64,000 bases of DNA from Clostridia bacterium. GTDB lineage: Bacteria; Bacillota; Clostridia; Christensenellales; QALW01. The DNA lies in the NCBI GenBank assembly GCA_045601365.1, contig JAZRZN010000002.1:20376-84375 (forward strand), given 5' to 3'. Made by a program: the position numbers and the translations under genes. Positions within the stretch are counted from its first letter, which is position 1. Every line of letters starts with the position of its first letter. The notes below the pieces were generated by a model that was given only the letters and a program-made list of their open reading frames with translations, was not told where the DNA came from and did not search any database. This document shows positions 1 through 64,000 of this stretch, one piece after another.

Positions 1-348
1 TTCGGTTCACAGATATTTGAGGACAATATCGTTACCGTGTGCGGAAAGCTGAGCATCCGCGACGAAGAACAGCCGACCGTGCTGGCAGATGCGATATATC
101 CGGCACAGGAGGACGGTACGGAGGAAAATGCCAGCGTTTTTATCCGTGTCGATGACGAAAACGATGCGCGTCTTAACGACCTGAAGGCGCTTATGCCGCA
201 TATAAAGGGCGGCGCTGAGGTCATTATCTATTATGAAAAAAAGCGCATGAAGCAGAGGATTTTGGCGGGAATAGACGCGAGCGAGAAGAATATTTCACGC
301 ATAAATGCGATATTCGGCTCGGAAAATGTAAAAAAAGTAAAAAAATAA
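1..348 (+). CDS. dnaE: DNA polymerase III alpha subunit (DnaE), C-terminal end; 5' part lies outside the window
   Basis: Frame 1 is open from nt 1 (FGSQIFEDNIVTVCGKLSIRDEEQP...). It resembles the C-terminal OB-fold/tail of Firmicutes DnaE. dnaE-pfkA adjacency is common in Clostridia. Pattern recollection only. Confidence 0.6.
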   Translation, partial: FGSQIFEDNIVTVCGKLSIRDEEQPTVLADAIYPAQEDGTEENASVFIRVDDENDARLNDLKALMPHIKGGAEVIIYYEKKRMKQRILAGIDASEKNISRINAIFGSENVKKVKK

Positions 349-424
349 GCTGATTTGCTGGTCAAAATCAAATAAAAATGGTATACTAAATAAATAACTT
401 TATGTATATGCCAAGGAGAATCAT

Positions 425-1396
425 ATGGAAAACGAAAAAAAGAAAATCGCAATATTGACAAGCGGCGGCGATGCACCGGGCATGAATGCCTGCATCCGCT
501 CGGTAGTCCGTAACGGAATATATAACGGCTTCGATATGGTCGGAGTAATAAAAGGCTACTACGGTCTTGTAAACAATGAAATGATCCCGATGGATAACCG
601 TTCAGTCGGAAACATCATCAACCGCGGCGGCACTATCCTGCGTACCGCACGCTGTCTTGAATTCAAGACCGAGGAAGGCGTAAAGACCGCGCTTAAAAAT
701 ATAGAGGACAACAAGATATGCGGCGTTGTCGTTATCGGCGGTGACGGCTCATTCAAGGGATGCCGCGCACTTACCGAAAACGGCATACCGGCGATAGGTA
801 TTCCCGGCACTATCGACAACGACCTTGCTTATACCGATTTTACGCTCCGTTTCGATACCGCGGTAAATACCGTACTTGAGGCAATAACCAAAATACGCGA
901 TACGATGGCAAGCCATGACCGCGTCAGCATCATCGAGGTAATGGGCAATAAGTGCGGTGATATAGCGCTTTATGCGGGACTTTGCGGCGGTGCGGAATAT
1001 ATCATCGTTCCCGAGCTTGAATGGAGCATCGAGGAGCTTTGCGCAAAGCTTGAGGCAAGCAAGGAAGCGGGCAAGACATCAAGCATCGTAGTAGTTGCCG
1101 AGGGTGCGGCAAAGGGTGCGACGCTTGCGGCGGAAATAAAGAAGAGAACCACCATGGATACGCGTGCTACGGTTCTCGGCTACATTCAGCGCGGCGGCTC
1201 ACCGAGCGCTACTGACGTTTTGCTTGCAAGCCGCTTCGGTACACACGCTGTCAAGCTTATCGCCGAGGGGATCGGCGGCAGATGCGTCGGCATCAAAAAC
1301 AACCGTATTTTCGATATGGATATTACCGAAGCGTGTGATCAGGTCAAAAAGGTCGATAAAGAGCTTTTTGATATCGCGCAGATACTTTCAAGATAA
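425..1396 (+). CDS. pfkA: ATP-dependent 6-phosphofructokinase
   Basis: 323 aa. IAILTSGGDAPGMNA, GGDGS and PGTIDND motifs. SD AAGGAGA lies 5 nt upstream. Confidence 0.95.
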   Translation: MENEKKKIAILTSGGDAPGMNACIRSVVRNGIYNGFDMVGVIKGYYGLVNNEMIPMDNRSVGNIINRGGTILRTARCLEFKTEEGVKTALKNIEDNKICGVVVIGGDGSFKGCRALTENGIPAIGIPGTIDNDLAYTDFTLRFDTAVNTVLEAITKIRDTMASHDRVSIIEVMGNKCGDIALYAGLCGGAEYIIVPELEWSIEELCAKLEASKEAGKTSSIVVVAEGAAKGATLAAEIKKRTTMDTRATVLGYIQRGGSPSATDVLLASRFGTHAVKLIAEGIGGRCVGIKNNRIFDMDITEACDQVKKVDKELFDIAQILSR

Positions 1397-1416
1397 AATA
1401 AACAGGTGGTCGGATA

Positions 1417-2424
1417 ATGATAAAGCTTATAATTGATGCTTTCGGCGGCGATAACGCGCCGGAGGAAATAGTTAAGGGAACAGTTGAAACATTAAAGGAA
1501 CGCGATGATTTTTCCGTTATCTTTACGGGACAGGAGGATAGGATAAAAGAAGAGCTTCAGAAGTATACCTATCCGACGGATCGCGTTGAGATAGTCGATG
1601 CGCCTGAGGTCATCGGCATGGAGGAGCATCCCGTTGAAGCGATACGCAAAAAGAAAAATTCTTCAATGGTCGTAGGACAGCTTCTGCTTAAGGAGAAAAA
1701 AGGCGATGCGTTCATCACATGCGGCTCTACCGGCGCGTGCCTTGCGTGCGCACAGCTTCGTGTGGGCAGAATAAAGGGCATCATCCGTCCCGCACTTGCG
1801 CCGGTGCTTCCGAATAACGGCAACGGACTTTTGCTTATCGACAGCGGCGCAAATATGGACTGCAAGCCGAACAATCTTGCACAGTTCGCGGTAATGGGCA
1901 GTATATACATGGAAAATGTCATGGGCATCGACCAACCGAGGGTCGGGCTTGCAAGCGTCGGCACCGAGGACACAAAAGGCAACGAGGTCTCCAAGGCGGC
2001 ACTTGAGCTTATTCGAAATCAGGGACTTGTCAATTTCGCAGGTAACGTCGAGGGACGCGATATCGTCGAGGGCGTTGATGTGTTCGTTGCCGACGGTTTC
2101 GCGGGCAATCTTATGTTAAAGGGCATCGAGGGCTTCGGCGAGCTTATGATAAACAAGCTCAAAACGGGGCTTACATCGTCACTTCGCTGTAAGCTCGGCG
2201 CTTTGCTCATAAAGCCCGTGCTTAAGGATATCAAAAAATCGCTTGATTATAACGCATTCGGCGGCGCACCGCTTCTCGGCATCGACGGTGTCGTTATCAA
2301 GGCGCACGGCTCGGCAAAAGCCAAGACGATGCACCCGGCTATAGATCAGGCGATCAAAATGGTTCAGGCGGATATCGTCGGTATAATCAAAGCAAATATC
2401 GACAAAATGTCCGTTGAGGAATAA
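1417..2424 (+). CDS. plsX: phosphate acyltransferase PlsX
   Basis: 335 aa. N-terminal IDAFGGDNAP and overall PlsX pattern. Conserved position upstream of acpP-rnc-smc. Confidence 0.9.
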   Translation: MIKLIIDAFGGDNAPEEIVKGTVETLKERDDFSVIFTGQEDRIKEELQKYTYPTDRVEIVDAPEVIGMEEHPVEAIRKKKNSSMVVGQLLLKEKKGDAFITCGSTGACLACAQLRVGRIKGIIRPALAPVLPNNGNGLLLIDSGANMDCKPNNLAQFAVMGSIYMENVMGIDQPRVGLASVGTEDTKGNEVSKAALELIRNQGLVNFAGNVEGRDIVEGVDVFVADGFAGNLMLKGIEGFGELMINKLKTGLTSSLRCKLGALLIKPVLKDIKKSLDYNAFGGAPLLGIDGVVIKAHGSAKAKTMHPAIDQAIKMVQADIVGIIKANIDKMSVEE

Positions 2425-2460
2425 AACGTCATTATATTTTATTTTTAGGAGGGAAACACG

Positions 2461-2688
2461 GTGTTTGAAGAAATCAGAGATCAGATCGCTGAACTTCTTG
2501 ATATTGACAGCGAAAAAATCACGGAAGAGAGCGATTTGATAACCGATCTTAAGGCGGATTCGATGGACATTGCCACACTGCTTCTTGAAGTGGAGGAAAA
2601 GTACGGCATCGAAATTGATGAGGAAGACCTTGATTCACTGAAATCGGTAGGAGACATAGTTAAATACATATCCGATAAAAAACAGTAA
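2461..2688 (+). CDS. acpP: acyl carrier protein
   Basis: 75 aa, acidic. GTG start after AGGAGGG. DSMD phosphopantetheine-attachment serine motif. Confidence 0.9.
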   Translation: MFEEIRDQIAELLDIDSEKITEESDLITDLKADSMDIATLLLEVEEKYGIEIDEEDLDSLKSVGDIVKYISDKKQ

Positions 2689-2695
2689 AGGGTTG

Positions 2696-2739
2696 GGCTG
2701 AAGGCTGATACATAGCTCCCTTCAGCCTGTATTTTATTT
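2696..2739 (+). terminator. stem-loop plus T-rich tract between acpP and rnc (partial terminator/attenuator)
   Basis: GGCTGAAGG (2696-2704) pairs with CCTTCAGCC (2719-2727), followed by tgtattttattt. Confidence 0.4.
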
Positions 2740-3408
2740 ATGAACGGTTTGGAAGAAAGAATCAGTTATGAGTTCAAGGATAAAACGATACTTGAGCTTG
2801 CACTCACACATTGCTCCTATTCGGCAGAGCATAACGTAAAAAACAATCAACGGCTTGAGTTTTTAGGTGATGCTGTGCTTGAACATGTGATGAGCGATTA
2901 CATATTCAATAATTTTCCCGATTACGATGAAGGTAAAATGACACGTTTGCGTGCATCAATAGTTTCCGAAGAGCCGCTGTCGTCGGCGGCTGAGCAAATA
3001 GGGCTTTCGGAATATGTTATACTCGGAGCGGGTGAAAGGACGAGCGGCGGTGCAAATAAGCCGAGCGTGCTTTCCGATACTCTGGAATCGCTTTTTGCCG
3101 CGGTATATCTTGACGGCGGTTATGCCGAAGCCGAACGTGTCATACTTGATGTGCTTTCGGAAATAATAGATAACCCCCGGGAAAGACCGTCGGATTACAA
3201 GACCGCGTTGCAGGAATATCTGTTCCGCAACGGTACGGTCAATGTACAGTACAGGCTTGTTTCGATGGACGGCCCGTCACACAATGCGGTGTTCACGGTC
3301 AATGTCTACTGCAACGGGAAGCTTCTCGGTACGGGGAGCGGATCAAATAAAAAGCGTGCAGAGCAGGCGGCGGCAAAACAGGCACTTGAAAAAAAAGATA
3401 AGTTATGA
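2740..3408 (+). CDS. rnc: ribonuclease III
   Basis: 222 aa. RNase III signature QRLEFLGDAVLE and a C-terminal dsRBD (KKRAEQAAAKQAL). Confidence 0.95.
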   Translation: MNGLEERISYEFKDKTILELALTHCSYSAEHNVKNNQRLEFLGDAVLEHVMSDYIFNNFPDYDEGKMTRLRASIVSEEPLSSAAEQIGLSEYVILGAGERTSGGANKPSVLSDTLESLFAAVYLDGGYAEAERVILDVLSEIIDNPRERPSDYKTALQEYLFRNGTVNVQYRLVSMDGPSHNAVFTVNVYCNGKLLGTGSGSNKKRAEQAAAKQALEKKDKL

Positions 3409-3420
3409 TGCGGAGGAACA

Positions 3421-6400
3421 ATGTTTCTTAAAAGGCTTGAGCTGTTCGGCTTCAAATCGTTTGCCGAACGGCTGGATATAACGTTTTCCGGCGGTATAAC
3501 CGCGATAGTCGGTCCTAACGGGAGCGGTAAAAGCAATGTCAGCGACGCGGTGCGCTGGGTACTCGGAGAACAGAGCGCAAAACAGCTTCGCGGCGCGAAT
3601 ATGGCAGATGTCATCTTCAAGGGTACGGAGAACAGAAAACCGCTCTCGTACTGTGAGGTATCGCTTGTATTTGATAATTCGGATAAGGGGCTTGACATCG
3701 AGTATTCCGAAGTCGTTATTACCCGCCGACTTTACAGGAACGGCGACAGCGAATACTATATCAATCGCAACGGTGTGCGCCTTAAGGATATCGTATCACT
3801 GTTTCAGGATACGGGTATCGGCAAAGAGGGGTATTCCATCGTCGGACAGGGCAAAATAGAAAATATACTTTCCGGCAAGCAGGATGAGCGCCGTGCGGTA
3901 TTTGAGGAAGCCGCCGGCATAGTCAAATACAAGACGCGAAAAATCGAAGCAGAGCGCAAGCTTGAGCATACAAGCGAAAATCTCGTGCGCATAAATGATA
4001 TAATCGAAACGCTTCAGGACCGTATAGAACCGCTTTCGGCGCAGGCGGAGACCGCAAAGGAATATATCGGTTTGCGTGAACAGCTCCGTAATATCGAGGT
4101 CAACTTCTACCTTGTACAGAATGAACTGTCGGTACAGCGCAGAAATGAATACGGGCTTCAGCTTGAAGGTATAGATCAGGAACGTGAGGAAAAAACACAG
4201 CACGTTGCCGCGATAGATGCCGACAGCGCTTCGGTGACGGAACAGCTCGGTAAAAAAGACGAAGAGCTTGCGGCGGTGCGCGCAAAGCTTTTGGAGCTTA
4301 CTGCCGGCAGTGAGAAGATGCAGGGCGAAGGCAAGGTCTTTGCGGAGCGCATCCAGAACATCAACGAACAGCTTGAGCGTGTGAAAAATGAGCTTGAAAG
4401 CAACGCCGCACGCAAAAAGTCGATGGAGGATGCGATAAACGGCGATTCGGATGCAGAAAGCGAAAAACAAAAAACGATAGATGCAAAGACTGCGGAAGCC
4501 GAAAAGCTTGAAAAAGAGCTTGCGGAGCGCGACGGTTGGCTTGAAGGTGAGAATGATGAGCTTGAAAAGCTGAAGGCTGAAATGCTTGCGAACATGAACA
4601 AGCTTTCCGATGTCAAGTCGGCAATAAGCCGTTATGAGGCGATGCGCGCAGGCATTATTCAGCGCAAGGAGAAAATAAATATCGCCGCGGAACAGCTTCG
4701 CCTGCAACGCACGGGAATAGAAGAAGCTCTTGAGGAGCAAAAAGGCGATACGGCAGAGTATGACCGCGAGAAAAACAAAATATCACAGGACAAAGACTCC
4801 TTGAAAACAAAGTGGCAGGAGCTTTATATAAAAAAAGACAGTGCATCGGAAATACTTTCGCAAAAAAAGGCGGAGCTTAATTCGGCACAGTCAAGATTGC
4901 GCGTGCTTGAGGACCTGAAACGCGATTTCGAGGGCTTTAACTATTCGGTAAAAAAACTGCTTACGAGAAGTGAGCAGGACGCAGACATGAAAAAACGCAT
5001 ATGCGGTGTTGTGGCACAGCTTATTGCCGTTCCGGAAAAGTACGAAACGGCAATAGAAGCCGCTCTCGGCAGTGCAATGCAGAATATCGTCACGCCCACG
5101 GAGGAGGATGCAAAGGAGCTTATTGAGTTTTTGCGCCGCAACGATGCCGGACGTGCTACGTTCCTGCCGATATCGGCGGTGCGCGGCAGAGGCATCGACG
5201 AGCGCGAGCGTGCGTCTATCCGCACCGAAGGCTGCTTCGGCGTTGCGTCGGAGCTGATATCATACGACCAAAAATATGACGGCGTTATCAAAAGTCTGCT
5301 CGGCAGAACGGTGATAACAGATGATCTTACAGTCGGTATCGCGGTTGCGCGCAAAACGGGACATTCGCTTAAAATAGTTACGCTCAAGGGCGACGTTATG
5401 AATGCAGGCGGCTCAATGAGCGGCGGCAGTATGCGCCAGAAGACATCGAGCATACTCGGCAGAGAACGCGAAATAGAGGAGCTTAAAAAGCAGATAGCGG
5501 AAGTTCAGAAGGGCATTACCGGGTTTTCCGATGAAATGGCACATTTCGACGAAAACTGCAAAAAGCTTGAATCGGATATCGCTGAATGCGACAGAAAGCT
5601 CCATGAGCTTGATATCAAGTTCGCGCACGATTTCGAAAAGCTTAATTCGCTCAACAATGATCTTAAGCAGAATAAGGATGCCGATAGCGAGCTTAAACTT
5701 GAAAATGAACAGCTTGACGATACGCTTAAAGAAATCGATACTGAGCTTGCAAATATAAATCAAACGCAAGGAACCGTCGAAAGCTCCAATACCGACGCAC
5801 AGACAAGCATAAATGCGCGTCAGGCGGAATATAACAGAAAACAGCTTGAGCGCGAAAAGCTTTACCAAAAGCTTACCGACGCGCGAATAGAGCTGAACGG
5901 CTTGGATAAAGAGCTTGAGGCGATGAAAAGCAACGCTCAGCGCATGGGCGAGCTGATAAAAAATCTTGAGGTTTCATCTCAAAAGCTTGAAAACGACAGA
6001 AAAATATATTTTGCTCAGCTCGATGCCGCGAAGCTTGAAATGGAAGAGAGCGCAACCAAAAACACAGAGCTTAAAAACGAGCTTGAACAGTATTCGCAAA
6101 AGGAAAAGGATGCCGAGGCGGAACGCGAAAAGCTTGATTCCGCGCTTAAGGAAAATGACTCCAAACGCAGACGCTTTGAACAGGAGATATACGACGCGGG
6201 CGAGCGCAGGCACAAGATAGAGCTTGCGCTTACAAAGGTCGATAACGATCTTTCGTATCTTGAAAACCGCATCTGGGAAGAATATGAGCTTACTCAGGCT
6301 ACCGCCGAGGAGTTCCGCGATCCCGAATTTAAGCTGACGGGCGCGCAGACGGAAATAAACAAGCTCAAAAAGTCAATAGCGGCACTCGGCAATGTCAATG

Positions 6401-6978
6401 TCAACGCGATAGAGGAGTATGTCGAAACAAAGGAAAAATTCGATACGCTTTCAAGTCAGCGAGATGACCTGCAAAAAGCCGAAGACGATCTTCACAATAT
6501 AATCGACGAGCTTACCAAAAAAATGGATAAGCAGTTCACCGAGCAGTTTGAGCTTATAAACAAGAATTTTACCAAAATATTCAGCGAGCTGTTCGGCGGA
6601 GGCAGAGCCGAGCTTAAAATGGAGCAGGCGGAAAATTCGCTTGAGGCGGATATAGAAATAGTAGCACAGCCGCCGGGAAAAAGCTTACAGCTCCTGTCAC
6701 TGCTTTCGGGCGGCGAACGTGCGCTTACCGCAATAGCGATACTATTTGCCATGATGAAGCTGAAGCCGACACCGTTCTGCATCCTTGATGAGATCGAGGC
6801 GGCACTTGATGAATCAAACGTAGGCAATGTCGCTTCGTATCTGCGCAAGTTCTCGGAGCAGACGCAGTTTATAGTCATCACGCACCGCAAGCCGACAATG
6901 GAGGAAGCGGACAGTCTTTACGGCGTGGCGATGGAGGAAAAAGGTGTTTCCAAAATAGTTTCGGTAAAGCTTACTTAA
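3421..6978 (+). CDS. smc: chromosome segregation protein SMC
   Basis: 1185 aa. Walker A GPNGSGKSN, long E/K/L-rich coiled coils, central hinge, LSGGERALTA signature, Walker B ILDEIEAALD. Confidence 0.97.
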   Translation: MFLKRLELFGFKSFAERLDITFSGGITAIVGPNGSGKSNVSDAVRWVLGEQSAKQLRGANMADVIFKGTENRKPLSYCEVSLVFDNSDKGLDIEYSEVVITRRLYRNGDSEYYINRNGVRLKDIVSLFQDTGIGKEGYSIVGQGKIENILSGKQDERRAVFEEAAGIVKYKTRKIEAERKLEHTSENLVRINDIIETLQDRIEPLSAQAETAKEYIGLREQLRNIEVNFYLVQNELSVQRRNEYGLQLEGIDQEREEKTQHVAAIDADSASVTEQLGKKDEELAAVRAKLLELTAGSEKMQGEGKVFAERIQNINEQLERVKNELESNAARKKSMEDAINGDSDAESEKQKTIDAKTAEAEKLEKELAERDGWLEGENDELEKLKAEMLANMNKLSDVKSAISRYEAMRAGIIQRKEKINIAAEQLRLQRTGIEEALEEQKGDTAEYDREKNKISQDKDSLKTKWQELYIKKDSASEILSQKKAELNSAQSRLRVLEDLKRDFEGFNYSVKKLLTRSEQDADMKKRICGVVAQLIAVPEKYETAIEAALGSAMQNIVTPTEEDAKELIEFLRRNDAGRATFLPISAVRGRGIDERERASIRTEGCFGVASELISYDQKYDGVIKSLLGRTVITDDLTVGIAVARKTGHSLKIVTLKGDVMNAGGSMSGGSMRQKTSSILGREREIEELKKQIAEVQKGITGFSDEMAHFDENCKKLESDIAECDRKLHELDIKFAHDFEKLNSLNNDLKQNKDADSELKLENEQLDDTLKEIDTELANINQTQGTVESSNTDAQTSINARQAEYNRKQLEREKLYQKLTDARIELNGLDKELEAMKSNAQRMGELIKNLEVSSQKLENDRKIYFAQLDAAKLEMEESATKNTELKNELEQYSQKEKDAEAEREKLDSALKENDSKRRRFEQEIYDAGERRHKIELALTKVDNDLSYLENRIWEEYELTQATAEEFRDPEFKLTGAQTEINKLKKSIAALGNVNVNAIEEYVETKEKFDTLSSQRDDLQKAEDDLHNIIDELTKKMDKQFTEQFELINKNFTKIFSELFGGGRAELKMEQAENSLEADIEIVAQPPGKSLQLLSLLSGGERALTAIAILFAMMKLKPTPFCILDEIEAALDESNVGNVASYLRKFSEQTQFIVITHRKPTMEEADSLYGVAMEEKGVSKIVSVKLT

Positions 6979-6990
6979 TAAGGAGTTCTT

Positions 6991-7932
6991 ATGGGTTTAT
7001 TCGGAAAAAAAGAAAACGGTGAGGGCAAGGAAAGCTGGCTCAAAAAGCTTGCCGGCGGACTTGCCAAAACAAAAGAGAATATATCAAGCAAGCTTGATGA
7101 CCTTGTAAAATATTACCGCGAGATAGACGATGAGTTCTTTGAAGAGCTTGAAATGATACTGATTTCGGCGGATATCGGCGTAAATGCTGCAAACAGCATT
7201 CTTGATTCGCTCAAGGCGCGTGTCAAGGAGGAAAAGACGGGCGACAGCTCACTTATACATTCGTATCTGCGCGACAGCATCCGCGATATACTCACTTCGG
7301 CGGAAAAGGATGAGGAAGAATCCTACCCGATGCTTATGCTTGTGACGGGCGTGAACGGTGTCGGCAAAACAACGGCGATAGGAAAGCTGGCAAATTATTA
7401 TATCAAATCGGGTAAAACGGTGATGGTCGCGGCGGCTGATACGTTCCGCGCGGCGGCGGTGCAACAGCTCGACGAGTGGGCAAAGCGGAGCGGCGCACAG
7501 ATGATCCGCGGCAGTGACGGCGCTGACCCGTCATCGGTCGTGTACGATGCCATTGCGAGCGCAAAGTCAAAAAAAACAGATGTCCTCATTTGCGATACCG
7601 CGGGAAGACTTCATAACAAGAAAAATCTTATGGATGAGCTTTCCAAAATAGGCAGGGTGATAGCACGCGAATACCCCGAAGCGAAAAGACAGAATATGCT
7701 TGTGCTTGACGCTACTACGGGACAGAATGCGCTGACACAGGCACAGGGCTTTTCGGAGGCTGTCGGCATAGACGGGATAATCCTCAATAAGCTTGACGGC
7801 ACTGCAAAGGGCGGCGTCGCCGTTGCGATAGCCAAGGAAATGAATATCCCGATAATGTATATCGGGGTGGGTGAGGGCATCGACGATCTTCGACCGTTCG
7901 ATGCCGATGAATTTGCAAAAAATATAATCTGA
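6991..7932 (+). CDS. ftsY: signal recognition particle receptor FtsY
   Basis: 313 aa. SRP-GTPase NG domain motifs GVNGVGKTT, DTAGR, NKLDG. Confidence 0.95.
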   Translation: MGLFGKKENGEGKESWLKKLAGGLAKTKENISSKLDDLVKYYREIDDEFFEELEMILISADIGVNAANSILDSLKARVKEEKTGDSSLIHSYLRDSIRDILTSAEKDEEESYPMLMLVTGVNGVGKTTAIGKLANYYIKSGKTVMVAAADTFRAAAVQQLDEWAKRSGAQMIRGSDGADPSSVVYDAIASAKSKKTDVLICDTAGRLHNKKNLMDELSKIGRVIAREYPEAKRQNMLVLDATTGQNALTQAQGFSEAVGIDGIILNKLDGTAKGGVAVAIAKEMNIPIMYIGVGEGIDDLRPFDADEFAKNII

Positions 7933-7934
7933 AT

Positions 7935-8201
7935 TTATTTGTATTTTGCGATGAACTGCTTTATGTCGTGCAACAGCAGTTCATCGCGTTTTTGTATTTT
8001 TGGCGAGCTGATATCAAGCAGGTACGACGGGTCAAGCTCAAGGATTTGGCATATCTGCCTGAATTGCTCAAGGCTCGGCTCTTGCAAGCCGCGTTCTATC
8101 TTTGAATAGTTGGATTGGTTCATCGGTATCTTTGCCGCCATTTCGCACTGAGTAATCCCCGCACTTTCGCGGGCAAATTTTATCTTTTCACCAAAATCCA
8201 A
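7935..8201 (-). CDS. XRE-family helix-turn-helix transcriptional regulator
   Basis: HTH_3 pattern (IKFARESAGITQCEMAAKIPMNQSNYSKIERG). The ORF track starts at 8252. However, TGtTATAAT followed by GGAGAGG lies inside that extension, so the TTG at 8201 (LDFGEKIKF) is the likely start. Confidence 0.8.
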   Translation of the reverse strand: MDFGEKIKFARESAGITQCEMAAKIPMNQSNYSKIERGLQEPSLEQFRQICQILELDPSYLLDISSPKIQKRDELLLHDIKQFIAKYK

Positions 8202-8245
8202 TATACTCACCTCTCCTTCGATTATAACATTTTTAACTAAAAGTA

Positions 8246-8274
8246 TTGACAAATAGTTTATAATTATATATAAT
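8246..8274 (+). promoter_or_regulatory. consensus sigma-A promoter for the LRR/cohesin/dockerin gene
   Basis: TTGACA (8246-8251), 17 nt, TATAAT (8269-8274). It overlaps the divergent XRE promoter region. Confidence 0.6.
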
Positions 8275-8328
8275 AGTTAAAAATACACTAAACGTGTGTT
8301 TTGAAAAATAATTTTTTGGAGGAAAAAG

Positions 8329-9894
8329 ATGAAAAAGAACTTGCTTAGGCAGGCAATGTCCCTGTTGCTTGCGGCGGTGCTGGTAGCATCGTGTCTGTTT
8401 GCCATAAATGTGGCGGCAGAAGGGGAAAACATTGTACAGGGAACGACGGGAAGCATCAAATGGGTGTTGGATTTAGACAGATATGTGCTTACCTTAAGTG
8501 GCACAGGTGAAACAGACGGATACTATAATGCAATTAAGGGTTCGTTTTATGACAGACCTTGGCAAAACTATTTAGCGCACATTGAAAAAATTGTTGTAGA
8601 AGAAGGAGTTACAAGAATAGGCAGCGCTTGCTTTTGCGATTGCAACCAATTAGTATCGTTAAGTTTGCCGAGTTCACTTAAGAGCATCGGACGCGCAGCG
8701 TTTAGCAGTGATATACGTTTGGGAAGTATTGATTTGCCCAAAGGACTCACATCAATAGAACCATATGCATTTGAAAATTGCCAACGTTTGAGCGGAAAAC
8801 TAATTATTCCGGGAGTTCTTAATATTGGAGATACTGCTTTTTCAAATTGTACAGCCTTAACAGATGTAGTCATTTCACGCGGAACAATTTCGGTGGGCAG
8901 TGCCGCATTTGACGGTTGTACAAGTCTTAAAACCGTAACCTTGTCGCAAGGGGTTGTCAGCGTTGGCGAAAAAGCTTTCGGTAGTTGTTCCGCGCTTACC
9001 GATATCTATTACGGCGGAACTGAGGACGAGTGGAGCGATATTTCGATAAATGCTACGGGCAACCAATATTTCAATACCGCTACAAAGCATTTCAATGTTC
9101 ATGACCACAGATACATAACCGAGCGTGTTGAGCCGGATTGTACGCATACGGGTGCGGAGGTCAAAACCTGCGCCGAGTGCGGCGAAAAGATAACAAATAT
9201 CATCCCCGCGACAGGACATTTTTACGGCGAGGAGATCGAGGGTGTAAAGTCATGTATCGTCTGCGGACATGTTCAGGTGCATCCTGTTGAAATAACCGTC
9301 TGCGATGCGCGTGCCAATAAGGGACAGGTCAAAGTGCCGATAACACTTGATTATAACCCGGGGATATCGACCTTGCTTCTTAAGATAGGCTACGACAGCG
9401 AGGTATTCACGCTTTCGGAGGTCATCGACGGCGAAATACTCGGTGAAGCCGTTCACAGCGATAAGCTCACTGCCGACCCGTATACGCTTTCGTGGGAAAA
9501 CGACCTTTCGACCACGGATATTCCCGCTACGGGAGTTATCGCAACACTTGTGTTTGACATCAAAGAAGAAGCCGTGATGGGCAATTACAATATTACCGTA
9601 ACAAAGGGACAGGCGGCGAACAGTGCGCTTGAACTGTTCGAAACTTCATGCACCGACGGTACTGTGCGCTTCGATGCCAAGCTGATAGGCGATATCAATG
9701 ACGACGGCGAGGTCACACCTGCCGACAGAATGATGCTTTCGCGCTTCATCGCCGATTGGGATGGTTACGATACGACAACATGCAATATCCATGCCGCCGA
9801 TGTCAACGGTGACGGCGAGGTCGATGTCATTGACCGTATGATACTCGCGCGTTTCGTTGCCGATTGGGAAGATTATAAGGTATATTTTGAATAA
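8329..9894 (+). CDS. secreted BspA-type leucine-rich-repeat protein with cohesin-like domain and C-terminal type-I dockerin
   Basis: Signal peptide (MKKNLLRQAMSLLLAAVLVASCLFAINVAA). About 23-aa LRR units (IGxxAFxxCxxLxxVxLPxxL). A Cys-rich linker. Cohesin-like block (VKVPITLDYNPGISTLLLKIGYD...). Duplicated Ca-binding dockerin segments GDINDDGEVTPADRMML / ADVNGDGEVDVIDRMIL. Confidence 0.75.
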   Translation: MKKNLLRQAMSLLLAAVLVASCLFAINVAAEGENIVQGTTGSIKWVLDLDRYVLTLSGTGETDGYYNAIKGSFYDRPWQNYLAHIEKIVVEEGVTRIGSACFCDCNQLVSLSLPSSLKSIGRAAFSSDIRLGSIDLPKGLTSIEPYAFENCQRLSGKLIIPGVLNIGDTAFSNCTALTDVVISRGTISVGSAAFDGCTSLKTVTLSQGVVSVGEKAFGSCSALTDIYYGGTEDEWSDISINATGNQYFNTATKHFNVHDHRYITERVEPDCTHTGAEVKTCAECGEKITNIIPATGHFYGEEIEGVKSCIVCGHVQVHPVEITVCDARANKGQVKVPITLDYNPGISTLLLKIGYDSEVFTLSEVIDGEILGEAVHSDKLTADPYTLSWENDLSTTDIPATGVIATLVFDIKEEAVMGNYNITVTKGQAANSALELFETSCTDGTVRFDAKLIGDINDDGEVTPADRMMLSRFIADWDGYDTTTCNIHAADVNGDGEVDVIDRMILARFVADWEDYKVYFE

Positions 9895-9909
9895 ACGCTT
9901 AAAAAGTGC

Positions 9910-9938
9910 TTGACAAAAAAACGCATATGTAATATTAT
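9910..9938 (+). promoter_or_regulatory. sigma-A-like promoter upstream of the RAYT gene
   Basis: TTGACA (9910-9915), 17 nt, TATTAT (9933-9938). It lies inside the ORF-track N-terminal extension, which argues that the extension is not coding. Confidence 0.5.
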
Positions 9939-9940
9939 AA

Positions 9941-9970
9941 CGGCTGTAAAACATTTTTGCTTTACAGCCG
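9941..9970. repeat. perfect 10-bp inverted repeat with 10-nt loop
   Basis: CGGCTGTAAA acatttttgc TTTACAGCCG. It could be the terminator of the LRR gene or a 5' hairpin of the RAYT transcript. Confidence 0.6.
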
Positions 9971-10002
9971 TTGTTGTGCTTTGCGGGGCAGTAAATGATA
10001 TT

Positions 10003-10500
10003 TTGAAACATACATTGGATATAAGAAAACCGACACGGTTGAAATGCTTTGATTATTCGGCAAACGGATATTACTTTATTACGGTATGCACGGAAAATAA
10101 ACAGAAAATAATGTGTAATATCGTAGGGTGCGGCGTCCTCGACGCACCGAAAACAGAATTATCCGATATCGGTAAGACCGTAAAAAAGCAACTTGATTTT
10201 ATGGACGATTTTTATAACGATATTAAAATCGACAAGTATGTAATAATGCCGAATCACTTGCATTTGATATTGAAAATAAGGCGTGACAGCGGTGCGTCGG
10301 GGACACCGCATCCTACGAATAATGTGTTATCGTGTTTTGTCGGATCATTCAAACGTTTTACAAACAGAGCCGTCGGCAAAAATATTTGGCAAAAATCGTT
10401 TTACGACCATATAATCCGTGATGAAAACGATTATTTGAGAATATGTGAATATATCGACGCTAATCCTGCAAAATGGGCTGATGATGAATATTACACATAA
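10003..10500 (+). CDS. REP-associated tyrosine transposase-like protein (RAYT; Y1 HUH, IS200-like fold)
   Basis: HUH motif in IMPNHLHLIL. Catalytic Tyr context WQKSFYDHIIRDENDY. Typical N-terminus RKPTRLKCFDYSANGYYFITVCT. Start uncertain (TTG 10003 or 10015); the track start 9910 is unlikely. Confidence 0.75.
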   Translation: MKHTLDIRKPTRLKCFDYSANGYYFITVCTENKQKIMCNIVGCGVLDAPKTELSDIGKTVKKQLDFMDDFYNDIKIDKYVIMPNHLHLILKIRRDSGASGTPHPTNNVLSCFVGSFKRFTNRAVGKNIWQKSFYDHIIRDENDYLRICEYIDANPAKWADDEYYT

Positions 10501-10520
10501 AAACCTACAAAGCTTTACGG

Positions 10521-10674
10521 TGCGTCGGGGACGCCGCACCCTACGGGCAATAGTGTTGCGTAGCGTGCATCGCGGACGCCGCACCCTACGGGCAATAGTG
10601 TTGTGTAGCATGCATCGGGGACGCCGCACCCTACGGGCAATAGTGCTGTGTAGCATGCATCGTGGACGCCGCAC
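10521..10674. repeat. 45-bp tandem repeat, 3.4 copies, each containing a REP-like palindrome
   Basis: Units at 10521-10565, 10566-10610, 10611-10655 and partial 10656-10674. Consensus TGCRTCGNGGACGCCGCACCCTACGGGCAATAGTGYTGYGTAGCR, with only 1-4 differences between units. Confidence 0.9.
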
Positions 10675-10768
10675 AATTCTGATAGTTTCCAACCATTGCA
10701 TGAATAGGATGAAGTACCGAGAAAACTGCTTTCAAACGAGGTGACCACCTACGGACAGCGCAACCGAA

Positions 10769-11065
10769 ATGCTGATATTGCTTGACACATATGAAAAGCT
10801 TTTGACCGATACGCAGGCAAAAATACTGCGCATGCGCTTTGATGAGGACATGTCACTTTCGGAAATAGGTGAGCTTTGTTCGGTTTCGCGGCAAGCTGCG
10901 CATGATGCGATAGTCAAGGGTGAACAGAAGCTCAGGTTTTATGAAGAAAATCTTCATCTTGCAAAAAAGGAAAACGACATCCGCAACTTGATTTCCTTAA
11001 TGAAAAAAGAAAATGCGGATATAAAATATATCGACCTGCTTGAAAAACTAACGGAGGAACAGTAA
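10769..11065 (+). CDS. ylxM: YlxM/p13-like putative DNA-binding protein (UPF0122), first gene of the ffh operon
   Basis: 98 aa. Pattern LLDTYEKLLTDTQAKILRMRFDEDMSLSEIGELCSVSRQAAHDAI. It overlaps the ffh start (ATGA-type junction). Confidence 0.85.
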   Translation: MLILLDTYEKLLTDTQAKILRMRFDEDMSLSEIGELCSVSRQAAHDAIVKGEQKLRFYEENLHLAKKENDIRNLISLMKKENADIKYIDLLEKLTEEQ

Positions 11066-12414
11066 TGGCTTTTGAGGGACTTACCGAAAAACTTCAGAGA
11101 GTATTCAAAGGACTTAAGAGCCACGGCAAGCTTACCGAAAACGACGTAAAGGAGGCTATGCGCGAGGTGCGCATGGCTTTGCTTGAAGCCGATGTAAACT
11201 TTGCCGTAGCGCGTGATTTTGTCAAAAAAGTCACCGAAAAGGCCGTCGGCGAAAATGTACTCAACAGTCTTACACCCGGTCAGCAGGTAATCAAAATAGT
11301 AAACGACGAGCTTACCGAGCTTATGGGCGCGACGAATGCAAAGCTCACCGTTTCGTCACAGCTCCCGTCGATATATATGCTTTGCGGTCTGCAGGGCGCA
11401 GGTAAAACGACCATGTGCGCGAAGCTCGGCGGACATCTTAAAAAGCAGGGCAAAAAACCGTTGCTCGTTGCATGCGATATATACCGTCCCGCCGCCATAG
11501 ATCAGCTTAAGGTCGTCGGCGCACAGCTTGATATCGCAGTGTTCGACCGCGGCACGCAAAGCCCCATAAAAACAGCGCAGGAAGCGATAGCTTATGCAAA
11601 AAGCTATCTTTACGATACGGTGATACTTGATACGGCAGGTCGTCTGCATATAGACGAAGAGCTGATGAATGAGCTTGTCGATATCAAAAAGCAGGTGCGT
11701 CCCACCGAAATTTTGCTTACCGTTGACGCAATGACAGGTCAGGATGCCGTGAACGTCGCTCAGAGCTTTAACGAAAAGCTCGGTATCGACGGCGTTATTT
11801 TGACAAAGCTTGACGGCGATGCCCGAGGCGGTGCCGCAATGAGTGTCAAGGCGGTCACCGGCAAGCCGATAAAGTTCGCAGGTATAGGCGAAAAGCTTGA
11901 GGATATCGAGGTTTTTCACCCCGACAGAATGGCATCGAGAATACTCGGCATGGGCGACGTGCTTTCGCTTATCGAAAAAGCGCAGGAAAACTTCGACGAA
12001 GAGGAAAGCTCCAAGCTCGTTGACAGGATCAAGCAAAACAAATTCGATTTGCAGGATTTCTTGGATCAGTTCAAGCAGATGCGTAAAATGGGTTCGATGA
12101 AGGATATACTGAAATCGCTTCCGCCGATCCCCGGTCTTGATACAAGCAAGCTTTCTCAGCAGGAAATCGACGAAAAACGTATAGACCGCATAGAAGCGAT
12201 AATACTTTCCATGACGAAAAAGGAACGCAAGAATCCAGATATACTGAACGCATCGCGCAGACGGCGTATCGCCGCCGGAAGCGGCACGACCGTTCAGGAG
12301 GTCAACCAGATGATAAAGCAGTTCGAGCAGACAAAAACAATGATGAAACGCTTCGGTCTGTTTTCAAAAAAAGGCGGAGGAATGCCCAGAGGCGGCTTCC
12401 CCAAATTCAGATAA
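11065..12414 (+). CDS. ffh: signal recognition particle protein Ffh
   Basis: 449 aa. GLQGAGKTT, DTAGR, TKLDGD and a Met-rich M domain. Confidence 0.97.
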   Translation: MAFEGLTEKLQRVFKGLKSHGKLTENDVKEAMREVRMALLEADVNFAVARDFVKKVTEKAVGENVLNSLTPGQQVIKIVNDELTELMGATNAKLTVSSQLPSIYMLCGLQGAGKTTMCAKLGGHLKKQGKKPLLVACDIYRPAAIDQLKVVGAQLDIAVFDRGTQSPIKTAQEAIAYAKSYLYDTVILDTAGRLHIDEELMNELVDIKKQVRPTEILLTVDAMTGQDAVNVAQSFNEKLGIDGVILTKLDGDARGGAAMSVKAVTGKPIKFAGIGEKLEDIEVFHPDRMASRILGMGDVLSLIEKAQENFDEEESSKLVDRIKQNKFDLQDFLDQFKQMRKMGSMKDILKSLPPIPGLDTSKLSQQEIDEKRIDRIEAIILSMTKKERKNPDILNASRRRRIAAGSGTTVQEVNQMIKQFEQTKTMMKRFGLFSKKGGGMPRGGFPKFR

Positions 12415-12469
12415 GCTGATTATTGCATTGCAATAAAAATATTTTTATTTTATATCGGAGGATAAAAAA

Positions 12470-12709
12470 ATGGTTAAAATCAGACTTAAGAGACTTGGTG
12501 CAAAGAAGGCTCCCTTCTATCGCGTTGTAGTAAGCGAGAGCAGAAACGCCCGTAACGGCAAATCGATCGATTATATCGGTTATTACAATCCCATGACAGA
12601 TCCCGCCGAGATCAAAATCGACGTTGAAGCCGCTAAGGAATGGATCGCCAAGGGCGCACAGCCGTCAGAGACTGTTAAGAAGCTTCTTACCATTGCCGGT
12701 CTTGAATAA
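12470..12709 (+). CDS. rpsP: 30S ribosomal protein S16
   Basis: 79 aa. [21 protein letters not shown]. Confidence 0.97.
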
Positions 12710-12723
12710 TTCGGGTGATAAAC

Positions 12724-12951
12724 GTGGAAGCTTTAGTCGAATACATAGTTAAACAGCTTGTTGCCGACAAAGATCAGGTAAATATCACCCGTGTAGAGCG
12801 TGATGACGCCACCGTTATAGAGGTGCGCGTAGCACCGAACGATATGGGCAAGATAATCGGCAAGCAAGGCAAGATAGCACGCGCTATCCGTACCGTGGTA
12901 AAAGCGGCTTCGGCAAAGGAAGAAAAGCGTGTGATAGTCGATATCATCTGA
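12724..12951 (+). CDS. KH-domain RNA-binding protein (YlqC/UPF0109)
   Basis: GKIIGKQGKIARAIRTVV KH motif. The GTG at 12724 follows GGGTGA; the track start 12715 is also possible. Confidence 0.85.
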   Translation: MEALVEYIVKQLVADKDQVNITRVERDDATVIEVRVAPNDMGKIIGKQGKIARAIRTVVKAASAKEEKRVIVDII

Positions 12952-12952
12952 T

Positions 12953-13468
12953 ATGGAATATATCAGGATAGGTGTCGTTTCCAAGCCGCAGGGTATACGC
13001 GGCGAATTGAAAATAGTCCCGCTTACCGACGATATCGACAGATTCAATGAGCTTGAATTTGTTTTTGTCGAGGATAGGGGACAGTATATCGGGTATAACG
13101 TAAAAGGCACGCGCATCACTGACGGGTGTGCCTTTTTGTTGCTTGAAAAAATTTATACGCGCGATGAAGCCGAAATGCTTCGCGGTAAGTATATCTGCGT
13201 GGACCGCGCTCACGCCATAGTTCCGCCCGAGGGAAGTTACTTTATTTTCGATCTTGTCGGCTGTGAAGTGATCACAGATGAAGGCAAGAGTCTCGGTAAG
13301 GTCACGGAAGTGCTTCAGCCGGGCGCAAACGATGTCTATGTCGTCAACGGCGAAAAAGAAGTGCTTATCCCCGCGGTAAAAAGCTTTGTGCTTGATATCA
13401 ACATCGAAAAGAAGCTTATCACCGTAGCGGGCAAAATGCTCCAAGAGGTCGTTGTCTATGAAGATTAG
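12953..13468 (+). CDS. rimM: 16S rRNA processing protein RimM
   Basis: 171 aa. IGVVSKPQGIRGELKI and a PRC-barrel C-terminus. Conserved rpsP-KH-rimM-trmD order. Confidence 0.9.
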   Translation: MEYIRIGVVSKPQGIRGELKIVPLTDDIDRFNELEFVFVEDRGQYIGYNVKGTRITDGCAFLLLEKIYTRDEAEMLRGKYICVDRAHAIVPPEGSYFIFDLVGCEVITDEGKSLGKVTEVLQPGANDVYVVNGEKEVLIPAVKSFVLDINIEKKLITVAGKMLQEVVVYED

Positions 13469-14201
13469 CGTGCTGACGGTTTTTCCCGAAATGCTTAAGC
13501 CTATGATAGAAAGCAGTATTCTGGGCAGAGCCGTGAAAAACGGGCTTATCGAAATAGAGCTTGTCAATATACGCGATTTCAGCGATAAAAAGCACAAGAA
13601 TACCGACGATTATCCGTTCGGCGGGGGAGTGGGCATGCTCATGTTGCCGCAACCGATATTCGCCGCGTTCGAAAGCGTAAAAACGCCGGAGTGCATGAGC
13701 ATATACATGTCGCCGCAGGGCGAGGTGCTTTCACAACAGCTTGCAAAGGAGTTTTCCGAGCAAAAGCATCTTATAATCCTTTGCGGGCATTATGAGGGCG
13801 TGGATCAGCGCGTGCTTGATGCGCTTATCGACAAGGAGGTTTCGATAGGTGATTATGTTCTGACCGGCGGTGAGCTTGCCGCGCTTGTGGTGATAGATGC
13901 CACTGCACGCTTTATCGACGGCGTACTCGGAAGCGTTGACAGCGCATATGAGGACAGCTTTTCGGACGGACTTCTTGAAGCGCCGCAGTATACGCGTCCC
14001 GCTGAATTTATGGGAATGCGTGTGCCGGATGTGCTTCTTAACGGAAATCACGCACATATCGCGGCATGGCAACGCGAAATGCAGCTCCGCGTGACACTTC
14101 AAAAACGTCCCGAGCTTATTGAAAAAGCCGATTTGAGCAAGGAAGATAAAAAAATACTGAAAAAAATACTTGAAGAGCAAAAAAACGCTTGCGCAAAATA
14201 A
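13458..14201 (+). CDS. trmD: tRNA (guanine37-N1)-methyltransferase TrmD
   Basis: [12 protein letters not shown]..., GGGVGMLM and GHYEGVDQR motifs. ATG 13458 is preferred over TTG 13452. Confidence 0.95.
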
Positions 14202-14217
14202 AAAACTGTGGTATATT
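14189..14217 (+). promoter_or_regulatory. promoter for rplS with extended -10, followed by a ~75-nt leader
   Basis: TTGCGC (14189-14194), 17 nt, TGgTATATT (-10 at 14212-14217). The leader 14218-14293 may correspond to the L19 autoregulatory leader known in Firmicutes; its structure was not verified. Confidence 0.45.
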
Positions 14218-14293
14218 ATTACAGCATTACGGATGGTCCGCTCAGCCGTGTATATCCGAGCTGATGAACATCTATGATTATAGGAGAAATATT

Positions 14294-14635
14294 ATGGAAC
14301 TTATCAGAGCTATTGAAGCCGAACAGCTTCGTACCGACATCCCCGATTTCAATGTCGGCGACACCGTAAAGGTCATGGTAAAGGTAGTCGAGGGTACACG
14401 CGAGAGATTGCAGGCATTCGAAGGTACGGTTATCGCCCGTAAGAACGGCAGCACCCGTGAGACCTTCACTGTTCGCCGTGTTGCTTACGGCGTTGGCGTT
14501 GAACGTACGTTCCCCGTACATTCACCCAGACTCGGCAGCATCACGATCGTACGCAAGGGTCGCGTTCGCAGAGCAAAGCTTTATTATCTGCGTGACCGTA
14601 TCGGTAAGGCGGCAAAGGTCAAAGAGCTTCAGTAA
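14294..14635 (+). CDS. rplS: 50S ribosomal protein L19
   Basis: Start moved to ATG 14294 ([27 protein letters not shown]), which follows AGGAGA. The track start 14189 lies in the promoter/leader. Confidence 0.95.
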
Positions 14636-14645
14636 AAATACGAAA

Positions 14646-14682
14646 AGACAGTGTGTGCTTCCATGTACACACTGTTTTTTTG
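14646..14682 (+). terminator. rho-independent terminator of the ffh-rplS operon
   Basis: ACAGTGTGT (14648-14656) pairs with ACACACTGT (14666-14674), followed by T7. Confidence 0.8.
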
Positions 14683-14833
14683 CAATCTGCTGTAAAAAAG
14701 ATATACGGAGCGAACAGGCAGTATATCCGATTGAAAAAAGTTTTTTTGAAAAATATGCAACCGACGCTGTTAAAAAAACGCTTTATATGGTGTAAGGTCT
14801 TACAAAACGATTCACGGAAGGAGGTCAGGGCTT

Positions 14834-15394
14834 TTGGAAGATGACATGATCGTTCAGCTTTATATGGATCGCAATGAAAGCGCGATCCGTTTTTCGTCCG
14901 AAAAATACGGCTCCCGTCTGCGTGCATTGGCAATGGGCATCACTTCGGATTTCCAGATATCTGAAGAATGCGAGAATGATACATACCTGCAGGCATGGAA
15001 GCTTATTCCTCCCAATGAGCCGAGAACATATCTGTATGCTTTTCTTGCCAGTATCACACGGCATATTTCCATTGACTGCTGCCGTAAACGTGCAAGCCTG
15101 AAGCGCGGCGGATACATTGCGGAGCTGAGTAAAGAAATGGAAATGTGTCTGCCTGCATCGGAAAATGTTGAAAGCATAATCGCCGAAGAAGAGCTTGGTA
15201 AGGCGATCGGCAACTATCTTTATACGCTTTCACAGGAGAAACGGGTGATCTTTGTGCGCAGGTATTTTTATTTGGATTCTATCGCGGAAATAAGTAAAAG
15301 ATGTGCCGTCAGCGAAAGCAAGGTGAAATCGTCACTCTTTCGAATCCGCAATGATATCCGTAATTATTTGATCAAGGAGGGCTATACACTATGA
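14834..15394 (+). CDS. RNA polymerase sigma-70 family (ECF-type) sigma factor
   Basis: 186 aa. Region 2 (ECENDTYLQAWKLI) and region 4 HTH (LDSIAEISKRCAVSESKVKSSLFRIRNDI). TTG start 9 nt after AGGAGG. Confidence 0.8.
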   Translation: MEDDMIVQLYMDRNESAIRFSSEKYGSRLRALAMGITSDFQISEECENDTYLQAWKLIPPNEPRTYLYAFLASITRHISIDCCRKRASLKRGGYIAELSKEMEMCLPASENVESIIAEEELGKAIGNYLYTLSQEKRVIFVRRYFYLDSIAEISKRCAVSESKVKSSLFRIRNDIRNYLIKEGYTL

Positions 15395-16068
15395 AGAAAG
15401 AAAGAGCAATTTATTCTATGGAGCATATCGATCCGGATCTTATCAGTGAGGCTGAAAACTACAAAGGGGCAAAGAAAAGCAACATATGGATCAAATTGGG
15501 CGCGATAGCCGCCTGCCTGTGTTTGGTCGTCGGTTCGGTATTTGCGATCTCGTCTGTTGCAAATAACAAAAATGCGCTATACGGTGATGACAAAAACGCT
15601 GTTACGGCGGCAGGCGCTGGTGAAGATGAGAGCCGCGCAGGCAGTATGCCGGACGGTATTGACCCGATAGCAGCCAGTGTTGCAGTGTACCCTGCCGACA
15701 GAGAGCTTTCCGAGGTTGCCGATGCAACGATGGATGAAATAAATGAATCCGAGGCGAGAGCTACCGAGCTTGGACATCATTTTCCGACAACCGTTCCGGC
15801 AGGTTATCGCTTCAAAGTTGCAAGCATCTATGAGACGACCATGAAAGACGGAACAAAATACCGTCTTTTAAGGATCCGTTATACGAACGGGGATAGTTCG
15901 GATACTTCTGTTCATCCTGAAGAATTTTCTGTCCAGCTGACGGATTTCCGCCCGAACGCGAACAAAACGGTATATACGGTCGATTCGCTCCCGGATGTGT
16001 TCGTTGTATTCAATGTCGGGGCTTTAACGCATGACGAGATCATGTCGGTTTTGAGGTCAATTAACTGA
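15391..16068 (+). CDS. putative anti-sigma factor / single-pass membrane protein
   Basis: 4-nt overlap with the sigma gene. Short cytoplasmic N-terminus, one TM (IKLGAIAACLCLVVGSVFAI), extracytoplasmic C-domain. Function inferred from context only. Confidence 0.5.
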   Translation: MKKERAIYSMEHIDPDLISEAENYKGAKKSNIWIKLGAIAACLCLVVGSVFAISSVANNKNALYGDDKNAVTAAGAGEDESRAGSMPDGIDPIAASVAVYPADRELSEVADATMDEINESEARATELGHHFPTTVPAGYRFKVASIYETTMKDGTKYRLLRIRYTNGDSSDTSVHPEEFSVQLTDFRPNANKTVYTVDSLPDVFVVFNVGALTHDEIMSVLRSIN

Positions 16069-16117
16069 TAGCATGAGAACCCACCGAAAACGGCTGCTTT
16101 TCCGAAAAAATACCCGA

Positions 16118-16696
16118 TCACAAAAAAGCAGGGTAAAAAGCAGATGTAAGATACTCGCTTTGATTTATCACTTCGCGTGACACTATACTGTTCGTGTTAA
16201 GCTGACCTGCACTTTTAACTGTTATCGGCATTTCGGATGTGACATATACCATGATTATTCCGTCGGCGAGCGTGCTGTAGCTTCCGTTTTCGCCCGATGC
16301 GATGTTGTCTGCAAAAAATGAATAATGTACGGTCAGGTCAAATGGCCAGGCCGTGCTTTGCGGAGTGTTCATCTGCATGCTTACAGGAACATAAAGCGTT
16401 GCCGGAGCAGTACCGTTATTTCCCTGATAAACATATGTGAGTACGGCGGGAAGCTCAAGTGTTCCGCTGACGGCGGAAAAATCGGCATTGAATTGCGGAA
16501 TGATACTCAATGTGCTTCCGGCACTTATTTTTCCCGTGCTGCCGGCATAAAGCGGTGTTATATCCGGCAGAGCCGTCTGAACGGTCATCGCAAGACGGCG
16601 ACGGTCAAGATCCATGCGTACATTATCGAATATCCGCGGAGCGAGGAATGAAACGGTTGAAATATTATCGTTTATACCGCAGGTGGAACAAGACAT
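16118..16696 (-). CDS. hypothetical protein (192 aa, MSCSTCG N-terminus, beta-rich, no signal peptide)
   Basis: Good SD (AAGGGAG, 8 nt, ATG). No family recognised. Confidence 0.6.
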   Translation of the reverse strand: MSCSTCGINDNISTVSFLAPRIFDNVRMDLDRRRLAMTVQTALPDITPLYAGSTGKISAGSTLSIIPQFNADFSAVSGTLELPAVLTYVYQGNNGTAPATLYVPVSMQMNTPQSTAWPFDLTVHYSFFADNIASGENGSYSTLADGIIMVYVTSEMPITVKSAGQLNTNSIVSREVINQSEYLTSAFYPAFL

Positions 16697-16978
16697 AATA
16701 AAAACTCCCTTATGCGCTGAATTATTGTACTATAGTATATGCAGCGCCGATATGATATATGAAAGCGGAAATCCCGTAACGGAAGAACGTTGTCGCCGTG
16801 CCGAAGCTCAAGGTACGGCGACATTCATTTGCCGGCGGATACGGCTCGGTAAAGCTGTTTTGCATCATCATCCGCTGTTTTTTTGAATGCGGGCTTTTGC
16901 AATATTGAAATTTTGCCTGCAATTATACATTCCTTGTCGTCTTTATTCGTTTACAGCGGTAAAAATGCTTTACATTCT

Positions 16979-17007
16979 GCTTCAAATATGGTATTATATG
17001 CAATAAC
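16979..17007 (+). promoter_or_regulatory. promoter of the asd-dapA-dapB operon
   Basis: TTTACA (16979-16984), 17 nt, TGgTATTAT (-10 at 17002-17007). Confidence 0.5.
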
Positions 17008-17036
17008 GTATTGTATATTTATTATGCGAGGTCAAT

Positions 17037-18119
17037 ATGGAAAAGTTAAATGTAGGTATCATAGGTGCCACGGGCATGGTTGGTCAGCGTTTCATCACAC
17101 TGCTTGCCGATCATCCGTGGTTCAATGTGGTCGCACTTGCGGCAAGCGCACGCAGTGCCGGAAAAACATACAGAGAGGCTATCGGCTCACGCTGGGTAAT
17201 GGATACGCCTATCCCCGAAAAAATAGCCGATATGACCGTTTTTGAAGCCACCGAGGATGCCGAAAAGCTTGCTTCGATGGTTCAGGTAGTGTTCTGCGCG
17301 GTGGATATGCCCAAGGCAGACATCAGGGCTCTTGAAGAAAAGTATGCACGGCTTGAAGTCGCAGTCATCTCCAACAACAGTGCGCATCGCGGAACACCCG
17401 ATGTTCCCATGATAATCCCCGAGCTGAATGCGGATCATTCCGAGGTCATAACAGCACAGAAAAAACGTCTCGGCACGAAGCGCGGTTTCATCGCGGTAAA
17501 ATCCAACTGCTCGCTTCAAAGCTATGTTCCCGCACTTTTCCCGCTTTCAAAGTTCGGAATTACGAATGTGCTTGCCTGCACATATCAGGCCATCAGCGGC
17601 GCAGGAAAGACCTTTGAGCGTTGGCCGGAAATGGTAGATAACCTCATTCCGTACATCGGCGGAGAGGAAGAAAAGAGCGAAAACGAGCCTCTCAAAATAT
17701 GGGGTCATGTTGAAAACGGCGTGATCGTACCCGCGAAATCACCTAACATCACGACGCAGTGTCTGCGCGTGCCCGTAACAAACGGTCATACCGCGGCAGT
17801 GTTCGCAAGCTTTGAAAAGAAGCCCGCTATTGACGAAATAATCGACATATGGAAGAATTTCAAGGGTGATCCGCAGATATTCGGTCTGCCGCATGCGCCC
17901 AAGCAGTTCCTTAATTATTTCACCGAAAACGATCAGCCGCAGATACGCACATCCCGTGAGCTTGAGGGCGGTATGGCGATATCTATCGGTCGTTTGCGTG
18001 AGGATAAGCAGTACGACATCAAATTCGTCTGCATGTCACATAACACACTTCGCGGTGCGGCGGGCGGCGCAGTTCTTATGGCTGAATTGCTCGTGGCTCA
18101 GGGCTTTATAGAAAAGTAA
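17037..18119 (+). CDS. asd: aspartate-semialdehyde dehydrogenase
   Basis: 360 aa. GATGMVGQRF NAD(P) motif and active-site SNCSLQS. Confidence 0.93.
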   Translation: MEKLNVGIIGATGMVGQRFITLLADHPWFNVVALAASARSAGKTYREAIGSRWVMDTPIPEKIADMTVFEATEDAEKLASMVQVVFCAVDMPKADIRALEEKYARLEVAVISNNSAHRGTPDVPMIIPELNADHSEVITAQKKRLGTKRGFIAVKSNCSLQSYVPALFPLSKFGITNVLACTYQAISGAGKTFERWPEMVDNLIPYIGGEEEKSENEPLKIWGHVENGVIVPAKSPNITTQCLRVPVTNGHTAAVFASFEKKPAIDEIIDIWKNFKGDPQIFGLPHAPKQFLNYFTENDQPQIRTSRELEGGMAISIGRLREDKQYDIKFVCMSHNTLRGAAGGAVLMAELLVAQGFIEK

Positions 18120-18129
18120 GAGGTACAAT

Positions 18130-19017
18130 ATGAAAAAGACGGTTTTTACAGGTTCGGCAACAGCGCTCATTACACCGTTCACCGAAAACGGCGTTGATTT
18201 TGATGCGTTTGCGCGGCTTCTTGATTTCCAGATAGAAAACGGTACCGATGCACTTGTTGTGTGCGGCACTACGGGTGAACCGGCTACAATGACATATGAG
18301 GAGCGTGACGAGGTAGTCCGCTTTGCGGTAAAGCACGTCAATAAGCGTGTGCCCGTCATCGTCGGCACAGGCTCTAACGCCACTCATATTGCGGTAAGCA
18401 ATTCAAAAAAAGCTTTTGAAGCAGGCGCGGATGCCGTGCTTGTCGTTACGCCTTATTACAATAAATGCACGCAGGAGGGACTGTACCGCCACTTCAAGGC
18501 TGTATGCGAAGCCACGCCGTTGCCGGTAATATGCTATAATGTTCCGGGCAGAACGGGTGTGAACATCAAGCCGGAAACACTTGAGCGCATGGCAGAGCTT
18601 GATACGCTTTGCGCGGTCAAGGAAGCGAGCGGCAATATGGATCAGATAACCGATATCTGCGCTCGTCTTGCCGGCAAAATAGATGTATATTCGGGCGATG
18701 ACGGCATCGTATTGCCGATACTTTCCGTCGGCGGTAAGGGCGTTATCTCGGTTGCATCAAACATCGCGCCCAAGGAAGTACATAACATGTGTGCCGATTT
18801 CTTCTCCGGAAACTTCGATGCGGCGATGAAGATGCAGCTTAAGCTTTATCCGCTTGTAAAGGCACTGTTCTGTGAAGTAAACCCGATACCCGTCAAGACA
18901 GCGGCATCGCTGATCGGCTTCGGCAAGTGCAATCTGCGCATGCCGCTCTGTGACATGAGTGAAGCCGATCTTGCATATCTTAAAAAAGAAATGACCGCGT
19001 TCGGAATAAAATTTTAA
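18130..19017 (+). CDS. dapA: 4-hydroxy-tetrahydrodipicolinate synthase
   Basis: 295 aa. CGTTGEPATMT, YNVPGRTG and Schiff-base Lys context AVKEASGN. Confidence 0.95.
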   Translation: MKKTVFTGSATALITPFTENGVDFDAFARLLDFQIENGTDALVVCGTTGEPATMTYEERDEVVRFAVKHVNKRVPVIVGTGSNATHIAVSNSKKAFEAGADAVLVVTPYYNKCTQEGLYRHFKAVCEATPLPVICYNVPGRTGVNIKPETLERMAELDTLCAVKEASGNMDQITDICARLAGKIDVYSGDDGIVLPILSVGGKGVISVASNIAPKEVHNMCADFFSGNFDAAMKMQLKLYPLVKALFCEVNPIPVKTAASLIGFGKCNLRMPLCDMSEADLAYLKKEMTAFGIKF

Positions 19018-19032
19018 TTTTCGGAGATAAGT

Positions 19033-20247
19033 ATGTTAAGAATAATTCTTTCCGGCTGCATGGGCAAAATGGGTACCGCAGTAATAAACGAAGTAGCAAA
19101 AAACGATAATTTCACGATCTGCGCGGGTGTGGATAAAATGGCTTCGTCAGCCGTCGGATACGATTTTCCTGTTTTCAACGATATCCACAAATGCGATATT
19201 GAGGCGGATGTCATCATCGATTTTTCGCGTCCCGACGCATTGCCGATGCTTCTGCGCTATGCTCAGGCAAAGCGTCTTCCGCTCGTGCTTGCTTCTACGG
19301 GGTACAATAAGAACGATATCCAATCAATAAACTTTGCTTCGGAAACGATACCGATAATGTGTTCGTCGAATATGTCGCTCGGCATAAATATGCTCAAACA
19401 GTTGGCATCCACGGCATCGGCGGCACTGAACAACAATTTCGATATAGAGATAATCGAAAAGCACCATAACACCAAGGTCGATTCGCCGTCAGGCACCGCC
19501 ATTATGCTTGCCGAGGCGATAAACGACGCGGCAGGCGGTGATCTTGAATTTGTATTCGACCGCCACGAACGCTCCATGGCGCGCCCGAAGCGTGAGCTTG
19601 GCATACATGCTCTGCGCGGCGGCACGATCCCCGGCGATCATACGATAGTTTTTGCCGGTCAGGATGAGGTGATCGAACTTACTCACAGAGCGTACTCGCG
19701 CAAAATATACGTTCCGGGCGCGTTGCGTGCGGCGGAATTTATACGTTCATTCCCGTGCGGCTTGTATAATATGAGTGCGTTGCTCACGCAACAACAGATA
19801 ATAACAGGGACATATTATTCCGAAAACGACATACTTATTTCGGTAAGCGGCATCAGGTCACCGAAGCTGATAAGCGATATATTTGTTTCACTCAAGGAAT
19901 CCGACATCATGGTCGATATCATCAGCCAACCGCTTCCCGTGAACGGCGAATATACACTTTCGTTCTCGATATCGAAGAACCTGGCTGAAAAGGCAGAACG
20001 CATCATTTCCGATCTGCTTGACGGCGAAAAGCTTGATATACGCGACGATATCGTAAAAGTTACCGTTGAGGGCAGCGGTATGGAGCATCATGCAGGTGCG
20101 GCAGGTGACGTATTAAGCACACTGTCGGGACTTGATATTCCCGTTCTGCTCATCACTACAAGTGAAACTAAGATAACCTGCTGTATCCCGAGTGAATTTG
20201 CTCAAAAAGCGCTCACAGCCCTTAAGGAGAAGAGAGAAGATATTTAA
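19033..20247 (+). CDS. dapB: 4-hydroxy-tetrahydrodipicolinate reductase fused to a C-terminal aspartokinase-type ACT domain pair
   Basis: aa 1-250 are DapB (GCMGKMGTAV, EKHHNTKVDSPSGTA, RGGTIPGDHTIVFAG). aa ~255-404 resemble the AK regulatory ACT pair (VKVTVEGSGMEHHAGAAGDVLSTLSGLDIPVLLITTSETKITCCI). Confidence 0.85.
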   Translation: MLRIILSGCMGKMGTAVINEVAKNDNFTICAGVDKMASSAVGYDFPVFNDIHKCDIEADVIIDFSRPDALPMLLRYAQAKRLPLVLASTGYNKNDIQSINFASETIPIMCSSNMSLGINMLKQLASTASAALNNNFDIEIIEKHHNTKVDSPSGTAIMLAEAINDAAGGDLEFVFDRHERSMARPKRELGIHALRGGTIPGDHTIVFAGQDEVIELTHRAYSRKIYVPGALRAAEFIRSFPCGLYNMSALLTQQQIITGTYYSENDILISVSGIRSPKLISDIFVSLKESDIMVDIISQPLPVNGEYTLSFSISKNLAEKAERIISDLLDGEKLDIRDDIVKVTVEGSGMEHHAGAAGDVLSTLSGLDIPVLLITTSETKITCCIPSEFAQKALTALKEKREDI

Positions 20248-21362
20248 TGGCAGATGAAAGAATAAAACTGCTTGCACGCAAGCTTGTTGAATATTCATGC
20301 CGCATTCAAAAAGGCGAAAACTGCCTTATCGAACTGTACGGTAATGATGAAACACTTGCAAAAGAGATAGTCAAGGCCGTAAAAACAGCGGGCGGAAATC
20401 CGTTTTTGTGGCTTCGTTCCGAAAAGCTCAACCGTGCGCTTATTTCAGGCGAAACCGAGGAATCGCTCAGGCTTCGCGCCGAAAACGATGCGGCTTTGAT
20501 GGCACAAATGGATGCATATATCGGTATCCGCGCATCGCTCAACAGCTTTGAAATGAGCGATGTTCCGCAAAAAGACCTTGAGAATTACAACAAGCTATAT
20601 TGGGAACCCGTTCACGGTGCATTGCGCGTGCCCAAGACAAAATGGGTGATACTCAGATACCCCAATGATTCGATGAGCCAGCTTGCGCGGATGTCCACCG
20701 AAGCATTTGAGGATTTCTTTTTCAATGTTTGCACACTCGATTACGCCAAAATGAGTGAAGCAATGACACCGCTCGTTGAGCTTATGAACAAAACCGACAA
20801 GGTGCGCATTGTTGCAAAGGATACGGATATTTCGTTTTCGATCAAGGGAATACCTGCCGTCAAGTGCGACGGGCTTTGCAATATTCCCGACGGCGAAGTC
20901 TACACCGCGCCTGTCAAAGACAGCGTGAACGGTTATATTACTTACAATACTCCGTCGCTTGAGGATGGCTTCACATATGACAACATCCGTTTTGAGTTCA
21001 AAAACGGCAAAATAGTCAACGCTACATCAAACGATAACGAGCGGCTCAACGCCATTCTCGATACCGATGAGGGCGCACGGTATGTGGGTGAGTTCTCGTT
21101 CGGACTGAACCCGTACATCAATACCGCCATTCTTGATACGCTTTTTGATGAAAAAATAGCCGGCAGCATTCATTTTACGCCCGGCTCATGCTATGATGAC
21201 GCGCCGAACGGCAATTATTCCGCAGTGCATTGGGATCTGGTGCAGATACACACCCCCGAGTACGGCGGCGGTGAAATTTGGTTTGACGGCGTGCTTATCC
21301 GCAAAAACGGAGTTTTTGTTCTTGATTCGCTCAAGGGCTTGAATCCCGAAAATCTGAAATAA
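20247..21362 (+). CDS. M29-family aminopeptidase (AmpS/PepS-like)
   Basis: 371 aa. DGEVYTAPV, GEFSFGLNP and LFDEKIAGSIHFTPG family pattern. Confidence 0.8.
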   Translation: MADERIKLLARKLVEYSCRIQKGENCLIELYGNDETLAKEIVKAVKTAGGNPFLWLRSEKLNRALISGETEESLRLRAENDAALMAQMDAYIGIRASLNSFEMSDVPQKDLENYNKLYWEPVHGALRVPKTKWVILRYPNDSMSQLARMSTEAFEDFFFNVCTLDYAKMSEAMTPLVELMNKTDKVRIVAKDTDISFSIKGIPAVKCDGLCNIPDGEVYTAPVKDSVNGYITYNTPSLEDGFTYDNIRFEFKNGKIVNATSNDNERLNAILDTDEGARYVGEFSFGLNPYINTAILDTLFDEKIAGSIHFTPGSCYDDAPNGNYSAVHWDLVQIHTPEYGGGEIWFDGVLIRKNGVFVLDSLKGLNPENLK

Positions 21363-21365
21363 CGC

Positions 21366-21401
21366 ACTGTGCGGGGGATGTGTCCCCGCACTTCTTTTTT
21401 T
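21366..21401 (+). terminator. rho-independent terminator after the aminopeptidase gene
   Basis: GTGCGGGG (21369-21376) pairs with CCCCGCAC (21384-21391), followed by cTTCTTTTTTT. Confidence 0.8.
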
Positions 21402-21441
21402 ACGGGAACGATGTTCCCGGATATCTGCTTTTTTACCTTGC

Positions 21442-21480
21442 AAAAAAAATATCCGCACGGCTATCAAACCGAGCGGATAT
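21442..21480 (-). terminator. terminator of the GH2 gene (minus strand)
   Basis: ATATCCGC (21449-21456) pairs with GCGGATAT (21473-21480). The A8 run at 21442-21449 reads as a T-run on the minus strand. Confidence 0.65.
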
Positions 21481-21512
21481 TTTGATTTCCGGCGAAATTG
21501 TTTTTACGGAAA

Positions 21513-24290
21513 TTATTTTTTCAGATTATCGACCACTCTTACATAGTCTCTCATGCCGCCGACGCCCGCCTTATTGTCCTCATCAAGATATGTAAGTATC
21601 CTTATTTCGGCTTGCTTGCCCGGCTCGGCGCAGAAGGGATAGCGGCTCGTATGGACTATGCTCCCGAACGGCACATACTCTTCAAAAATTTTAACGCCGT
21701 CAACATATATCTCAATGCCGCTCAAGCATGTATTTCCGAATTCAAGCACAAACGGAAGCTTTTCGTCTGCATTTTTCGACATTGGCGGAATATTGACAAA
21801 GGCTCTGTAAAGCCGCCAGCCGTTCATGTAGTCCTTGGGAAATTCCGTCGTTATCTCGGTCGGGATGAGAGTATTGTTATCGTCTGCCGCTATATACATG
21901 AGCGGATCGGGCTTTTTATGCACCGTAGGCGTATAGCCGAGCTTGCGGATATTTCTGTCGATATTACTGCTTTCAAGGTAATCGTTTTTTTCTACATGCA
22001 CTATTTCCGGCACGAACACCGCTTCTTCAAGCTTTTCACCGTACGCCCTGACCGAAATCTCTTTTGCGTTCTGCTTTGCGCGGACTATCAGCTGGCATTT
22101 GCCGCAATACGCCTTACGCTCGGGGATATTGTCGGCTTCGTGGCTGTTCGGATCACCGTTGCCGCATCCGAGGAACACCGCATCGCCGGAAATATCGAAT
22201 TTTATCAAATTATCGGCATACGGTACTTCGATACCGCGTTCATCCGTAACCGATACATTTATTATCATCGCGTCCTTGCCGCTGTCATCGACGGCGTTTT
22301 TGAACGCTTCAAGCACGATCTTCTTTGCCTTATGTGCCGTGCGGCGTTCATCCTTGGCAACGCATTTGCCGTTCTTATACGCCTTGACGCTTATCCTGCC
22401 GGGAACGAACTCAACGTTCCACTCCGCGGGAGCGCAGATATCCGACGGCTTTCTGCCCATCGACTTGCCGTTGACGAACAGCTCAGCCTCATCGCAGTTG
22501 CTGACTGCCACCACGCGCACCGTGTCGCCCTTGTTCCAATTCCAGTGCGGAAGCAGATGCACTATCGGCTTATCTGTGAAGCAGGCTTTGTTGTAATAGA
22601 ACGAATCCTTTGCAAAGCCGCAGGTGTCCATTATGCCGAACTGTGACGAAACGCTCGGCCATACGAACGGTGTAGGCTCGCCGCGATAGTCAAATCCCGT
22701 CCAGATGAATATTCCCGCGAACCACGGATGCTTGCGCACAAAATCCCACGTTTCGCGCACGGTCTGACCCCACGGCACGACCTCCTCATCGTAATTGTTA
22801 AGCAGATGCTTGTCCTCTCTGTCGGAAGCATAACAGCCGCGGGTAGTGACCGCACTGTTGCTTTCCGAGCCGATAAACGCAAGCTCCGGGTATTCACTGC
22901 GGTACTTTTCAAGCAGGTTGACGCTGTAATTTATGCCCGTTACGTCCATCTCAAGCCCTGCGCCCGCAGGCGTTCCGTTTATCGCACCCATAACGAATCT
23001 TGAATCGTCAAGGTGATCCACGACGCTTCTCATTTTTCTGAATATCCTTGCGCCCTCATCGGTATTCTGGAGCGGCTCTTCGTTGAACAGCGACCAGAAC
23101 ACTACCGACGGGTGATTTCTGTCGCGCTTGACCATCGCTTCAACATAGCCAAGCACCTCTTCGCGTGTCTCGAATCTGCGGTTTTCGTCCATGACGATAA
23201 GTCCAAGCTCATCACATAAGTCCAAAACCTCTCTTGTGGGGAGATTGTGCGACGCGCGGTAGGCATTCACGCCCATTTCCTTTAACCGCTTTATGCGATA
23301 ATACTGCACGGAATCGGGGATCGCCACGCCTACGCCCGCATGATCCTGATGATTGCATGTGCCCTTGACCTTGATGTTTTTGCCGTTGAGCCAAAAACCC
23401 GTGTCCTTATCAATGGCGATAGTTCTGAAGCCTATCCTGCACGAATCGGAATCGACTTCCCTGCCGTCCTTAAGCACGGTCACCTTTACCGTATAGAGAT
23501 ACGGCGAATCAATGTCCCAACGCTTCGGTTTGGAAACATTCAGCTTCTGCTTTACCGTTGCTTTCGATGTAAAATCCACATTTACGGGGCTTGATACGCT
23601 TTGTGCGATGAGCTGTTCACCGTCGAATATCTCCGTGCGAACAGACGCGCACTGAGGCACGAAATCAGAATTTTCGACCTCCGTTTCAAGCTCTGCCGTC
23701 CACGAATTTTTTGTTCCTTTTTTAAGAACGGGCTTTGCAAAAATGCCGTTATGCGCGATATGCAGTTTATCCTTGGCATACATATGCACATGGCGGTAGA
23801 TGCCTGCGCCCTCATACCACCAGCCCTCATAGGCAGTACCGATTATATGCACGGCAAGCACGTTCGGGCGACCGTCGAAATACGCACGTTCGGTGACATC
23901 GAACACGGTCTCGGCATATGCGCTGAACGAGCGCGCAATGAGCGAACCGTTGAAATAAAATTCGGCATTGACGCTCGTACCGTCAAAGCAAATGAGTATC
24001 TGTCTGTCCGAAAGCTCGGGCTCGAGCATGAACGCCTTTCTGTACCATCCGTTACACTGTTCACGGTAGCCGTGCGAACGGCTGTAGGATGCGTCAAAGC
24101 CGCTTGCGGTAATATAATCGTGCGGCAGATCGACCTCACACCAATCGGATGTATCAAGCTCTATCGCACCTCCGCCGACAGCATTGCCGGATTTCACCAC
24201 ATACGATTCCGGGCGTCCGGCGGCATTTTTGTCGATAGGCTCACCGCGGAAGAAAAGCCACGCTTTATCCATATCATAATTTATACGCAT
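21513..24290 (-). CDS. glycoside hydrolase family 2 (beta-galactosidase/beta-glucuronidase-like)
   Basis: GH2 sugar-binding, Ig-like and TIM-barrel order. Acid/base region NHPSVVFWSLFNEEP. Start moved to ATG 24290 (MRINYDMDKAW), 9 nt after GGGAG. Confidence 0.9.
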   Translation of the reverse strand: MRINYDMDKAWLFFRGEPIDKNAAGRPESYVVKSGNAVGGGAIELDTSDWCEVDLPHDYITASGFDASYSRSHGYREQCNGWYRKAFMLEPELSDRQILICFDGTSVNAEFYFNGSLIARSFSAYAETVFDVTERAYFDGRPNVLAVHIIGTAYEGWWYEGAGIYRHVHMYAKDKLHIAHNGIFAKPVLKKGTKNSWTAELETEVENSDFVPQCASVRTEIFDGEQLIAQSVSSPVNVDFTSKATVKQKLNVSKPKRWDIDSPYLYTVKVTVLKDGREVDSDSCRIGFRTIAIDKDTGFWLNGKNIKVKGTCNHQDHAGVGVAIPDSVQYYRIKRLKEMGVNAYRASHNLPTREVLDLCDELGLIVMDENRRFETREEVLGYVEAMVKRDRNHPSVVFWSLFNEEPLQNTDEGARIFRKMRSVVDHLDDSRFVMGAINGTPAGAGLEMDVTGINYSVNLLEKYRSEYPELAFIGSESNSAVTTRGCYASDREDKHLLNNYDEEVVPWGQTVRETWDFVRKHPWFAGIFIWTGFDYRGEPTPFVWPSVSSQFGIMDTCGFAKDSFYYNKACFTDKPIVHLLPHWNWNKGDTVRVVAVSNCDEAELFVNGKSMGRKPSDICAPAEWNVEFVPGRISVKAYKNGKCVAKDERRTAHKAKKIVLEAFKNAVDDSGKDAMIINVSVTDERGIEVPYADNLIKFDISGDAVFLGCGNGDPNSHEADNIPERKAYCGKCQLIVRAKQNAKEISVRAYGEKLEEAVFVPEIVHVEKNDYLESSNIDRNIRKLGYTPTVHKKPDPLMYIAADDNNTLIPTEITTEFPKDYMNGWRLYRAFVNIPPMSKNADEKLPFVLEFGNTCLSGIEIYVDGVKIFEEYVPFGSIVHTSRYPFCAEPGKQAEIRILTYLDEDNKAGVGGMRDYVRVVDNLKK

Positions 24291-24395
24291 ACAAAACATC
24301 TCCCTTGTTCGATTTTTATAATGATACCACTTTCGCAGAATGCTTGTCAAGACTCGGAAATGAAAAATACAGCTATTTGACATACTCCTTAAAAC

Positions 24396-25181
24396 ATGAT
24401 ATACTTACTTTCGGTGATTTTTTTGGAAAAGCATTTCAGTATAAACAGCAACGGTTGCAGTATAAAATGCAAGCTTTATTCAAACGGGGAGTTCACATTC
24501 GACAACGTCGTTATATGCTGTCACGGATTTGCCGGTAATAAGGAAAGCACGGCATTTGCAAAGCTTGCAGAAAAGACACTTGCACTCAATAATTCAACTG
24601 CATTCATCGCGTACGATCTGCCGTCACACGGCGAAGACGCGCGTCCGAATATCGACCTTGATGCATGCGGGCTTTATCTTAACACTGTTACAGACTATGC
24701 GCGCACAAAGCTCAAAGCCGTGAACATGTATGCTTGCTGTACAAGCTTCAGCGGTTATATATTGCTTAAATATATCCATGAACACGGCAATCCGTTCAAA
24801 AAAGCCGTACTCAGATGTCCTGCCGTCACTATTTACCGGCTTATGAACGAAACGATCCTTTCATCCGATGATCTTGTAAAGCTGAAAAAGACCAAGTGTG
24901 TTACGGTAGGCTTTGAAAGAAAAATCAAGGTGACAAAAAAGTTTATGGATGAGCTTGAAGCCAATGACGTGACATCGTACAGCTTTGCCGAATTTGCCGA
25001 TGACCTGCTTATCATCCACGGCACGGGCGACAAGACCGTACCGTTTGAATATGTCAGCGATTTTGCCGAAAATAACGGAATACCGCTGTTTGCGATCGAA
25101 GGTGCCGACCATCGCTATAAAGACCCCGCGCATATGAGCAGTTTCGTCAATGCCGCATACAAACATTTTTTTGGAAAATAA
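24396..25181 (+). CDS. alpha/beta-fold hydrolase
   Basis: CCHGFAGNKES oxyanion region, GDKTVP (Asp), GADHRY (His). The nucleophile elbow reads CTSFSG rather than GxSxG. Confidence 0.65.
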   Translation: MIYLLSVIFLEKHFSINSNGCSIKCKLYSNGEFTFDNVVICCHGFAGNKESTAFAKLAEKTLALNNSTAFIAYDLPSHGEDARPNIDLDACGLYLNTVTDYARTKLKAVNMYACCTSFSGYILLKYIHEHGNPFKKAVLRCPAVTIYRLMNETILSSDDLVKLKKTKCVTVGFERKIKVTKKFMDELEANDVTSYSFAEFADDLLIIHGTGDKTVPFEYVSDFAENNGIPLFAIEGADHRYKDPAHMSSFVNAAYKHFFGK

Positions 25182-25319
25182 AGCGGACCTTTTGCGTGCC
25201 GATAAGAAAGCAGCTTCCCGTTTTTATTTCTTGCATGATACCGAATGAAACGAAACAAAGATGCCCGCCGAAAAGAAATTTTTTATCTCTTTGGCGGGCA
25301 GTTTCGTGATGGCAGGGAA

Positions 25320-25685
25320 TTATATTACCGTATATCCTTCCTTCAATAACACATTCATTGCTTTATCGAAATTATCTTTTTTAACAAGAATATAGTCTGT
25401 ATTAAAGGTCGATACCGCAAAGATCCCTATCTTATTTTCGGCAAGGATCCCTGATATTTTCGATAAAACTCCGATAAGGGAAAAATCAAGGATCCCTTGT
25501 ATGCGGAAACCTTTCCAACCGTTATCACGGTCTGTTGTTCTTGCAGGAGTATCCTCGGTCGCGCATACCAGAGATAACTCCTCATCCGTCTTTCCGATAA
25601 AAAAGAATTCTTTGCTCAAGTCAATATCGTCGGTATTTTCAATTTTGCATACTGTCAGATCATACGGTAATCTCTTAAGCTCCAT
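25320..25685 (-). CDS. ACT-domain-containing small protein
   Basis: 121 aa. Pattern WKGFRIQGILDFSLIGVLSKISGILAENKIGIFAVSTFNTDYILV, typical of stand-alone ACT (ACT_7-like) proteins. Confidence 0.55.
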   Translation of the reverse strand: MELKRLPYDLTVCKIENTDDIDLSKEFFFIGKTDEELSLVCATEDTPARTTDRDNGWKGFRIQGILDFSLIGVLSKISGILAENKIGIFAVSTFNTDYILVKKDNFDKAMNVLLKEGYTVI

Positions 25686-25796
25686 AAGCCAACGACTCCT
25701 TACAATTATAAAAATACTGATTTGTCAAAATAGTTGACGGGGAGGATCTTTCGGTCATCCGCATTCAGAATACCGCCTTATCCGTCTGCAAGCTTT

Positions 25797-26861
25797 TTAT
25801 TTCATATAGACCGTATTTCCTTTAACAACGGTTCGCAGTACGTTGAATTCCTCATCGACCGCAACGAAATCGGCATCGAAGCCGACATGCAGAAGTCCTT
25901 TGTTTTCGTTCATCAGCATGGCAGGCGTACGCGAAGCCATGTATATCGCATCCGATTCGGGAATGCCGAACGCGATCGCCGTCTTTACGTCATTCATAAG
26001 GTTAGATGCACTGCCGGCTACCGTGCCGTCAAGCAGGTCGGCATGTATGCCGTGAACCTTTATCTGCTGATCTCCGAGCATGTAAAGCCCGTCAGGCATG
26101 CCGGTCGCGCTGATGCTGTCGCTTATAAGCACCATTCTGTTTTTACCGAATGTACGGTAGAGCAGTTGGATTACGTTTTTGTGGATGTGTACTCCGTCGC
26201 AAATGACTTGCACGAAGATGTTTTTTTCTATCGCCGCGCCTATCGGTCCGGGCTCGCGGTGTAAAAGAGGTGTCATTGCGTTGAATGTGTGTGTAAGACA
26301 GTTTGCTCCGGCTTCGATGATATCGAGCGTGCAGGCATAATCGGCATCGGTATGACCGAGCGACACAACGCCTTTGAATTTTTGCGTAAACTCCTTTGCA
26401 CCTTCTGTTTCCGGCGCAACCGTAACCATGCGTACATTGGGAAGGTCTGCTATATCGTTTATATCGGGCTTCCTGATATGCGCCGCGTTCTGCGCACCGC
26501 GCCGTGACATGGCGATGTACGGCCCCTCAAGATGATATCCGAGAACCTGCGCACCTTTGATACCGTCAAGCGGAGCGCATACCGCCTTTTTGATGTCTTC
26601 CATCGGCATCGTCATAGTCGTCGGCATGAACGCGGTCACACCGTTCGCGGCAAGATATTCCGACATATACGGCACTGCATCGCCGTCCATCGTATCGTGT
26701 CCCGCCGAACCGTGGATATGGATGTCGATAAGTCCGGGGATGACCTTTTGCCCGTAAAGCTCAATTCCGCCGGCGTTTGTTTTTTTTAGCGATACTATCT
26801 TGCCGTCAATCACGGTGATATCGCATATTTTTCCGTTGATGCATGCATTTTTGTAAATCAT
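25797..26861 (-). CDS. nagA: N-acetylglucosamine-6-phosphate deacetylase
   Basis: 354 aa. GLIDIHIHG, GYHLEGPY and THTFNAM motifs. Confidence 0.9.
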   Translation of the reverse strand: MIYKNACINGKICDITVIDGKIVSLKKTNAGGIELYGQKVIPGLIDIHIHGSAGHDTMDGDAVPYMSEYLAANGVTAFMPTTMTMPMEDIKKAVCAPLDGIKGAQVLGYHLEGPYIAMSRRGAQNAAHIRKPDINDIADLPNVRMVTVAPETEGAKEFTQKFKGVVSLGHTDADYACTLDIIEAGANCLTHTFNAMTPLLHREPGPIGAAIEKNIFVQVICDGVHIHKNVIQLLYRTFGKNRMVLISDSISATGMPDGLYMLGDQQIKVHGIHADLLDGTVAGSASNLMNDVKTAIAFGIPESDAIYMASRTPAMLMNENKGLLHVGFDADFVAVDEEFNVLRTVVKGNTVYMK

Positions 26862-27634
26862 TGATATCCCTTTCCCGTTCCGTCAACCGTAAGACCCGAT
26901 CTGAAATCCGACGGTGATATGCCGTTCAGCTTTTTGAATGAATTGCTGAAATAAAATTCGTTGTGAAAACCGCAGGCGTACGCTATATCGGCTATTTTCA
27001 TATCTGTCGATGTAAGCAGCTCCTGTGCCTTTTTATTGCGGAGCAGTGATATATACTCTTTAGGTGAAAGCTTTACAGCTTTTTTGAAGCGTCTTGCAAA
27101 CTGAACATACGATATCCCGATGCCGTCCGTAGCGGTTTCAAGCAAAATATCCGGCGAGCGGTTTATTTTTTTCAGTACATCCGCCACCAGCGTATCATCG
27201 ACCGCATCGTATGACGAAGAAAGTGAATTTTCCAATATATATTGGTTTACTATATCGTTGAACAGCTCATTTTTTATTGCGGCTTCGTCCGTGTATATTT
27301 TATTTTCAAAATTTGCAAAGAGCGACAGCGTAGAACGTATGCGTGCCGTATCACGAAACAGGAGCTTACCTCCGCCGAAAATCTCTTTTGCACAGGAAAA
27401 TCTGAAGCAGTGCAGGATGGAAGGCTCTGTCATATGACGGTGATACCGTGTATTTTTTTTGAATACATAGCCTTCTTCGGCGCAAACCGTATCCGTTTTG
27501 CCGTCAGCCGATACATTGAAGCTTCCGCTTTCGACGATCACCATAACGTCGTTTTCGGAATAATAATTTTCCATAAGAAAATTTTCGCGTCTGAGCCGCA
27601 CTGCAAGCGTGCATTGCGCATACATACACAGCAC
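26858..27634 (-). CDS. AraC-family transcriptional regulator
   Basis: C-terminal double HTH (ADIAYACGFHNEFYFSNSFKKLNGISPSDFR). 4-nt overlap with nagA. The true start may be ATG 27574. Confidence 0.85.
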   Translation of the reverse strand: MLCMYAQCTLAVRLRRENFLMENYYSENDVMVIVESGSFNVSADGKTDTVCAEEGYVFKKNTRYHRHMTEPSILHCFRFSCAKEIFGGGKLLFRDTARIRSTLSLFANFENKIYTDEAAIKNELFNDIVNQYILENSLSSSYDAVDDTLVADVLKKINRSPDILLETATDGIGISYVQFARRFKKAVKLSPKEYISLLRNKKAQELLTSTDMKIADIAYACGFHNEFYFSNSFKKLNGISPSDFRSGLTVDGTGKGYQ

Positions 27635-27766
27635 TCCCGAATGATAAAAAATTATATATATAAGTATAAATCATTGTATTGCATTTGACAAGCGTTTTTG
27701 TTAAAATGTTCAAAAAGGAGCTGATGCGCTATAAGAGATAAGGCTAAAAAACTGTCGGAAGAATTT

Positions 27767-29341
27767 TTGAAGGACAGCGAGTACAAATTGGGCTTCGTTG
27801 AGGCGGAACAACGGAATCCGCTCACGTTATCGCTCGGTGAAAATTATAAAAACGATACTCTTTCGGGAGTAAAAACATTGATCTCTGCCGATGCCGCACT
27901 TGAACCGCTTTACCGCCGGACACTTAAAAGCAGTGAGTTCAATGAACTGTGTGATGAGGTTTTTGAAACGTTGCTTAATGGCGGCAGAATAATAATTTCG
28001 GGTTGCGGTTCGTCGGGAAGACTTGCGATGCGTATCGAAGCCTCATGGCGTGAGGCGGTAGCACATACTGCGTTCCGCGGCTTATCGGAGAGCGTGATAT
28101 CGCTGATGACGGGCGGAGATTATGCACTGATACGCGCTGTGGAATCCTTTGAAGATCATATTGATTGGGGCTATGCGCAGGCGGCGCACCTGAAAATAAC
28201 GCCGCGGGATATTCTTATAGGTGTTACCGCTACCGGCGAAACGACATCTATCCTCGGCACTGCGCAGAACGCCATAGCAAGCGGCGCGCGTGTCAGGATG
28301 GTGGTATGTACCGACCCGTCAACGTTGCTCGGTAAGCTTGAGCGTGCCGATAAGGTCTACACTTCTCCGCTGTGCAGGAGCCTGTATATCCCGTGCGGCG
28401 GCATGGCGGTCACCGGCTCGACACGGATGCAGTCAAGTACGGTAGAGCAGGCTGTTATATCCTCTGCATTGGAGCTTGCACTTGACCGCATGTGCGGCGA
28501 TACCGTCAGGCTTGATGACGGCTTTGCTTCCGCGCTTGACGCAATAAACGCGCAAGACATCGCGCGTTTGACCGACACGGAAACCGCACTCTATAAAGCG
28601 AACGGTCATGTGACATATTTTGCTGACGAATTTCTGCTCGACGTGCTTGCCGATACCACCGAACGCGGTCCGACATTCTGTGTTCCGCCGTTCCGCCCGC
28701 GCACAAATACAAGCGAGCCGCTGTCGTGGGCATTCGTCAAAAACCCGTACATGCCGACGCGCGACGCATGGCTTAACTGCTTCGGACGCAAGCCGCGCTG
28801 TATAGAAAGTTCTGACCGCATCACGCTCGGCATCCCGAATGACGCCCGTATTCCCGACATCGGACTTGATGCTTTGATGCGCTTTGAAATAGGCTGTGAA
28901 GCCGATCCCGAGCGTGAGCAAGGCGAAAGTCTTGCAATATGGATAGGCGGAGGCGCACCTCATGGATTTTCATTCGCCAAAAAATACAAATGCCGCGATG
29001 CGTTTTTACTCAACACTCATGTTTTGCCGACACGCATGAAAATTTTTGAGCATGTTTCCGCAAAAATGTCAATAAATACGTTTTCGACAGGCGTTATGGC
29101 GAAAATGGGACGCATTTGCGGCAATTATATGGTATGCATGAATATATCGAACAAAAAGCTCATTGACCGTGCGGGACGCATGATATCCGTGCTGTGCGGA
29201 ATAAGCTATGAAAAAGCCATTGAGGAACTTTTTTTTACAAAGCTTTTGTTTGAACGCGACGGTATCGGAGATTCTCCGGTCAAGGGTACGGTAGACAGGA
29301 TCGGTATGCGAAAGGATCAAAACGGTTACACTGCATTGTGA
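27767..29341 (+). CDS. long (524 aa) SIS-domain protein of the MurQ etherase / glucokinase-regulator (GckR) family
   Basis: N-terminus EAEQRNPLTLSLGE resembles MurQ TExRNPxTxxLD. It also has a SIS P-loop ISGCGSSGRLA and about 220 extra C-terminal residues relative to ~300-aa MurQ. Confidence 0.6.
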   Translation: MKDSEYKLGFVEAEQRNPLTLSLGENYKNDTLSGVKTLISADAALEPLYRRTLKSSEFNELCDEVFETLLNGGRIIISGCGSSGRLAMRIEASWREAVAHTAFRGLSESVISLMTGGDYALIRAVESFEDHIDWGYAQAAHLKITPRDILIGVTATGETTSILGTAQNAIASGARVRMVVCTDPSTLLGKLERADKVYTSPLCRSLYIPCGGMAVTGSTRMQSSTVEQAVISSALELALDRMCGDTVRLDDGFASALDAINAQDIARLTDTETALYKANGHVTYFADEFLLDVLADTTERGPTFCVPPFRPRTNTSEPLSWAFVKNPYMPTRDAWLNCFGRKPRCIESSDRITLGIPNDARIPDIGLDALMRFEIGCEADPEREQGESLAIWIGGGAPHGFSFAKKYKCRDAFLLNTHVLPTRMKIFEHVSAKMSINTFSTGVMAKMGRICGNYMVCMNISNKKLIDRAGRMISVLCGISYEKAIEELFFTKLLFERDGIGDSPVKGTVDRIGMRKDQNGYTAL

Positions 29342-29438
29342 TTTAAGCGGTAAACCGATCCTTTGAACGGCGGCTTCTGCCGCAGATGAAAGCCCGTCGC
29401 GCTTCCGTGGATTTTGCTGTTAATAAAAAACGGTACAC

Positions 29439-30131
29439 TCATCCCATGCTGCGGCGAACGATGAACGGGCGCAGGAGCGCATAAAGGATCAGCATGGAAG
29501 CGGAGACAATATAATATATCTTATACGGTGTGATAAGGCTGAGCAAAAGCAATATCACACCGTATTTTACTGCGAATTTTCCGAAAACGGGGGAGAGCAG
29601 CACGGAAAGTAAACGCTTTGTGCGGCTGCCGCCTGTACTGACGCGGTCAAGCTCCGGCAAATCAAAATGCTTTGCGATGCTTATTATTTCATCGCGCGGA
29701 TGCTCGGTGTAGTGTACGTTGAGCATTTCAAGCAGATTTCTGCAACCGTCGCTCATGCCGCTTAAAGAGAAAATGTCTATATGTCCGCCTGTTCCGTTTT
29801 CGCGTAAAAACTCTATCATTTCGCTGTCGGTGATGCCTTGCGGATCGTTGTTGCACAAAAGGACGGGAGCGTAGAACATTTTGCAGAAGCGTTCTTTGGA
29901 TAAAAGCATTATCCGTGATATAAGCGTGGCTTCCGCATCACGTTCATCAGCTTTTTTACGTCGGTGTTGACTGATTTCGTTTCTGATAGTATAATATAAA
30001 TAAGATGCGATAAAGCCCATTATCAGCGCAAACAGCATGGCGGAATTGCGCGTGGGGAAAACGTATTCGCTTATGGCATATATCACGATAAAAAACACGG
30101 GATATAAAAGTATGCTGAATAAAAGTAACAA
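29439..30131 (-). CDS. hypothetical membrane protein (2 N-terminal + 2 C-terminal TM helices, central soluble domain)
   Basis: 230 aa with a hydrophobic profile. No family recognised. Confidence 0.5.
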   Translation of the reverse strand: MLLLFSILLYPVFFIVIYAISEYVFPTRNSAMLFALIMGFIASYLYYTIRNEISQHRRKKADERDAEATLISRIMLLSKERFCKMFYAPVLLCNNDPQGITDSEMIEFLRENGTGGHIDIFSLSGMSDGCRNLLEMLNVHYTEHPRDEIISIAKHFDLPELDRVSTGGSRTKRLLSVLLSPVFGKFAVKYGVILLLLSLITPYKIYYIVSASMLILYALLRPFIVRRSMG

Positions 30132-30179
30132 AACAGGTCACCTCAAATAGATTATTCACGTTTCGGGAGTAAATATACA

Positions 30180-30770
30180 GTGAAAATCGGCATCTTAGGC
30201 GGGGCGTTCGACCCCGTACACTGCGGTCATACCGATATTGCGGAGTATTGCCTCAAAAATACCGATATCGGTAAAATAATGTTTTTGCCGCTCGGTGACG
30301 CGCCGTATAAAACATCGGTCACGGATAAAGAACTGCGCATCAAAATGCTTGAAGAAGCATTAAAAGAGTTGCCCGATTGCTTTGTGAGCAGGATCGAAGC
30401 TGATCGCGTCGGGAAAACTTATACATTTGATACGCTTTCGCGTCTGCAAACGGATACCGATGACGAATATGTTTATATCATCGGAGCGGACAAGCTTGCG
30501 ACACTTGATAAATGGTATCATGCAGAGGATATTTTTTCGCTCGTGACCTTTGAGGTGATAGCAAGAAAGGGTACAGATGCACATAAATACGCGCAAAAGC
30601 TCATCGGAATGGGCGCAAGGCTCAGTTTTTCGGATTATGCGGGAAAAGATATCTCATCGACACTCATACGCGAGCGGGTACGCAAAAATGATAGAATAAC
30701 CGGACTTGTCGCGCCGGAGGTGGAAAAGATAATATATGAATACGGATTATATAAAAATCAACGCATTTAA
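30180..30770 (+). CDS. nadD: nicotinate-nucleotide adenylyltransferase
   Basis: GTG start. GGAFDPVHCGH and ISSTLIR motifs. Confidence 0.92.
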   Translation: MKIGILGGAFDPVHCGHTDIAEYCLKNTDIGKIMFLPLGDAPYKTSVTDKELRIKMLEEALKELPDCFVSRIEADRVGKTYTFDTLSRLQTDTDDEYVYIIGADKLATLDKWYHAEDIFSLVTFEVIARKGTDAHKYAQKLIGMGARLSFSDYAGKDISSTLIRERVRKNDRITGLVAPEVEKIIYEYGLYKNQRI

Positions 30771-31296
30771 GCAAAAACTTAAGGAAACGCTTACGGAAAA
30801 ACGATATCAGCACACATTGCGCACACTTCAGAAAGCAATGGAGCTGAGCATGTGCTTGGAGTGTGACCGCGAAGCAGTGTTCTGGGCGGCACTGTTGCAC
30901 GATTGCGCAAAATATACGGTTCCGACAGAAAAACAAAAAGCACAGCTCGGTGATTTTGCGGGGTATGATAAGATAATCCACGCACCGCTCGGCGCAATAG
31001 TCGCACGCGAAGAATACGGAATAAGCGATGAACGTATACTCAATGCCATAAAGTATCACACGACGGGCAGGGCAAACATGACGAACGAGGACAAGATCGT
31101 CTTTCTTGCCGACGCGATAGAGGACGGCAGGGAATATCCGAATGTTGAGCGCATACGCAAAGAGACTGAAAAATCAATAGATGACGGTATCATCGCAAGC
31201 CTTGAAGGCGTGCTTGAATTTGAAAAAAATGAACAAAGCGGGATACACTATCTTACAAAGGAAGCACTTGATTATCTTAAGGAGGAGAAAAAATGA
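30736..31296 (+). CDS. yqeK: HD-domain phosphohydrolase YqeK
   Basis: 186 aa. RYQHTLRT...LLHDCAK HD motif. Conserved nadD-yqeK-rsfS order. Confidence 0.88.
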   Translation: MNTDYIKINAFKQKLKETLTEKRYQHTLRTLQKAMELSMCLECDREAVFWAALLHDCAKYTVPTEKQKAQLGDFAGYDKIIHAPLGAIVAREEYGISDERILNAIKYHTTGRANMTNEDKIVFLADAIEDGREYPNVERIRKETEKSIDDGIIASLEGVLEFEKNEQSGIHYLTKEALDYLKEEKK

Positions 31297-31646
31297 ATTT
31301 AGCTGAGGAAATTTGCAGGGCGGCAAGCAACAAAAACGCAAACGACATAATGGTGCTTGATATTTCGGAAATGACGGTAGTTGCGGACAAGTTCATCATT
31401 TGCAGTGCCCCGAGTAAATCACAGGTCAAGGCGATCTGCGACAATATTGAGGAGCAACTGCTCAAAAAAGGCGTCAAGGCATCAAAAACAGACGGTTATA
31501 ATGAGGCGCGGTGGATAGTTCTCGATTACGGCGATGTGATGGCACACATCTTTTACGATGAAGACCGTCTCTTTTATAATCTTGAACGTTTGTGGAACAA
31601 CGGCAACAATATGTATATTTATAAAGACGGTCAGGAAAATCCGTAA
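31293..31646 (+). CDS. rsfS: ribosome silencing factor RsfS
   Basis: 117 aa. FIICSAPSKSQVKAI...WIVLDYGDVMAHIF pattern. Confidence 0.9.
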   Translation: MNLAEEICRAASNKNANDIMVLDISEMTVVADKFIICSAPSKSQVKAICDNIEEQLLKKGVKASKTDGYNEARWIVLDYGDVMAHIFYDEDRLFYNLERLWNNGNNMYIYKDGQENP

Positions 31647-31670
31647 AATCCGTAAAATCAAAAATTTTTG

Positions 31671-31699
31671 TTGCATAAACGGGAAAAATATGCTATACT
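31671..31699 (+). promoter_or_regulatory. promoter of pgi
   Basis: TTGCAT (31671-31676), 17 nt, TATACT (31694-31699). It is preceded by the direct repeat AAAATCCGT x2. Confidence 0.5.
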
Positions 31700-31733
31700 T
31701 TATTAGGTTTGCATATATGAAAAGAGGATTGTT

Positions 31734-33140
31734 ATGGAAAAATTGAAACTCAGACTTGATATCAATAATATGATGGCAGAGCAGATAGGCGAAAAGGGCT
31801 TTACCGAAGATGATCTTGCATCTGTTGCACCTAAGGCAAAGGAAGCTTTTGCTTATGTTAAAGCTAATCGCGGCAAGGGCATGATGGGGTGGACGGAGCT
31901 TCCGTACAACCAGAACGAAATAGTTGACGATATCATCGCTACCGCCGCAAGCGTGCGCGAAAAGTTCGATTATTTTGTGGTACTCGGTATCGGCGGTTCT
32001 GCGCTCGGTCCGATAGCAATTCAGCAGGCACTCAATCATCTGCACTATAACGATCTTCCAAAAGATAAGAGAAACGGTTGTCCGAAACTCTATGTTGAAG
32101 ATAACGTCGATCCCGAAAGGATGCAGGCTCTTTTTGACGTTATTGAGCTTGACAAGACCTGCTTCAACGTTATTTCCAAATCGGGAAGCACCAGTGAGAC
32201 CATGACGCAGTACCTTATCATTTGGGATGCACTCAAGAAGCAGTTCGGCGATAAAGCGGCAGAGCATATCATCGCAACGACCGACATCGAAAAGGGCAAC
32301 CTCATCAAGCTCGCACGCCGTGAGGGCTTCAAAAGTTATGTTATCCCCGACAGTGTCGGCGGACGATTCAGCGAAATGTGTCCCGTAGGACTTGTTGCGG
32401 CGGCTGTCTGCGGAATCGACATAAAGGCGATGCTTCAGGGCGCGGCGTATGCCGATGAGCTTGCGCAAAGCGACGATATTTTCAAAAACTCCGCACTTAT
32501 GCTTGCTTCGCTTCAGTACCTTGCAATGGGCAGGGGATATAACATTTCCGTAATGATGCCTTATGCCGACAGCCTTAAATTCATGGCGGATTGGTATTGC
32601 CAGCTTTGGGCGGAATCGCTCGGCAAAAAGAATTCTCTTGACGGAAAGCCCGTATATACCGGGCAAACGCCTGTCAAGTCGCTCGGTGTAACCGATCAGC
32701 ACAGCCAGGTTCAGCTCTATACAGAAGGTCCGTTCGATAAGGTCATAACGCTTCTCGGCGTAGATTCCTATCGCACGAGTGTGACTATCTCCGAAGGCTG
32801 TGAGGACATCCCTGCCGTAAACTTCCTTTGCGGACATACGATGAACGAGCTTATCACCGCGGAACGCAACGCCACCGAATATGCGCTTCTTAAGAGCAAA
32901 CACCTCAATCATACCATAATGTTGCCTGAAGTAAATGCATTCACTATCGGTGAGCTTATGTACTTCTATGAGCTTGAAACTGCCTACTGCGGCGCGATGC
33001 TCAACATAAATACCTTCGATCAACCCGGTGTTGAAGAGGGTAAAAACGCGACATATGCTTTACTTGGCCGTCCGGGTTACGAAGCAAAGAAGGCCGAACT
33101 TGAAGGCAGACCCGAAAAGAATGCTAAGTATATTATTTAA
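31734..33140 (+). CDS. pgi: glucose-6-phosphate isomerase
   Basis: 468 aa. LGIGGSALGP, SKSGSTSET and DSVGGRFS motifs. Confidence 0.95.
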   Translation: MEKLKLRLDINNMMAEQIGEKGFTEDDLASVAPKAKEAFAYVKANRGKGMMGWTELPYNQNEIVDDIIATAASVREKFDYFVVLGIGGSALGPIAIQQALNHLHYNDLPKDKRNGCPKLYVEDNVDPERMQALFDVIELDKTCFNVISKSGSTSETMTQYLIIWDALKKQFGDKAAEHIIATTDIEKGNLIKLARREGFKSYVIPDSVGGRFSEMCPVGLVAAAVCGIDIKAMLQGAAYADELAQSDDIFKNSALMLASLQYLAMGRGYNISVMMPYADSLKFMADWYCQLWAESLGKKNSLDGKPVYTGQTPVKSLGVTDQHSQVQLYTEGPFDKVITLLGVDSYRTSVTISEGCEDIPAVNFLCGHTMNELITAERNATEYALLKSKHLNHTIMLPEVNAFTIGELMYFYELETAYCGAMLNINTFDQPGVEEGKNATYALLGRPGYEAKKAELEGRPEKNAKYII

Positions 33141-33154
33141 CGGGAGAAAACAAT

Positions 33155-33850
33155 ATGGAGATTTCGCTTGAGGCATTTTGGAATGTCTTGAAAAAGCATA
33201 TGGCCCTTATTCTTATCCTTGCATTGACGGCGGGAGTTTTGACTTATGCCGTGAGTGCAACGGTTTTGACGCCCGAATACGTTTCCGTGGCAAAAATAAA
33301 TATTTTGGCGGATGACGGCTCGGAAATGAACGCATCCCAAAGCCTTTCAAGCTTTTCTTACATCAATAAAATACTGAAAACATGTACGCAGGTGCTTAAT
33401 ACGCGCGACTTCAAGGAGCTTGTAAGATCAAAAGTTGAGTTGGATTATTCTCCTGTCCTCAGCTTTTCATATGACAGCGATTCCACGGTGCTTACAATAA
33501 AATCATATGACAGCGATCCTGAGATCGCGTATAAATTTGCAAGTGCTACGGTAGAGTGCATCGGCGGCTATATCGAGGAAAAAATGGCGACAACAGTGGT
33601 GGCGATCCTTGTGGAAACACCTGAGCTTCCTAAAACACCCGATTCGCCGAGACCTACAGTCAATGCCGTGATCATGACGCTTTCTGCCGCGATACTGACG
33701 TATATTATCGAGTTCGTCGTTGAACTTTTCGGTAAAAAAATCAAGGATGAGGCAGAACTCATAAGGCGATTCCCCGATATACCGATCATAGCTGAGGTCC
33801 CTGATTTCAATGAGAATCTGTCACACAGACATGCGTTGCCACGCGGATAA
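33155..33850 (+). CDS. Wzz/CpsC-type polysaccharide chain-length determinant (tyrosine-kinase modulator)
   Basis: 231 aa with two TM helices flanking a periplasmic-type domain. Sits directly upstream of a CpsD-type kinase. Confidence 0.75.
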   Translation: MEISLEAFWNVLKKHMALILILALTAGVLTYAVSATVLTPEYVSVAKINILADDGSEMNASQSLSSFSYINKILKTCTQVLNTRDFKELVRSKVELDYSPVLSFSYDSDSTVLTIKSYDSDPEIAYKFASATVECIGGYIEEKMATTVVAILVETPELPKTPDSPRPTVNAVIMTLSAAILTYIIEFVVELFGKKIKDEAELIRRFPDIPIIAEVPDFNENLSHRHALPRG

Positions 33851-33871
33851 TGAATGGTCGGGAGAAATAAT

Positions 33872-34576
33872 ATGTTGAAAAAGGATGCCGAACGAAAAGC
33901 CAATACCGATTTTTTTACCGTCGAAGCATATAAGCTTGCAAGAACGAATATCGCATTGTCGATCATAAAAAACGGTTGCAAAAAAATACTTATTACAAGC
34001 CCGCTTCCGAGTGAGGGCAAGACGACTACCGCATGCAATATTGCGGCGGCGTTCTCCAAACAGGTCAATTCACGCACGCTTCTTATTGACTGTGACCTGA
34101 GAAAACCGTCCGTCAGCCGTTTCTTCAGGATAAAGAATACGCCGGGCATTACAAATTACCTGGGCGGAATGAATACGCTTGATGAAGTAATACAAAATGT
34201 GCCGAATACCGAGCTTTCGGTGATCTGCGCGGGGATCATACCGCCGAACCCATCCGAACTGCTTTCAAGCTCGCAATTCGCCGAGATGATCGAAGAGCTT
34301 GAAAAACGCTTTGATTATATCATTATCGACACTTCGCCGATAAATATCGTATCGGATGCGATCCCCATAACCAAGCTTGTTGACGGCGTTGTGACGGTTA
34401 TTTTCGAACAGAGATCCACTTATGCCGAACTGGAAAAAACGGTACAGATACTTAACCGTCATGAAGCAAAAATACTCGGTATAGTCCTCAACGGAAGCAA
34501 AAGTAAAGAAAATGCATATAAGAATAAGAATCAGAAGCGGTATGGCAGATACGGCTACGATTCTTTACAACAATAA
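33872..34576 (+). CDS. CpsD/CapB-type BY tyrosine-protein kinase
   Basis: Walker A SPLPSEGKTTT, A' DCDLRKP, B IIIDTSP, and a Tyr-rich tail YGRYGYD. Start moved to ATG 33872, which follows GGGAGAAA. Confidence 0.85.
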   Translation: MLKKDAERKANTDFFTVEAYKLARTNIALSIIKNGCKKILITSPLPSEGKTTTACNIAAAFSKQVNSRTLLIDCDLRKPSVSRFFRIKNTPGITNYLGGMNTLDEVIQNVPNTELSVICAGIIPPNPSELLSSSQFAEMIEELEKRFDYIIIDTSPINIVSDAIPITKLVDGVVTVIFEQRSTYAELEKTVQILNRHEAKILGIVLNGSKSKENAYKNKNQKRYGRYGYDSLQQ

Positions 34577-35265
34577 TGATGCTGTGCGATATCCATACAC
34601 ATGTTTTGCCCGGACTTGATGACGGCTCGGCTGATATCGGAATAAGTACAAAAATGATAGAACAAATGCGCTTGCAAGGCGTGACTGATGTATGCCTTAC
34701 ACCGCATTTTTATCCTCAGAATATGCCGGTCAGCCGTTTTGTACAAAAGCGTGATGAATGCATTTCACGGGTGCAACAGCTTTTTGACAGTGCCGGCATA
34801 ACTGTACATCCCGCTGCCGAGGTACGGCTTTCACAGAACCTTTTTTTTAACGAAAGCATAAACGACCTTTGCATCGACGGAAAAAGCTATCTGTTGCTTG
34901 AATTGCCGTTTACACCGATCTCGGTCACGGAAATCGAAAAAAGCATAAATCACCTTTTTGCAAATTATTCGGTTACTCCGATAATCGTTCATCCGGAACG
35001 TCAGAATTATATTTTTAATCTTACCGCACTTACCGCATTTGCGGATATGGGGTGTCTGGTGCAGTTTGATTCAGGTTCGCTCAAAAACATTTTTATAAGG
35101 CAAAAACTCATTCGCTTTATATGTGATGATTTGATACAGCTTGTCGGAAGCGACTGTCACGGCAGCGTCAAGCGCACCCCCGATATGATTTCGATCAATA
35201 AGTACCTTGACGAACAAACCGTATCAAAGCTTTTTGAAAACAACGCAGCGATAATCAACCGATAA
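34576..35265 (+). CDS. CpsB-type PHP-family protein-tyrosine phosphatase
   Basis: N-terminal CDIHTHVLPGLDDGS, a later HPER motif and GSDCHG. Confidence 0.85.
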   Translation: MMLCDIHTHVLPGLDDGSADIGISTKMIEQMRLQGVTDVCLTPHFYPQNMPVSRFVQKRDECISRVQQLFDSAGITVHPAAEVRLSQNLFFNESINDLCIDGKSYLLLELPFTPISVTEIEKSINHLFANYSVTPIIVHPERQNYIFNLTALTAFADMGCLVQFDSGSLKNIFIRQKLIRFICDDLIQLVGSDCHGSVKRTPDMISINKYLDEQTVSKLFENNAAIINR

Positions 35266-35296
35266 TCAAAAAGTGATCTTTCTGCACATAAAGTGC

Positions 35297-35325
35297 TTGA
35301 CAAGTATTGCTTTTTTGAATATAAT
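35297..35325 (+). promoter_or_regulatory. consensus promoter of tRNA-Leu
   Basis: TTGACA (35297-35302), 17 nt, TATAAT (35320-35325). Confidence 0.6.
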
Positions 35326-35342
35326 CATCATGTTAAACGTTT

Positions 35343-35429
35343 GCAGGTATGGCGGAATTGGCAGACGCGCACGGTTCAGGTCCGTGTGAAAGCAATTTCA
35401 TGCAGGTTCAACTCCTGTTACCTGCACCA
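35343..35429 (+). tRNA. tRNA-Leu (anticodon CAG), class II with long variable arm, CCA encoded
   Basis: Hand-folded cloverleaf. Acceptor GCAGGTA/TACCTGC. D arm GCG-11-CGC. Anticodon stem CACGG/CCGTG with loop TTCAGGT. Variable stem TGAAA/TTTCA. T arm GCAGG-TTCAACT-CCTGT. Discriminator A plus CCA. Total 87 nt. Confidence 0.9.
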
Positions 35430-35430
35430 T

Positions 35431-35464
35431 GCAAAAGGCACTTGCGAGAGCAAGTGCCTTTTGC
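35431..35464 (+). terminator. perfect 15-bp stem-loop immediately after the tRNA
   Basis: GCAAAAGGCACTTGC gaga GCAAGTGCCTTTTGC. No long T-run follows. Confidence 0.6.
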
Positions 35465-35465
35465 A

Positions 35466-35533
35466 ATGATATCCGTTCCTGTCGGAACGGATGATATACA
35501 TTCGGTATGATATCCACCTTCGGTGGATGATAT
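35466..35533. repeat. two copies of a hairpin module with conserved flanks ATGATATCC...GGATGATATA
   Basis: Copy 1 stem ATCCGTTCC/GGAACGGAT with loop TGTC (35471-35492). Copy 2 stem ATCCACC/GGTGGAT with loop TTCG (35512-35529). Confidence 0.7.
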
Positions 35534-35686
35534 ATGCCTTTGGCACATAAATGAACGGATATTATATGAAATAAATCTTTTCGTTCTGCGATTTTACATT
35601 CGGTTGAAAAACGAATATTTCACTAAAACATAATTGTGCTGTTTCGTATATATACAGAATTCTGCAAAACACAAGGAGAGACTTCG

Positions 35687-36424
35687 TTGAAAAGGAAAAC
35701 ACTTCTCTTTTGCATTATTGTGATGCCCATTTTGGCGGTAACGTGTATCGCGTTGCTTTTTTACTGTGGGGTGTTGCATTTCAACAACATTGACAGAGAA
35801 AAGTATCCGATCATCGGCGTGGATGTTTCATCGTATCAGGGAGAGATAGATTGGAACGAATTGTCGCAAAACGATATTCGGTTTGCGTTCATTAAGGCTA
35901 CCGAAGGATCGTCATTTGTTGATCCGCTGTTTGAGAAAAACCGGCGTGAAGCACAAATGACAGACTTGCGTATCGGGGCGTATCATTTTTTCAGCTTTGA
36001 ATCATCGGGTGCAAATCAGGCGAAATCGTTTTGCAATACGGTCAAAAAGGTCGAAAACATGCTTCCGCCGGCTATAGATGTTGAATATTACGGCAAATTC
36101 AATTCTGCTGATGATATTGACGTGTCCGCAATAAAAAAAGAGCTTCGTGATTGCATTAACGTGATCGAAAAAGAATTTTCGGTCAAGCCTATCATTTATG
36201 TGACTCAAAAATCGTTTGAGGAAATCGTTCAGGATGATTTTTCGGATTGTTGTCTATGGTTCCGAAGTGTATACGGAAAAGTACCTCGAAATGTACCGTG
36301 GACTTTTTGGCAGTATTCAAACAGACATGTTCTGACAGGCTATAACGGTAAAGAACGTTATATTGATATGAATGTCTTTTACGGTACGGAGGATGAGTTC
36401 CGCGCTTTCACTGCAAGATATTGA
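35687..36424 (+). CDS. GH25 muramidase (lysozyme) with N-terminal membrane anchor
   Basis: IGVDVSSYQGEIDW and FAFIKATEG GH25 motifs. Start moved to TTG 35687, 6 nt after AAGGAGAG. Confidence 0.85.
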   Translation: MKRKTLLFCIIVMPILAVTCIALLFYCGVLHFNNIDREKYPIIGVDVSSYQGEIDWNELSQNDIRFAFIKATEGSSFVDPLFEKNRREAQMTDLRIGAYHFFSFESSGANQAKSFCNTVKKVENMLPPAIDVEYYGKFNSADDIDVSAIKKELRDCINVIEKEFSVKPIIYVTQKSFEEIVQDDFSDCCLWFRSVYGKVPRNVPWTFWQYSNRHVLTGYNGKERYIDMNVFYGTEDEFRAFTARY

Positions 36425-37211
36425 TTCCCGTCTTTTCGGGAATTTTTTTATGTTTTCTGAAAGCATCCGGTGTGATACCGATATCCTTTTTGAATGCCCG
36501 AATAAAATAATTTGCGCTCGAATAGCCGCACAGCGCGGCGATGTCGGCAATTTTTAAGTCGGGATCGTCAAGCAGTTCGACTGCGGAGGAAATGCGCAGT
36601 GAGGTAAGATATTTTGCGGGCGTTTGACCGTATTCGGATAAAAACAGCTCATTCATGCGGCGGGGCGAAAGCGATATATGCGATGCGGCATCGTTTACAG
36701 ATAGGGTGCTGTTCATATAATTGCGCTCAAGGAAATCCTTTGCATCGGCTATTCTCGGATGCGCGTTTTTGCTGTTGAGCTTAAGTATCATCGACATTAT
36801 AGAATAAAAATGCGATACACATTCGTATTCGTCGGACGGTGTGCAGGAGGCTGTAAAGCGTTCCCATGAATCAAGTATTTTGAAAAACTCGTTTTTGATT
36901 TGCGGGTATGAACTGCAATCAAACATAGAAAGATGCATGTCGAACGGCGTAAGCGTCGTAAAGTGTATGGCGATACAGCCGCCGGCTGATACGGATGTGT
37001 CGTTTACATTTTGCGTCACGGCATAGCTGTCACTGCTGTTTGCAACCATTATCATGTCTTTTTTTAATATCATTTCGTCATTTCCGACCTTATGAACAGA
37101 GCTTCCGTACAGCTTATATGCTATGAAATTATCGTTACCGCCACTGCGCACCCAATTATCCTTGAATATGTTGAAACGGTATATCCGTGTTATTTTATCA
37201 AGAATCATCAT
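36408..37211 (-). CDS. AraC-family transcriptional regulator, divergent from the GRE gene
   Basis: C-terminal double HTH (IADIAALCGYSSANYFIRAFKKDIGITPDAFR). Confidence 0.85.
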   Translation of the reverse strand: MMILDKITRIYRFNIFKDNWVRSGGNDNFIAYKLYGSSVHKVGNDEMILKKDMIMVANSSDSYAVTQNVNDTSVSAGGCIAIHFTTLTPFDMHLSMFDCSSYPQIKNEFFKILDSWERFTASCTPSDEYECVSHFYSIMSMILKLNSKNAHPRIADAKDFLERNYMNSTLSVNDAASHISLSPRRMNELFLSEYGQTPAKYLTSLRISSAVELLDDPDLKIADIAALCGYSSANYFIRAFKKDIGITPDAFRKHKKIPEKTGINILQ

Positions 37212-37346
37212 TTTGAATCACCCGAGAAAATAATATCAGAAAATAGCCGGATTTTCAATAGTAAATTTCCGCAAAATGCTATTTTTCTTAAATTTGCGAT
37301 TTACTTTTGCCCAAAAGAGTATTAAAATCGTTTTGAGGTGACGGTT

Positions 37347-39584
37347 ATGGAAACATTCAAAAATGAACTTTATGATTTTTATTTGAATAAAATCGACGGT
37401 ATGGCTGACAGCTTTGCCGAAAAAATGTTTGTACTGCTCGATTCTTTTGTTTCGCCGGATATGAACGGATATCAGCGTAAGGCTTTACAGTATAAAACTA
37501 TCGCGGAACATGCAGAGCCGATACTGTTTCATACATCTCCGTTCTACCATGAGCTTGGCACGATGATAGCGGTTTGCGACGGATGCGGTTCTTTCCACGG
37601 ACACAAACACGCGGGCGGTTGGAATTTTGCACGATACGGTCATTTGTATTCGGAGCTTGAGCCCGAGCTGATGAAATTAAAAAACAAACAGGCGGAAAGC
37701 CTGCTGTACTTGATTTGCGGACCGTTCAGCGACTGCATGCAGCATTTTATGTTCAACTGCAAGCCGGTATTTGCGGGCGGACTTAAGGCTCTTTATGAGG
37801 AAGCAATAGCACGGTCTGCCGACGCAAAGGGGATAGAAAAGGATTTTTTGGATTCCGCTGTTGAAGGCTTGCTTGCAATGAAGCGGATATCGGAAAAGTT
37901 TTCAAAAAAAGCACTTAAAATGGTTGAGGGCGCAACCGGTGAGGAAAGAAAAAATCTGTTGCGCATAGCGGATGCATCATCGTATACGCCGTGGAATGCA
38001 CCGCGCAGTTTTTATGAAGCACTCAACACACTTGCTTTCACACGAACCGTATGCGGCGCACTTGAGGGAGTGGGGTATAATACCTTCGGGCGACCCGATG
38101 TTGAGCTTTTTCCGTTTTATAAGCACGATATCGAAAACGGCTTGCTTACAAAAGACGAAGCATATGACTTGATCTGCAAATTCCTTTTGACGTGGGATCT
38201 TCATTACGATCATGATATGAAGATGGTGGGATATGCCGATCATGAGCTGGAAAACACATATACGCTCGGCGGATGTGACGAAAACGGTGAGCCTGTGTGG
38301 AATGAGCTGACGGAAATGTTCCTGCGTGCAACACGCGAGCATAAGATAATTTTTCCTAAAATCAAGGTGCGCTTTTCGGCAAATTCGCCGAAGGAATACC
38401 TTGACGCAATAAACGAAAGCGTGATAAAGGGCACTACGGTGGTGCTTTACCAAAATGACGATGCCGCTGTTCCGGCACTTGTCAACGCCGGATTTTCACT
38501 GAAAGATGCGCGTGACTATATCGTTACAGGTTGTTGGGGGCTGATGACGAACGGCAATTTCATGGACGACCACGGCAATTATGTAAATCTTTTGAAGGCG
38601 TTCGAGTATTCCGTTCACGACCTGAAAGAACAAAGCAAGTATGCGGAAATAGATTTTCTCCCGTTCGATGGCGCAAAAAGCTTCGATGAAGTATACGATA
38701 TAACGCTCGAAAATTGCAAGAAACTGTTTCGTGCGCGTAACCGCATCACGCTTGAGGGTAAACCCTTGTGGCATATGACAGACCCCGTGCCGCTGACATC
38801 GGCTTCAATGGATGATTGTCTTAAAAATAAAAAAGACCTGACGAACGGCGGGTGTAAATATCACAACGAACACTATCAGTGTGTGGGATTTCCGAATATA
38901 ATAGATTCGTTGCTTGCCATTAAGACGCTGTGCTTCGATGAAAAGAAGTATTCGCTTGCGGAGCTTCTTGCGGCGGTGAGAAATAATTGGAAAAACTGCG
39001 ATATAATGCGGGCGGATGCGATGCACTGCCATTGCTGGGGCGATGAAAGCAAGGAATCGTCTGCTCTTGCGCAAAGATTCAACCATGACCTGTATGTTGC
39101 ACTCGGTGAGATTGAAACACTGTGGGACGGGGGACGGATAGACCTCGGGCATCTGACGTATACGGAAATAAGATTCTGGGGCGAAAAGACGCTTGCAACG
39201 CCCGACGGGCGCAAAAACGGAGATTACTTTTCGCAGGGGCTGACACCGTCAAGATTGCACAGCATACCGAATGTCACATCCGTTGTAAACAGCCTCAAGG
39301 CGCTTGATGCGCGCGAAATGGCGGGGAATACCGTGGTCAATATAATCCTCCCGTCAAATAAGATGTCGCTTGATAACTGCGAGGCTTTTTTGCGGGCATG
39401 CGCCAATACGTCGATGCTTTCGTTGCAGCTCAATTGCGTAACGAAAGAAGAACTGCTTGATGCGCAAAAGCATCCCGAAACGCATCGCGATCTTATAGTT
39501 CGCGTCTGCGGATTCTCGGCACGCTTTACGAGCCTTTCACCCGAATGGCAGGCGGAAGTGCTTTCGCGGAATTTCTATGATTAA
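37347..39584 (+). CDS. glycyl radical enzyme, PFL2/dehydratase-like family, unknown substrate
   Basis: C-terminal glycyl-radical motif DLIVRVCGFSARFTSLSPEWQ. Candidate thiyl loop RDYIVTGCWGLM. Start ATG 37347 follows GAGGTGA. Confidence 0.8.
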   Translation: METFKNELYDFYLNKIDGMADSFAEKMFVLLDSFVSPDMNGYQRKALQYKTIAEHAEPILFHTSPFYHELGTMIAVCDGCGSFHGHKHAGGWNFARYGHLYSELEPELMKLKNKQAESLLYLICGPFSDCMQHFMFNCKPVFAGGLKALYEEAIARSADAKGIEKDFLDSAVEGLLAMKRISEKFSKKALKMVEGATGEERKNLLRIADASSYTPWNAPRSFYEALNTLAFTRTVCGALEGVGYNTFGRPDVELFPFYKHDIENGLLTKDEAYDLICKFLLTWDLHYDHDMKMVGYADHELENTYTLGGCDENGEPVWNELTEMFLRATREHKIIFPKIKVRFSANSPKEYLDAINESVIKGTTVVLYQNDDAAVPALVNAGFSLKDARDYIVTGCWGLMTNGNFMDDHGNYVNLLKAFEYSVHDLKEQSKYAEIDFLPFDGAKSFDEVYDITLENCKKLFRARNRITLEGKPLWHMTDPVPLTSASMDDCLKNKKDLTNGGCKYHNEHYQCVGFPNIIDSLLAIKTLCFDEKKYSLAELLAAVRNNWKNCDIMRADAMHCHCWGDESKESSALAQRFNHDLYVALGEIETLWDGGRIDLGHLTYTEIRFWGEKTLATPDGRKNGDYFSQGLTPSRLHSIPNVTSVVNSLKALDAREMAGNTVVNIILPSNKMSLDNCEAFLRACANTSMLSLQLNCVTKEELLDAQKHPETHRDLIVRVCGFSARFTSLSPEWQAEVLSRNFYD

Positions 39585-39864
39585 AAGCATCAATAACGAA
39601 ACATGGGGCGGTCACGCAACGACCGTCCCATGTAAGCTTTAAGAAAAAACATTTACCTGATATCTGCTTTATATGCTCGCGGTAAAAATCAGGCGCATCG
39701 TATTGGTCGCTTATCACCCACACAGTGCCGAGCGCATGCTTTTTTATCTTATCAAGCGCGTATGCGAATTGGCTGAAGCCGGGACTTCCGCCCGCGCCCA
39801 TAAGCGTCATGCCTATTTTCTGTTCGTCATTCAGCTCTTCGAATTTAAGCGGTGTGTGTTTCAT
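39526..39864 (-). pseudogene. truncated paralog of the GH3 gene (N-terminal ~70 codons only)
   Basis: MKHTPLKFEELNDEQKIGMTLMGAGG...HALGTVWVI parallels MKEIKELRFEDLSVDQKLGMVMMGSGG...HALGTMWVV of ORF 40732-42312. Similarity is lost near nt ~39650. The ORF tail then runs through the GRE terminator hairpin and the GRE 3' end. Confidence 0.65.
39601..39633 (+). terminator. 13-bp stem-loop downstream of the GRE gene
   Basis: ACATGGGGCGGTC acgcaac GACCGTCCCATGT (one G-T pair). No clear T-run. Confidence 0.5.
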
Positions 39865-39874
39865 GATGATCTCC

Positions 39875-40720
39875 TTACAGCTTCAGAAGTATAATGGATG
39901 ATATCCCGAGGCAAAAGCCTATTATCTGGAGTACGGTCAGCTTTTCCTTGAAAAGGAACTTGCCTGCCGCAAGCGAAGCAAGCGAGGTCAGCGCGGCTAT
40001 TACGGGCGACATGACGGTCAGATTTTCCACCGATGCAAGATACAGTGAAACAAAGCACGAGCCGCCGTTTGCCACGCCCGAAAGTATACCGTTGAGATCA
40101 ATAAGCTGTTTTGCGGTTTTCGGCTTGTGCTTGCACAGCATGATAACGGTGAATACCAATGATGCGATGACCATCGTGTAAAGCATGAATTCCACCATAT
40201 AGCTGTTCGGAAACGCCTTTTGATGCAATTTCTTGACTATCGAACAGCAACCGTCGGAAATCATGGTCGTTACCGTGAAAATGAACCATTTCAGATTTGC
40301 TTTTTTGTCGCTTCTTTTCTTTGCGTTTATAACAAAGAGCGAAGAAAACAGAAGAATCAAGCCGATGATGCCGAACACCGAAAGGCTTTCGCCAAGAACG
40401 AATATACCGAACGCACACGGGATCATCAGCGAAAACGATATTATCATCGACGTTATCGCCAAGGGACCCGATGCAAGTGCCTTAAGTCCCGCCCACATCG
40501 AAATCAGAATAAAAAACGCATATGCAAGTGAATAGAGCAATGTCGGTAAATGGAACGATAACGAAAGCACGACTCCCATCAGCAGGAACATCAGCGAAGC
40601 ACCAACCGTTTTATTCACGTTGAAAATATCCTGATCGCCCTTGTTGCCGCCGTACTTGCACAGCGAACACTGTGCGACCGAAAGCGCAACGCTTCCCGCG
40701 TATGCAAAAAATACTAACAT
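39875..40720 (-). CDS. DMT-superfamily (EamA-like) 10-TM transporter
   Basis: 281 aa with two 5-TM halves. No cytosolic domains. Confidence 0.7.
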   Translation of the reverse strand: MLVFFAYAGSVALSVAQCSLCKYGGNKGDQDIFNVNKTVGASLMFLLMGVVLSLSFHLPTLLYSLAYAFFILISMWAGLKALASGPLAITSMIISFSLMIPCAFGIFVLGESLSVFGIIGLILLFSSLFVINAKKRSDKKANLKWFIFTVTTMISDGCCSIVKKLHQKAFPNSYMVEFMLYTMVIASLVFTVIMLCKHKPKTAKQLIDLNGILSGVANGGSCFVSLYLASVENLTVMSPVIAALTSLASLAAGKFLFKEKLTVLQIIGFCLGISSIILLKL

Positions 40721-40731
40721 ATATCCACCTG

Positions 40732-42312
40732 TTATTTAAGATCGACTTTATAAGGAAGCTTACCTGTCGGCTTATACAGACCTGCCACCGCGTCGATCGC
40801 ATAAAGCACGGCGTTGGCTGATTCCGGCGGTCCGGCGATGATGCGCTTCATGTGCGGAACGCTCTCAAGCACGAACGGGTTGCCGAAATACAGGAACGCG
40901 GCTATCTTATCGGTGCTTTGAAGTGCTTCAAGTGTGCAGATTATCCTTGATGTAAAGGCATCGTAGCCCTGATACGGCTTTGAGCTTACAAAGCTGATGA
41001 AAACCACATCGTCATAGTCGTTTGCCGATTGCAATAAGTTACGGATATCGCCTCTGTCGGGGAACTGCGAGATAGATGTTATGTCCGAATTTGGGAACAG
41101 CTTTTGCACACGGGGAACTATCTGACGCGGATGATACCATTCGACGATATCGTTATCCTCGCCCTTGAAAATATTCTCAGCCTGTTCGGTCATAACGACG
41201 AAAAGATGCTTGCCGTCTCTCGGAACAGACAGCTCCAGCCCCTCGTCGGTGATAGCCGCGATGCTGTTACGGTTGATTTTTTCCGAAATAGCGTAATCCT
41301 CTTCGGTAAGCTCAACTTCCTTGGCATTAACGAAAATATCGTGCTGGAAAGCAAGCACACGCTTAACAGCTTCGTCAAGGCGTTCCTCGGTAAGCACTCC
41401 GCGCTTGTAAGCGTCCTTAAGGCTTTCGTAGCAGATGCGCGGCCATTTTGTCCATGAAAGCGCAATATCGTTGCCGCCCTGTATGCACAGCGGGAAACGT
41501 TCATCGCCGTATTTTGAGCGGATGCCGTTCATATCAAGGCTATCGGTCATGAATATGCCCTCAAAGCCTTGACGGCGGAGTATGTCGGTTACTTTTTTAG
41601 AAAGCGTTACGGGGAAATCCGGGTCTATCTTCGGCAGACGCGAATGCGATGTCATCGCGCCGTCAAGCAATCCTCTTTCGATAAGCTTACGGTACGGATA
41701 GAGATTGTCTTCAAGCAGCTCTTCCTCGCTGAGTTCGCAAAGCGATTCAAGCATATGCGAATCCGTTTTGGATATAACGCTCGGGTAATGCTTTACTATG
41801 GACTTTATTCCCGCATCGTGGAAGCCGCGGATGTAGGCGGATGCGAATTCCACCAATTTATCCTTATCGTCGGTGAATGATCTGTACAGTTCGCGAAGCT
41901 TCGTGATATTCAGATTGGTACGTTCGAGTATCGGACTGCAAACAGTGTTATAGCCTGTCCTGTTTGCCATTTTCCCGACAGACAGTGCAAATTTATATGT
42001 ATCCTCAATGCTGTCGTTTATGCCGATAGCCATTTGCTTGCCTATCTCATAGCCGGGATAGCCGCTCTCCATATCACAGCATATGATTATGGGATAATCC
42101 GCGACCTCTTTTATCTTTTCGATGCACTTTCTTGCGGAATCATCTTCCGTCGGAACGACCCACATAGTACCGAGCGCATGGTTTTTGATAAGCTCAAGCG
42201 CAAAATCGAAATCAGGCTCAGCCCATTTGACACCGCCGCTGCCCATCATCACCATGCCGAGCTTTTGGTCAACGCTCAGATCCTCAAAACGCAACTCTTT
42301 TATCTCTTTCAT
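40732..42312 (-). CDS. glycoside hydrolase family 3 (NagZ-like beta-N-acetylhexosaminidase/beta-glucosidase)
   Basis: KHYPS..DSH and nucleophile region FMTDSLDM. Start moved to ATG 42312, which follows GGAGGTG. Confidence 0.8.
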   Translation of the reverse strand: MKEIKELRFEDLSVDQKLGMVMMGSGGVKWAEPDFDFALELIKNHALGTMWVVPTEDDSARKCIEKIKEVADYPIIICCDMESGYPGYEIGKQMAIGINDSIEDTYKFALSVGKMANRTGYNTVCSPILERTNLNITKLRELYRSFTDDKDKLVEFASAYIRGFHDAGIKSIVKHYPSVISKTDSHMLESLCELSEEELLEDNLYPYRKLIERGLLDGAMTSHSRLPKIDPDFPVTLSKKVTDILRRQGFEGIFMTDSLDMNGIRSKYGDERFPLCIQGGNDIALSWTKWPRICYESLKDAYKRGVLTEERLDEAVKRVLAFQHDIFVNAKEVELTEEDYAISEKINRNSIAAITDEGLELSVPRDGKHLFVVMTEQAENIFKGEDNDIVEWYHPRQIVPRVQKLFPNSDITSISQFPDRGDIRNLLQSANDYDDVVFISFVSSKPYQGYDAFTSRIICTLEALQSTDKIAAFLYFGNPFVLESVPHMKRIIAGPPESANAVLYAIDAVAGLYKPTGKLPYKVDLK

Positions 42313-42608
42313 AAATACACCTCCGATGTTATTTTTGCTAAGTATACTATTTTTTTCGGCACAAATCAAGCAATAAATCAAGATTTATACGCCTGAATTA
42401 AAGATTTTTATTCATTGTGTAAATATTATACAATCGAAAAACCGATAAGTAAATATCCGTATTTAATCAAAAAGATGGTATTTCTGATGATTATAGTTTT
42501 TTGCCTGCTGTCAGGGGCGCATAAACGATACTGCCGGCAGGGGGGACTGTCTGAAAGGACTTTTAAAGCACCGATCGTGTCGGTGCTTATATCGTTCGGT
42601 ATTCTGTT

Positions 42609-43511
42609 TTATTTTGAGAAAACTTTTTTGTAAATCGATATTATACGCAATATGATTTTCTCACGGAGCTTAAGACCTGAAAAAAGTTCCTTGTTGCTGA
42701 TTTGAGCATTTTCTGCGGAGTTTTTTGCATAAAGAACATTCAAGAGATATCTTTTTGATAAAAACTTATACTTGTCGGGGCATTCCTGCAATATGTATTT
42801 ATACAAACGGTATGCGTTCAAATAATGTTCTTTGCTTTTTTCGTATTTTCTGTTTGAAAGACTGCGCTCGTTTGCCGGCGGTATGTGGTAGATCCTGAAA
42901 ATCTCATTTGTGTAGAACTGATCATAATCATTTTTTATCTGATCCCACAAAAAACTTTCAAAAATAAATTTACATCCCTCAATTTCGGGGAATTTGTACT
43001 GTTTTACTATTGAAACTTTTTGAAAACCGCATTTTTCACCTTTACACTGTTCCAATACTTTTTTTAATGCACGCTTGCTGAGCGAATTGATATTTTCGGG
43101 GAATGGCTTGCCGACCATTTCCATTTGCCTGTTTTTGACGCAACGGCCGTTTATGCACCATATTCTGTCCTTTGCGGCGGGATCCATTGAATCCCACATA
43201 CGAAGACCTTTCTCCATTGCATCGGGCAATAGCTCGTCATCGTCATCTATCTGGAAGCAAAACTCTGTTTCCGCCAGATCATACAGCCAATTAAGCGCGC
43301 AATGCTTTCCTTTGTTTTCCTGATAATAATATCTTATCGGGAATGTACTGCTTTTTTGAAATTCCCTTATAACATCTTCAGTGTCGTCCGTTGATCCGTC
43401 GTCAACAATGATCCATTCAAAATCCTTGTATGTCGATGCTTCAAGTGAAGAATACAATCTGTGTAGCTTTTCAGACCTGTTATATGTGGGCGTCAATACC
43501 GATACTCTCAT
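42609..43511 (-). CDS. family-2 glycosyltransferase
   Basis: VSVLTPTYNRSEKL...WIIVDDGSTDDT and a DDDDE (DxD) motif. Confidence 0.85.
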   Translation of the reverse strand: MRVSVLTPTYNRSEKLHRLYSSLEASTYKDFEWIIVDDGSTDDTEDVIREFQKSSTFPIRYYYQENKGKHCALNWLYDLAETEFCFQIDDDDELLPDAMEKGLRMWDSMDPAAKDRIWCINGRCVKNRQMEMVGKPFPENINSLSKRALKKVLEQCKGEKCGFQKVSIVKQYKFPEIEGCKFIFESFLWDQIKNDYDQFYTNEIFRIYHIPPANERSLSNRKYEKSKEHYLNAYRLYKYILQECPDKYKFLSKRYLLNVLYAKNSAENAQISNKELFSGLKLREKIILRIISIYKKVFSK

Positions 43512-43675
43512 TTTCCACTCTCCTTTTGTGACAACTTTATATTTTGATTATATCATTTTATGCTTTATTTTGCAATATATTTTCAAAAATCAAATTGTCT
43601 GCCGCACGAAATGCATTTTAAGGAGGCGCTGATTTATTCGCCTCATATGAAGTCACCGAATTGATAAGCACTTCT

Positions 43676-44542
43676 TTAATGTTTTGCGCCCCTGCTGTAC
43701 TCTCCCGGCGTAACGCGGTAAAACTTTTTGAATGCTTTGCCGAAGGACTGCGTGTCGGCAAAGCAGAGCTGCTCGGCGGTATCGGATATGGAATGACCGG
43801 ATCTGAGCAGTGCGGAAGCCTTTTCTAAGCGACGGGCGGTATAGTAATTCATTACCGTCATGCCCATTGCATCGGAGAATTTCTTTGAAAGATAGCCGTA
43901 GCTGTAGCCAAGCTCGGAAGCCATATCTTTTAATGAATGTATTTCACAAAGGTATGTTTCGATGTACTGTATCATGTCGTATATGAGCTGATTCGGCTGA
44001 CGGTGTACGGCAGAGTGAAGTTCGCTTTCCGGGCGGAAGTGACGGAACACGAGTATCATTACCTGCTGGAGATACGCCTTTATCAACGGAACGGCAAGCG
44101 TGTTTGCCGATGTTGCTTCTTCAACCACCGAGACGAGTGTCGGATAGACATCACGGCATGAATACGCTGTAGGCTCATCAAGCTCATCGAACATGCGGTT
44201 TATCACTTCGGCGCACTGCCAATCGTCACTGTCACGGTTGAAGCTGAACGCAAAGCTTATAAAACGAAGGGGATGCGTACTGTCGGAGAGTATTTTGTGA
44301 TCATCGCCTTTTCTGCTCAAAAAGAGCATACGCTCACCGACATCGTAACAGATGCCGTTGCGGTACATTTTTCCGAGTCCTCCGACAATATATGTTATTT
44401 CATTGCAAAGCTGTCTGTGCTGTGGGATCTCCTGCGATACAGTGCAGGAAATGTCACTTATCTGATAGACATTGAAGGAATCAAAGAACAGCGGTTGATC
44501 CCAATATCCGATATCTATGTGATATTTCTTTTTGCGTACCAT
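43676..44542 (-). CDS. AraC-family transcriptional regulator
   Basis: C-terminal HTH pair (ISDTAEQLCFADTQSFGKAFKKFYRVTPGEY). Divergent from 44695-46568. Confidence 0.85.
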   Translation of the reverse strand: MVRKKKYHIDIGYWDQPLFFDSFNVYQISDISCTVSQEIPQHRQLCNEITYIVGGLGKMYRNGICYDVGERMLFLSRKGDDHKILSDSTHPLRFISFAFSFNRDSDDWQCAEVINRMFDELDEPTAYSCRDVYPTLVSVVEEATSANTLAVPLIKAYLQQVMILVFRHFRPESELHSAVHRQPNQLIYDMIQYIETYLCEIHSLKDMASELGYSYGYLSKKFSDAMGMTVMNYYTARRLEKASALLRSGHSISDTAEQLCFADTQSFGKAFKKFYRVTPGEYSRGAKH

Positions 44543-44694
44543 ACTGACACTCCTTTTCGACAGTATATCTCCGTCAGCATCAATATGTCAAACATTTTCG
44601 AAAAAATAATAAAGAATTGACACAAAATGATATTTCTTTGACATTGCAAGGCTGTACTTTACTGATATAATAGTGTGTGCGAAGGAGGGATTTT

Positions 44695-45624
44695 ATGATT
44701 TTTGCATATCTTATACATTTAGGACAGAATTTCTGGAAAGAACAGGAAGACGATAATTCCGTGCCGCTCGGACGTTGGTCAGATACTCTTGTGACAGAGG
44801 ATGCTTCGTGGGAAATGATAACCGCACATATAGCCGCATCGGGTGTCAATACACTTGTTATCGACCTCGGTGAGGGCATACAGTACGAATCGCACCCGGA
44901 GCTTTCGTGTAAGGGCGCATGGCCTAAGGAAAGAGTAAAAAAAGAGCTTGACCGCATCCGCAAGCTCGGAATGGAGCCGATACCGAAGCTGAATTTTTCG
45001 GCACGGCACGATGCGTGGCTCGGGAAGTATTCGCATATGGTATCGACGCAGGTTTATTATAAAGTGGTTGCGGAGCTTATCGACGAGGTGTGCGAACTGT
45101 TCGACACACCGCCGTACTTTCATCTCGGAATGGATGAGGAGTGGCCGGAAATGGCGGGCGGAGGCTTCATTTGCATGCGTCAGGGCGAGCTGTTCTGGCA
45201 CGACATAAGATATCTCTGCGCTTGCTGTACCAAAAACGGCGTGCGACCGTGGCTGTGGGGCGATACGGCGACGTTCAAGCTTGAAGAGGCTATCGCAAAT
45301 TACCCCAAGGAAGCGATAATTTCAGCCGCAAACTATATCCGCATTCGCAATACGCATTTGATGAACGCTCATGAAAAAGCGTATACCGATCCGTATTTTG
45401 CGTATGCCGATAACGGCTTCGAGCAAGTGCCTACCTGCGCTACATATTACAATACTCAGAATGCCGACGATACGATGTATTTGCTTAAGGATAAACCGGG
45501 CGTGATAGGTTTCCTTACCGCGCCGTGGTTCCGCACACGCAAATCCGATGAGCTTAAGCATCTTGCCGAAGCGGATATATTCGGTGCGGCAATAGAGAAG
45601 TATTTCGGAAAGGAGCGCAAATAA
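44695..45624 (+). CDS. uncharacterised hydrolase-like protein, paralog A (possible TIM-barrel glycosidase; HLGMDEE motif)
   Basis: Start ATG 44695 follows GAAGGAGGG. Clear paralogy with the next ORF. FHLGMDEE is reminiscent of the GH20 H-x-G-G-D-E catalytic motif; this is not validated. Confidence 0.55.
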   Translation: MIFAYLIHLGQNFWKEQEDDNSVPLGRWSDTLVTEDASWEMITAHIAASGVNTLVIDLGEGIQYESHPELSCKGAWPKERVKKELDRIRKLGMEPIPKLNFSARHDAWLGKYSHMVSTQVYYKVVAELIDEVCELFDTPPYFHLGMDEEWPEMAGGGFICMRQGELFWHDIRYLCACCTKNGVRPWLWGDTATFKLEEAIANYPKEAIISAANYIRIRNTHLMNAHEKAYTDPYFAYADNGFEQVPTCATYYNTQNADDTMYLLKDKPGVIGFLTAPWFRTRKSDELKHLAEADIFGAAIEKYFGKERK

Positions 45625-46568
45625 TGGATAATAAGATATGGGCATGCCGGCTGTGCCTCGGCTATAACATATGGTTCGATGAGGGCTATAAGATGACCTT
45701 CACCGATGACGACAGACAAAAAAGAGATTTCCTTTATTTTGACGAAGAGGTTTTCGGCGAACTGTGTGATTTTCTTGCGGAGCAGGGCTTCAACACGGTC
45801 GTGCTTGAGCTTGCGGAGGGCATGATATATGACAGCGCTCCTGAGCTTGCCGTAAAAGGAAGCTTTAATAAATCCAAAATGCGAAAACTGCTTGAATATA
45901 TGCGTTCACGGGGGCTTACACCGATACCGAAGCTTGATTTCTCGGCGGCGCACGATGTATGGCTCGGCGAATACGGCAGGATGCTTTCAACTGACGAATA
46001 TCGCGAGCTTGGCGCAAAGCTGATCCGTGAGGTGTGCGAGCTGTTCGACCGTCCCGAATACTTTCATCTCGGCTTCGGCGATGAAACACTTGAGGCACAA
46101 AAATATTATCAGTATGTCGTTGTACGCGGCACGGTGAATTTTTGGCACGATCTGAATCATTTTGCGGATGCGTGCCGCAAAAACGGTGCAAGACCGATAA
46201 TTTCAGGTGATCTGTATTACCGTCAACCGGAAATATTTGAACAGTGTATTGCCGACGATATCGTTATCGAAGCAAAATACACCGAATACATGGTTGCGGA
46301 AAAAGATAAGTTCGGACGTGACCTGCGTCCTGATGTGCAAAAGAAATTTGAAAGCCTTATACGGCTTAAAAACGATACCATCTATGCGTGCAACGGCATA
46401 ACTGCTTTCAATACGGATTCGCTGTGCGAATATGCCGCAAAATGCGATTTGCCGAATTTTATCGGGATGATGACATCGTCCGATGAGCCGACCGCGCGCC
46501 GCGTAGCAAACTTCATCAAGCATGACGCATCACGCCTTGCCGCGGGGAAGAGGTTCTTTATAAGCTAA
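45624..46568 (+). CDS. uncharacterised hydrolase-like protein, paralog B (HLGFGDE motif)
   Basis: Shares G.NT.V..L.EG..Y.S.PEL..KG...PIPKL.FSA.HD.WLG.Y..M.ST...LI.EVCELFD.P.YFHLG with paralog A. Its start overlaps the stop of A. Confidence 0.55.
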   Translation: MDNKIWACRLCLGYNIWFDEGYKMTFTDDDRQKRDFLYFDEEVFGELCDFLAEQGFNTVVLELAEGMIYDSAPELAVKGSFNKSKMRKLLEYMRSRGLTPIPKLDFSAAHDVWLGEYGRMLSTDEYRELGAKLIREVCELFDRPEYFHLGFGDETLEAQKYYQYVVVRGTVNFWHDLNHFADACRKNGARPIISGDLYYRQPEIFEQCIADDIVIEAKYTEYMVAEKDKFGRDLRPDVQKKFESLIRLKNDTIYACNGITAFNTDSLCEYAAKCDLPNFIGMMTSSDEPTARRVANFIKHDASRLAAGKRFFIS

Positions 46569-46644
46569 ACATGTAAAAATACTTTACTTTTTGTGTTATC
46601 GGTGATATAATCGTCAATGCAAAAACAAAAGGGGGAGTATTTTT

Positions 46645-46941
46645 ATGCAAATTGAAGAATTGCTTGAAGCCGTAATGGTAGTTTGCTTCGGTCTTTCGTG
46701 GCCGATGTCGATAATCAAATCGTACAAGAGCCGCACCGCAAAGGGAAAGAGCCTGTTCTTTCTCATGATGATATGGGTCGGCTATGTCGCGGGCGTGGTG
46801 TGGAAGGTCATCGCGTGGAGCAAGACCGGCGTATTCACATATCCGTCGGTATTCTACATCATAAATCTCATTATGGTCAGCATTGATATCTATCTGTATT
46901 TTGTTAATCGCGCAAGAGACAGAAAGGAAAATAAATGGTAA
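46645..46941 (+). CDS. 3-TM small membrane protein, SemiSWEET/PQ-loop-like putative sugar transporter
   Basis: 98 aa with three TM helices. The motif after TM1, SWPMSIIKSYKSRTAKGKS, resembles the PQ-loop (PQxxKxxKxKSxxG). Has its own promoter TTTACT-17-TATAAT and SD AAGGGGGAG. Confidence 0.45.
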   Translation: MQIEELLEAVMVVCFGLSWPMSIIKSYKSRTAKGKSLFFLMMIWVGYVAGVVWKVIAWSKTGVFTYPSVFYIINLIMVSIDIYLYFVNRARDRKENKW

Positions 46942-47696
46942 AAAATATCGTATACGATAAGGCACACCCCGAATGTACAATTGATCTGTTTCTGCCCGAA
47001 AACACCGAAAATGTGCCTATGTACATTTATTTTCACGGCGGCGGACTTGTCGGCGGAAATTCATCCGAGGCAGCTTCCGCGGCGGAATTTTTAGTCAAAA
47101 AGGGAATAGCGGTCGCATCTGTCAACTACCGTCTTTATCCGAATGCGGCGTTTCCGGATTACCTTACCGATTGCGCTAATGCCGTAGCGTTTTTGATGAA
47201 CAGCACCGGGTACGGCAGCTTTTCGTCGTTCACCTTGGGCGGCTCGTCGGCGGGCGGATATATCACCATGATGCTGTATTTCAATAACGAATATTTTGCT
47301 TCTGCCGGCGTTGACAGAACGAAGATAAACGGTTATTTCTTCAATGCAGGTCAGCCGACATCGCATTTTACTTATCTTGCGCGTGACACTCACGAGGACA
47401 GCCGCCGCGTCATGATAGACAAAGCCGCACCGATATTCTACCTTGATAAGCAATATGAGCATCCCGAAAACGAACCGTATATACTTATCGTTTGCTCGGA
47501 TCACGATATGATGAACCGCTTGGAGCAAAATATGATGCTCAAAACGGCAATGCTCCAATTCGGATTCCCGGGCGAAAAGCTCACATTCAAAATATATCCG
47601 AACACGACTCATTGCAGTTATGTTTCTCCTGCGTCGGATTCGTATCTTGAAGATACGCTTGCGCTTATCACAAACTCAAACGGAGGCAAATTATGA
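46935..47696 (+). CDS. alpha/beta hydrolase fold-3 esterase (HSL-like; putative deacetylase)
   Basis: HGGG oxyanion motif (YFHGGGLVGG) and GxSxG (GGSSAGG). Confidence 0.75.
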   Translation: MVKNIVYDKAHPECTIDLFLPENTENVPMYIYFHGGGLVGGNSSEAASAAEFLVKKGIAVASVNYRLYPNAAFPDYLTDCANAVAFLMNSTGYGSFSSFTLGGSSAGGYITMMLYFNNEYFASAGVDRTKINGYFFNAGQPTSHFTYLARDTHEDSRRVMIDKAAPIFYLDKQYEHPENEPYILIVCSDHDMMNRLEQNMMLKTAMLQFGFPGEKLTFKIYPNTTHCSYVSPASDSYLEDTLALITNSNGGKL

Positions 47697-48409
47697 AGAT
47701 ACTTGCTATCGGCAACAGCTTTTCACAGGACGCGACGCGCTATCTTTACGCTATAGCAAAAGCGGACGGCTATCCGCTCACCGCCGTAAATCTCTGCATC
47801 GGCGGATGTCCGCTTTCAAAGCATTACTTCAACATGCTCGGCAACAAAAAAGACTATATGCTTGAATATAACGGCGAAACGACGATGTTCAAAATGTCGC
47901 TTGAGGAAGCTCTGCTTGCGTATGAATGGGATGTCGTCACGATACAGCAGGTAAGCCATCTTGCGCCGAATTACGCTACATATCAGCCGTATCTTAATGA
48001 GCTGAATGTTTTTTTGCGCAAATGTGCGCCGAAGGCAAGACTGCTTTTGCAGGAAACATGGGCTTATGAGCATGACAGCAACAGGCTTGTAAATGAGCTT
48101 AAATATGCGACGCCGGAAGAAATGTACGCAGATATTCATGCTTCTTACGCGCAGGCGGCAGAGGAGATAAATGCCGATATCATACCGTCGGGAACGCTTT
48201 TTATGCACCTGATAAAAAACGGTATTCCCACCGTTCACCGAGATACGTTCCATGCGTCGCTCGGGCTCGGCAGATACGCGCTCGGACTGCTGTGGTATAA
48301 AAAGCTGACGGGAAAAAGCATCGACGAAAACAGCTTCCGCGATTTCGATAAGCCCGTTACAGAGGAAGAAATAGCGATAATCAAAAAAAGCATAAACGAG
48401 ATACTGTGA
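47693..48409 (+). CDS. DUF4886-type SGNH-like hydrolase
   Basis: N-terminal KILAIGNSFSQDA (SGNH block I-like) and family-typical length. Confidence 0.65.
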   Translation: MKILAIGNSFSQDATRYLYAIAKADGYPLTAVNLCIGGCPLSKHYFNMLGNKKDYMLEYNGETTMFKMSLEEALLAYEWDVVTIQQVSHLAPNYATYQPYLNELNVFLRKCAPKARLLLQETWAYEHDSNRLVNELKYATPEEMYADIHASYAQAAEEINADIIPSGTLFMHLIKNGIPTVHRDTFHASLGLGRYALGLLWYKKLTGKSIDENSFRDFDKPVTEEEIAIIKKSINEIL

Positions 48410-48435
48410 TATGTAACGGATCCGCGATATGTAAT

Positions 48436-48477
48436 AAAGCAGAGTGCTGTAAAAACACTCTGCTTTATCTTTTTTTT
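48436..48477 (+). terminator. terminator between the DUF4886 gene and the convergent SASP gene
   Basis: AAAGCAGAGTG (48436-48446) pairs with CACTCTGCTTT (48456-48466), followed by a T-run at 48468-48477. Confidence 0.75.
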
Positions 48478-48483
48478 ATGAGC

Positions 48484-48660
48484 TTACTTGTTGTTCTGCT
48501 CGTACTGTTCAACCATTCTGCGAACCATTTCGCCGCCTACACGGCCGTTGTCCTTCGAAGAAAGATCGCCGTTGTAGCCCTTCTTCATGTTTACACCGAG
48601 GCTGTTCGCAACTTCGTATTTCATGTTCTCAAGAGCTGTCTTAGAATCTGACTTTGCCAT
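48484..48660 (-). CDS. alpha/beta-type small acid-soluble spore protein (58 aa; below the ORF-track cutoff)
   Basis: Hand translation: MAKSDSKTALENMKYEVANSLGVNMKKGYNGDLSSKDNGRVGGEMVRRMVEQYEQNNK. It matches the SASP core KxExAxxxGV...NGxVGGEM. SD GGGAGGTG upstream. Confidence 0.85.
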   Translation of the reverse strand: MAKSDSKTALENMKYEVANSLGVNMKKGYNGDLSSKDNGRVGGEMVRRMVEQYEQNNK

Positions 48661-48750
48661 ACGTTTTTCACCTCCCTCTTAAGAATCTGTTATTATTCTT
48701 GACGGGAAATAAAAAAATATGCAAAATTTATTTAAGGATATTTTTGGTAA

Positions 48751-50772
48751 TCAGTTGTACACTATGTCCGAAAGATCGCGGTCGAACTTTTCAAGCACCG
48801 ACGCGATGAGAGAAGAATAGCGTTCGGCATATGGAAGTATCTCATGCACTACGACGTTCTGCGTTTCCTTTAACAGGAGAGTGTTCGAAAGCGCATAGGA
48901 AAAACGCGCCTCGGCTATGCCGCTCTGACGCTTGCCCAAGTAATCGCCCGGACCGCGAAGCTCGTAATCGTACTGCGCTATATCGAAGCCGTTGCTTGTT
49001 TTCGTCATTATTTTCAACCGCTCAAGCGTTGTCGGCTCGACGCTTTGCGTGAGCATGAAGCAGTACGACTTGATACTGCCCCTGCCGACGCGCCCGCGAA
49101 GCTGATGGAGCTGTGCAAGCCCGAAGCGCTCCGCGCCGTAAATTACCATTATGCATGCGTTTTTGACGTTTACACCGACCTCGATGACGGTGGTGGAGAT
49201 GAGTGCTTTTATTTCGTTTTTTGAAAATGCGTCCATCACCGCGTTCTTTTCTTCCGCGCTCATGCGCCCGTGCAACAGAGCGATGGGAATATCTGCGAAT
49301 ATACCGTTGCTCAGCGTTTCAAACAGTCCCTCTGCGCTCAGCACATCGCTTTCGCCGTCATCTTCTATGACGGGGCAGACGAAATATGCCTGTCTGCCCG
49401 CGAGCATTTCTTTTCTTATATAATCAAGCATGTCGTTTTCGCGGTTTTTGGGAATGACCGATGTTGCGACCTTCTGCCGTCCTGCGGGAAGCTCGTCTAT
49501 TAGGGAGATATCAAGATCGCCGAACACTATCAGCGAAAGCGTGCGCGGTATCGGCGTTGCCGACATGACGAGCATGTGCGGAGAATCGCCCTTTGATGCA
49601 AGACGCGCCCGCTGTGCCACGCCGAAACGGTGCTGTTCGTCGGTGATGACGAGCGCGAGAGAGTGAAATTCGGTGGTCTTTTGCACAAGCGCGTTCGTGC
49701 CGACTATGTATTTTGCCTCACCGCTCTTTATGCGCTCAAGCTCGGTCGCACGCTCTTTTGGCGAAAGTGAGCCGGAGAGAAACGACACGTTTTCCTTGCC
49801 GAAGAACTCAACAAGCTGTAAATAGTGCTGACGCGCCAGAATGTCCGTGGGAGCCATAAGTGCCGCCTGACAGCCGTTCGAAACCGCTGTCAGCATGGCG
49901 ATGAACGCAACTACGGTCTTGCCGCAACCGACATCGCCCTGTACAAGACGGTTCATCGCCTTGCCGGATGACATATCACGCATTATTTCGTCTACGCACT
50001 TTTGCTGTGCTGCCGTAAGCGCATAGGGTAGTTTTTTTATAAAAGCTTCAACAGCATCGCGTTTGATGTCCAAAACCCGTCCCGCTTCGGTCTGATTTGA
50101 TTTCCGCCTGAGCTGTATATAAAGCTGTATGCCGACAAGCTCCTCAAAGCAGAGCCTGCGCCGCGCGGCAAGAAGCGCCTGCTCGCTTTCGGGAAAATGG
50201 ATATTTCTAAGTGCATACGAACGCTCGGCAAGCTTGTGCATGGCGCGAAACTCGGGAGAAAATATCTCCTTTTCCTTTTCGGCACAGTATTCGACCGCCT
50301 GATGCATCAGCACGCGCATCGCACGCTGATTTATGCCGACCGATGCAGGCAGACGGTAGACGGGGGCTATCGTAAGCTCGTCCTCATGTTCGATAGAGGG
50401 ATTCATTATTCTGCGCCGTCCCTGCTTGATTTCGACCGTGCCGTAGAGATACAGCACGGAATCCTCCTTTATATTCTGCGCCATGTACGGCTGATTGAAC
50501 CATATGACCTCTGCAAAGCCGGAAACATCCTCAACGGTGCAGGAAGTGATGCTCATTTTTTTGCGGGGGAAACGCACCGACGGCTTTGCGACACAGCGCA
50601 CCTTAAAAAGCGCCGGAGCATACGCACCGACGGCATTTATTTGTGAGATCACTGTAAGATCTCTGTATTTTTGCGGCAGATAGGCGACAAGGTCCTCAAC
50701 GGAATAAATGTCGAGCCTGTTCAGTGCTTCATCGCGCTTTGCGCCTACGCCCTTAAGTTCCGTAAGCTTCAT
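48751..50772 (-). CDS. recG: ATP-dependent DNA helicase RecG
   Basis: 673 aa. Wedge/OB N-terminus, Walker A GDVGCGKT, DEQHRFG, helicase C motifs. Confidence 0.95.
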   Translation of the reverse strand: MKLTELKGVGAKRDEALNRLDIYSVEDLVAYLPQKYRDLTVISQINAVGAYAPALFKVRCVAKPSVRFPRKKMSITSCTVEDVSGFAEVIWFNQPYMAQNIKEDSVLYLYGTVEIKQGRRRIMNPSIEHEDELTIAPVYRLPASVGINQRAMRVLMHQAVEYCAEKEKEIFSPEFRAMHKLAERSYALRNIHFPESEQALLAARRRLCFEELVGIQLYIQLRRKSNQTEAGRVLDIKRDAVEAFIKKLPYALTAAQQKCVDEIMRDMSSGKAMNRLVQGDVGCGKTVVAFIAMLTAVSNGCQAALMAPTDILARQHYLQLVEFFGKENVSFLSGSLSPKERATELERIKSGEAKYIVGTNALVQKTTEFHSLALVITDEQHRFGVAQRARLASKGDSPHMLVMSATPIPRTLSLIVFGDLDISLIDELPAGRQKVATSVIPKNRENDMLDYIRKEMLAGRQAYFVCPVIEDDGESDVLSAEGLFETLSNGIFADIPIALLHGRMSAEEKNAVMDAFSKNEIKALISTTVIEVGVNVKNACIMVIYGAERFGLAQLHQLRGRVGRGSIKSYCFMLTQSVEPTTLERLKIMTKTSNGFDIAQYDYELRGPGDYLGKRQSGIAEARFSYALSNTLLLKETQNVVVHEILPYAERYSSLIASVLEKFDRDLSDIVYN

Positions 50773-50774
50773 TT

Positions 50775-52025
50775 TTATAACCTTATGAATCTGTGATTGC
50801 CGAGACAGTCACAGAAATAAATTGCTTTGTTTTCTCCGTCGGGGACGGTGAATGTGTATTTAAGCGAAGGCTTCAACGCACTGCGCACTGAAAAATCCTC
50901 AGTGATAAAGGCAGAGCCCTCTATATTGCCGACGGAAAGATATGTCAGATATTGCAAGCCGTCACTGCATTTGGGGAGACACGAATCCACGTCGAGCGCG
51001 TGATAACCGTTGACGGTGACTGTCAACAAGCCGTTGCCGGAGCTTTTTATGATCGAAACTCCCGCCTTACCGTCTGCGGCTTCGGTGTGGAATATTTCAA
51101 CATCTGCGGTCGTTTTTTCGCAAATCCTGCGGCGGAAGGTAAGCAAGCTGAGTGCTGCCTTGTCTACGCCGATAAAACGTCTGCCGTTGTTGGCGGCACT
51201 CATCAGCGTCGTGCCGCTGCCGGAAAAAAGATCGCATACGGTATCGCCCTTTTCGGTGCAGGAAAGGATTATCCTGTCGAGCAGTGCAAGCGGCTTTTGC
51301 GTGCCGAAGCCGGTGCGCTCGGGATGCTTTTGCTGAAGATGGGGGATATCCCACACGTCATCGTCCGCGACGGTCTCATCCTCGTAATAGCGGTATTCCC
51401 TGCCTGCGCTTTTTATCGAAAAATATACTTTGCCGTTTTCATCAACATTACGCTTCATGTGGTTGGTGCGCTTATCTGTGCGCGGCTTGCCCGTGGCGAC
51501 GGGGTGAAGCTTTACATTCGGCTTTTTGCCGTAAATATATATGTTATCGTGCTTGGCGGCAAAAGAATTTTTACTGCTTCCGCCGGAATGATAGTGCCAG
51601 ATTATCTCGTTTATGAACGATCTTTCACCGAAAACGTCATCGAGCAGAAGCCGTATATGCGCAGAGGAATGGCGGTCAACGTGAACGCATATCACGCCGT
51701 CGTCGCACAGAAGCTCCTTTGCGCCGCAGACGACCTTGCGAAGAAAAGCAAGATACGCTTCACGGCTTTCCCATGTGTCGGAATATGAAGGTATTCTGAC
51801 AAAATGATCTTTCTCGCCCGAAAAGCCTTTTTCACCGACGGGGATCCGTGCATCAAATTCACGTCCCGTCATAAACGGCGGGTCAAAGTAGACGAGCTTT
51901 ACTTTGCCCGCGTATTTTTCGATAAGCGTGGGCATTATATCCAAAACGTCGGCAAGATAATATTCGCCTGCGGCGGCACTGTCAAGACCGTTTCCGAATA
52001 CGATTTTTTCTTTTTTAAGCAACAT
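50775..52025 (-). CDS. beta-class DNA methyltransferase (DPPF; probably N6-adenine), no cognate nuclease nearby
   Basis: Motif IV LVYFDPPF near the N-terminus and motif I CDLFSGSGTT near aa 280 (beta-class order). About 120-aa C-terminal extension. Stop lies 3 nt before the recG start. Confidence 0.8.
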   Translation of the reverse strand: MLLKKEKIVFGNGLDSAAAGEYYLADVLDIMPTLIEKYAGKVKLVYFDPPFMTGREFDARIPVGEKGFSGEKDHFVRIPSYSDTWESREAYLAFLRKVVCGAKELLCDDGVICVHVDRHSSAHIRLLLDDVFGERSFINEIIWHYHSGGSSKNSFAAKHDNIYIYGKKPNVKLHPVATGKPRTDKRTNHMKRNVDENGKVYFSIKSAGREYRYYEDETVADDDVWDIPHLQQKHPERTGFGTQKPLALLDRIILSCTEKGDTVCDLFSGSGTTLMSAANNGRRFIGVDKAALSLLTFRRRICEKTTADVEIFHTEAADGKAGVSIIKSSGNGLLTVTVNGYHALDVDSCLPKCSDGLQYLTYLSVGNIEGSAFITEDFSVRSALKPSLKYTFTVPDGENKAIYFCDCLGNHRFIRL

Positions 52026-52052
52026 TGAGCATCACCCAAAAAATTCTATACA

Positions 52053-52313
52053 TCAGTTTTCTTTTTTATTCGCACGCTTTTTGGCAAAATAAACGGCATT
52101 GCCGTATATCAGCCCCGCGGCACATCCGATGCACACCAATACGATGATAATGATGTACCAATTCTCCATAAGATAATCCGCGTCGATGCCGAGCTTTTCA
52201 AACAGAGAAGCTTTTTCGCCCTCAAGATGCGCTCCGGCGGCAGATATCCTTGCGGAAATCACTGTGATGAACGTTGTAATGAACATTATTATCGCACATA
52301 TTTTCTTTTTCAT
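52053..52313 (-). CDS. small secreted/membrane protein (signal peptide + C-terminal TM)
   Basis: Start moved to ATG 52313 (MKKKICAIIMFITTFITVISA), which follows GGGTGA. No family recognised. Confidence 0.45.
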   Translation of the reverse strand: MKKKICAIIMFITTFITVISARISAAGAHLEGEKASLFEKLGIDADYLMENWYIIIIVLVCIGCAAGLIYGNAVYFAKKRANKKEN

Positions 52314-52423
52314 TATTATCACCCGATAATATTGTAACATCATACGGAAATTTTTTCAAGAATTTATTTGCATATATCTTTTTTATTTGATATAATATAA
52401 AGGATTTATAAGGAGGAGTGTTT

Positions 52424-52990
52424 ATGGATATATTCGGTGTAGCCGTGCCGATCCCGGCAGTGATCATCGGGGCGGTAATAATTATCGGAATAATAGTTCT
52501 GATAATTCTGGCAATAATATCAGGCAAGAAAGAAAAAAAGGAGATACCCGATCCTGACACACGGGAAAGCTTTGGCGATTTCCACGGTCTGCTGACAAAG
52601 GAAGACTTTGAGGTGCGTGCCGACGACCATATGCTTGAGGTTTACCGCATGCAATGGATCCAGGCTGAACCCGGCGACAAAAAGGATAACTATCTGTTGC
52701 TTTATCTTGCGCTCAAGCAGCTCAACAAAGAGCAGGATGAATCTGAGGACGAGTGGACTCAGGAGCAATGTGAAGCGAGAATGGACGAGATAATCGCCGA
52801 ACTCAGCGAAAAAACAGGCATAAAGCCGATAGTGAACGAGCTTGACGAAAGCGAATTCGAGGCTTATTTTTCGTCGGATGAAGAAACGGACGGTGGCGAG
52901 GACGGTGCCGACGGAACCGATATCGCCTCAGATGCCGATGAAGCCGATGAAGCCGACAAAACCGATGAAGCCGACAACGCAAACGAATAA
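52424..52990 (+). CDS. membrane-anchored highly acidic protein with D-E-A-D/K repeat tail
   Basis: ATG 52424 follows AAGGAGGAG. One N-terminal TM. The C-terminus is DADEADEADKTDEADNANE, encoded by GATGAAGCC-type repeats. Confidence 0.5.
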   Translation: MDIFGVAVPIPAVIIGAVIIIGIIVLIILAIISGKKEKKEIPDPDTRESFGDFHGLLTKEDFEVRADDHMLEVYRMQWIQAEPGDKKDNYLLLYLALKQLNKEQDESEDEWTQEQCEARMDEIIAELSEKTGIKPIVNELDESEFEAYFSSDEETDGGEDGADGTDIASDADEADEADKTDEADNANE

Positions 52991-53013
52991 TGTCAATTTT
53001 CGGGGAATAGCAA

Positions 53014-53319
53014 ATGGATATAATAAATGTGACGGAACAGAGCTTTGACAGGGCTGTTTCGGCAGGAAAAGTGATAGCCGATTTTTTCGCGCCGTGGTGC
53101 GATCCGTGCAGAAGAATGGCGGAAGAGCTTGAACAGCTTGCAAAGGAAAGAGCTGATATAAGGATAATCAAGGTCAACGTGGACGATTGCCCGATGATCG
53201 CTTCAAGATACGAAATAATGAACATCCCGACAGTGCTGTTCTTTGAAAACGGCGAACTGAAAGCAAAAACGGTCGGATTTGAAAAAAGAAGCGAGCTTGT
53301 GCGCGATTTGGGCATATAG
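53014..53319 (+). CDS. trxA: thioredoxin with WCDPC active site
   Basis: 101 aa. FFAPWCDPCRRMAEEL and a thioredoxin-fold pattern (IPTVLFFENGE). Confidence 0.85.
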   Translation: MDIINVTEQSFDRAVSAGKVIADFFAPWCDPCRRMAEELEQLAKERADIRIIKVNVDDCPMIASRYEIMNIPTVLFFENGELKAKTVGFEKRSELVRDLGI

Positions 53320-53376
53320 ATCAGTTTTGACATGATATATATTTGTTTTGGTATGGTTTAAGTTTGCTTTTGCATA

Positions 53377-53405
53377 TTGACAAGCCTTGCCCAACGGAGT
53401 ATAAT
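53377..53405 (+). promoter_or_regulatory. consensus promoter of the WbsX-like/YgjV-like operon
   Basis: TTGACA (53377-53382), 17 nt, TATAAT (53400-53405). Confidence 0.55.
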
Positions 53406-53439
53406 GCTTTCGAAAAATACGAATCGAGGAGTAAAAAAC

Positions 53440-54525
53440 ATGAAGAAACCTGAGATTGCTTGCTATCATTGGTCAAATTGGCATCCCACGCCGGGCAACG
53501 ACGAGAAAAGGGGAAAAGGCTGGACGGAATGGGAGTACTTAAAACGTGCCATCCCGAGATTCCCGGGACATCAGCAGCCGAAAACACCGCTGTGGGGATA
53601 TTTGGACGATTCGAAGGTCGAAACGATCGAAAATCAGATAAATACCGCCGCCGATTACGGTCTGGACGCTTTTATATTCGATTGGAATTATCGTGGCAAT
53701 ACGACTGCGCTTGAAACATTTCTTACCGCGCCGAGCCGCAACAGGCTGAAATTCGGGCTTATGGAGTGCGGTGCAAGAGATGCTGACACTCAGCTTGAAG
53801 TGTACGATTATATAATAGATAACTATTTTTCTCAGCCGAACTATTGGCATGTTGACGGCGGATGCTATTTTTCCGTATATGAGATCGGCAAGCAGGTCAA
53901 CAAGATGGGCGGCATAGCCAACGCGAAAAAGGCCGTTGAAGAATTCCGCCGCCGTGCCGCGGCAAAGGGACACAAGGTACATTTTGTCGCAGTAGAGTGG
54001 GGCTTGCAGGAATTCTGCTGTCAGGGGCTTGACCCGCAGGAAATCGTGCGCGAGCTTGGCATCGACGCGATAACGAGCTATACATGGTATCATAATACCA
54101 CTCCCGAATGGCCGTGCGGCGATTACAACGAATGGGCTGAATCGGCTTACGATAAAATGCTTGAGCTTGAAAAAAAGTATCCGGTACCGTACTACACGCA
54201 TGTTTCGATGGGCTGGGATCCTACACCGAGATGCCCCGAAACCATGAAGTACGAGCTTGGCGGACCGCTCATGTACCATACGCTTTCGGGCGAATATGAA
54301 ATACAGCACAAGCCGTATTTTTCATCGGTCGTAAAGAACAATACTCCGTATGAATACCGCAGAGCATTGCTTTCGGCAAAGCGTCATCTTACAGATACGA
54401 ATCCCGAAAATCCGATAGTCACTCTCTATGCGTGGAACGAGTGGACCGAAGGCGGCTACCTTGAGCCGGACAACATAAACGGCTACGGCTACCTTGAGGC
54501 GATAAAGGAGATTTTCGGTAAATGA
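53440..54525 (+). CDS. WbsX-family / GH99-like domain protein
   Basis: Start ATG 53440 follows GAGGAG. IACYHWSNWHP...GKGWTEWEYLKRAIPRFPGHQQPKTPLWGYLDD matches the remembered WbsX N-terminal pattern (YLPQFHP..N..WWGxGFTEW...P.F.GH.QP). Confidence 0.55.
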   Translation: MKKPEIACYHWSNWHPTPGNDEKRGKGWTEWEYLKRAIPRFPGHQQPKTPLWGYLDDSKVETIENQINTAADYGLDAFIFDWNYRGNTTALETFLTAPSRNRLKFGLMECGARDADTQLEVYDYIIDNYFSQPNYWHVDGGCYFSVYEIGKQVNKMGGIANAKKAVEEFRRRAAAKGHKVHFVAVEWGLQEFCCQGLDPQEIVRELGIDAITSYTWYHNTTPEWPCGDYNEWAESAYDKMLELEKKYPVPYYTHVSMGWDPTPRCPETMKYELGGPLMYHTLSGEYEIQHKPYFSSVVKNNTPYEYRRALLSAKRHLTDTNPENPIVTLYAWNEWTEGGYLEPDNINGYGYLEAIKEIFGK

Positions 54526-55049
54526 CATGGAATGTCTGGGTCGGAAATGCAATAAGCATAGTCGGCATTATTCTTAATATGCTGATATATCAGCAAAAGG
54601 ACAGAGCCCATTTGTTAAGATGCAAGCTTCTTGCCGATTCCATGGCATTGCTCAGCTATCTTTTTCTTCTTGCATATACGGGAGCGGTCGTTGCCGCGCT
54701 GGGGATGATAAGAAGCATAGTATTCATCAACCGCACGCACCATAAGTGGGCATCAAATCCCGCATGGATGTACATATTCCTTGCACTTGTTATCGTATCG
54801 GGTATATTCACATGGAAGAGTATATTCAGTCTGCTTCCGATGGCGGCTTCGATCATTTCCGTTATCAGCTTCTGGATAGGAAAGCCGAGGATATCAAGAA
54901 TACTTTCGTTTCCGATATCCGGGCTGATGATGTCTTATGATTTTACCGTGCAGGCATACATATTTATCATCGGAGAGACCATGACGATAATTTCATCGGT
55001 TCTCGGAATAATCAGAAACGATATAAAAAAATCGACCGCTGATACCTGA
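54522..55049 (+). CDS. YgjV-family inner-membrane protein
   Basis: 175 aa, multi-TM. 4-nt overlap with the upstream gene. Family assigned from remembered sequence pattern. Confidence 0.5.
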   Translation: MTWNVWVGNAISIVGIILNMLIYQQKDRAHLLRCKLLADSMALLSYLFLLAYTGAVVAALGMIRSIVFINRTHHKWASNPAWMYIFLALVIVSGIFTWKSIFSLLPMAASIISVISFWIGKPRISRILSFPISGLMMSYDFTVQAYIFIIGETMTIISSVLGIIRNDIKKSTADT

Positions 55050-55055
55050 AATCAA

Positions 55056-55085
55056 AAGCAGGCTGACATGAGCCTGCTTGTTTTT
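55056..55085 (+). terminator. rho-independent terminator
   Basis: AAGCAGGCT (55056-55064) pairs with AGCCTGCTT (55071-55079), followed by GTTTTT. Confidence 0.8.
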
Positions 55086-55115
55086 ACGCCGGTACGGATC
55101 GCCGCTGTCCATGCA

Positions 55116-55187
55116 CTCTTTTTACGGGAACTCTGTCCCCGTACCACTGCGTGATTTTTGAAAAAAAGCACGGCAAAAAAACTTTAT
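55116..55187. repeat. dispersed intergenic repeat, copy A (…GTCCCCGTACCACTGCGTGATTTTTGAAAAAAAGCACGGCAAAAAAACTTTAT)
   Basis: About 80% identical by eye over ~52 nt to 58645-58713. The 5' part (TTTTTACGGGAAC..GT.CCCG) also resembles 21392-21420. Confidence 0.7.
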
Positions 55188-55196
55188 AAAAAGTAG

Positions 55197-55225
55197 TTTA
55201 CAAGAATTTCATTTAGTGATATAAT
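55197..55225 (+). promoter_or_regulatory. promoter of rpsO-pnp
   Basis: TTTACA (55197-55202), 17 nt, TATAAT (55220-55225). A ~95-nt leader precedes rpsO. Confidence 0.55.
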
Positions 55226-55323
55226 TTTTCCATGTACGGAACTTTGTTCTCGGTTTGCTCGCTTCCTCGGCGGCTTACTGTGAACATAAGCGTTTGTACA
55301 AATCAAAGAGGAGGTTTATTGTG

Positions 55324-55587
55324 ATGGATAAGGCTACAAAGTCTGAGATCATTGCCGCTAACAAGCTGCACGATTCCGATACGGGCTCTCCCGAGGTACA
55401 GATCGCTCTTCTTACCGAGCGCATCAATCACCTTAATGAGCATCTTAAGACGCATCAGAAGGATCACCACAGCCGCAGAGGTCTGCTTACAATGGTAGGT
55501 CAGCGCCGCGGCTTGCTTGCGTATCTTAAGGACAAGGATATCGAAAGATACAGAGCGATCGTTAAGAAGCTTGGCTTGAGAAAGTGA
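55324..55587 (+). CDS. rpsO: 30S ribosomal protein S15
   Basis: Start moved to ATG 55324 (or GTG 55321), which follows [50 protein letters not shown]. Confidence 0.95.
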
Positions 55588-55596
55588 TTTCCAAAG

Positions 55597-55626
55597 AAGC
55601 GGATAAAGTTTTTTATCCGCTTTTTC
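55597..55626 (+). terminator. rpsO-pnp intergenic stem-loop (terminator/attenuator; RNase III-type processing site in other bacteria)
   Basis: AAGCGGATAAA (55597-55607) pairs with TTTATCCGCTT (55612-55622), followed by TTTC. Confidence 0.7.
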
Positions 55627-55688
55627 TTGAATTATTTCGGTGCGCAGGTGCATTTTTAATATATGTTATTATTATTAAAGGAGTATAT

Positions 55689-57797
55689 ATGATGGAATTC
55701 AGACAGTTCAAGACGACATATGCCGGCAGAGAGCTTATTGTTGAAACCGGCAAATACTGCGGACAGACAAACGGTTCGTGTGTAGTTCGTTGCGGCGATA
55801 CGGTTGTGATGGTATCGGCAACAATGTCAAAGCAGCCCAGAGAGGGAATGGATTTCTTCCCGCTGAGCGTAGAGTTTGAAGAAAAACAGTATTCGGTAGG
55901 AAAGATCCCCGGTGGCTTTATTCGCCGTGAGGGAAAGGCAAGCGAAAAGGCAATACTTACAAGCCGCCTTATCGACCGCCCCATACGTCCTTTGTTCCCC
56001 AAGGGACTGTTCAACGACGTTCAGGTAGTAGCTACATGCCTTTCGGTAGACCTTGACAACATGCCCGACGTGCTTGCGATGATCGGTTCGTCTGTAGCAC
56101 TCACGATCTCGGATATCCCGTTCGCGGGTCCCACAGGTTCGGTAACGGTCGGCATGATAGGCGATGAGTACATACTCAACCCGAACGAGGAGCAGAGAAA
56201 GGAATCACGTCTTCATCTTACCGTTTCCGGCACAAAGGATGCCGTTATGATGGTCGAAGCGGGAGCCAAAGAGGTCACAGAGGCTGAAATGCTTGAGGGC
56301 ATCATGGTAGCTCACGAGGAAATAAAGAAGCTTGTCGCATGGCAGGAGGAGATACGCGCCGAGATAGGCAAGGAAAAGCTTCCGATGGAGCTTTATCACG
56401 TTCCCGAGGATATCGACAAGGCAGTAAGAGAATTTGCTTACGACAAGATCGTTTGGGTAATGGATACGTTTGACCGCCACGAGCGCGAAGTGCGTGAGGA
56501 GCAGGCCGAGGCTGAGGTGCAGGAGCATTTCGCCGATATCTTCCCCGAATCCAAGCGTGAAATAGGCGATGCGCTTTATTACATCAAAAAGGAAGTAATG
56601 CGCAATAAGATACTTGACGAGGGCGTTCGTCCCGACGGCAGAAGCGAAAAGGAAATACGTCCCATATGGTGCGAGCATGGTATGCTCCCGAGAACCCACG
56701 GCTCTGCGGTATTCACCCGCGGACAGTCGCAGGCGATGACGATAACCACTCTCGGACCGCTTTCCGATGTCCAGGAGCTTGACGGCATCGACGGCGAGAC
56801 CGCAAAGAGATATATGCATCAGTACAACATGCCCGGCTACGCGACAGGCGAGCCGAAGCCCCTCAGAGCGCCCGGCAGACGTGAGATAGGTCACGGCGCG
56901 TTGGCAGAGCGTTCGCTTGAGCCGGTCATCCCGTCGGAGGCTGATTTCCCGTATGCGATACGTGTCGTTTCGGAAATAGTTTCGTCGAACGGTTCGACCT
57001 CAATGGCATCGGTTTGCGGCTCAACGCTTTCGCTTATGGACGCAGGCGTTCCGATATCGGCACCCGTTGCGGGCGTTGCCATGGGTCTTATCAAGGATAC
57101 ACGCGAGGGCTCGGACAAGGTCGCAGTGCTTACCGATATACAGGGACTTGAAGACTTTTTGGGCGATATGGACTTCAAGGTAGCAGGTACCGAAAAGGGT
57201 ATCACCGCTATCCAGATGGATATCAAGATAAAGGGCATAGACAAGCCTATCCTTGAACGCGCGCTTGCTCAGGCAAGAGAAGGCCGTATGTTCATCATGG
57301 GCAAGATGCTTGAAACCATCCCCGAGCCGAACAAGGAGCTTTCACCCTATGCACCCAAGACCATGTCATTCAAGATCGACGTTGATAAGATCCGCGAAGT
57401 CATCGGTACGGGCGGCAAGGTCATCAACGGCATCATTGCCGAGACCGGCGTCAAGATCGACATCGACGATGACGGTACTGTCGTTATTTATGCTGTGGAT
57501 CAGGCTTCGGGCGACAAGGCGAAGAAAATGATAGATGATATCGTCAAGGAGATAGAGGTCGGCGAAACCTATTTCGGTACGGTAGTGCGCATCATGGATT
57601 TCGGTGCATTCGTTGAGCTTCTTCCCGGCAAGGAAGGTCTCTGCCGCATCGGTGAGCTTGACAATAAGTTCGTCAAGAAGGTCGAGGATGTTGTTGCAAT
57701 AGGCGATAAGATCATGGTTCGCGTTATCGAGATCGACGATAAAGGCAGGGTCAACCTTTCAAGAAAGGCTCTCCTTCCCAAGGCGGACAAGGAATAA
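55689..57797 (+). CDS. pnp: polyribonucleotide nucleotidyltransferase (PNPase)
   Basis: Start ATG 55689 follows AAAGGAG. Two RNase PH domains plus KH and S1 ([28 protein letters not shown]). Confidence 0.95.
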
Positions 57798-57805
57798 TAA
57801 CGAGA

Positions 57806-57838
57806 TGCGGGGACTTTGTCTCCGCACCTGTTGTTTAT
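57806..57838 (+). terminator. stem-loop after pnp
   Basis: TGCGGGGAC ttt GTCTCCGCA (one G-U pair), followed by a weak T-rich tract. Confidence 0.5.
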
Positions 57839-57875
57839 GAACAAGACAAAAGTCAGGCGAAAGGAAAATTGTTTT

Positions 57876-58631
57876 ATGGCATTTATTCAAATGAGCATGT
57901 TTTCGGAAGCGTTGGGCAAGTGCGTTCAGGTAAACGTCATCATGCCGCAGAACAGCACTAACGGTCAGATAGGCTTGGAGAACAATTCATCCGGCGGTAA
58001 TTACAAAACGCTGTATCTGCTTCACGGCTTGTCCGATGACAATACTATATGGATGCGCAGAACGTCAATAGAACGCTATGCGGCAAAATACGGTATCGCG
58101 GTCGTCATGCCGAACGGCGATAAGAGCTTTTATACAAATATGGTACACGGCGACAGATATTATGATTATATCGCACGCGAGCTTCCGAATATCATAGAAA
58201 ATATGTTCCCGGTATCGCGCAAACGTGAGGATCGCTATATCGCCGGACTTTCTATGGGCGGCTACGGTGCGCTCAAGATAGCGTTGAGAGAAGAAACGTT
58301 CGCCTGCGCCGCGGCACTTTCGCCCGTGGGTGATATAAAAAAGCGTTCGGAATATTGGGTGGAGCTTTTCAAAAGCATTTTCGGAGAGGAGCGAAACATA
58401 CCCGATAATGACGATCTGTATTGGCTCATCAAAAACTGCAAAACGCGTCCGCGTATCTTTATGGCGATAGGCACAGAGGATTTTTTGTATCACGACGACC
58501 AACCGCTTAAAGACGCTATAGTACGCGAAAATTACGATTTCAAGTATATGGAGGGATCCGGAACGCACTGCTGGGAGTTCTGGGACGAGTATATTCAGTA
58601 CGCACTTGAATGGATGTTTGAAAAAGCGTAG
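57876..58631 (+). CDS. esterase (tributyrin esterase / S-formylglutathione hydrolase-like family)
   Basis: Start moved to ATG 57876. LYLLHGLSDD and nucleophile elbow GLSMGGYGA. Confidence 0.8.
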   Translation: MAFIQMSMFSEALGKCVQVNVIMPQNSTNGQIGLENNSSGGNYKTLYLLHGLSDDNTIWMRRTSIERYAAKYGIAVVMPNGDKSFYTNMVHGDRYYDYIARELPNIIENMFPVSRKREDRYIAGLSMGGYGALKIALREETFACAAALSPVGDIKKRSEYWVELFKSIFGEERNIPDNDDLYWLIKNCKTRPRIFMAIGTEDFLYHDDQPLKDAIVRENYDFKYMEGSGTHCWEFWDEYIQYALEWMFEKA

Positions 58632-58644
58632 GTTCTTTACCTTT

Positions 58645-58713
58645 GCCGTTCCCGGTGGCTTCGTCCCCGCACCCCTGCGCGCTTTTTGAAAAAAGCGGGG
58701 CAAAAACTTTTAT
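58645..58713. repeat. dispersed intergenic repeat, copy B
   Basis: GCCGTTCCCGGTGGCTTCGTCCCCGCACCCCTGCGCGCTTTTTGAAAAAAGCGGGGCAAAAACTTTTAT. Homologous to 55116-55187. Confidence 0.7.
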
Positions 58714-58739
58714 TTCGCTTTGCACGTCTATGATAACGC

Positions 58740-59002
58740 GTAGGGTGCGGCGTCCCCGACGCACCGCTGTCGCACGGTGAGTTGCAGGAAATCGCAACAT
58801 GTTTTATATCTTTGTGTCATTGCGAGGAGCGTTAGCTCCGTGGCAATCCGGATACGAACAGAAGTAACTTTATGTAAAACATGGATTGCCACGCATCCTG
58901 CGGATGCTCGCAATGACACAATGGGTATTTTTCGGAATAATGGCGTTGTTTCCTGCCCGTGCTTTGTGCGCGAACGGTGCGACAGCGGATGCCGCACCCT
59001 AC
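58740..59002. repeat. 263-bp nested-palindrome element bounded by inverted REP-like (GTAG-palindrome) motifs
   Basis: Outer inverted repeat GTAGGGTGCGGC...(58740-58765) / ...GCCGCACCCTAC (58987-59002). CCGCTGTCGCAC / GTGCGACAGCGG. TGTGTCATTGCGAG (58813-58826) / CTCGCAATGACACA (58907-58920). GTGGCAATCC (58840-58849) / GGATTGCCAC (58883-58892). Confidence 0.85.
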
Positions 59003-59103
59003 GGGACAGTCAAGACAGTGCGCCGTAAAAACGTATGAGCATATGCTGTTTTCTCAACGTTATTTTTCACGGAAATAAAAAAGAACCAAAGCGTAAAAAG
59101 TGC

Positions 59104-59132
59104 TTGCCAATAAAAAAGTAATGTGATATAAT
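59104..59132 (+). promoter_or_regulatory. promoter of rpsB-tsf
   Basis: TTGCCA (59104-59109), 17 nt, TATAAT (59127-59132). A ~100-nt leader follows. Confidence 0.55.
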
Positions 59133-59232
59133 CATCAGGTAAAAATTCACACTCGTGCAGTGGGCAATGTGCTTGTTCCGAAAGGTAAGCTTGCAGCGTG
59201 CATGAGGAGGAAAAAACAAGGAGGACATTAAA

Positions 59233-60009
59233 ATGTCAGAAAAATCAGTTATCTCAATGAAGAGCTTGCTTGAAGCAGGCGTACACTTCGGTCATCCCAC
59301 ACGCAGATGGAACCCGAAAATGGCACCGTATATCTTTACGGAGCGCAACGGCATCTACATCCTTGACCTTCAGAAGACCGTCAAGAAGGTAGAAGAAGCT
59401 TATTCGTTCGTATTCGATGTAGCTTCTAACGGCGGATCTATCCTTTTCGTCGGCACAAAGAAGCAGGCACAGGAGTCGATCGAATCCGAAGCAAAGCGTT
59501 GCGGCATGTTCTATGTAAACCAGAGATGGGCGGGCGGCATGCTCACCAACTTCAAGACCATCCGTTCGAGAATCGAAAAGATGAAGAAGATCGAAAAGAT
59601 GATCGAGGACGGCACAATGGAGCTTCTTCCCAAAAAAGAGCAGGCTAAGCTCATGAAGGAAAAGGAAGAGCTTGATGCAAACTTCGGCGGTATCCGCGAA
59701 ATGACAAACATCCCCGATGCGATGTTCGTTGTTGACCCCCGCAAGGAAGCCAACGCTATCCATGAGGCTAAGATCCTCGGCATCCCGGTAGTTGCCATCG
59801 TTGATACGAACTGCGATCCCGATGACGCCGATTATGTTATCCCCGGCAATGACGATGCTATCCGTGCCGTAAAGCTGCTTGCAGGTACAATGGCTAACGC
59901 CGTTATCGAAGCCAACCAGGGCGAATCCTTTGAGGTAGAGGAATCCGAGGAAGCGGCTGAGGCTGAGGTAAACGAGATCGTTGAAGAGATCAATTCCGAA
60001 GAAGCTTGA
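59233..60009 (+). CDS. rpsB: 30S ribosomal protein S2
   Basis: 258 aa. [19 protein letters not shown] and an acidic C-terminal tail. Confidence 0.97.
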
Positions 60010-60028
60010 TTTGGGAGGTAAAACTACT

Positions 60029-60937
60029 ATGGCAGATATTTCAGCTAAGCAGGTAATGGAATTCATGAAAAAGACCGGCGTCCCCATGATGCAGTGCAAA
60101 AAGGCACTCATCGAAGCCAACGGTGATGAGGACGAGGCATTAAAGATACTGCGCGAAAAGGGCATGGCTACGGCGGCTAAAAAGGCTGACCGTATCGCCG
60201 CGCTCGGTCTTGTTACGAGCAACATCTTCGATGACGGCAAAACAGGCGTTATCCTTGAAGTGAACTGCGAGACCGATTTCGTTGCAAAGACAGACGCTTT
60301 CAAGGGTCTTGTACAGACACTTGCAGAACAGATAGCAGTTGCGAAGCCCGCAAACGTTGATGAGCTTCTTCAGGGCGAAAGCATCAAGGAAGCCGGCAGA
60401 ACGGTCAACGAGCTTGTTGCCGAGACCGTAAGCAAGTGCGGTGAGAAGATTTCCGTTCGCAGATTCGAGCGCATTGCCGCTGACGGCAGCATGTTCGATA
60501 CTTATATCCACATGGGCGGTCAGATTGGTGTTCTGCTTGAGATCGCCGGTGCTGATGCAAGCGATGAAGCCAAAGCTATATTCCATACGATTTCAATGCA
60601 TATCGCGGCGGCAAATCCCCCTTACCTTTGCCGTGAGGATGTTCCTGCCGACGTTATCGAAAAGGAAAAAGAGATCGCCAAGGCTCAGGCACTTAACGAA
60701 GGCAAAAAGGAACAGTTCGTTGATAAGATCGTTATGGGCAGGATCAACAAGTATTATAAGGAAAACTGCTTGCTTGAGCAGGTAAGCATGCTGGACCAGG
60801 AAAACACTATCACCGCACTTCTTGCAAAAGCCGGCGATTTCTCAATAAAGCGTTTCGTTCGTTATCAGATGGGCGAGGGCATCGAGAAGCGTCAGGACAA
60901 TTTCGCCGAAGAAGTTATGGGGCAGATGGTAAAATAA
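60029..60937 (+). CDS. tsf: elongation factor Ts
   Basis: Start moved to ATG 60029, which follows GGGAGG. UBA-like N-terminus MQCKKALIEANGDEDEALKILREKG. Confidence 0.95.
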   Translation: MADISAKQVMEFMKKTGVPMMQCKKALIEANGDEDEALKILREKGMATAAKKADRIAALGLVTSNIFDDGKTGVILEVNCETDFVAKTDAFKGLVQTLAEQIAVAKPANVDELLQGESIKEAGRTVNELVAETVSKCGEKISVRRFERIAADGSMFDTYIHMGGQIGVLLEIAGADASDEAKAIFHTISMHIAAANPPYLCREDVPADVIEKEKEIAKAQALNEGKKEQFVDKIVMGRINKYYKENCLLEQVSMLDQENTITALLAKAGDFSIKRFVRYQMGEGIEKRQDNFAEEVMGQMVK

Positions 60938-60948
60938 TAATTCAAAAT

Positions 60949-60975
60949 AAAGGAACACTTGATGTGTTCCTTTTA
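60949..60975 (+). terminator. rho-independent terminator after tsf
   Basis: AAAGGAACAC ttgat GTGTTCCTTT followed by TAA. Confidence 0.7.
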
Positions 60976-61006
60976 ATATGTTTGCAAAAATCAAGGAGTA
61001 GGTATT

Positions 61007-61729
61007 ATGGCATATAAAAGGATATTACTTAAGCTCAGCGGCGAGGCACTCGGTGCCGACGGCAAGGGCTTTGATTTCGGCAGGATCGCCGATGTTGCGG
61101 AGCAGATAGCGGCACTTTCAAAAACCGGCGTGCAGACGGGCATAGTCATCGGCGCAGGCAATATCTGGCGCGGCAGACAGGGTACCGATATGGATCGGGT
61201 GACCGCTGACCATATGGGCATGCTGGCAACTATCATCAATTCACTTGCGATGAAGGATGCTATCGAAAAATTCGGCGTAAAATGCCATGTTATGACGAGT
61301 GTTGCAATGGACGCGATAGCCGAACCGTATGCTTCAAGAAGAGCAAAAGCACATCTTGACGACGGCGATGTCGTTATCATCGCGGGCGGCACGGGCAGTC
61401 CGTTCTTCTCTACCGATACAGCCGCGGCTTTAAGAGCGGCAGAGGTGGAAGCGGATGTGATCCTGCTTGCCAAAAATATCGACGGTGTCTATGATGCCGA
61501 TCCGCGCAAGGATGCAAACGCAAAGAGATATGCTTCCATACCGTTCCAAAAGGTGCTTGCCGACCGTCTTCAGGTAATGGACAGCACCGCAACGGCTATA
61601 TGCATGGATAACGATATCCCCGTATGTGTGTTCGCGCTTCATGAGGAGAACAGCATCAGCCGCGCATCGGCGGGCGAAGCACTCGGCACAACGGTCAAAA
61701 ACGATGCCGAAACTGTGTTTTACGGCTGA
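61007..61729 (+). CDS. pyrH: UMP kinase
   Basis: 240 aa. RILLKLSGEAL and GAGNIWRG motifs. Confidence 0.95.
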   Translation: MAYKRILLKLSGEALGADGKGFDFGRIADVAEQIAALSKTGVQTGIVIGAGNIWRGRQGTDMDRVTADHMGMLATIINSLAMKDAIEKFGVKCHVMTSVAMDAIAEPYASRRAKAHLDDGDVVIIAGGTGSPFFSTDTAAALRAAEVEADVILLAKNIDGVYDADPRKDANAKRYASIPFQKVLADRLQVMDSTATAICMDNDIPVCVFALHEENSISRASAGEALGTTVKNDAETVFYG

Positions 61730-61755
61730 TTTGTGATTAAAAATGTAAATTTTAC

Positions 61756-61785
61756 AAAAAAGATGCCAAACGGCATCTTTTTTTC
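61756..61785 (+). terminator. rho-independent terminator after pyrH
   Basis: AAAAAGATGCC aaac GGCATCTTTTT followed by TTC. Confidence 0.8.
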
Positions 61786-61814
61786 TTGAAAAAAACGAAT
61801 AAATTTGGTATTAT
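61786..61814 (+). promoter_or_regulatory. promoter of frr-uppS-cdsA-dxr
   Basis: TTGAAA (61786-61791), 17 nt, TGgTATTAT (-10 at 61809-61814). Confidence 0.5.
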
Positions 61815-61843
61815 ATAAATATAAACAATAGGAGGATAGTTTT

Positions 61844-62413
61844 ATGGCTAATGAGTTTGTTGAAGAAATCGAAATCGACGCTGAGGACAGAATGTCCAAA
61901 ACCGTAAGCGTGCTTAAGGAAAACATGGCTTCCATCCGCGCGGGACGCGCCAACCCGAAGGTGCTTGACCATATCACGGTAGAATATTACGGCACGATGT
62001 CGCCCATAGTGCAGGTGGCAAACGTTTCCGTGCCCGAACCGAGAATGCTGATGATCGCGCCGTGGGATGCCTCTATGGTGAATCCAATCTGCAAGGCTAT
62101 CCAGACATCCGATCTCGGCATCAATCCCAATACCGACGGCAAGGTGATACGTCTTATTTTCCCCGAGCTTAACGAGGAACGCCGTATCGAGCTTGCAAAG
62201 CAGGTCAAAAAATATGCCGAGGATGCGAAGGTCGCTATCCGTGCCATCCGCCGCGATGCGATAGAGCAGTACAAAAAGCTGAAAAAGGATTCAACGATAA
62301 CCGAGGATGATGAGAAGCGCGCGGGAGAATCCATGCAGAAAATGACGGATAAATTCAGTGCGCAGATAGACAGCGTTTCGGCTGATAAGGAAAAGGAGCT
62401 TATGTCTCTGTAA
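61844..62413 (+). CDS. frr: ribosome recycling factor
   Basis: 189 aa. IRAGRANPKVLDHITVEYYG pattern. Confidence 0.95.
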   Translation: MANEFVEEIEIDAEDRMSKTVSVLKENMASIRAGRANPKVLDHITVEYYGTMSPIVQVANVSVPEPRMLMIAPWDASMVNPICKAIQTSDLGINPNTDGKVIRLIFPELNEERRIELAKQVKKYAEDAKVAIRAIRRDAIEQYKKLKKDSTITEDDEKRAGESMQKMTDKFSAQIDSVSADKEKELMSL

Positions 62414-62418
62414 GGCAT

Positions 62419-63114
62419 ATGAATATGGAAAACAGTATTATTCCGCGTCACGTTGCCGTCATCATGGACGGCAACGGGCGTTGGGCTAAAAAAAGAGGTC
62501 TGCCGCGGACTTTCGGTCACAAAGCGGGGACGGAAAATGTAAGAAAAGCAGTAAAGTATTGCGTCAGAAACGGCATCGAATATCTGACGATATATGCCTT
62601 TTCGACGGAAAACTTCAAACGCCCGCAGGACGAGGTCGGCGCGCTGATGAAGCTTCTTATAGATTGTTTCTATAACGAGGTCGACGAGCTTAAGGCGAAC
62701 GGCGTAAGGATAAATGTTATCGGCGATATTTCGAGCTTCGCGCCGGAAGTGCAGAAGGCGATAAACTACGGCATGGAGCAGACAAAGGATTGCGGTAAGC
62801 TTGTACTCTCAATCGCGCTTGCATACGGTGCGCGTGATGAGATCGTGCGTGCCGTCAAAAAAATCGTCGAATCGGGCGAGACCGAAATAACCGAGGAGAC
62901 CGTATCGAAAAATCTTTATACCTTCGATATGCCCGACCCCGACCTTATTATCCGTACAAGCGGGGAAGAGCGCCTCTCAAACTTCCTTTTATATCAGGCG
63001 GCGTACTCGGAGTTCTATTTTACCGATACGCTGTGGCCCGATTTTGATGACAAAGAATTTGATAAGGCTCTTGAAGAGTTTTCAAAGCGTAACAGAAGAT
63101 ACGGAGGCGTTTGA
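62419..63114 (+). CDS. uppS: isoprenyl transferase (undecaprenyl-diphosphate synthase)
   Basis: HVAVIMDGNGRWA, FSTENFKRP and RTSGEERLSNFLLYQAAYSE motifs. Confidence 0.95.
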   Translation: MNMENSIIPRHVAVIMDGNGRWAKKRGLPRTFGHKAGTENVRKAVKYCVRNGIEYLTIYAFSTENFKRPQDEVGALMKLLIDCFYNEVDELKANGVRINVIGDISSFAPEVQKAINYGMEQTKDCGKLVLSIALAYGARDEIVRAVKKIVESGETEITEETVSKNLYTFDMPDPDLIIRTSGEERLSNFLLYQAAYSEFYFTDTLWPDFDDKEFDKALEEFSKRNRRYGGV

Positions 63115-63117
63115 CGG

Positions 63118-63939
63118 GTGGATCTCCTTAAAAGAGTTTTGAGCGCGGCTGTCATGATAGCCGTTGTCGTCGGCGCGGTCATTTGGGGCGCGATACCTAC
63201 ACTTGCTGTTGCCGCCGCCGTTGCCGTGCTGATGATGTTTGATGTCACAAATGCACTGAATGCCGGGGGGTATAAGGTAAACCGCATCATACTGTTGCTC
63301 ACTGCGGCACTGATCTTCCCGGCGGTGTATTTCTTCGGCGCGGGCAGTCTTTTACTGCTTGCGGGATTATCGCTTGCGGTCATGTCGTCGTGCGTCATAC
63401 TTTCAAAAAAACCCGATTTCAAGGGACTGTTCGGCGGTATGGCGTCGCTTGTGTATCCGTTCGTACCCGCGTCACTGCTTATATGCCTTGCCGCGCACGA
63501 TATTTCCGATCCCGAACGGCTCGGATGCCGCCTGCTTGTTTATGCCGTGCTGTGCGCTTGCCTTTCGGATGCGCTTGCGTATTTCGGCGGTAAGCTTTTC
63601 GGCAAAAGAAAGCTGTGCCCGCAGATAAGTCCCAAAAAGACGGTCGCAGGCTCAATAGCAAGCTTTGTCGGCGGCACGCTTGCGGGATGTATCATCATGC
63701 TTGTTGATCCGACGGATACGTTCCCGGCGGTGTGGATAGCCATGGGCTTGCTCTGCGGCGGCTTTGCGCAGATAGGCGACCTTGTCGCAAGCATGCTCAA
63801 ACGCTTCTGCTCTGTCAAGGATTACGGCAAATACATACCCGGTCACGGCGGGATAATGGACAGAATGGATTCTATAAGCATTTGTCTTATAGTTATAGTT
63901 ACATTTGCACAGTTATTTCTCAATATGGAGATATTATGA
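63118..63939 (+). CDS. cdsA: phosphatidate cytidylyltransferase
   Basis: 273 aa, multi-TM. CDS signature SMLKRFCSVKDYGKYIPGHGGIMDRMDS. Confidence 0.92.
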   Translation: MDLLKRVLSAAVMIAVVVGAVIWGAIPTLAVAAAVAVLMMFDVTNALNAGGYKVNRIILLLTAALIFPAVYFFGAGSLLLLAGLSLAVMSSCVILSKKPDFKGLFGGMASLVYPFVPASLLICLAAHDISDPERLGCRLLVYAVLCACLSDALAYFGGKLFGKRKLCPQISPKKTVAGSIASFVGGTLAGCIIMLVDPTDTFPAVWIAMGLLCGGFAQIGDLVASMLKRFCSVKDYGKYIPGHGGIMDRMDSISICLIVIVTFAQLFLNMEIL

Positions 63940-64000
63940 AAAATATAGCGATTTTAGGTTCTACCGGCTCTATCGGTACACAGGCACTCGACATCGTGCG
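63936..64000 (+). CDS. dxr: 1-deoxy-D-xylulose-5-phosphate reductoisomerase, N-terminal fragment (continues beyond window)
   Basis: MKNIAILGSTGSIGTQALDIV NADPH-binding N-terminus. ATGA overlap with cdsA. Confidence 0.85.
   Translation, partial: MKNIAILGSTGSIGTQALDIV

Follow-up and report, generated by a model that had tools for sequence, protein, structure and literature searches.

The 2.8 kb of DNA that lie between ftsY and ylxM in this Clostridia bacterium are best read, with a probability that we put at about 0.8, as two lineage-specific insertions that entered an ancestral ftsY-ylxM spacer of ~100 nt at separate places. The alignments put the first after the ftsY stop codon and ahead of the -35 hexamer of the ylxM promoter, and the second in the ylxM leader, right after its hairpin (Table 1; the window is the whole 64-kb stretch analysed here). 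All features that the first-pass annotation had listed are in place at the coordinates it gave. The core genes keep their order on both sides of the insert, rnc-smc-ftsY to the left and ylxM-ffh-rpsP-khpA-rimM-trmD-rplS to the right. Bacillus subtilis has smc-ftsY and ylxM-ffh-rpsP clusters, and the window resembles it in this order; it differs in that the junction is broken, and most of the Clostridia sampled do not keep this junction either.

Table 1. Features of the ftsY-ylxM interval, and a related repeat pair, by position in the window
Feature	Position	Strand	Basis and remarks
ftsY (SRP receptor)	6991-7932	+	Pfam SRP54_N and SRP54; left core gene, closes the rnc-smc-ftsY block
Insertion 1, ~1.97 kb	7933-9905		Between ftsY stop codon and -35 of ylxM promoter
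XRE-family helix-turn-helix regulator	7935-8252	-	Pfam HTH_19 43.4 bits, HTH_3 41.4 bits; convergent with ftsY
Divergent control region	8229-8284		LRR-gene promoter and flanking inverted repeat
Predicted secreted BspA-type LRR, cohesin and dockerin protein, 521 aa	8329-9894	+	Pfam
Ancestral ylxM promoter and leader hairpin	9908-9972	+	Block-for-block alignment with the spacer of L001-L004, L162 and L163
Insertion 2, ~0.76 kb	9976-10737		Within ylxM 5' leader, from hairpin to Shine-Dalgarno; RAYT, REP array, tail
RAYT-like Y1 HUH gene, 161 aa from probable start TTG 10015	10015-10500	+	Pfam Y1_Tnp; profile search; model
Internal REP copy 1	10121-10149	-	GTAGGG and hairpin, read on + strand; encodes I-VGCGVLDAP
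Internal REP copy 2	10290-10318	+	Same orientation as downstream array; encodes SGASGTPHPT
Extragenic REP array, 3 full and 1 partial 45-nt units	10518-10680	+	Repeat search
Ancestral ylxM Shine-Dalgarno GAGGTG (10738-10743) and former start, now ACG (10751-10753)	10738-10753	+	Alignment, translation
ylxM (10769-11065) and ffh (11065-12414)	10769-12414	+	Pfam UPF0122; SRP54_N/SRP54/SRP_SPB; right core genes
Extragenic inverted REP pair, REPIN-like	58731-59005		Flanked by an ORF that ends at 58631 and one that starts at 59233

The comparison rests on relatives collected by peptide-pattern searches, a biased sample, in which a FtsY identity of at least 74% defined a clade of seven other lineages. 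Except in the closest one, ylxM-ffh follows ftsY after ~110-130 nt in these lineages (FtsY 76-86% identical), so that the two genes are adjacent in six of the seven, and no XRE, LRR or RAYT gene stands between them in those six. Such empty sites are found in L001-L004 (110-129 nt), in L163 and in all ten contigs, L170-L179, of a single further lineage. Their spacer leads from the ftsY stop to a ylxM promoter close to consensus, then to a conserved hairpin with a T-rich run behind it, and through a Shine-Dalgarno site to ylxM, with only 12-16 T-rich nt between hairpin and GGAGG. The seventh and closest lineage, L162, carries a different gene at the position of insertion 1, a PL8 lyase (Lyase_8, 608 aa) that begins 12 nt past the ftsY stop and is followed by the promoter, hairpin, Shine-Dalgarno site and ylxM of the clade, all in place. 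The relatives thus do not uniformly carry the genes of this interval, and the proposal of the first-pass annotation that these genes are a lineage-specific gain is borne out by the six empty lineages and the different gene in the seventh. The species itself is represented by two genomes, both metagenome-assembled; the second and independent one, L081 (nucleotide identity to the window 96.5% in smc and 98.8% in ffh), has the identical layout with one REP unit fewer.

What separates the two insertions is, by alignment, the ancestral promoter and hairpin of ylxM, intact, with the -35 hexamer at 9910-9915, the -10 hexamer TATTAT at 9933-9938 and the hairpin, which may act as a terminator, at 9939-9972 (fold z = -3.2 to -4.9). 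The signature GCTTGACAAAA-N18-30-CTGTAAA-N8-12-TTTACAG occurs a single time in the window, at 9908-9967, and once in each of 17 clade loci; it was found in 0 of 162 other loci, other RAYT loci included. The right edge of insertion 1 can be placed to within ~10 nt and both edges of insertion 2 to within ~10-15 nt. The first-pass annotation had described a single island; on that view the near-consensus promoter at 9910-9938 would be inserted DNA serving RAYT. The genes are indeed contiguous, jointly absent from relatives and both found in the one other genome of the species; nevertheless, a one-piece island whose own promoter drives RAYT is improbable, because a single insertion cannot put ancestral spacer DNA in its middle. 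These 65 nt are homologous to the ylxM promoter and leader of the relatives and are absent from other RAYT loci, and L162 carries cargo at site 1 alone. What looks like a promoter of RAYT is thus the old promoter of ylxM. The two insertions were probably separate events, although no intermediate with one insertion alone was found among the two genomes of the species; a single recombination from a donor already bearing both would look identical.

To an artefact of assembly or binning, in which a chimeric join was made at a repeat, we give almost no credence: REP arrays and metagenomic contigs misassemble easily, and the two genomes differ in their number of REP units, but these independent assemblies, 1-4% apart in the flanking genes, share gene order and junctions. 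The junctions of insertion 1, moreover, are non-repeat sequence, and each ancestral element, be it promoter, Shine-Dalgarno site or codons, occurs once and in the correct order.

The premise that most Firmicutes share an intact ftsY-ylxM-ffh junction does not stand up in the Clostridia sampled farther afield. Among 101 informative loci of more distant Clostridia, no ffh was present over at least 5 kb from ftsY in 87, whereas it lay 1.7-4.5 kb away in 10 and was adjacent in 4. Since ftsY and ylxM are so often apart there, one might ask whether the arrangement seen here came first, the relatives having since lost the intervening genes by deletion. This is very improbable, as it needs at least six precise, independent deletions, each restoring the same compact spacer of promoter, hairpin and Shine-Dalgarno site. 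Against it stand also the genes found between ftsY and ylxM in Lachnospiraceae, which are unrelated to those found here and include a threonine-dehydratase-like gene with PALP and ACT domains, and the outgroups in which the two genes are adjacent (L006, L064 and L098).

The 5' end of ylxM tells a story of its own. As the first-pass annotation had noted, the ORF (UPF0122, 69 bits) starts at ATG 10769 with only three residues, MLI, before LLDTYE, and the sole Shine-Dalgarno-like motif, GAGGTG, lies 25 nt upstream; the disruption by insertion that had been read from this is contradicted by the alignment. L162 reads SD-6nt-ATG GAA AAA GCA TTT GAA ATG GCA ATA TTG CTT GAT where the window reads SD-7nt-ACG GAC AGC GCA ACC GAA ATG CTG ATA TTG CTT GAC, so that the Shine-Dalgarno site and six upstream codons are still in register with the relatives, the in-frame ACG six codons upstream stands in place of the ancestral ATG, and the counterpart of ATG 10769 in the nearest relatives is an internal Met. 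L081 is identical to the window at both the Shine-Dalgarno site and the ACG. The insertion did not truncate ylxM, which seems to have lost its ATG separately and would now start either at what used to be an internal Met, with no Shine-Dalgarno site to serve it, or weakly at the ACG, while ffh, with a GGAGG of its own upstream, would retain its ribosome-binding site.

The old promoter would owe its survival to the position of the insertions, the first just upstream of it and the second just downstream of the leader hairpin, and it probably now drives RAYT, the REP array, ylxM and ffh as a single unit. A promoter scan found no promoter-like site from 10416 to ylxM and only one other candidate in the insert, within RAYT at 10386-10415, which could feed ylxM-ffh instead.

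Insertion 1 has the look of a self-contained cassette, in which an XRE repressor would be divergent from a strong promoter driving a secreted LRR-cohesin-dockerin protein. The perfect TTGACA-17-TATAAT promoter that had been claimed for the LRR gene is there (12/12 consensus match at 8246-8274), and on either side of it lie the arms of a perfect 11-nt inverted repeat (8229-8239 and 8274-8284); this repeat, conserved in L081, is a candidate operator of the XRE protein. An HTH_3-type domain, a divergent promoter and this predicted operator are what we found on examining the XRE ORF as a repressor of a divergent gene; PADLOC returned generic HTH matches only. The regulator probably starts at GTG 8210 or TTG 8201, directly after GGAGAGG, 8252 being only the limit of the ORF, and the gene is 99.4% nucleotide-identical in L081. 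Its partner scores 115 bits for LRR_5, 43.7 for Cohesin (cut-off 24.1) and 45.6 for Dockerin_1 (cut-off 22.9), and its N-terminus, MKKNLLRQAMSLLLAAVLVASCLFAINVAA, resembles a signal peptide when read by eye. Cellulosome-type cohesin-dockerin adaptors and dockerin-bearing LRR proteins occur in rumen and gut Clostridia, and with one cohesin, one dockerin, BspA-type repeats and a signal-peptide-like N-terminus the predicted secreted protein has the domains of a cellulosome component. It differs from such proteins in being paired with an XRE regulator of its own, in having no companion cohesin or dockerin gene in the 64-kb window, and in its LRR half, which appears hypervariable within the species: identity to L081 is 44-78% over residues 41-240 and 93-100% over residues 241-521. 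Close homologues were found in the same species only, the next best match reaching 42% identity over 27% of the length.

Both insertions are missing from close relatives and atypical in composition, as genomic islands are (GC is 0.37-0.42 over 8000-8800 and 0.38 over 9800-10400; the flanking genes mostly have 0.45-0.55). An integrase-type island was considered and rejected: Pfam detects no recombinase domain, there are no flanking direct repeats, and the sole tRNA of the window lies at 35343-35426. At insertion 1 neither an integrase nor a target duplication was found, and its donor was not traced, with no match among plasmids or phages. Because the nearest other lineage has its PL8 lyase gene at the same spot, the point between the ftsY stop and the -35 hexamer acts like a site that takes up DNA repeatedly and leaves the promoter untouched, on the strength of two occupied lineages. 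Horizontal transfer into hotspots between conserved core genes is an established concept; the likeness here lies in one core-gene interval with different cargo (XRE-LRR or PL8 lyase), conserved flanking genes, an insert of lower GC and the lack of an integrase, and the difference in that two occupied lineages are known and each cargo amounts to one or two genes instead of a large island.

Insertion 2 centres on a RAYT-like gene, a single copy in the window, and neither a RAYT gene nor a REP was found in the loci of the relatives. The called ORF of 196 aa, from 9910, starts on the TTG of the -35 hexamer; TTG 10015 is probably the true start, since most homologues are ~160-170 aa long. The protein just exceeds the Pfam Y1_Tnp cut-off (24.8 bits against 23) and matches NCBIfam NF047646 (REP_Tyr_transpos) at 71.1 bits (E = 8.6e-20), below the 80-bit equivalog cut-off. 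A HUH motif together with a catalytic Tyr in Y---NP is the signature of class-2 RAYTs (PMC6006769), and the window protein has both, the predicted motifs being H81/H83 and Y146 in YIDANP. N80-H81-x-H83 and Y146-I147-x-x-N150 are invariant in 19 homologues, P151 nearly so, and Y146 falls opposite residue 115, the first Tyr of YIYINP, in the alignment to 4ER8. In a profile search of the PDB, 4ER8 (TnpA_REP) was found at E = 5.8e-9 and ISDra2 (2xm3) at E = 5e-3, which places the protein by sequence nearer TnpA_REP than IS200/IS605 TnpA. An AF2 model (pLDDT 79.8, pTM 0.75) returned from Foldseek only Y1 transposases among its top 30 matches, 2xm3 and 4er8 being the best (4er8: TMq 0.59, rmsd 4.3). 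By sequence this is a divergent and Clostridial subfamily, with 3527 matches at E up to 1e-5, most of them without Pfam annotation. Homologues sit in host operons elsewhere, between a peptidase S66 gene (4-nt gap) and thrE in L166 and between hisS (13-nt gap) and aspS in L168; the window gene, apparently without promoter or Shine-Dalgarno site of its own, would ride on its host operon in the same way. An IS200/IS605 insertion sequence was rejected, as the hairpins lie within the ORF on opposite strands, not subterminally outside tnpA, and as the window has just a single copy and the loci of relatives have none.

The closest known parallel is the REPtron, or RAYT-REP system, reportedly described by Nunvar in 2010, Ton-Hoang in 2012 and Bertels in 2017, with TnpA_REP of E. 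coli (PDB 4ER8) as its example. Common to both are the Y1 HUH fold with its HUH and Y---NP motifs, 4ER8 being the best PDB match, palindromes made of a GTAG(G) head and a hairpin, and REPs clustered beside the gene. REPs also recur farther away in the window, an inverted REPIN-like pair among them, and the window has a single RAYT copy. The REP core GGGACGCCGCACCCTACG occurs seven times in the 64-kb window (at most 3 mismatches), where ~0.01 would be expected by chance. The layout with inverted REPs on both sides of the gene is not what we found: there is no upstream REP, the downstream REPs form a head-to-tail array of 3.5 direct 45-nt units instead of alternating BIMEs, and the inverted pair lies inside the ORF, in two segments unmatched in the alignment to E. 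coli TnpA_REP. The window RAYT differs further in scoring below the equivalog cut-off and in where it sits, within the leader of an essential operon and at a place specific to the species; vertical inheritance, by contrast, is what is usually described for RAYTs. The array had been taken as the right edge of the island; it is there, but 57 nt of unique sequence separate its end from the Shine-Dalgarno site.

The two internal, GTAG-tagged hairpins are mutually inverted and stand on either side of the HUH motif. In the AF2 model the residues encoded by copy 1 form the loop of a beta-hairpin, and those encoded by copy 2 a loop with pLDDT <50 immediately after the motif. Reverse-complementary codons covary at both (115 of 118 homologues for copy 1, 88 of 93 for copy 2), and the DNA stems differ compensatorily across four genomes. 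The 45-nt unit of the array is homologous along its entire length to the RAYT segment 10286-10335, and in another genome the internal 3' copy has grown in frame to 4-5 tandem 45-nt units; by sequence this copy appears related by descent to the extragenic arrays. It is tempting to speculate, with odds that we hold to be somewhat against it, that the coding sequence of this Clostridial RAYT subfamily contains its own substrate, two inverted REP hairpins kept by codon covariation. The RAYT and REP literature that we searched looked at or described gene-flanking sequences only.

Insertion 2 may also have been kept for an effect on regulation, the RAYT-REP module being shielded from deletion by its position between a promoter and an essential gene and the array tuning ylxM-ffh expression, a proposal that we consider rather unlikely. 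It would fit the position in the 5' leader, the homologues inside housekeeping operons and the 99.2% conservation of the module between the two genomes (96.3-98.8% for the flanking core genes), and REPs are reported to affect mRNA stability and termination (PMC3733652). However, shuffled sequence folds at least as well as the whole array (z = +1.65), the REP hairpins have no T-run behind them, and the high conservation may just mean recent arrival.

With two insertions as the preferred reading, the locus is a clean, small example of accessory genes entering a compact essential-gene region of a gut Clostridia bacterium without breaking it, and three points of annotation are corrected: the start codon of RAYT, the gene to which the promoter belongs and the start of ylxM. 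This is ordinary genome change in which a domesticated transposase gene has one unusual detail, and the observation of internal REPs may matter more than that of the insertions. If it is true and functional, the REP family would have the RAYT gene as its master copy or, alternatively, RAYT would be able to act on its own gene or mRNA through the internal hairpins. REP hairpins in the coding sequence across a large RAYT family bear on the origin of REPs, and also on how a RAYT and its REPs remain matched.

An ORF map combined with domain searches bore out the gene list given by the first-pass annotation for the interval between ftsY and ylxM-ffh, namely an XRE regulator, an LRR-cohesin-dockerin gene and a RAYT gene (table below). 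The proposal that this DNA was inserted between ftsY and ylxM is likewise supported, the intervening genes being missing from all sampled relatives except L081, the second genome of the window's species (nucleotide identity 96.5% for smc and 98.8% for ffh). An FtsY scan with one genome per species returned four relatives at 76-79% identity (L001-L004), the remainder reaching 57% at most; ylxM starts 110-129 nt past ftsY in all four, and no XRE, LRR or RAYT homologue was found at their ftsY-ylxM junction. A search with the FtsY protein recovered a graded clade of about 40 clusters at 74-86% identity; the site is empty in L163 (FtsY 81%) and in 10/10 contigs of the P0013 lineage (L170-L179, FtsY 79%), and a 608-aa PL8 polysaccharide-lyase gene lies between ftsY and ylxM in L162, the closest other lineage (FtsY 86%). 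The empty relatives, the other cargo in L162 and the same genes in L081 together show that the window's species gained the intervening DNA. Scanning metagenome_contigs with FtsY yielded nothing above 54% identity and no further close relatives, and exact-protein look-ups gave no match for the window's FtsY, Ffh or LRR protein and a single contig, L081, for its YlxM. The junction itself, held to be conserved in most Firmicutes, is less constant than stated: among 101 informative distant loci (FtsY below 74% identity), ftsY and ffh are adjacent in only 4 and lie 1.7-4.5 kb apart in 10, several of the latter being Lachnospiraceae in which a PALP + ACT threonine-dehydratase-like gene precedes ffh, and in the other 87 ffh is absent within 5 kb or more downstream of ftsY.

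Features of the ftsY-ffh region and its surroundings (window coordinates)
Feature	Position	Strand	Basis or remark
rnc	2740-3408		ORF map and domain searches
smc	3421-6978		ORF map and domain searches
ftsY	6991-7932		ORF map and domain searches
Insertion 1	7933 to ~9905		between ftsY stop and -35
XRE-type HTH ORF	7935-8252	minus	ORF map and domain searches
LRR promoter TTGACA-17-TATAAT	8246-8274		12/12 match
ORF with LRR_5, cohesin and dockerin domains	8329-9894	plus	ORF map and domain searches
Promoter-hairpin block	9908-9972		intact
Promoter-like site	9910-9938		ancestral ylxM promoter
Conserved hairpin	9939-9972		3-5 nt past the -10
Insertion 2	~9976 to 10737		between hairpin and Shine-Dalgarno site
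Y1_Tnp ORF (RAYT)	end 10500		ORF map and domain searches
Internal REP copy 1	10121-10149		encodes VGCGVLDAP
Internal REP copy 2	10290-10318		encodes SGASGTPHPT
REP array	10518-10680		3 full 45-nt units and 1 partial
ylxM	10769-11065		ORF map and domain searches
ffh	11065-12414		ORF map and domain searches; followed by rpsP

The intervening DNA had been described as a single 2.8-kb island, a reading that we replace. The spacer of the relatives comprises, in order, the ftsY stop, GCTTGACAAAA, a 17-nt -35/-10 spacer, TATTAT(A), a hairpin of the form (G)GCTGTAAA...TTTACAG(CC), a T-rich run, GGAGG(TG) and the ylxM start. In the window, the promoter-hairpin block stands intact, with the LRR gene on one side and the RAYT ORF on the other; its signature occurs once there. 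Each of 17 clade loci likewise has a single occurrence, in every case upstream of ylxM, and 162 other loci, other RAYT loci included, have none. Since this block is retained in the middle of the stretch, the layout has two insertion sites, one on either side of the retained promoter, and the promoter-like site just 5' of the RAYT gene represents the ancestral promoter of ylxM. A target-site duplication was considered at insertion 2, where TGCTTT lies near both edges and the sequence around it resembles the ancestral spacer on both sides; the motif is too short and too degenerate to call. The conserved hairpin (folding z = -2.9 to -4.9) has equivalents in L163 (8958-8990), L001-L004, L162 and L170-L179, the relatives' copies being followed by the T-rich run. 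It could serve as a terminator for ftsY that overlaps the point where ylxM transcription begins, as an attenuator in the leader, or as an operator. Neither this hairpin nor the REPs matched an Rfam family, and two sub-threshold matches to miRNA models were taken as chance. Elsewhere in the window, a tRNA (35343-35426) is directly followed by a match to Gut-1 RNA at 35464-35538, which reaches 57.7 bits where the gathering score is 50.

The translation start of ylxM (ATG 10769, MLILLD) does lie 25 nt past the nearest GAGGTG, as reported; the disruption of its 5' end by the insertion, with which this had been called consistent, gives way to another explanation. At this position L162 reads GGAGG-6nt-ATG GAA AAA GCA TTT GAA ATG GCA ATA TTG CTT GAT and the window GAGGTG-7nt-ACG GAC AGC GCA ACC GAA ATG CTG ATA TTG CTT GAC, so that Shine-Dalgarno site, spacing and reading frame are all kept. 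An ACG (10751-10753) now stands where the ancestral ATG was, and ATG 10769 was previously an internal methionine; the lack of a close Shine-Dalgarno site thus results from a point mutation of the start codon and not from truncation. L081 shows no difference from the window at these positions, and ffh has its own GGAGG directly upstream of its ATG.

The XRE gene of insertion 1 converges with ftsY, its stop codon lying 2 nt past that of ftsY, and diverges from the LRR gene, whose perfect promoter was present as described. This promoter is bracketed by a perfect 11-nt inverted repeat (8229-8239 and 8274-8284), conserved in L081 and likely a candidate operator. The 105-aa XRE call, starting at 8252 on a TTG that is the reverse complement of a CAA within the LRR promoter's -35, probably has the wrong start; a shorter ORF beginning at 8201 or 8210, just past GGAGAGG, is a better fit. 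The LRR protein carries a signal-peptide-like N-terminus followed by BspA-type LRRs, a Cys-rich linker, one cohesin and one dockerin. In comparison with L081, its residues 41-240 are 44-78% identical and residues 241-521 93-100%, and the XRE gene shows 99.4% nucleotide identity. At the nucleotide level, the LRR half (8450-9050, against 7720-8330 in L081) is 71.7% identical and its surroundings 96-99%. The LRR module forms a hypervariable segment of local extent, a pattern compatible with recombination or with diversifying selection acting on a surface protein. The GC content of insertion 1 is below that of its flanks. Domain and repeat searches revealed neither an integrase nor a flanking repeat, the LRR protein search no candidate donor, and DNA searches of the 2.8-kb stretch against plasmids and phages no match. 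A defence island was rejected, PADLOC giving generic HTH matches only. Because the lyase of L162 occupies the same position, this spot looks like a recurrent integration point. That lyase (8933-10759) is chondroitinase-AC-like, lies on the same strand with its own Shine-Dalgarno site and starts 12 nt past the ftsY stop.

Insertion 2 encodes a RAYT-type Y1 HUH enzyme. Its protein exceeds the Pfam Y1_Tnp cut-off, has E. coli TnpA_REP (4ER8, E = 5.8e-9) as best PDB sequence match and yields an AF2 model (pLDDT 79.8) that matches Y1 transposases; of the top matches, 4ER8 ranks first by query-normalised TM-score and also has the lowest rmsd. The HUH motif (H81/H83) and Y146 in YIDANP are conserved among homologues; the NCBIfam equivalog score, 71.1 bits, is below the cut-off of 80. 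The 196-aa ORF call takes the TTG of the -35 hexamer (9910) as its start and is likely wrong; TTG 10015 probably fits, as most homologues measure about 160-170 aa. The REP array reported downstream was found, one 45-nt unit shorter in L081, and its repeats resemble known REPs in their GTAG(G) plus hairpin form, the core occurring seven times in the window against ~0.01 expected. As an intrinsic terminator the array was discarded, since shuffled sequence folds at least as well as the complete array and there is no T-run behind it. A second pair of the same REP, inverted and intergenic (58731-59005), encloses another, unrelated long palindrome of the GTGTCATTGCGAGGAGCG...CGCTCGCAATGACAC type, which suggests nested repeat families; kinship between the interior of this pair and that of RAYT was rejected, the match being limited to the REP ends.

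RAYT homologues in three other genomes are located 4-58 nt 3' of a co-directional gene, and for this reason the family seems to be embedded in host operons and to rely on host promoters. In L168 (2987-3785), and also in L169, the homologue sits between hisS and aspS, 13 nt past hisS; in L166 and L167 it lies 4 nt past a peptidase S66 gene. A promoter scan from 10416 to ylxM detected no promoter-like site. Taken together with the apparent habit of the homologues of riding host operons, this suggests that the old ylxM promoter would now transcribe RAYT and the REP array along with ylxM and ffh.

The RAYT coding sequence itself harbors two REP copies, mutually inverted and bracketing the HUH motif. 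The same layout recurs in three homologous loci, L165 (3130-3348), L166 (3113-3313) and L168 (3116-3496), with stems that differ and are internally complementary. For the first hairpin, we asked in the protein motif V-G-x1-G-x-x-D-x4-P whether x1 and x4 can be encoded by exactly reverse-complementary codons; they can in 115/118 homologues, compared with 38.7 ± 4.8 (maximum 57) in shuffles, and 14/17 distinct pair types are compatible against a background of 13%. For the second hairpin, 88/93 homologues obey a corresponding rule, compared with 44.9 ± 4.1 in shuffles. The internal REP hairpins are thus conserved across this RAYT family by reverse-complementary codon covariation. In the AF2 model, the copy-1 segment forms a beta-hairpin loop and the copy-2 segment a loop with pLDDT <50; unlike the window's RAYT, E. 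coli TnpA_REP has no counterpart, in the alignment, to either REP-bearing segment. The extragenic 45-nt unit aligns over its full length with the internal 3' segment, and read from the sequences the internal 3' copy departs from the extragenic consensus at two positions, both synonymous. The internal 3' copy of L168 has undergone an in-frame expansion to 4-5 units of 45 nt, and some homologues use a different frame of the same DNA, which then encodes GDAAPY. In L165, L166 and L168, a search within 3 kb for extragenic copies of the internal REP belonging to each gene found none. Intragenic REPs are already known in genes other than RAYT (PMC3733652), and Bertels et al. 2017 recorded just the extragenic sequence flanking each RAYT gene; in the RAYT/REP literature searched, we found no description of REP hairpins inside the RAYT coding sequence. 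While the genomic event between ftsY and ylxM is ordinary, a fresh instance of already known kinds, these internal hairpins are the part that deserves follow-up.

Follow-up and report, generated by a model that had tools for sequence, protein, structure and literature searches.

Is a short open reading frame in Clostridia DNA, followed closely by a run of palindromes, the enzyme of a REPtron, and are the palindromes its own targets? To our knowledge, REP/RAYT systems have been studied almost solely in Proteobacteria. A sequence-only reading of the window, by which we mean the whole 64-kb stretch of DNA that was analysed, had nonetheless proposed such a system here. We consider it probable that the locus is a REPtron, consisting of a single-copy class-2 Y1-HUH enzyme (RAYT / TnpA-REP) and its cognate REP. 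The gene, the repeats, their setting and their variation are considered in turn below, followed by the explanations that compete with this one.

The RAYT gene and its product

The mechanical list of reading frames gives a 196-aa ORF at 9910-10500 on the plus strand, the first ~30 codons of which overlap a promoter and leader hairpin that are present also in relatives lacking a RAYT. A total of 1911 homologues were found, and their N-termini align from about residue 5 of the frame that opens at 10003. The mechanical ORF runs from 9910; a TTG, at 10015 or alternatively at 10003, is probably the true start. Neither an ATG nor a Shine-Dalgarno sequence was found for the gene. The protein ends about 10 residues past W158. 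The coding sequence and its motifs are as follows.

10015-10500, plus strand: probable RAYT / TnpA-REP coding sequence (ORF list, Pfam, NCBIfam, 4ER8 match, N-termini of homologues)
10246-10263, plus strand: codons of the HUH motif, MPNHLH, flanked by the two in-gene REPs (H85 and H87 invariant)
10387-10419, plus strand: WQKSFYDHIIR, counterpart of the GTAG-contacting segment by alignment to 4er8_A (Q130, D135, H136 and R139 invariant)
10450-10467, plus strand: YIDANP, carrying by alignment the catalytic Tyr and the metal-site Asn (class-2 Y---NP signature)

The NCBIfam model REP_Tyr_transpos (NF047646) was the sole family match (70.2 bits, E 1.6e-19) and fell below its cutoff of 80 bits; a sub-cutoff score against an equivalog model is what a divergent subclass would give and does not argue for placing the protein outside the superfamily. 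The match to Pfam Y1_Tnp ("Transposase IS200 like") is weak (E 2.6e-5). The closest PDB sequence is E. coli TnpA-REP, 4ER8 (E 8e-7, 22% identity), and the AlphaFold2 model (pLDDT 80) likewise found 4er8_A as its top Foldseek match (E 1.8e-8, TM 0.62), with ISDra2 and IS608 TnpA as the next-best folds. Sequence and predicted fold place the ORF product among the Y1-HUH enzymes of RAYT/TnpA-REP type, as the sequence-only reading had done on the strength of its Y1-HUH hallmarks.

Residue invariance was judged over 29 homologues (alignment A1). The loss of the catalytic Tyr or HUH residues on proper alignment had been named as a possible objection, and both are retained, with H85, H87, Y150 and N154 invariant. 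The earlier placement of the catalytic Tyr in SFYDHIIRDENDY had to be revised, as this segment aligns instead with the GTAG-contacting WQ..EH..R, and the catalytic Tyr lies in YIDANP. Specifically, WQKSFYDHIIR aligns with W94, Q95, W99, E100, H101 and R104 of E. coli TnpA-REP, for which the roles of the GTAG-contacting residues were taken from PMC6006769. The Tyr and Asn of YIDANP align with Y115 and N119 of 4ER8, and Y150, I151 and N154 are invariant. Across the alignment, the homologues carry NH[ILV]H and YI[DE]xNP, with YIENNP and YIDNNP among the latter.

The REP hairpin and the array beside the gene

The REP is a GTAG-footed imperfect hairpin, GTAGGGTGCGGCGTCC[CT]CGACGCACC, which is laid out as GTAG-GGTGCG-G-CG-TCCY-CG-A-CGCACC. 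It occurs twice within the gene, in an array after the stop codon, in the arms of an element 48 kb away, and in other Clostridia genomes. Searching the window with the 26-mer GGTGCGTCGGGGACGCCGCACCCTAC at up to 3 mismatches returned 6 matches, against 0 in 100 shuffles. Two of these lie within the ORF, at 10123-10148 (minus strand, 1 mismatch) and 10291-10316 (plus strand, 2 mismatches); beyond the gene, the 26-mer is exact at 10519, is matched at 10564 and 10609 with 3 mismatches each, all of them in the 5' arm, and is exact again on the minus strand at 58740.

10519-10674, minus strand: tandem REP array, 3.4 units of 45 nt (repeat finding, 26-mer matches, hairpin folds)

Tandem Repeats Finder reported a 45-nt period with 3.4 copies over 10521-10674 and 93% matches. 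The first REP of the array begins at 10519, 18 nt past the stop codon, in agreement with the earlier observation of tandem units within 20 nt of the ORF. Each unit consists of a REP hairpin and a constant spacer of 19-20 nt. The palindrome had been described as repeated from unit to unit; this stands for unit 1, which contains the exact 26-mer, but in units 2 and 3, which are not exact copies, the hairpin is of the double-foot kind (GTAGC...CCTAC), its fold pairing GTAG with CTAC. Units 2-4 are partly decayed. As single-stranded DNA, the REP hairpins have folding energies of -10 to -13 kcal/mol, and GTAG sits immediately at the base of each stem, bearing out the claim that this tetranucleotide abuts the palindrome. 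Searches for a CRISPR, a terminator or a known RNA gave no terminator-like site on the plus strand and no Rfam family at the gathering threshold; because its spacers are constant, the array is not a CRISPR.

An inverted REP pair within the gene

Two REP copies lie inside the RAYT gene, in frame and in inverted orientation, flanking the HUH codons.

10123-10148, plus strand: in-gene REP copy 1, GTAGGGTGCGGCGTCCTCGACGCACC, GTAG foot on the coding strand (26-mer match, hairpin)
10291-10316, minus strand: in-gene REP copy 2, reading GGTGCGTCGGGGACACCGCATCCTAC on the plus strand, GTAG foot on the template strand (26-mer match)

Copy 1 encodes VGCGVLDAP in the beta1-alphaA loop, with low pLDDT at residues 41-49, and its hairpin folds at -10.5 kcal/mol. 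Copy 2 encodes GASGTPHPT in the beta3-alphaC loop, between HuH and Y, with pLDDT below 50 at residues 100-105. It is slightly decayed, with 3 differences from copy 1 and a weaker hairpin of -6.6 kcal/mol; position 10305 is G in the same-species strain, which is nearer to the consensus. Homologues without REPs have short loops at both insertion sites. The sequence-only reading had missed both copies, which are the most distinctive feature of the locus.

The position of copy 1 also holds a REP in 55 homologous loci, a set defined as homologous metagenome loci with a recognisable GTAGGG copy 1. The hairpin sequence varies widely among these loci (between-loci median 10 of 16), and the two copies of a pair co-vary: in 49 of the 55, copy 2 is the reverse complement of copy 1 within 0-3 mismatches out of 22. 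Identical REPs are shared by proteins of just 45-50% identity. Within the stems, the differences between copies comprise 11 compensated doubles, 8 that keep the pair and 4 that break it. Compensation falls within each hairpin and not from copy to copy (L198, L081, L128 and L186), which favours individual hairpins over a long-range stem.

A target-site duplication around the in-gene pair was considered and rejected. A 12/13 direct repeat, AATAATGTGT[AT]AT, is found in the window but is absent from 52 other loci and thus is not a family feature.

Genomic setting

9910-9972, plus strand: promoter-like site and leader hairpin of the ylxM-ffh operon (11/12 consensus positions; conserved in relatives)

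The promoter-like site reads TTGACA, a 17-nt spacer and TATTAT, and both it and the leader hairpin are kept in L201-L203, which are relatives without a RAYT. In three relatives, ftsY is followed by a 105-nt spacer and ylxM, where the window has 2.8 kb extra. The RAYT and its array were inserted downstream of the conserved promoter and hairpin, and form a compact, AT-rich insertion of ~0.75 kb in the ylxM-ffh leader; the gene without its REPs has a GC content of 33%, versus 47% for the window. The neighbours of the RAYT are an LRR-cohesin-dockerin gene and ylxM, and in relatives rnc is encoded upstream in this operon neighbourhood. Given its place downstream of the ylxM-ffh promoter, the RAYT is probably co-transcribed with the operon. 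The 64-kb window contains no tnpB, no IS ends and no second RAYT copy, and the boundaries of the RAYT-array unit show neither terminal repeats nor a duplication, with no direct or inverted repeat above shuffled controls.

The distal element, dispersal and strain differences

58740-59002, no strand assigned: REPIN-like element, two inverted REPs closing a long imperfect palindrome (26-mer matches, fold)
58631-59087, no strand assigned: 457-nt segment carrying this REP pair, missing from a same-species assembly

The motif does recur 48 kb away, as had been noticed, with one exact arm (58740-58765) and a degenerate partner (58977-59002). The element of ~265 nt folds as a single hairpin at -82 kcal/mol (z = -10.3), and its left arm with the flank matches in-gene copy 2 over 33 nt. 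That the element is a copy of the in-gene segment was considered and dropped, as its interior is without similarity to the gene spacer or to any other compared sequence; no second copy of this interior was found in any sequence compared. Distal REP loci number one per 64 kb in the window, a low copy number.

On either side of the 457-nt segment stands an 8-nt direct repeat, AAAGCGTA, at 58623-58630 and at 59088-59095; imperfect terminal inverted repeats, GGTTCTTT...AAAGAACC, form the ends of the segment. Such features mark a DDE-type MITE, or else a microhomology deletion, rather than the work of an HUH enzyme, and they weigh against the REPtron reading.

Strains were compared through one same-species assembly, GCA_045600145.1, with housekeeping genes 98-99% identical. 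In that assembly, the array is exactly one 45-nt unit shorter and the 457-nt segment with the distal REP pair is absent, which makes the repeats dynamic; the RAYT ORF is 99.4% identical, with no frameshift. The one-unit difference and the presence/absence polymorphism between these two strains of a single species demonstrate ongoing change in the repeats.

Beyond the species, the exact 26-mer was found in many Clostridia MAGs with GC from 0.32 to 0.63, with at least 11 copies in one of them; among the matches listed, nearly all copies have no long ORF around them. These counts are at-least values from a 15-mer scan of genome contigs that was diluted by chance matches in high-GC genomes, and none of its loci belongs to the window's own genome. 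The locus shows that REP-RAYT systems are carried by uncultured gut and rumen Clostridia, with REPs nearly unchanged among genomes of 32-63% GC; the assignment to Clostridia is based on named relatives of Ffh and RpsB. Across the 55 homologous loci, the cognate hairpin of each gene reaches an extragenic density of 48 per Mb, versus 2 per Mb for non-cognate hairpins. The proposal of a REPtron accords with this specificity, as well as with hairpins that abut the gene and return 48 kb off.

Comparison with known systems

By motifs and architecture, the enzyme appears closest to the published subclass 2.4 of TnpA-REP (Quentin, Siguier, Chandler and Fichant 2018, PMC6006769), which is RAYT group 4 of Bertels et al. 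2017. This subclass is described with NH[IFV]H, WQ and YIxNNP, with long and double-foot REPs (GT[AG]G ... C[TC]AC) and with in-frame REPs inside tnpAREP (PMC6006769). The window shares with it a short protein without a C-terminal tail; NHxH, WQ and YIxxNP motifs; GTAG-footed long hairpins and double-foot REPs; an in-frame REP in the beta3-alphaC loop; variable short in-gene repeats; a low gene copy number; and a patchy distribution. The motifs NHLH, WQ and YIDANP are near, not identical, to those of the subclass, with NHLH and YIDANP deviating slightly from the consensus. Given that in-frame and double-foot REPs are the published hallmark of subclass 2.4 (PMC6006769), the kind of system seen here is already known. 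Insertions are reported to lie "generally between HuH and Y", with no beta1-alphaA insertion given for subclass 2.4, and its hosts are listed as Cyanobacteria, Bacteroidetes and "various phyla", with Clostridia unnamed (PMC6006769). In contrast, the window has a Clostridia host and a second REP upstream of HuH, in a conserved inverted pair. The Clostridia host, the paired arrangement and the REP copy upstream of the HUH motif appear to be undescribed. The same host list qualifies the earlier remark that such systems are described mainly in Proteobacteria, which is partly true but overlooks subclass 2.4 in Cyanobacteria, Bacteroidetes and other phyla (PMC6006769).

Like E. coli TnpA-REP with its REP/BIME elements (group 2, subclass 2.2), the locus has a GTAG foot, an internally mismatched hairpin, the GTAG-contacting residues, the catalytic Tyr and Asn, and a single-copy gene adjoining clustered REPs. 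The E. coli REPs differ in flanking the gene, not lying inside it, and in numbering hundreds per genome; two further differences are the alphaC-beta4 insertion and the C-terminal extension of the E. coli enzyme. As in the REPINs of Pseudomonas fluorescens (Bertels and Rainey 2011, PMC3116915), an inverted REP pair folds as one long hairpin, a likeness that covers 58740-59002 and, formally, the in-gene pair. However, Pseudomonas REPINs are ~100 nt long, very abundant, extragenic and tied to group 3 RAYTs (PMC3116915), whereas the distal element is ~265 nt long and part of a 457-nt indel bordered by an 8-nt direct repeat. The TnpA of IS200/IS605 (IS608, ISDra2) shares the HUH/Y1 fold and the logic of single-strand hairpins, with the foot tetranucleotide resembling the guide sequence; absent here are Y---Q, DH[VI]H, same-strand subterminal end hairpins, the often present tnpB and multiple copies. 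Rickettsia palindromic elements and further REPs placed in frame in host genes (cited in PMC3733652) are likewise palindromic repeats in frame and tolerated in protein surface loops, but they occupy unrelated host genes at variable sites, while the repeats here co-vary at two fixed positions, in the gene for the enzyme that presumably acts on them.

Mechanism and competing explanations

We know of no biochemistry on group 4 / subclass 2.4 enzymes. The mechanism proposed for this REPtron is modelled on the biochemistry of group 2 and group 3 enzymes, the only groups that RAYT biochemistry covers (PMC8266576); from it, we infer that the protein is catalytically active and that it is the agent that moves the repeats. 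On single-stranded DNA, the protein would bind the REP once it has folded into a hairpin, with WQ..DH..R reading the GTAG foot. Cleavage by Tyr150, with the metal held by the HUH motif, would fall at a CT or CA close by, and the strands would be rejoined. Such cutting and rejoining, or recombination between copies, would make new REP copies and tandem units, and would also keep the REPs alike, the two within the gene included.

A contrasting explanation, which we regard as unlikely, is that the locus is a decaying relic, that is, a horizontally acquired RAYT that is unexpressed or inactive and whose few REPs now alter solely through replication slippage and recombination. Across the clade, intact pairs prevail, the promoter upstream of the ORF is strong and conserved, and the ORF is intact with all invariant residues and remains free of frameshifts at 99.4% identity in the second strain; a relic would be more in keeping with the TTG start without a ribosome-binding site, the 3 mismatches and weak hairpin of copy 2, the array units diverged in the 5' arm and the one distal locus in 64 kb. 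The strain differences also suit it, since slippage classically yields both a one-unit array change and the loss of a palindromic segment that lies between 8-nt repeats. An ordinary IS200/IS605 insertion sequence, with the gene as TnpA and the palindromes as its ends, is hardly credible. The Pfam family is indeed Y1_Tnp, ISDra2 and IS608 TnpA are the next-best folds and comparison with related genomes shows the gene to be an insertion, but the protein has Y---NP instead of Y---Q and NHLH instead of DH[VI]H (PMC6006769). Moreover, there is no tnpB and one gene copy in the window, the unit boundaries carry neither terminal repeats nor a duplication, and the GTAG-bearing hairpins are found in the gene on opposite strands, unlike same-strand subterminal ends; the sequence-only reading had itself named an IS200 TnpA flanked by IS ends as the alternative, and Y---NP and the lack of tnpB and IS ends tell against it.

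It is also very unlikely that the repeats are host RNA or DNA elements unrelated to the enzyme, such as terminators, mRNA stabilisers or a CRISPR-like array. Their place between the RAYT and ylxM in an operon leader would suit such a role, and REPs act as RNA elements in other bacteria (PMC3733652). However, the plus strand has no terminator-like site, no Rfam family matches and the constant spacers rule out a CRISPR; the gene coding for the enzyme also contains this very sequence, and the two co-vary in 49 loci. A subtler proposal concerns the in-gene pair alone, as a maintained cis-regulatory element that keeps the enzyme level low, either as a 28-bp mRNA stem around the HUH segment or as separate hairpins; translation could be throttled, RNase III invited, or the RAYT could bind its own gene. 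We hold this to be rather unlikely. Copy 1 pairs with copy 2 in the RNA fold of 10110-10330 (-82.5 kcal/mol, z = -7.9), the position and frame of the pair are conserved across the clade with REPs more conserved than the protein, and rnc lies upstream in the operon neighbourhood of relatives. Long-range pairing as a selected feature was nevertheless set aside, and kept as a minor rival only: the region folds well, but the differences between copies in L198, L081, L128 and L186 are compensated within hairpins. Furthermore, published opinion views in-gene insertions as tolerated passengers in a peripheral loop (PMC6006769).

A more far-reaching version of the REPtron interpretation departs from that opinion. 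Throughout a large RAYT clade of gut and rumen Clostridia, the inverted pair sits in frame, one copy to each side of the HUH strand. The pair could be an ancestral, actively maintained REPIN nested in its own transposase gene, and not a passenger, which we advance as a tentative idea and think doubtful. Nesting would link the enzyme and its substrate physically, so that recombination or loss could not separate them. If this were true, the REP would be kept far more conserved than the protein and may feed back on expression of the enzyme; the locus would have an architecture of its own among REPtrons, going further than the description of subclass 2.4, and could serve as a natural test of the REPIN-RAYT symbiosis that has been proposed. 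With the gene and its matched inverted target hairpins in one piece of ~0.5 kb, it offers a compact, testable model for how RAYTs and REPs stay matched, how a RAYT may act on or be regulated through its own gene, and how tandem arrays grow.

Two minor observations concern repeats in related genes. The end of contig L130 carries an inverted 97-nt duplication of the 5' part of the gene, which may be an assembly artefact. In the homologue L198, five 45-nt units lie within the gene.

The RAYT gene and its repeats

The evidence supports the locus as a Clostridia REPtron, probably of subclass 2.4 type (Bertels group 4), with RAYT activity predicted, and the paired arrangement of REPs within the gene appears to be an undescribed variant. 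The features concerned are listed below.

7935-8252, minus: XRE-type HTH gene
8329-9894: LRR-cohesin-dockerin gene
9910-9972: promoter-like site and 32-nt leader hairpin upstream of ylxM-ffh (about 5600-5690 in L201-L203, relatives without the RAYT)
9910-10500, plus: RAYT gene, as in the ORF list
10123-10148, minus: in-gene REP copy 1, match of GGTGCGTCGGGGACGCCGCACCCTAC
10291-10316, plus: in-gene REP copy 2, match of GGTGCGTCGGGGACGCCGCACCCTAC
10450-10467, plus: YIDANP with the catalytic Tyr
10519, 10564 and 10609: array matches of GGTGCGTCGGGGACGCCGCACCCTAC, the first exact, the others diverged in the 5' arm
58740, minus: distal match of GGTGCGTCGGGGACGCCGCACCCTAC, exact
58977-59002: degenerate partner of the distal REP

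Pfam gives the protein only a weak Y1_Tnp match, and its sole NCBIfam family is REP_Tyr_transpos (70 bits, E 1.6e-19, under the 80-bit cutoff). E. coli TnpA-REP (4ER8) is the closest solved relative by sequence and also ranks first by fold when an AlphaFold model (pLDDT 80) serves as query (E 1.8e-8, TM 0.62), followed by IS200/IS605 transposases. The sequence-only reading had described a RAYT-type gene with a tandem palindrome array and the same motif elsewhere in the window; these observations are confirmed, and its REPtron-like interpretation is supported. It had also taken SFYDHIIRDENDY for the tyrosine motif. Alignment to 4ER8 corrects this: SFYDHIIRDENDY is the WQ..DH..R stretch, counterpart of the GTAG-contacting stretch in E. 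coli TnpA-REP, and the catalytic Tyr lies in YIDANP, which aligns with Y115 and N119. The Tyr and Asn of YIDANP and the WQ..DH..R residues are invariant across 29 homologues. The window holds one copy of the RAYT gene and no tnpB. Given the N-termini of homologues and the conservation of the promoter and leader hairpin (9910-9972) in relatives without the RAYT, the true start is probably TTG at 10015 or 10003.

At ≤3 mismatches the 26-mer GGTGCGTCGGGGACGCCGCACCCTAC matches the window six times, against none in 100 shuffles, and Tandem Repeats Finder places the array at 10521-10674 (45-nt period, 3.4 copies). Folded as ssDNA, the REP forms stems of 6 bp and 2 bp, separated by a G/A mismatch and capped by a 4-nt loop (-10 to -13 kcal/mol), with GTAG directly at the foot of the hairpin in each copy; in units 2 and 3 of the array, GTAG is paired with CTAC, giving "double-foot" hairpins. 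No further REP family came up when the window was scanned generally for GT[AG]G plus a hairpin.

A matched inverted pair within the gene

Two REPs that had escaped the sequence-only reading lie inside the gene itself. On the coding strand, copy 1 reads GTAGGG..., and it codes VGCGVLDAP between beta1 and alphaA; copy 2, its reverse complement, codes GASGTPHPT, which falls between the HUH strand and alphaC. The AlphaFold model shows both peptides as loops of low confidence, and REP-free homologues have short loops at both sites. GC content is 73% and 69% in these REPs, against 33% in the remainder of the gene and 47% in the window.

DNA comparison covered 80 homologous metagenome loci, of which 55 were scored, those where a copy 1 with GTAGGG lies some 120 nt ahead of the HUH codons; the reverse-complement match that scored best over 22 positions in the 200 nt following the HUH motif was taken as copy 2. 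The copies differ from each other by 0-3 of 22 positions in 49 of these 55 loci, whereas between loci the median hairpin difference is 10 positions out of 16. The residue pairs C/H, T/V and D/S in the protein alignment make sense only as reverse-complement DNA, and the invariant Val-Gly and Pro-Thr residues correspond to the GTAGGG foot in two reading frames. Identical REPs can occur in proteins only 45-50% identical; in a rough protein tree, REP type tracks the tree, with sporadic losses.

As RNA, the in-gene region can fold into a 28-bp stem around the HUH-coding segment. Stem differences between the copies comprise 11 compensated doubles and 8 pair-keeping changes against 4 pair-breaking ones, so each hairpin is kept in its own right; this within-hairpin compensation argues that the conserved feature is the individual hairpins rather than the RNA stem.

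Several local observations concern the in-gene region. A 12/13 direct repeat, AATAATGTGT[AT]AT, flanks the pair at 10109-10121 and 10318-10330 in different reading frames; it is absent from 52 other loci and may reflect chance or a local event. A homologue between hisS and aspS (L198, 10285-10495) has five 45-nt units in frame within the gene, each made of a REP and a further 18 nt; the period is that of the extragenic array in the window, and one compensated base pair separates its copy 1 from copy 2. At another locus (L130, 2477-2587), 97 nt from the 5' part of the RAYT gene recur in inverted orientation at the contig end, with the breakpoint at the REP; this reflects either rearrangement through the REP or an artefact of assembly.

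Cognate repeats outside the gene

That the repeats are tied to the RAYT gene, as had been proposed, is borne out by the 55 loci, where the hairpin cognate to each gene is present extragenically at 48 per Mb, against 2 per Mb for non-cognate hairpins. Many cognate copies lie within about 300 nt of the gene on either side, as in a REPtron. Among the matches listed, the exact 26-mer is present in many Clostridia MAGs (GC 0.32 to 0.63); one MAG has at least 11 copies, nearly all of them in stretches free of long ORFs and often adjoining other GTAGGG-hairpin families. Two loci (L200 and L081) hold RAYT genes with the same in-gene REP as the window.

In related Clostridia genomes (L200 2946-12641, L026, L036, L062, L099), several different GTAGGG-hairpin families often adjoin one another; their mixed clusters, head-to-head or tail-to-tail, are reminiscent of E. 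coli BIMEs. In an Oscillospiraceae MAG (JAFYGM01, 62% GC; L003, L022, L071), the same REP sits inside longer units of about 140-200 nt, repeated in tandem at contig ends.

Comparison with described systems

Quentin et al. 2018 (PMC6006769) describe subclass 2.4 with the motifs NH[IFV]H, WQ and YIxNNP, long and double-foot REPs, REPs inserted in frame in tnpAREP itself, and hosts in Cyanobacteria, Bacteroidetes and various phyla. Compared by description, the window locus fits closely, and its kind is therefore already known. Beyond that description are an additional REP at a fixed in-gene site upstream of HuH, the matching of the two copies as an inverted pair with its co-variation, and the Clostridia hosts; the literature searched gave no account of any of the three. 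RAYT biochemistry covers groups 2 and 3 only. From what those enzymes do, the protein would be expected to bind a REP folded in single-stranded DNA and recognise its GTAG, then use Tyr150 to cut at a CT or CA close by before rejoining the ends. Such cutting and rejoining, or recombination among copies, would account for how units came to stand in tandem, how copies dispersed and how the in-gene pair is kept homogeneous.

Strain differences and genomic context

A same-species assembly (L204), with housekeeping genes 98-99% identical to the window, has the RAYT at the same site (99.4% identical) and an array shorter by exactly one 45-nt unit. It lacks the distal REP pair together with the 457-nt segment around it, upstream of rpsB (58631-59087). 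The 8-nt direct repeat AAAGCGTA borders this segment on both sides (whole span 58623-59095); the segment has ends GGTTCTTT...AAAGAACC forming an imperfect inverted repeat (14/19), and folds as a single long hairpin; the REP pair alone reaches -82 kcal/mol (z = -10). Because HUH enzymes do not make target duplications, the pair may ride on a MITE-like element, or the segment may have been lost from the other strain by slippage or microhomology deletion. The segment also carries a terminator-like hairpin. Between the distal REPs (58812-58922) sits another, unrelated palindrome, TGTGTCATTGCGAGGAGCG ... CGCTCGCAATGACACA, with no further copy in any sequence compared.

The window belongs to uncultured Clostridia, judging from named relatives of its Ffh and RpsB. 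In three relatives, whose Ffh is 88-92% identical, ftsY is followed by a 105-nt spacer holding a promoter and hairpin and then by ylxM-ffh, whereas the window has 2829 nt extra at this junction, in the order HTH gene, LRR-cohesin-dockerin gene, conserved promoter and hairpin, RAYT and array, then ylxM. Homologues elsewhere occupy unrelated contexts, such as the hisS/aspS interval and that between a P-type ATPase gene and rsmE. The promoter-like site and leader hairpin are conserved across genomes with coding DNA only about 75% identical. A T-run follows the hairpin in relatives, which suggests a possible role as leader or attenuator for the SRP operon. The stretch between ftsY and the ylxM promoter (7937-9900) is a lineage-specific insertion, and its LRR-cohesin-dockerin gene is just 85% identical between the two strains that are otherwise 98-99% identical.

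Follow-up and report, generated by a model that had tools for sequence, protein, structure and literature searches.

In the REPtron (Ton-Hoang 2012; Messing 2012; Corneloup 2021, PMC8266576; Nunvar 2010), a tnpA_REP gene is flanked by inverted REP/BIME sequences, and in the REPIN (Bertels and Rainey 2011) two inverted REPs fold together into one long hairpin and move as a single doublet. REPs also occur inside coding sequences: those located in unrelated genes were catalogued by Di Nocera et al. 2013 (PMC3733652), and Quentin et al. 2018 (BMC Genomics 19:475, PMC6006769) described in-frame insertions into tnpA_REP genes themselves in subclass 2.4. This subclass corresponds to RAYT Group 4 as defined by Bertels et al. 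2017, and its published REPs start with GTAGGGAC or GTAGGGGCG (PMC6006769).

The window analysed here, a 64,000-nt stretch from a Clostridia bacterium (GCA_045601365.1, JAZRZN010000002.1:20376-84375), contains the coding sequence of a RAYT, a domesticated transposase and TnpA_REP-like Y1 HUH enzyme, at 10003..10500 on the + strand, which gives a protein of 165 aa if translation starts at the TTG at 10003. By ORF reading of the window the open frame spans 9910-10500. Translation from 9910 is made doubtful by a promoter-like sequence (TTGACA-17-TATTAT) that occupies 9910-9938; the TTG at 10003 is the probable start, and residue numbers are counted from it. The protein scores 25.5 bits against the Pfam Y1_Tnp profile, above its cut-off of 23, and 71 bits against the NCBIfam REP_Tyr_transpos profile, below its cut-off of 80. 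Its top PDB match in a profile search is 4ER8, the E. coli REP-associated tyrosine transposase (E 2.6e-9), and the same structure is the top Foldseek match (E 2.5e-7, TM 0.60) of an AlphaFold (AF2) model made from 45 homologues (mean pLDDT 83), the next structural matches being ISDra2 TnpA and IS608 TnpA. In the alignment of these 45 homologues M82, P83, N84, H85 and H87 are invariant, as are Y150, I151 and N154. Y150 (codon 10450..10452, + strand), which is invariant in the clade and lies within model helix 141-152, would be the catalytic tyrosine judging by its position in the YIxxNP motif. Helix alphaC (residues 108-124 of the model, codons 10324..10374, + strand) aligns with a 4ER8 stretch containing K82, a residue placed in the conserved REP-contacting, DNA-binding helix alpha3 of TnpA_REP by PMC8266576. 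A search for known RNA families in 9500-11200 gave no credible match, the best one (E = 0.033) being far below its gathering score.

According to the initial annotation, two REP motifs lie within this gene in inverted orientation and bracket the HUH motif, and the sequence is exactly as it stated: both copies are in the RAYT frame, 142 nt apart, and flank the HUH codons (H85 L86 H87, 10255-10263, + strand, as read from the sequence). Site 1, at 10123..10148, carries its GTAG foot and hairpin on the coding (+) strand, where it reads GTAGGGTGCGGCGTCCTCGACGCACC and encodes V41-P49, and site 2, at 10291..10316, reads GGTGCGTCGGGGACACCGCATCCTAC, which is a REP with GTAG foot and hairpin on the template (-) strand and encodes G97-T105. 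Their description as near-copies of the extragenic REP is also correct: compared with the 26-nt consensus of the window, GTAGGGTGCGGCGTCCCCGACGCACC, of which perfect copies are found at 10519-10544 and 58740-58765, one position of 26 differs at site 1 and two at site 2. An explanation by chance, in which GC-rich codons merely happen to look like the REP, is refuted, as the window contains 6 occurrences of the 20-nt REP core with no more than 3 mismatches, where shuffles predict 0.01, and likewise 6 of a degenerate 26-nt REP pattern, where 0.00 are expected, and the same arrangement is repeated in dozens of species whose REP sequences are different. In the model, site 1 follows strand beta1 and occupies the tip of the beta-hairpin made by strands 38-41 and 50-53, and site 2 belongs to the loop that joins the HUH strand to helix alphaC, of which residues 93-107 have low pLDDT; both REP-encoded segments are in low-confidence parts of the model.

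Outside the gene, two further REP groups are present in the 64 kb of the genome covered, so that this RAYT is associated with repeated GTAG hairpins, in an array of 3.5 units and in a pair at 58.7-59.0 kb. The array (10519..10680, - strand) lies directly 3' of the RAYT stop codon and consists of ~3.5 units of 45 nt in the site 2 orientation, Tandem Repeats Finder giving a period of 45 and 3.4 copies. The pair is formed by a perfect consensus copy (58740..58765, + strand) and a truncated inverted partner (58975..59003, - strand, from sequence reading and alignment), which together make a REPIN-like pair of ~260 bp. The 3' flank GCTGTC (58766-71) of the perfect copy matches the flank of site 2: the bases of gACAGC, which precede site 2 at 10285-10290, are present at 58766-58771 on the opposite strand, adjoining the REP, and again at 58981-58986. 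The extended flank that the initial annotation had reported there is therefore real, although its coordinates were 1-2 nt off, and as a result of it the peptide DSGASGTPHPT is encoded identically at 58771-58739. A direct repeat of 10 nt, AATAATGTGT, surrounds the REP pair at 10107-10116 and 10318-10327 and was considered as a target-site duplication; this was rejected after comparison of own flanks with those between genes (mean score 5.3 vs 4.9, n=62 genes), and the repeat is treated as a local peculiarity.

A protein search returned 1,911 RAYT homologues, and in the alignment of 45 of them the two segments are conserved as V-G-x-G-x-x-D-x-P and G-x-S-x-T-P-x-P-T, with pairs of amino acids that resemble reverse-complementary codons. 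The genes themselves were surveyed in the best 80 tblastn matches, one genome per species, with ±10 kb of flank each, the loci belonging mostly to Acutalibacteraceae, Oscillospiraceae and other Clostridia, plus Fonticella. These loci yielded 71 RAYT genes, and tandem paralogues were seen in only a few of the 80 (L007, L048 and L066). When the 55 codons before the HUH were searched against the 70 codons after it, the best inverted repeat in most of the 71 genes was 20-32 nt long, started with GTAGGG and flanked the HUH, with scores of 14-32 compared with a mean of ~8 and a maximum of 14 in the codon-shuffle control. The spacing between the two arms in related RAYT genes is 123-197 nt. With a strict criterion (GTAG and at least 7 paired positions), a GTAG-hairpin is present at both sites in 57 of the 71 genes, at one site in 13 and at neither in one, and none of the 71 genes has the hairpins in the opposite orientation. 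The density of GTAG-hairpins is ~3.6 per kb in RAYT genes vs 0.13 per kb in 1.17 Mb of flanks, these statistics being qualified by the relatedness of the sequences and by their origin mostly in metagenome-assembled genomes. Both REP-encoded segments are missing from 4ER8 in the profile alignment, and the REP pair is absent from homologues of 30-38 % identity on plasmids of Chloroflexota and Bacteroidota (Leptolinea, Fulvitalea, Spirosoma), whose corresponding loops carry no REP, the search beyond Clostridia being a tblastn against plasmids that yielded distant homologues only. Consequently, the two segments are a feature of a Clostridia-centred clade and not insertions peculiar to this genome, a point for which the initial annotation had suggested aligning orthologues, and the codons of the orthologues spell REP hairpins instead of giving the same peptides from unrelated codons.

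The REP sites are a clade-wide nucleic-acid element, probably kept by selection, and neither a peptide motif nor a recent accident. Their stems vary by species (GGGACC/GGTCCC, GGGGACG/CGTCCCC, GGGGAGGG/CCCTCCCC, GGGGGCGATG/CATCGCCCC) and the pairing is kept. Among 71 distinct arms, 90.5 % of the stem cells are paired vs 70.6 % in shuffles, with 0 of 500 shuffles reaching the observed value, a significance that overstates independence since the sequences are phylogenetically related. Stem cells changed on both sides number 128 vs 30 expected, the covariation score is 0.53 vs 0.15, with slid controls at 0.15 at most, and all four Watson-Crick pair types are found at three stem positions. GTAGG is invariant in the same arms, and GTAGGG nearly so. 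Of 56 related genes, 55 read the GTAG of site 1 in codon phase 0, and this phase lock accounts for the invariant Val-Gly; at site 2 all three codon phases are used (38/14/4 across the 56 genes), which indicates that the DNA element is conserved and not the peptide. The encoded peptides are diverse across species, as in VGTGVLDGP, VGAIHELP, VGEGLCALP and VGGDDHIAP.

These data bear directly on the possibility that the protein is what is conserved, the peptide loops being structural or DNA-contacting and their likeness to REPs secondary. The invariance of V41 and G42 and the near invariance of G44, D47, P49 and P104 in the 45 sequences would agree with such a role, but these residues are exactly those that GTAGGG and the closing CC(G) fix, and the remaining ones vary freely in step with the stem sequence. 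Given also that the translation of site 2 takes place in three phases and that distant homologues fold without the two loop segments, a peptide role is highly improbable, and the peptides encoded at sites 1 and 2 are by-products of the DNA element.

The initial annotation had further proposed that the two copies form a ~26-bp stem enclosing the HUH-encoding segment. The folding of 10100-10330 that it suggested does predict a long-range stem between sites 1 and 2, of 28 bp in the window (z = -6.5 as DNA and -7.8 as RNA); as a functional structure, however, this stem is not supported by the comparison of arms. Across 56 genes, the stem positions at which the two arms of a gene differ comprise 25 compensated doubles, 9 singles that still pair and 3 pair-breaking changes, and the compensated doubles preserve each arm's own hairpin while they would break pairing from arm to arm. 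The sites of one gene can even carry different REP types, as in L051 (GGGGCGATTCACGAATCGCCC at site 1 and GGGGACGGCGTCCTCGACGTCCC at site 2) and likewise in L029 and L011, and in L081 the stems are GGGGCC/GGCCCC at site 1 and GGGGAC/GTCCCC at site 2. In addition, an internal G.A mismatch is conserved and is arranged alike with respect to the GTAG foot at either site, and it is therefore on opposite strands at sites 1 and 2. Within-arm compensation, heterotypic pairs and the strand placement of the mismatch argue against a long-range duplex and, more weakly, against a role in mRNA only; the selected structure is each local hairpin and not the 28-bp long-range stem. In the window the local hairpin of site 1 has an energy of -10.5 kcal/mol. 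Site 2, with its two substitutions, has a weaker canonical hairpin of -6.6 kcal/mol, which may reflect relaxed constraint at this copy.

A function at the mRNA level has nevertheless to be weighed, whereby a 26-28 bp duplex or two RNA hairpins would limit translation or trigger RNase and keep transposase expression low. The tnpA of IS200 is repressed by an mRNA hairpin. The near identity of the two arms in most genes, the long-range stem predicted both as RNA and as DNA and the suggestion, in PMC3733652, that REP hairpins down-regulate RAYT expression all point in this direction. On the other hand, 25 of the 37 differences between arms are compensated within the arm at the expense of the duplex, differences are commoner at loop and unpaired positions (rate 0.245) than in stems (0.09), and the heterotypic genes have arms of different types, all of which speaks against an mRNA duplex. 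Moreover, the GTAG foot and the G.A mismatch of site 2 are conserved on the strand that is absent from the mRNA, and a conserved CUAC is needless for an RNA hairpin; hence an explanation at the mRNA level seems quite unlikely. The asymmetry of G.T and A.C pairs, examined as a means of separating an RNA from a DNA role, is only weakly informative because too few non-Watson-Crick pairs exist besides the conserved G.A mismatch.

A relation between the hairpins and the enzyme was apparent when the genes were grouped into five classes by their site 1 REP. Twelve alphaC residues located outside the REP have an identity of 0.57 among genes of one REP class and of 0.23 among genes of different classes, compared with 0.67 vs 0.68 for the HUH block between site 1 and alphaC and 0.58 vs 0.61 for the C-terminal catalytic block. 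REP class is thus coupled specifically to alphaC and not to the HUH or C-terminal blocks. This coupling is the strongest evidence that the embedded hairpins would be the enzyme's own substrates, their binding and cleavage by RAYT being presumed by analogy with the TnpA_REP of E. coli, Stenotrophomonas and Marinomonas (PMC8266576). Among the readings offered by the initial annotation, self-recognition is the one best backed by comparative data, given that the site 1 REP class varies together with alphaC, and its suggestion of in-frame REPs in the RAYT gene itself holds in so far as these are real REP copies in frame.

Our preferred explanation, which we regard as somewhat probable, is that the enzyme's cognate hairpins reside in its own gene, in the codons of two surface loops of the protein, under selection at the DNA level, as an internalised REPtron. 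Each copy is a GC-rich hairpin in its own right, with GTAG as its 5' foot, on the coding strand at site 1 and on the template strand at site 2, and would serve, by analogy, as a cognate ssDNA site for recognition and cleavage by the enzyme encoded around it. The locus would be a variant of the REPtron in which the flanking inverted REPs sit inside the gene. If replication or transcription exposes either strand as ssDNA, one of the copies could fold in a recognisable orientation, and the specificity of the enzyme would be tied to the resident substrate pair. Extragenic REPs, including tandem arrays and REPs of the 'double-foot' kind, may furthermore have their source in the intragenic pair, and it is possible that the hairpins also affect the expression or stability of the RAYT gene.

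The sites behave as dynamic REP loci, and site 2 can expand in frame. L081 carries at this site a run of 45-nt units that keeps the reading frame (4.8 copies according to Tandem Repeats Finder, with five CCTAC feet), the period being that of the array 3' of the gene in the window, and near-identical RAYT proteins of 196, 211, 226 and 241 aa differ by steps of 15 aa. Such differences in site 2 copy number between strains would be expected if the REPs were neutral in-frame insertions, tolerated in permissive surface loops and made uniform by REP turnover or gene conversion. The location of both segments in low-confidence loops of the model, their absence from 4ER8 and distant homologues and the occurrence of intragenic REPs in unrelated genes (PMC3733652) are also in keeping with neutrality, as is the description of subclass 2.4 insertions, in PMC6006769, as peripheral, tolerated and probably without effect on activity; moreover, gene conversion or template switching between the inverted repeats could keep the hairpins without any function in the gene. 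Neutral insertions, however, would not readily occupy the same two positions in the same orientation in ~80 % of 71 genes, with none reversed, nor would they retain their hairpins through compensatory substitutions. The arms also remain nearly unchanged between diverged genes: in 51 inter-species gene pairs at least 25 of 26 arm-1 nucleotides are common, whereas third-codon-position identity in the conserved blocks of the same pairs has a mean of 0.48 and goes down to 0.31. Since, in addition, most loci have no nearby extragenic copy that could act as conversion donor and REP class is coupled specifically to alphaC, we hold the neutral explanation to be unlikely, and selection on cognate hairpins remains the preferred one.

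The relation of the intragenic pair to extragenic REPs was followed in the flanks. A similar extragenic copy is present within 10 kb in only 17 of 55 loci, and thus the intragenic pair is constant while extragenic copies are variable, and the role of the pair as source copy is documented in few genomes. Extragenic REPs, where present, are often accompanied by flanking RAYT codons, as are the 58.7-kb copy of the window and copies in L039 (IKDSGGDGTPPLQDVIRN, E = 1e-4), L016, L049 and L064, which links these copies to the gene by descent. In Fonticella tunisiensis (L046), six tandem units of ~170 nt lie downstream of the RAYT gene and align to this gene minus the segment from site 1 to site 2, with scores of 30-37, where the null averages 13.5 and reaches 21 at most; their sequence suggests relics of RAYT that have collapsed around a 'double-foot' REP of the form GTAG...CTAC. 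Collapsed relics were rejected as a general feature, because a search of every locus for a REP joined directly to the two gene flanks, 5' and 3', as a chimera gave a clear case only in L046. The chimera matches of L066 are its full paralogue, and the chimera match of the 45-nt array of the window is below significance.

In a more tentative proposal, doubtful but conceivable, the RAYT gene of this clade is a self-contained REPtron whose hairpins bound the HUH core as an excisable or collapsible cassette. Loss of the cassette, whether through enzymatic catalysis or through the hairpins themselves, would leave a single 'double-foot' REP flanked by remnants of the gene, so that REP families, tandem arrays and double-foot REPs would all arise from RAYT genes themselves. 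The intragenic pair would then be a heritable master copy by which the specificity of alphaC is matched to its substrate.

In the study of bacterial repeats, the clade bears on the origin of REPs and on the long-term match between a single-copy RAYT and a population of REPs, and it suggests a specific path, open to testing, by which RAYT genes could give rise to double-foot REPs and REP arrays. The clade also provides dozens of natural enzyme-substrate pairs, each within one gene, for the study of alphaC-REP specificity, and it represents a clear case in which selection on a DNA hairpin overrides codon choice and shapes the loops of a protein. For annotation, caution is required with the 'VGxGVLDxP' and 'GxSxTPxPT' peptides, which are by-products of a translated DNA element.

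When compared with known systems, the locus resembles the IS200/IS605 family in having a Y1 HUH enzyme of related fold and hairpins with a 5' guide tetranucleotide, but in that family the LE and RE hairpins share one strand, lie outside tnpA and delimit a mobile unit present in many copies, whereas the present hairpins are within the ORF, one on each strand. As in a REPIN, two inverted REPs are separated by a spacer, and one long stem-loop is predicted in the window; unlike in a REPIN, the spacer of 123-197 nt is coding sequence and the conserved pairing is local instead of belonging to the doublet. A tblastn search of the window and of the flanks examined found no second copy of the HUH-coding spacer. 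With the REPtron it has in common a single-copy Y1 HUH gene with inverted cognate GTAG hairpins and a co-evolved protein and REP type. The differences from the REPtron are that the inverted REPs are within the ORF and translated, that the HUH core and not the whole gene lies between them, and that many loci have no REP adjoining the gene. Intragenic REPs and Rickettsia palindromic elements, as presented in PMC3733652, are likewise in-frame palindromes in loops of conserved proteins, but those are sporadic elements of host genes with lineage-specific sites, while in the present case the REPs lie in the gene for the very enzyme that processes them, at positions common to the clade.

The closest likeness is to subclass 2.4. 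According to Quentin et al. 2018 (PMC6006769), GTAG-footed REPs with basal G-C pairs are found there too in the RAYT gene with the frame unbroken, chiefly in the variable loop that follows the HUH strand (beta3-alphaC). The length of that loop varies through short DNA repeats, and the protein motifs are similar (NHxH, WQ and YIxxNP). The double-foot REPs (GTAG...CTAC) of that subclass have their counterpart in L046. The clade consensus reads MPNHIHL, WQ and YIDxNP, and the window NHLH and YIDANP, close to but not identical with the published NH[IFV]H, WQ and YIxNNP; by its REP form and in-frame insertions the clade may be likened to subclass 2.4. A second, phase-locked site before the HUH in a fixed inverted arrangement was not found described in Quentin et al. 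2018 or the related literature searched, nor were covariation, near-identical arms, heterotypic pairs or coupling to alphaC. Taken together, the locus is an instance of a phenomenon known since 2018, and its two-site architecture and the evidence for selection extend what was known of it.

A 10-nt direct repeat, AATAATGTGT, was observed on either side of the pair of REPs (GTAG-footed hairpins) carried within the RAYT gene, at positions 10107-10116 and 10318-10327 of the window. When 62 genes were compared, this flank repeat obtained the top score, above the 99th percentile of between-gene flank scores, and no flank direct repeat of this kind was present in the other genes of that set.

Upstream of the RAYT gene, a strong match (11/12) to a sigma-70-like promoter, TTGACA-17-TATTAT, is located at 9910-9938 and is directly followed by an inverted repeat, ACGGCTGTAAA...TTTACAGCCGT (9941-9972), and then by a T-rich tract. 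The promoter-like match argues against the annotated start at 9910, which gives a protein of 196 aa (P0001). The inverted repeat and its T-rich tract could represent either a hairpin in the leader of the RAYT mRNA or a terminator belonging to the gene upstream. This neighbour (8329-9894) encodes a secreted protein of 521 aa in which leucine-rich-repeat-like segments and two apparent C-terminal dockerin-type repeats, GDINDDGEVTPADRMMLSRFIA and GDGEVDVIDRMILARFVA, were recognized by eye; such a protein would fit a cellulosome-bearing Clostridia host.

Elsewhere in the window, a REPIN-like element at 58740-59003 consists of a perfect REP (58740-58765) and a truncated inverted partner (58975-59003). 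The stretch that separates them contains inverted repeats nested in one another, gtgtcattgcgag...ctcgcaatgacac and gtggcaatcc...ggattgccac. An extension, GCTGTCGCAC, is present on both arms and is partly shared with the second intragenic REP of the RAYT gene (site 2, 10291-10316, minus strand).

Among the loci of related genes, that of Fonticella tunisiensis DSM 24455 (L046) has REP arrays on both sides of its RAYT gene, the upstream one (9680-9920) with four REPs at a period of about 68 nt and the downstream one (10540-11600) with six units of about 170 nt homologous to the RAYT gene minus its HUH-coding core. Some genomes contain two or three tandem RAYT paralogues, as at L007 (8879-9415 and 9986-10507), L048 (4083-4580, 6195-6665 and ~8750-9040) and L066 (9980-10477 and 10768-11265), and at L007 and L048 the paralogues differ in REP class and, correspondingly, in helix alphaC. 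Genes with different REP types at sites 1 and 2 could be explained by recombination between paralogues of this kind. A distant RAYT homologue without intragenic REPs, on Fulvitalea axinellae plasmid pFA2 (L084, 4914-5516), is the immediate upstream neighbour of a type I-B CRISPR-Cas operon (cas6, cas7, cas5b, cas3; 5877-10489).

In one Oscillospiraceae lineage, the site-2 REP of L081 is an in-frame tandem array (10280-10494) with a unit of 45 nt (15 aa, GTSRTPSPTDAGAGP). The near-identical proteins P0046, P0049, P0052, P0063 and P0064 have sizes of 196, 211, 226 and 241 aa, and these one-unit steps make the array a variable-number repeat within the transposase gene of this lineage.

In the window itself, about 3.5 tandem 45-nt units occupy 10519-10680, starting 18 nt past the stop codon of the RAYT gene. 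They all share the orientation of site 2, and each is made of a 26-nt REP and a 19-nt linker ending in GTAG. The 45-nt period is common to this array and to the in-frame array of L081, but their linkers are unrelated. With their GTAG...CCTAC form, the units resemble 'double-foot' REPs (GTAG...CTAC).
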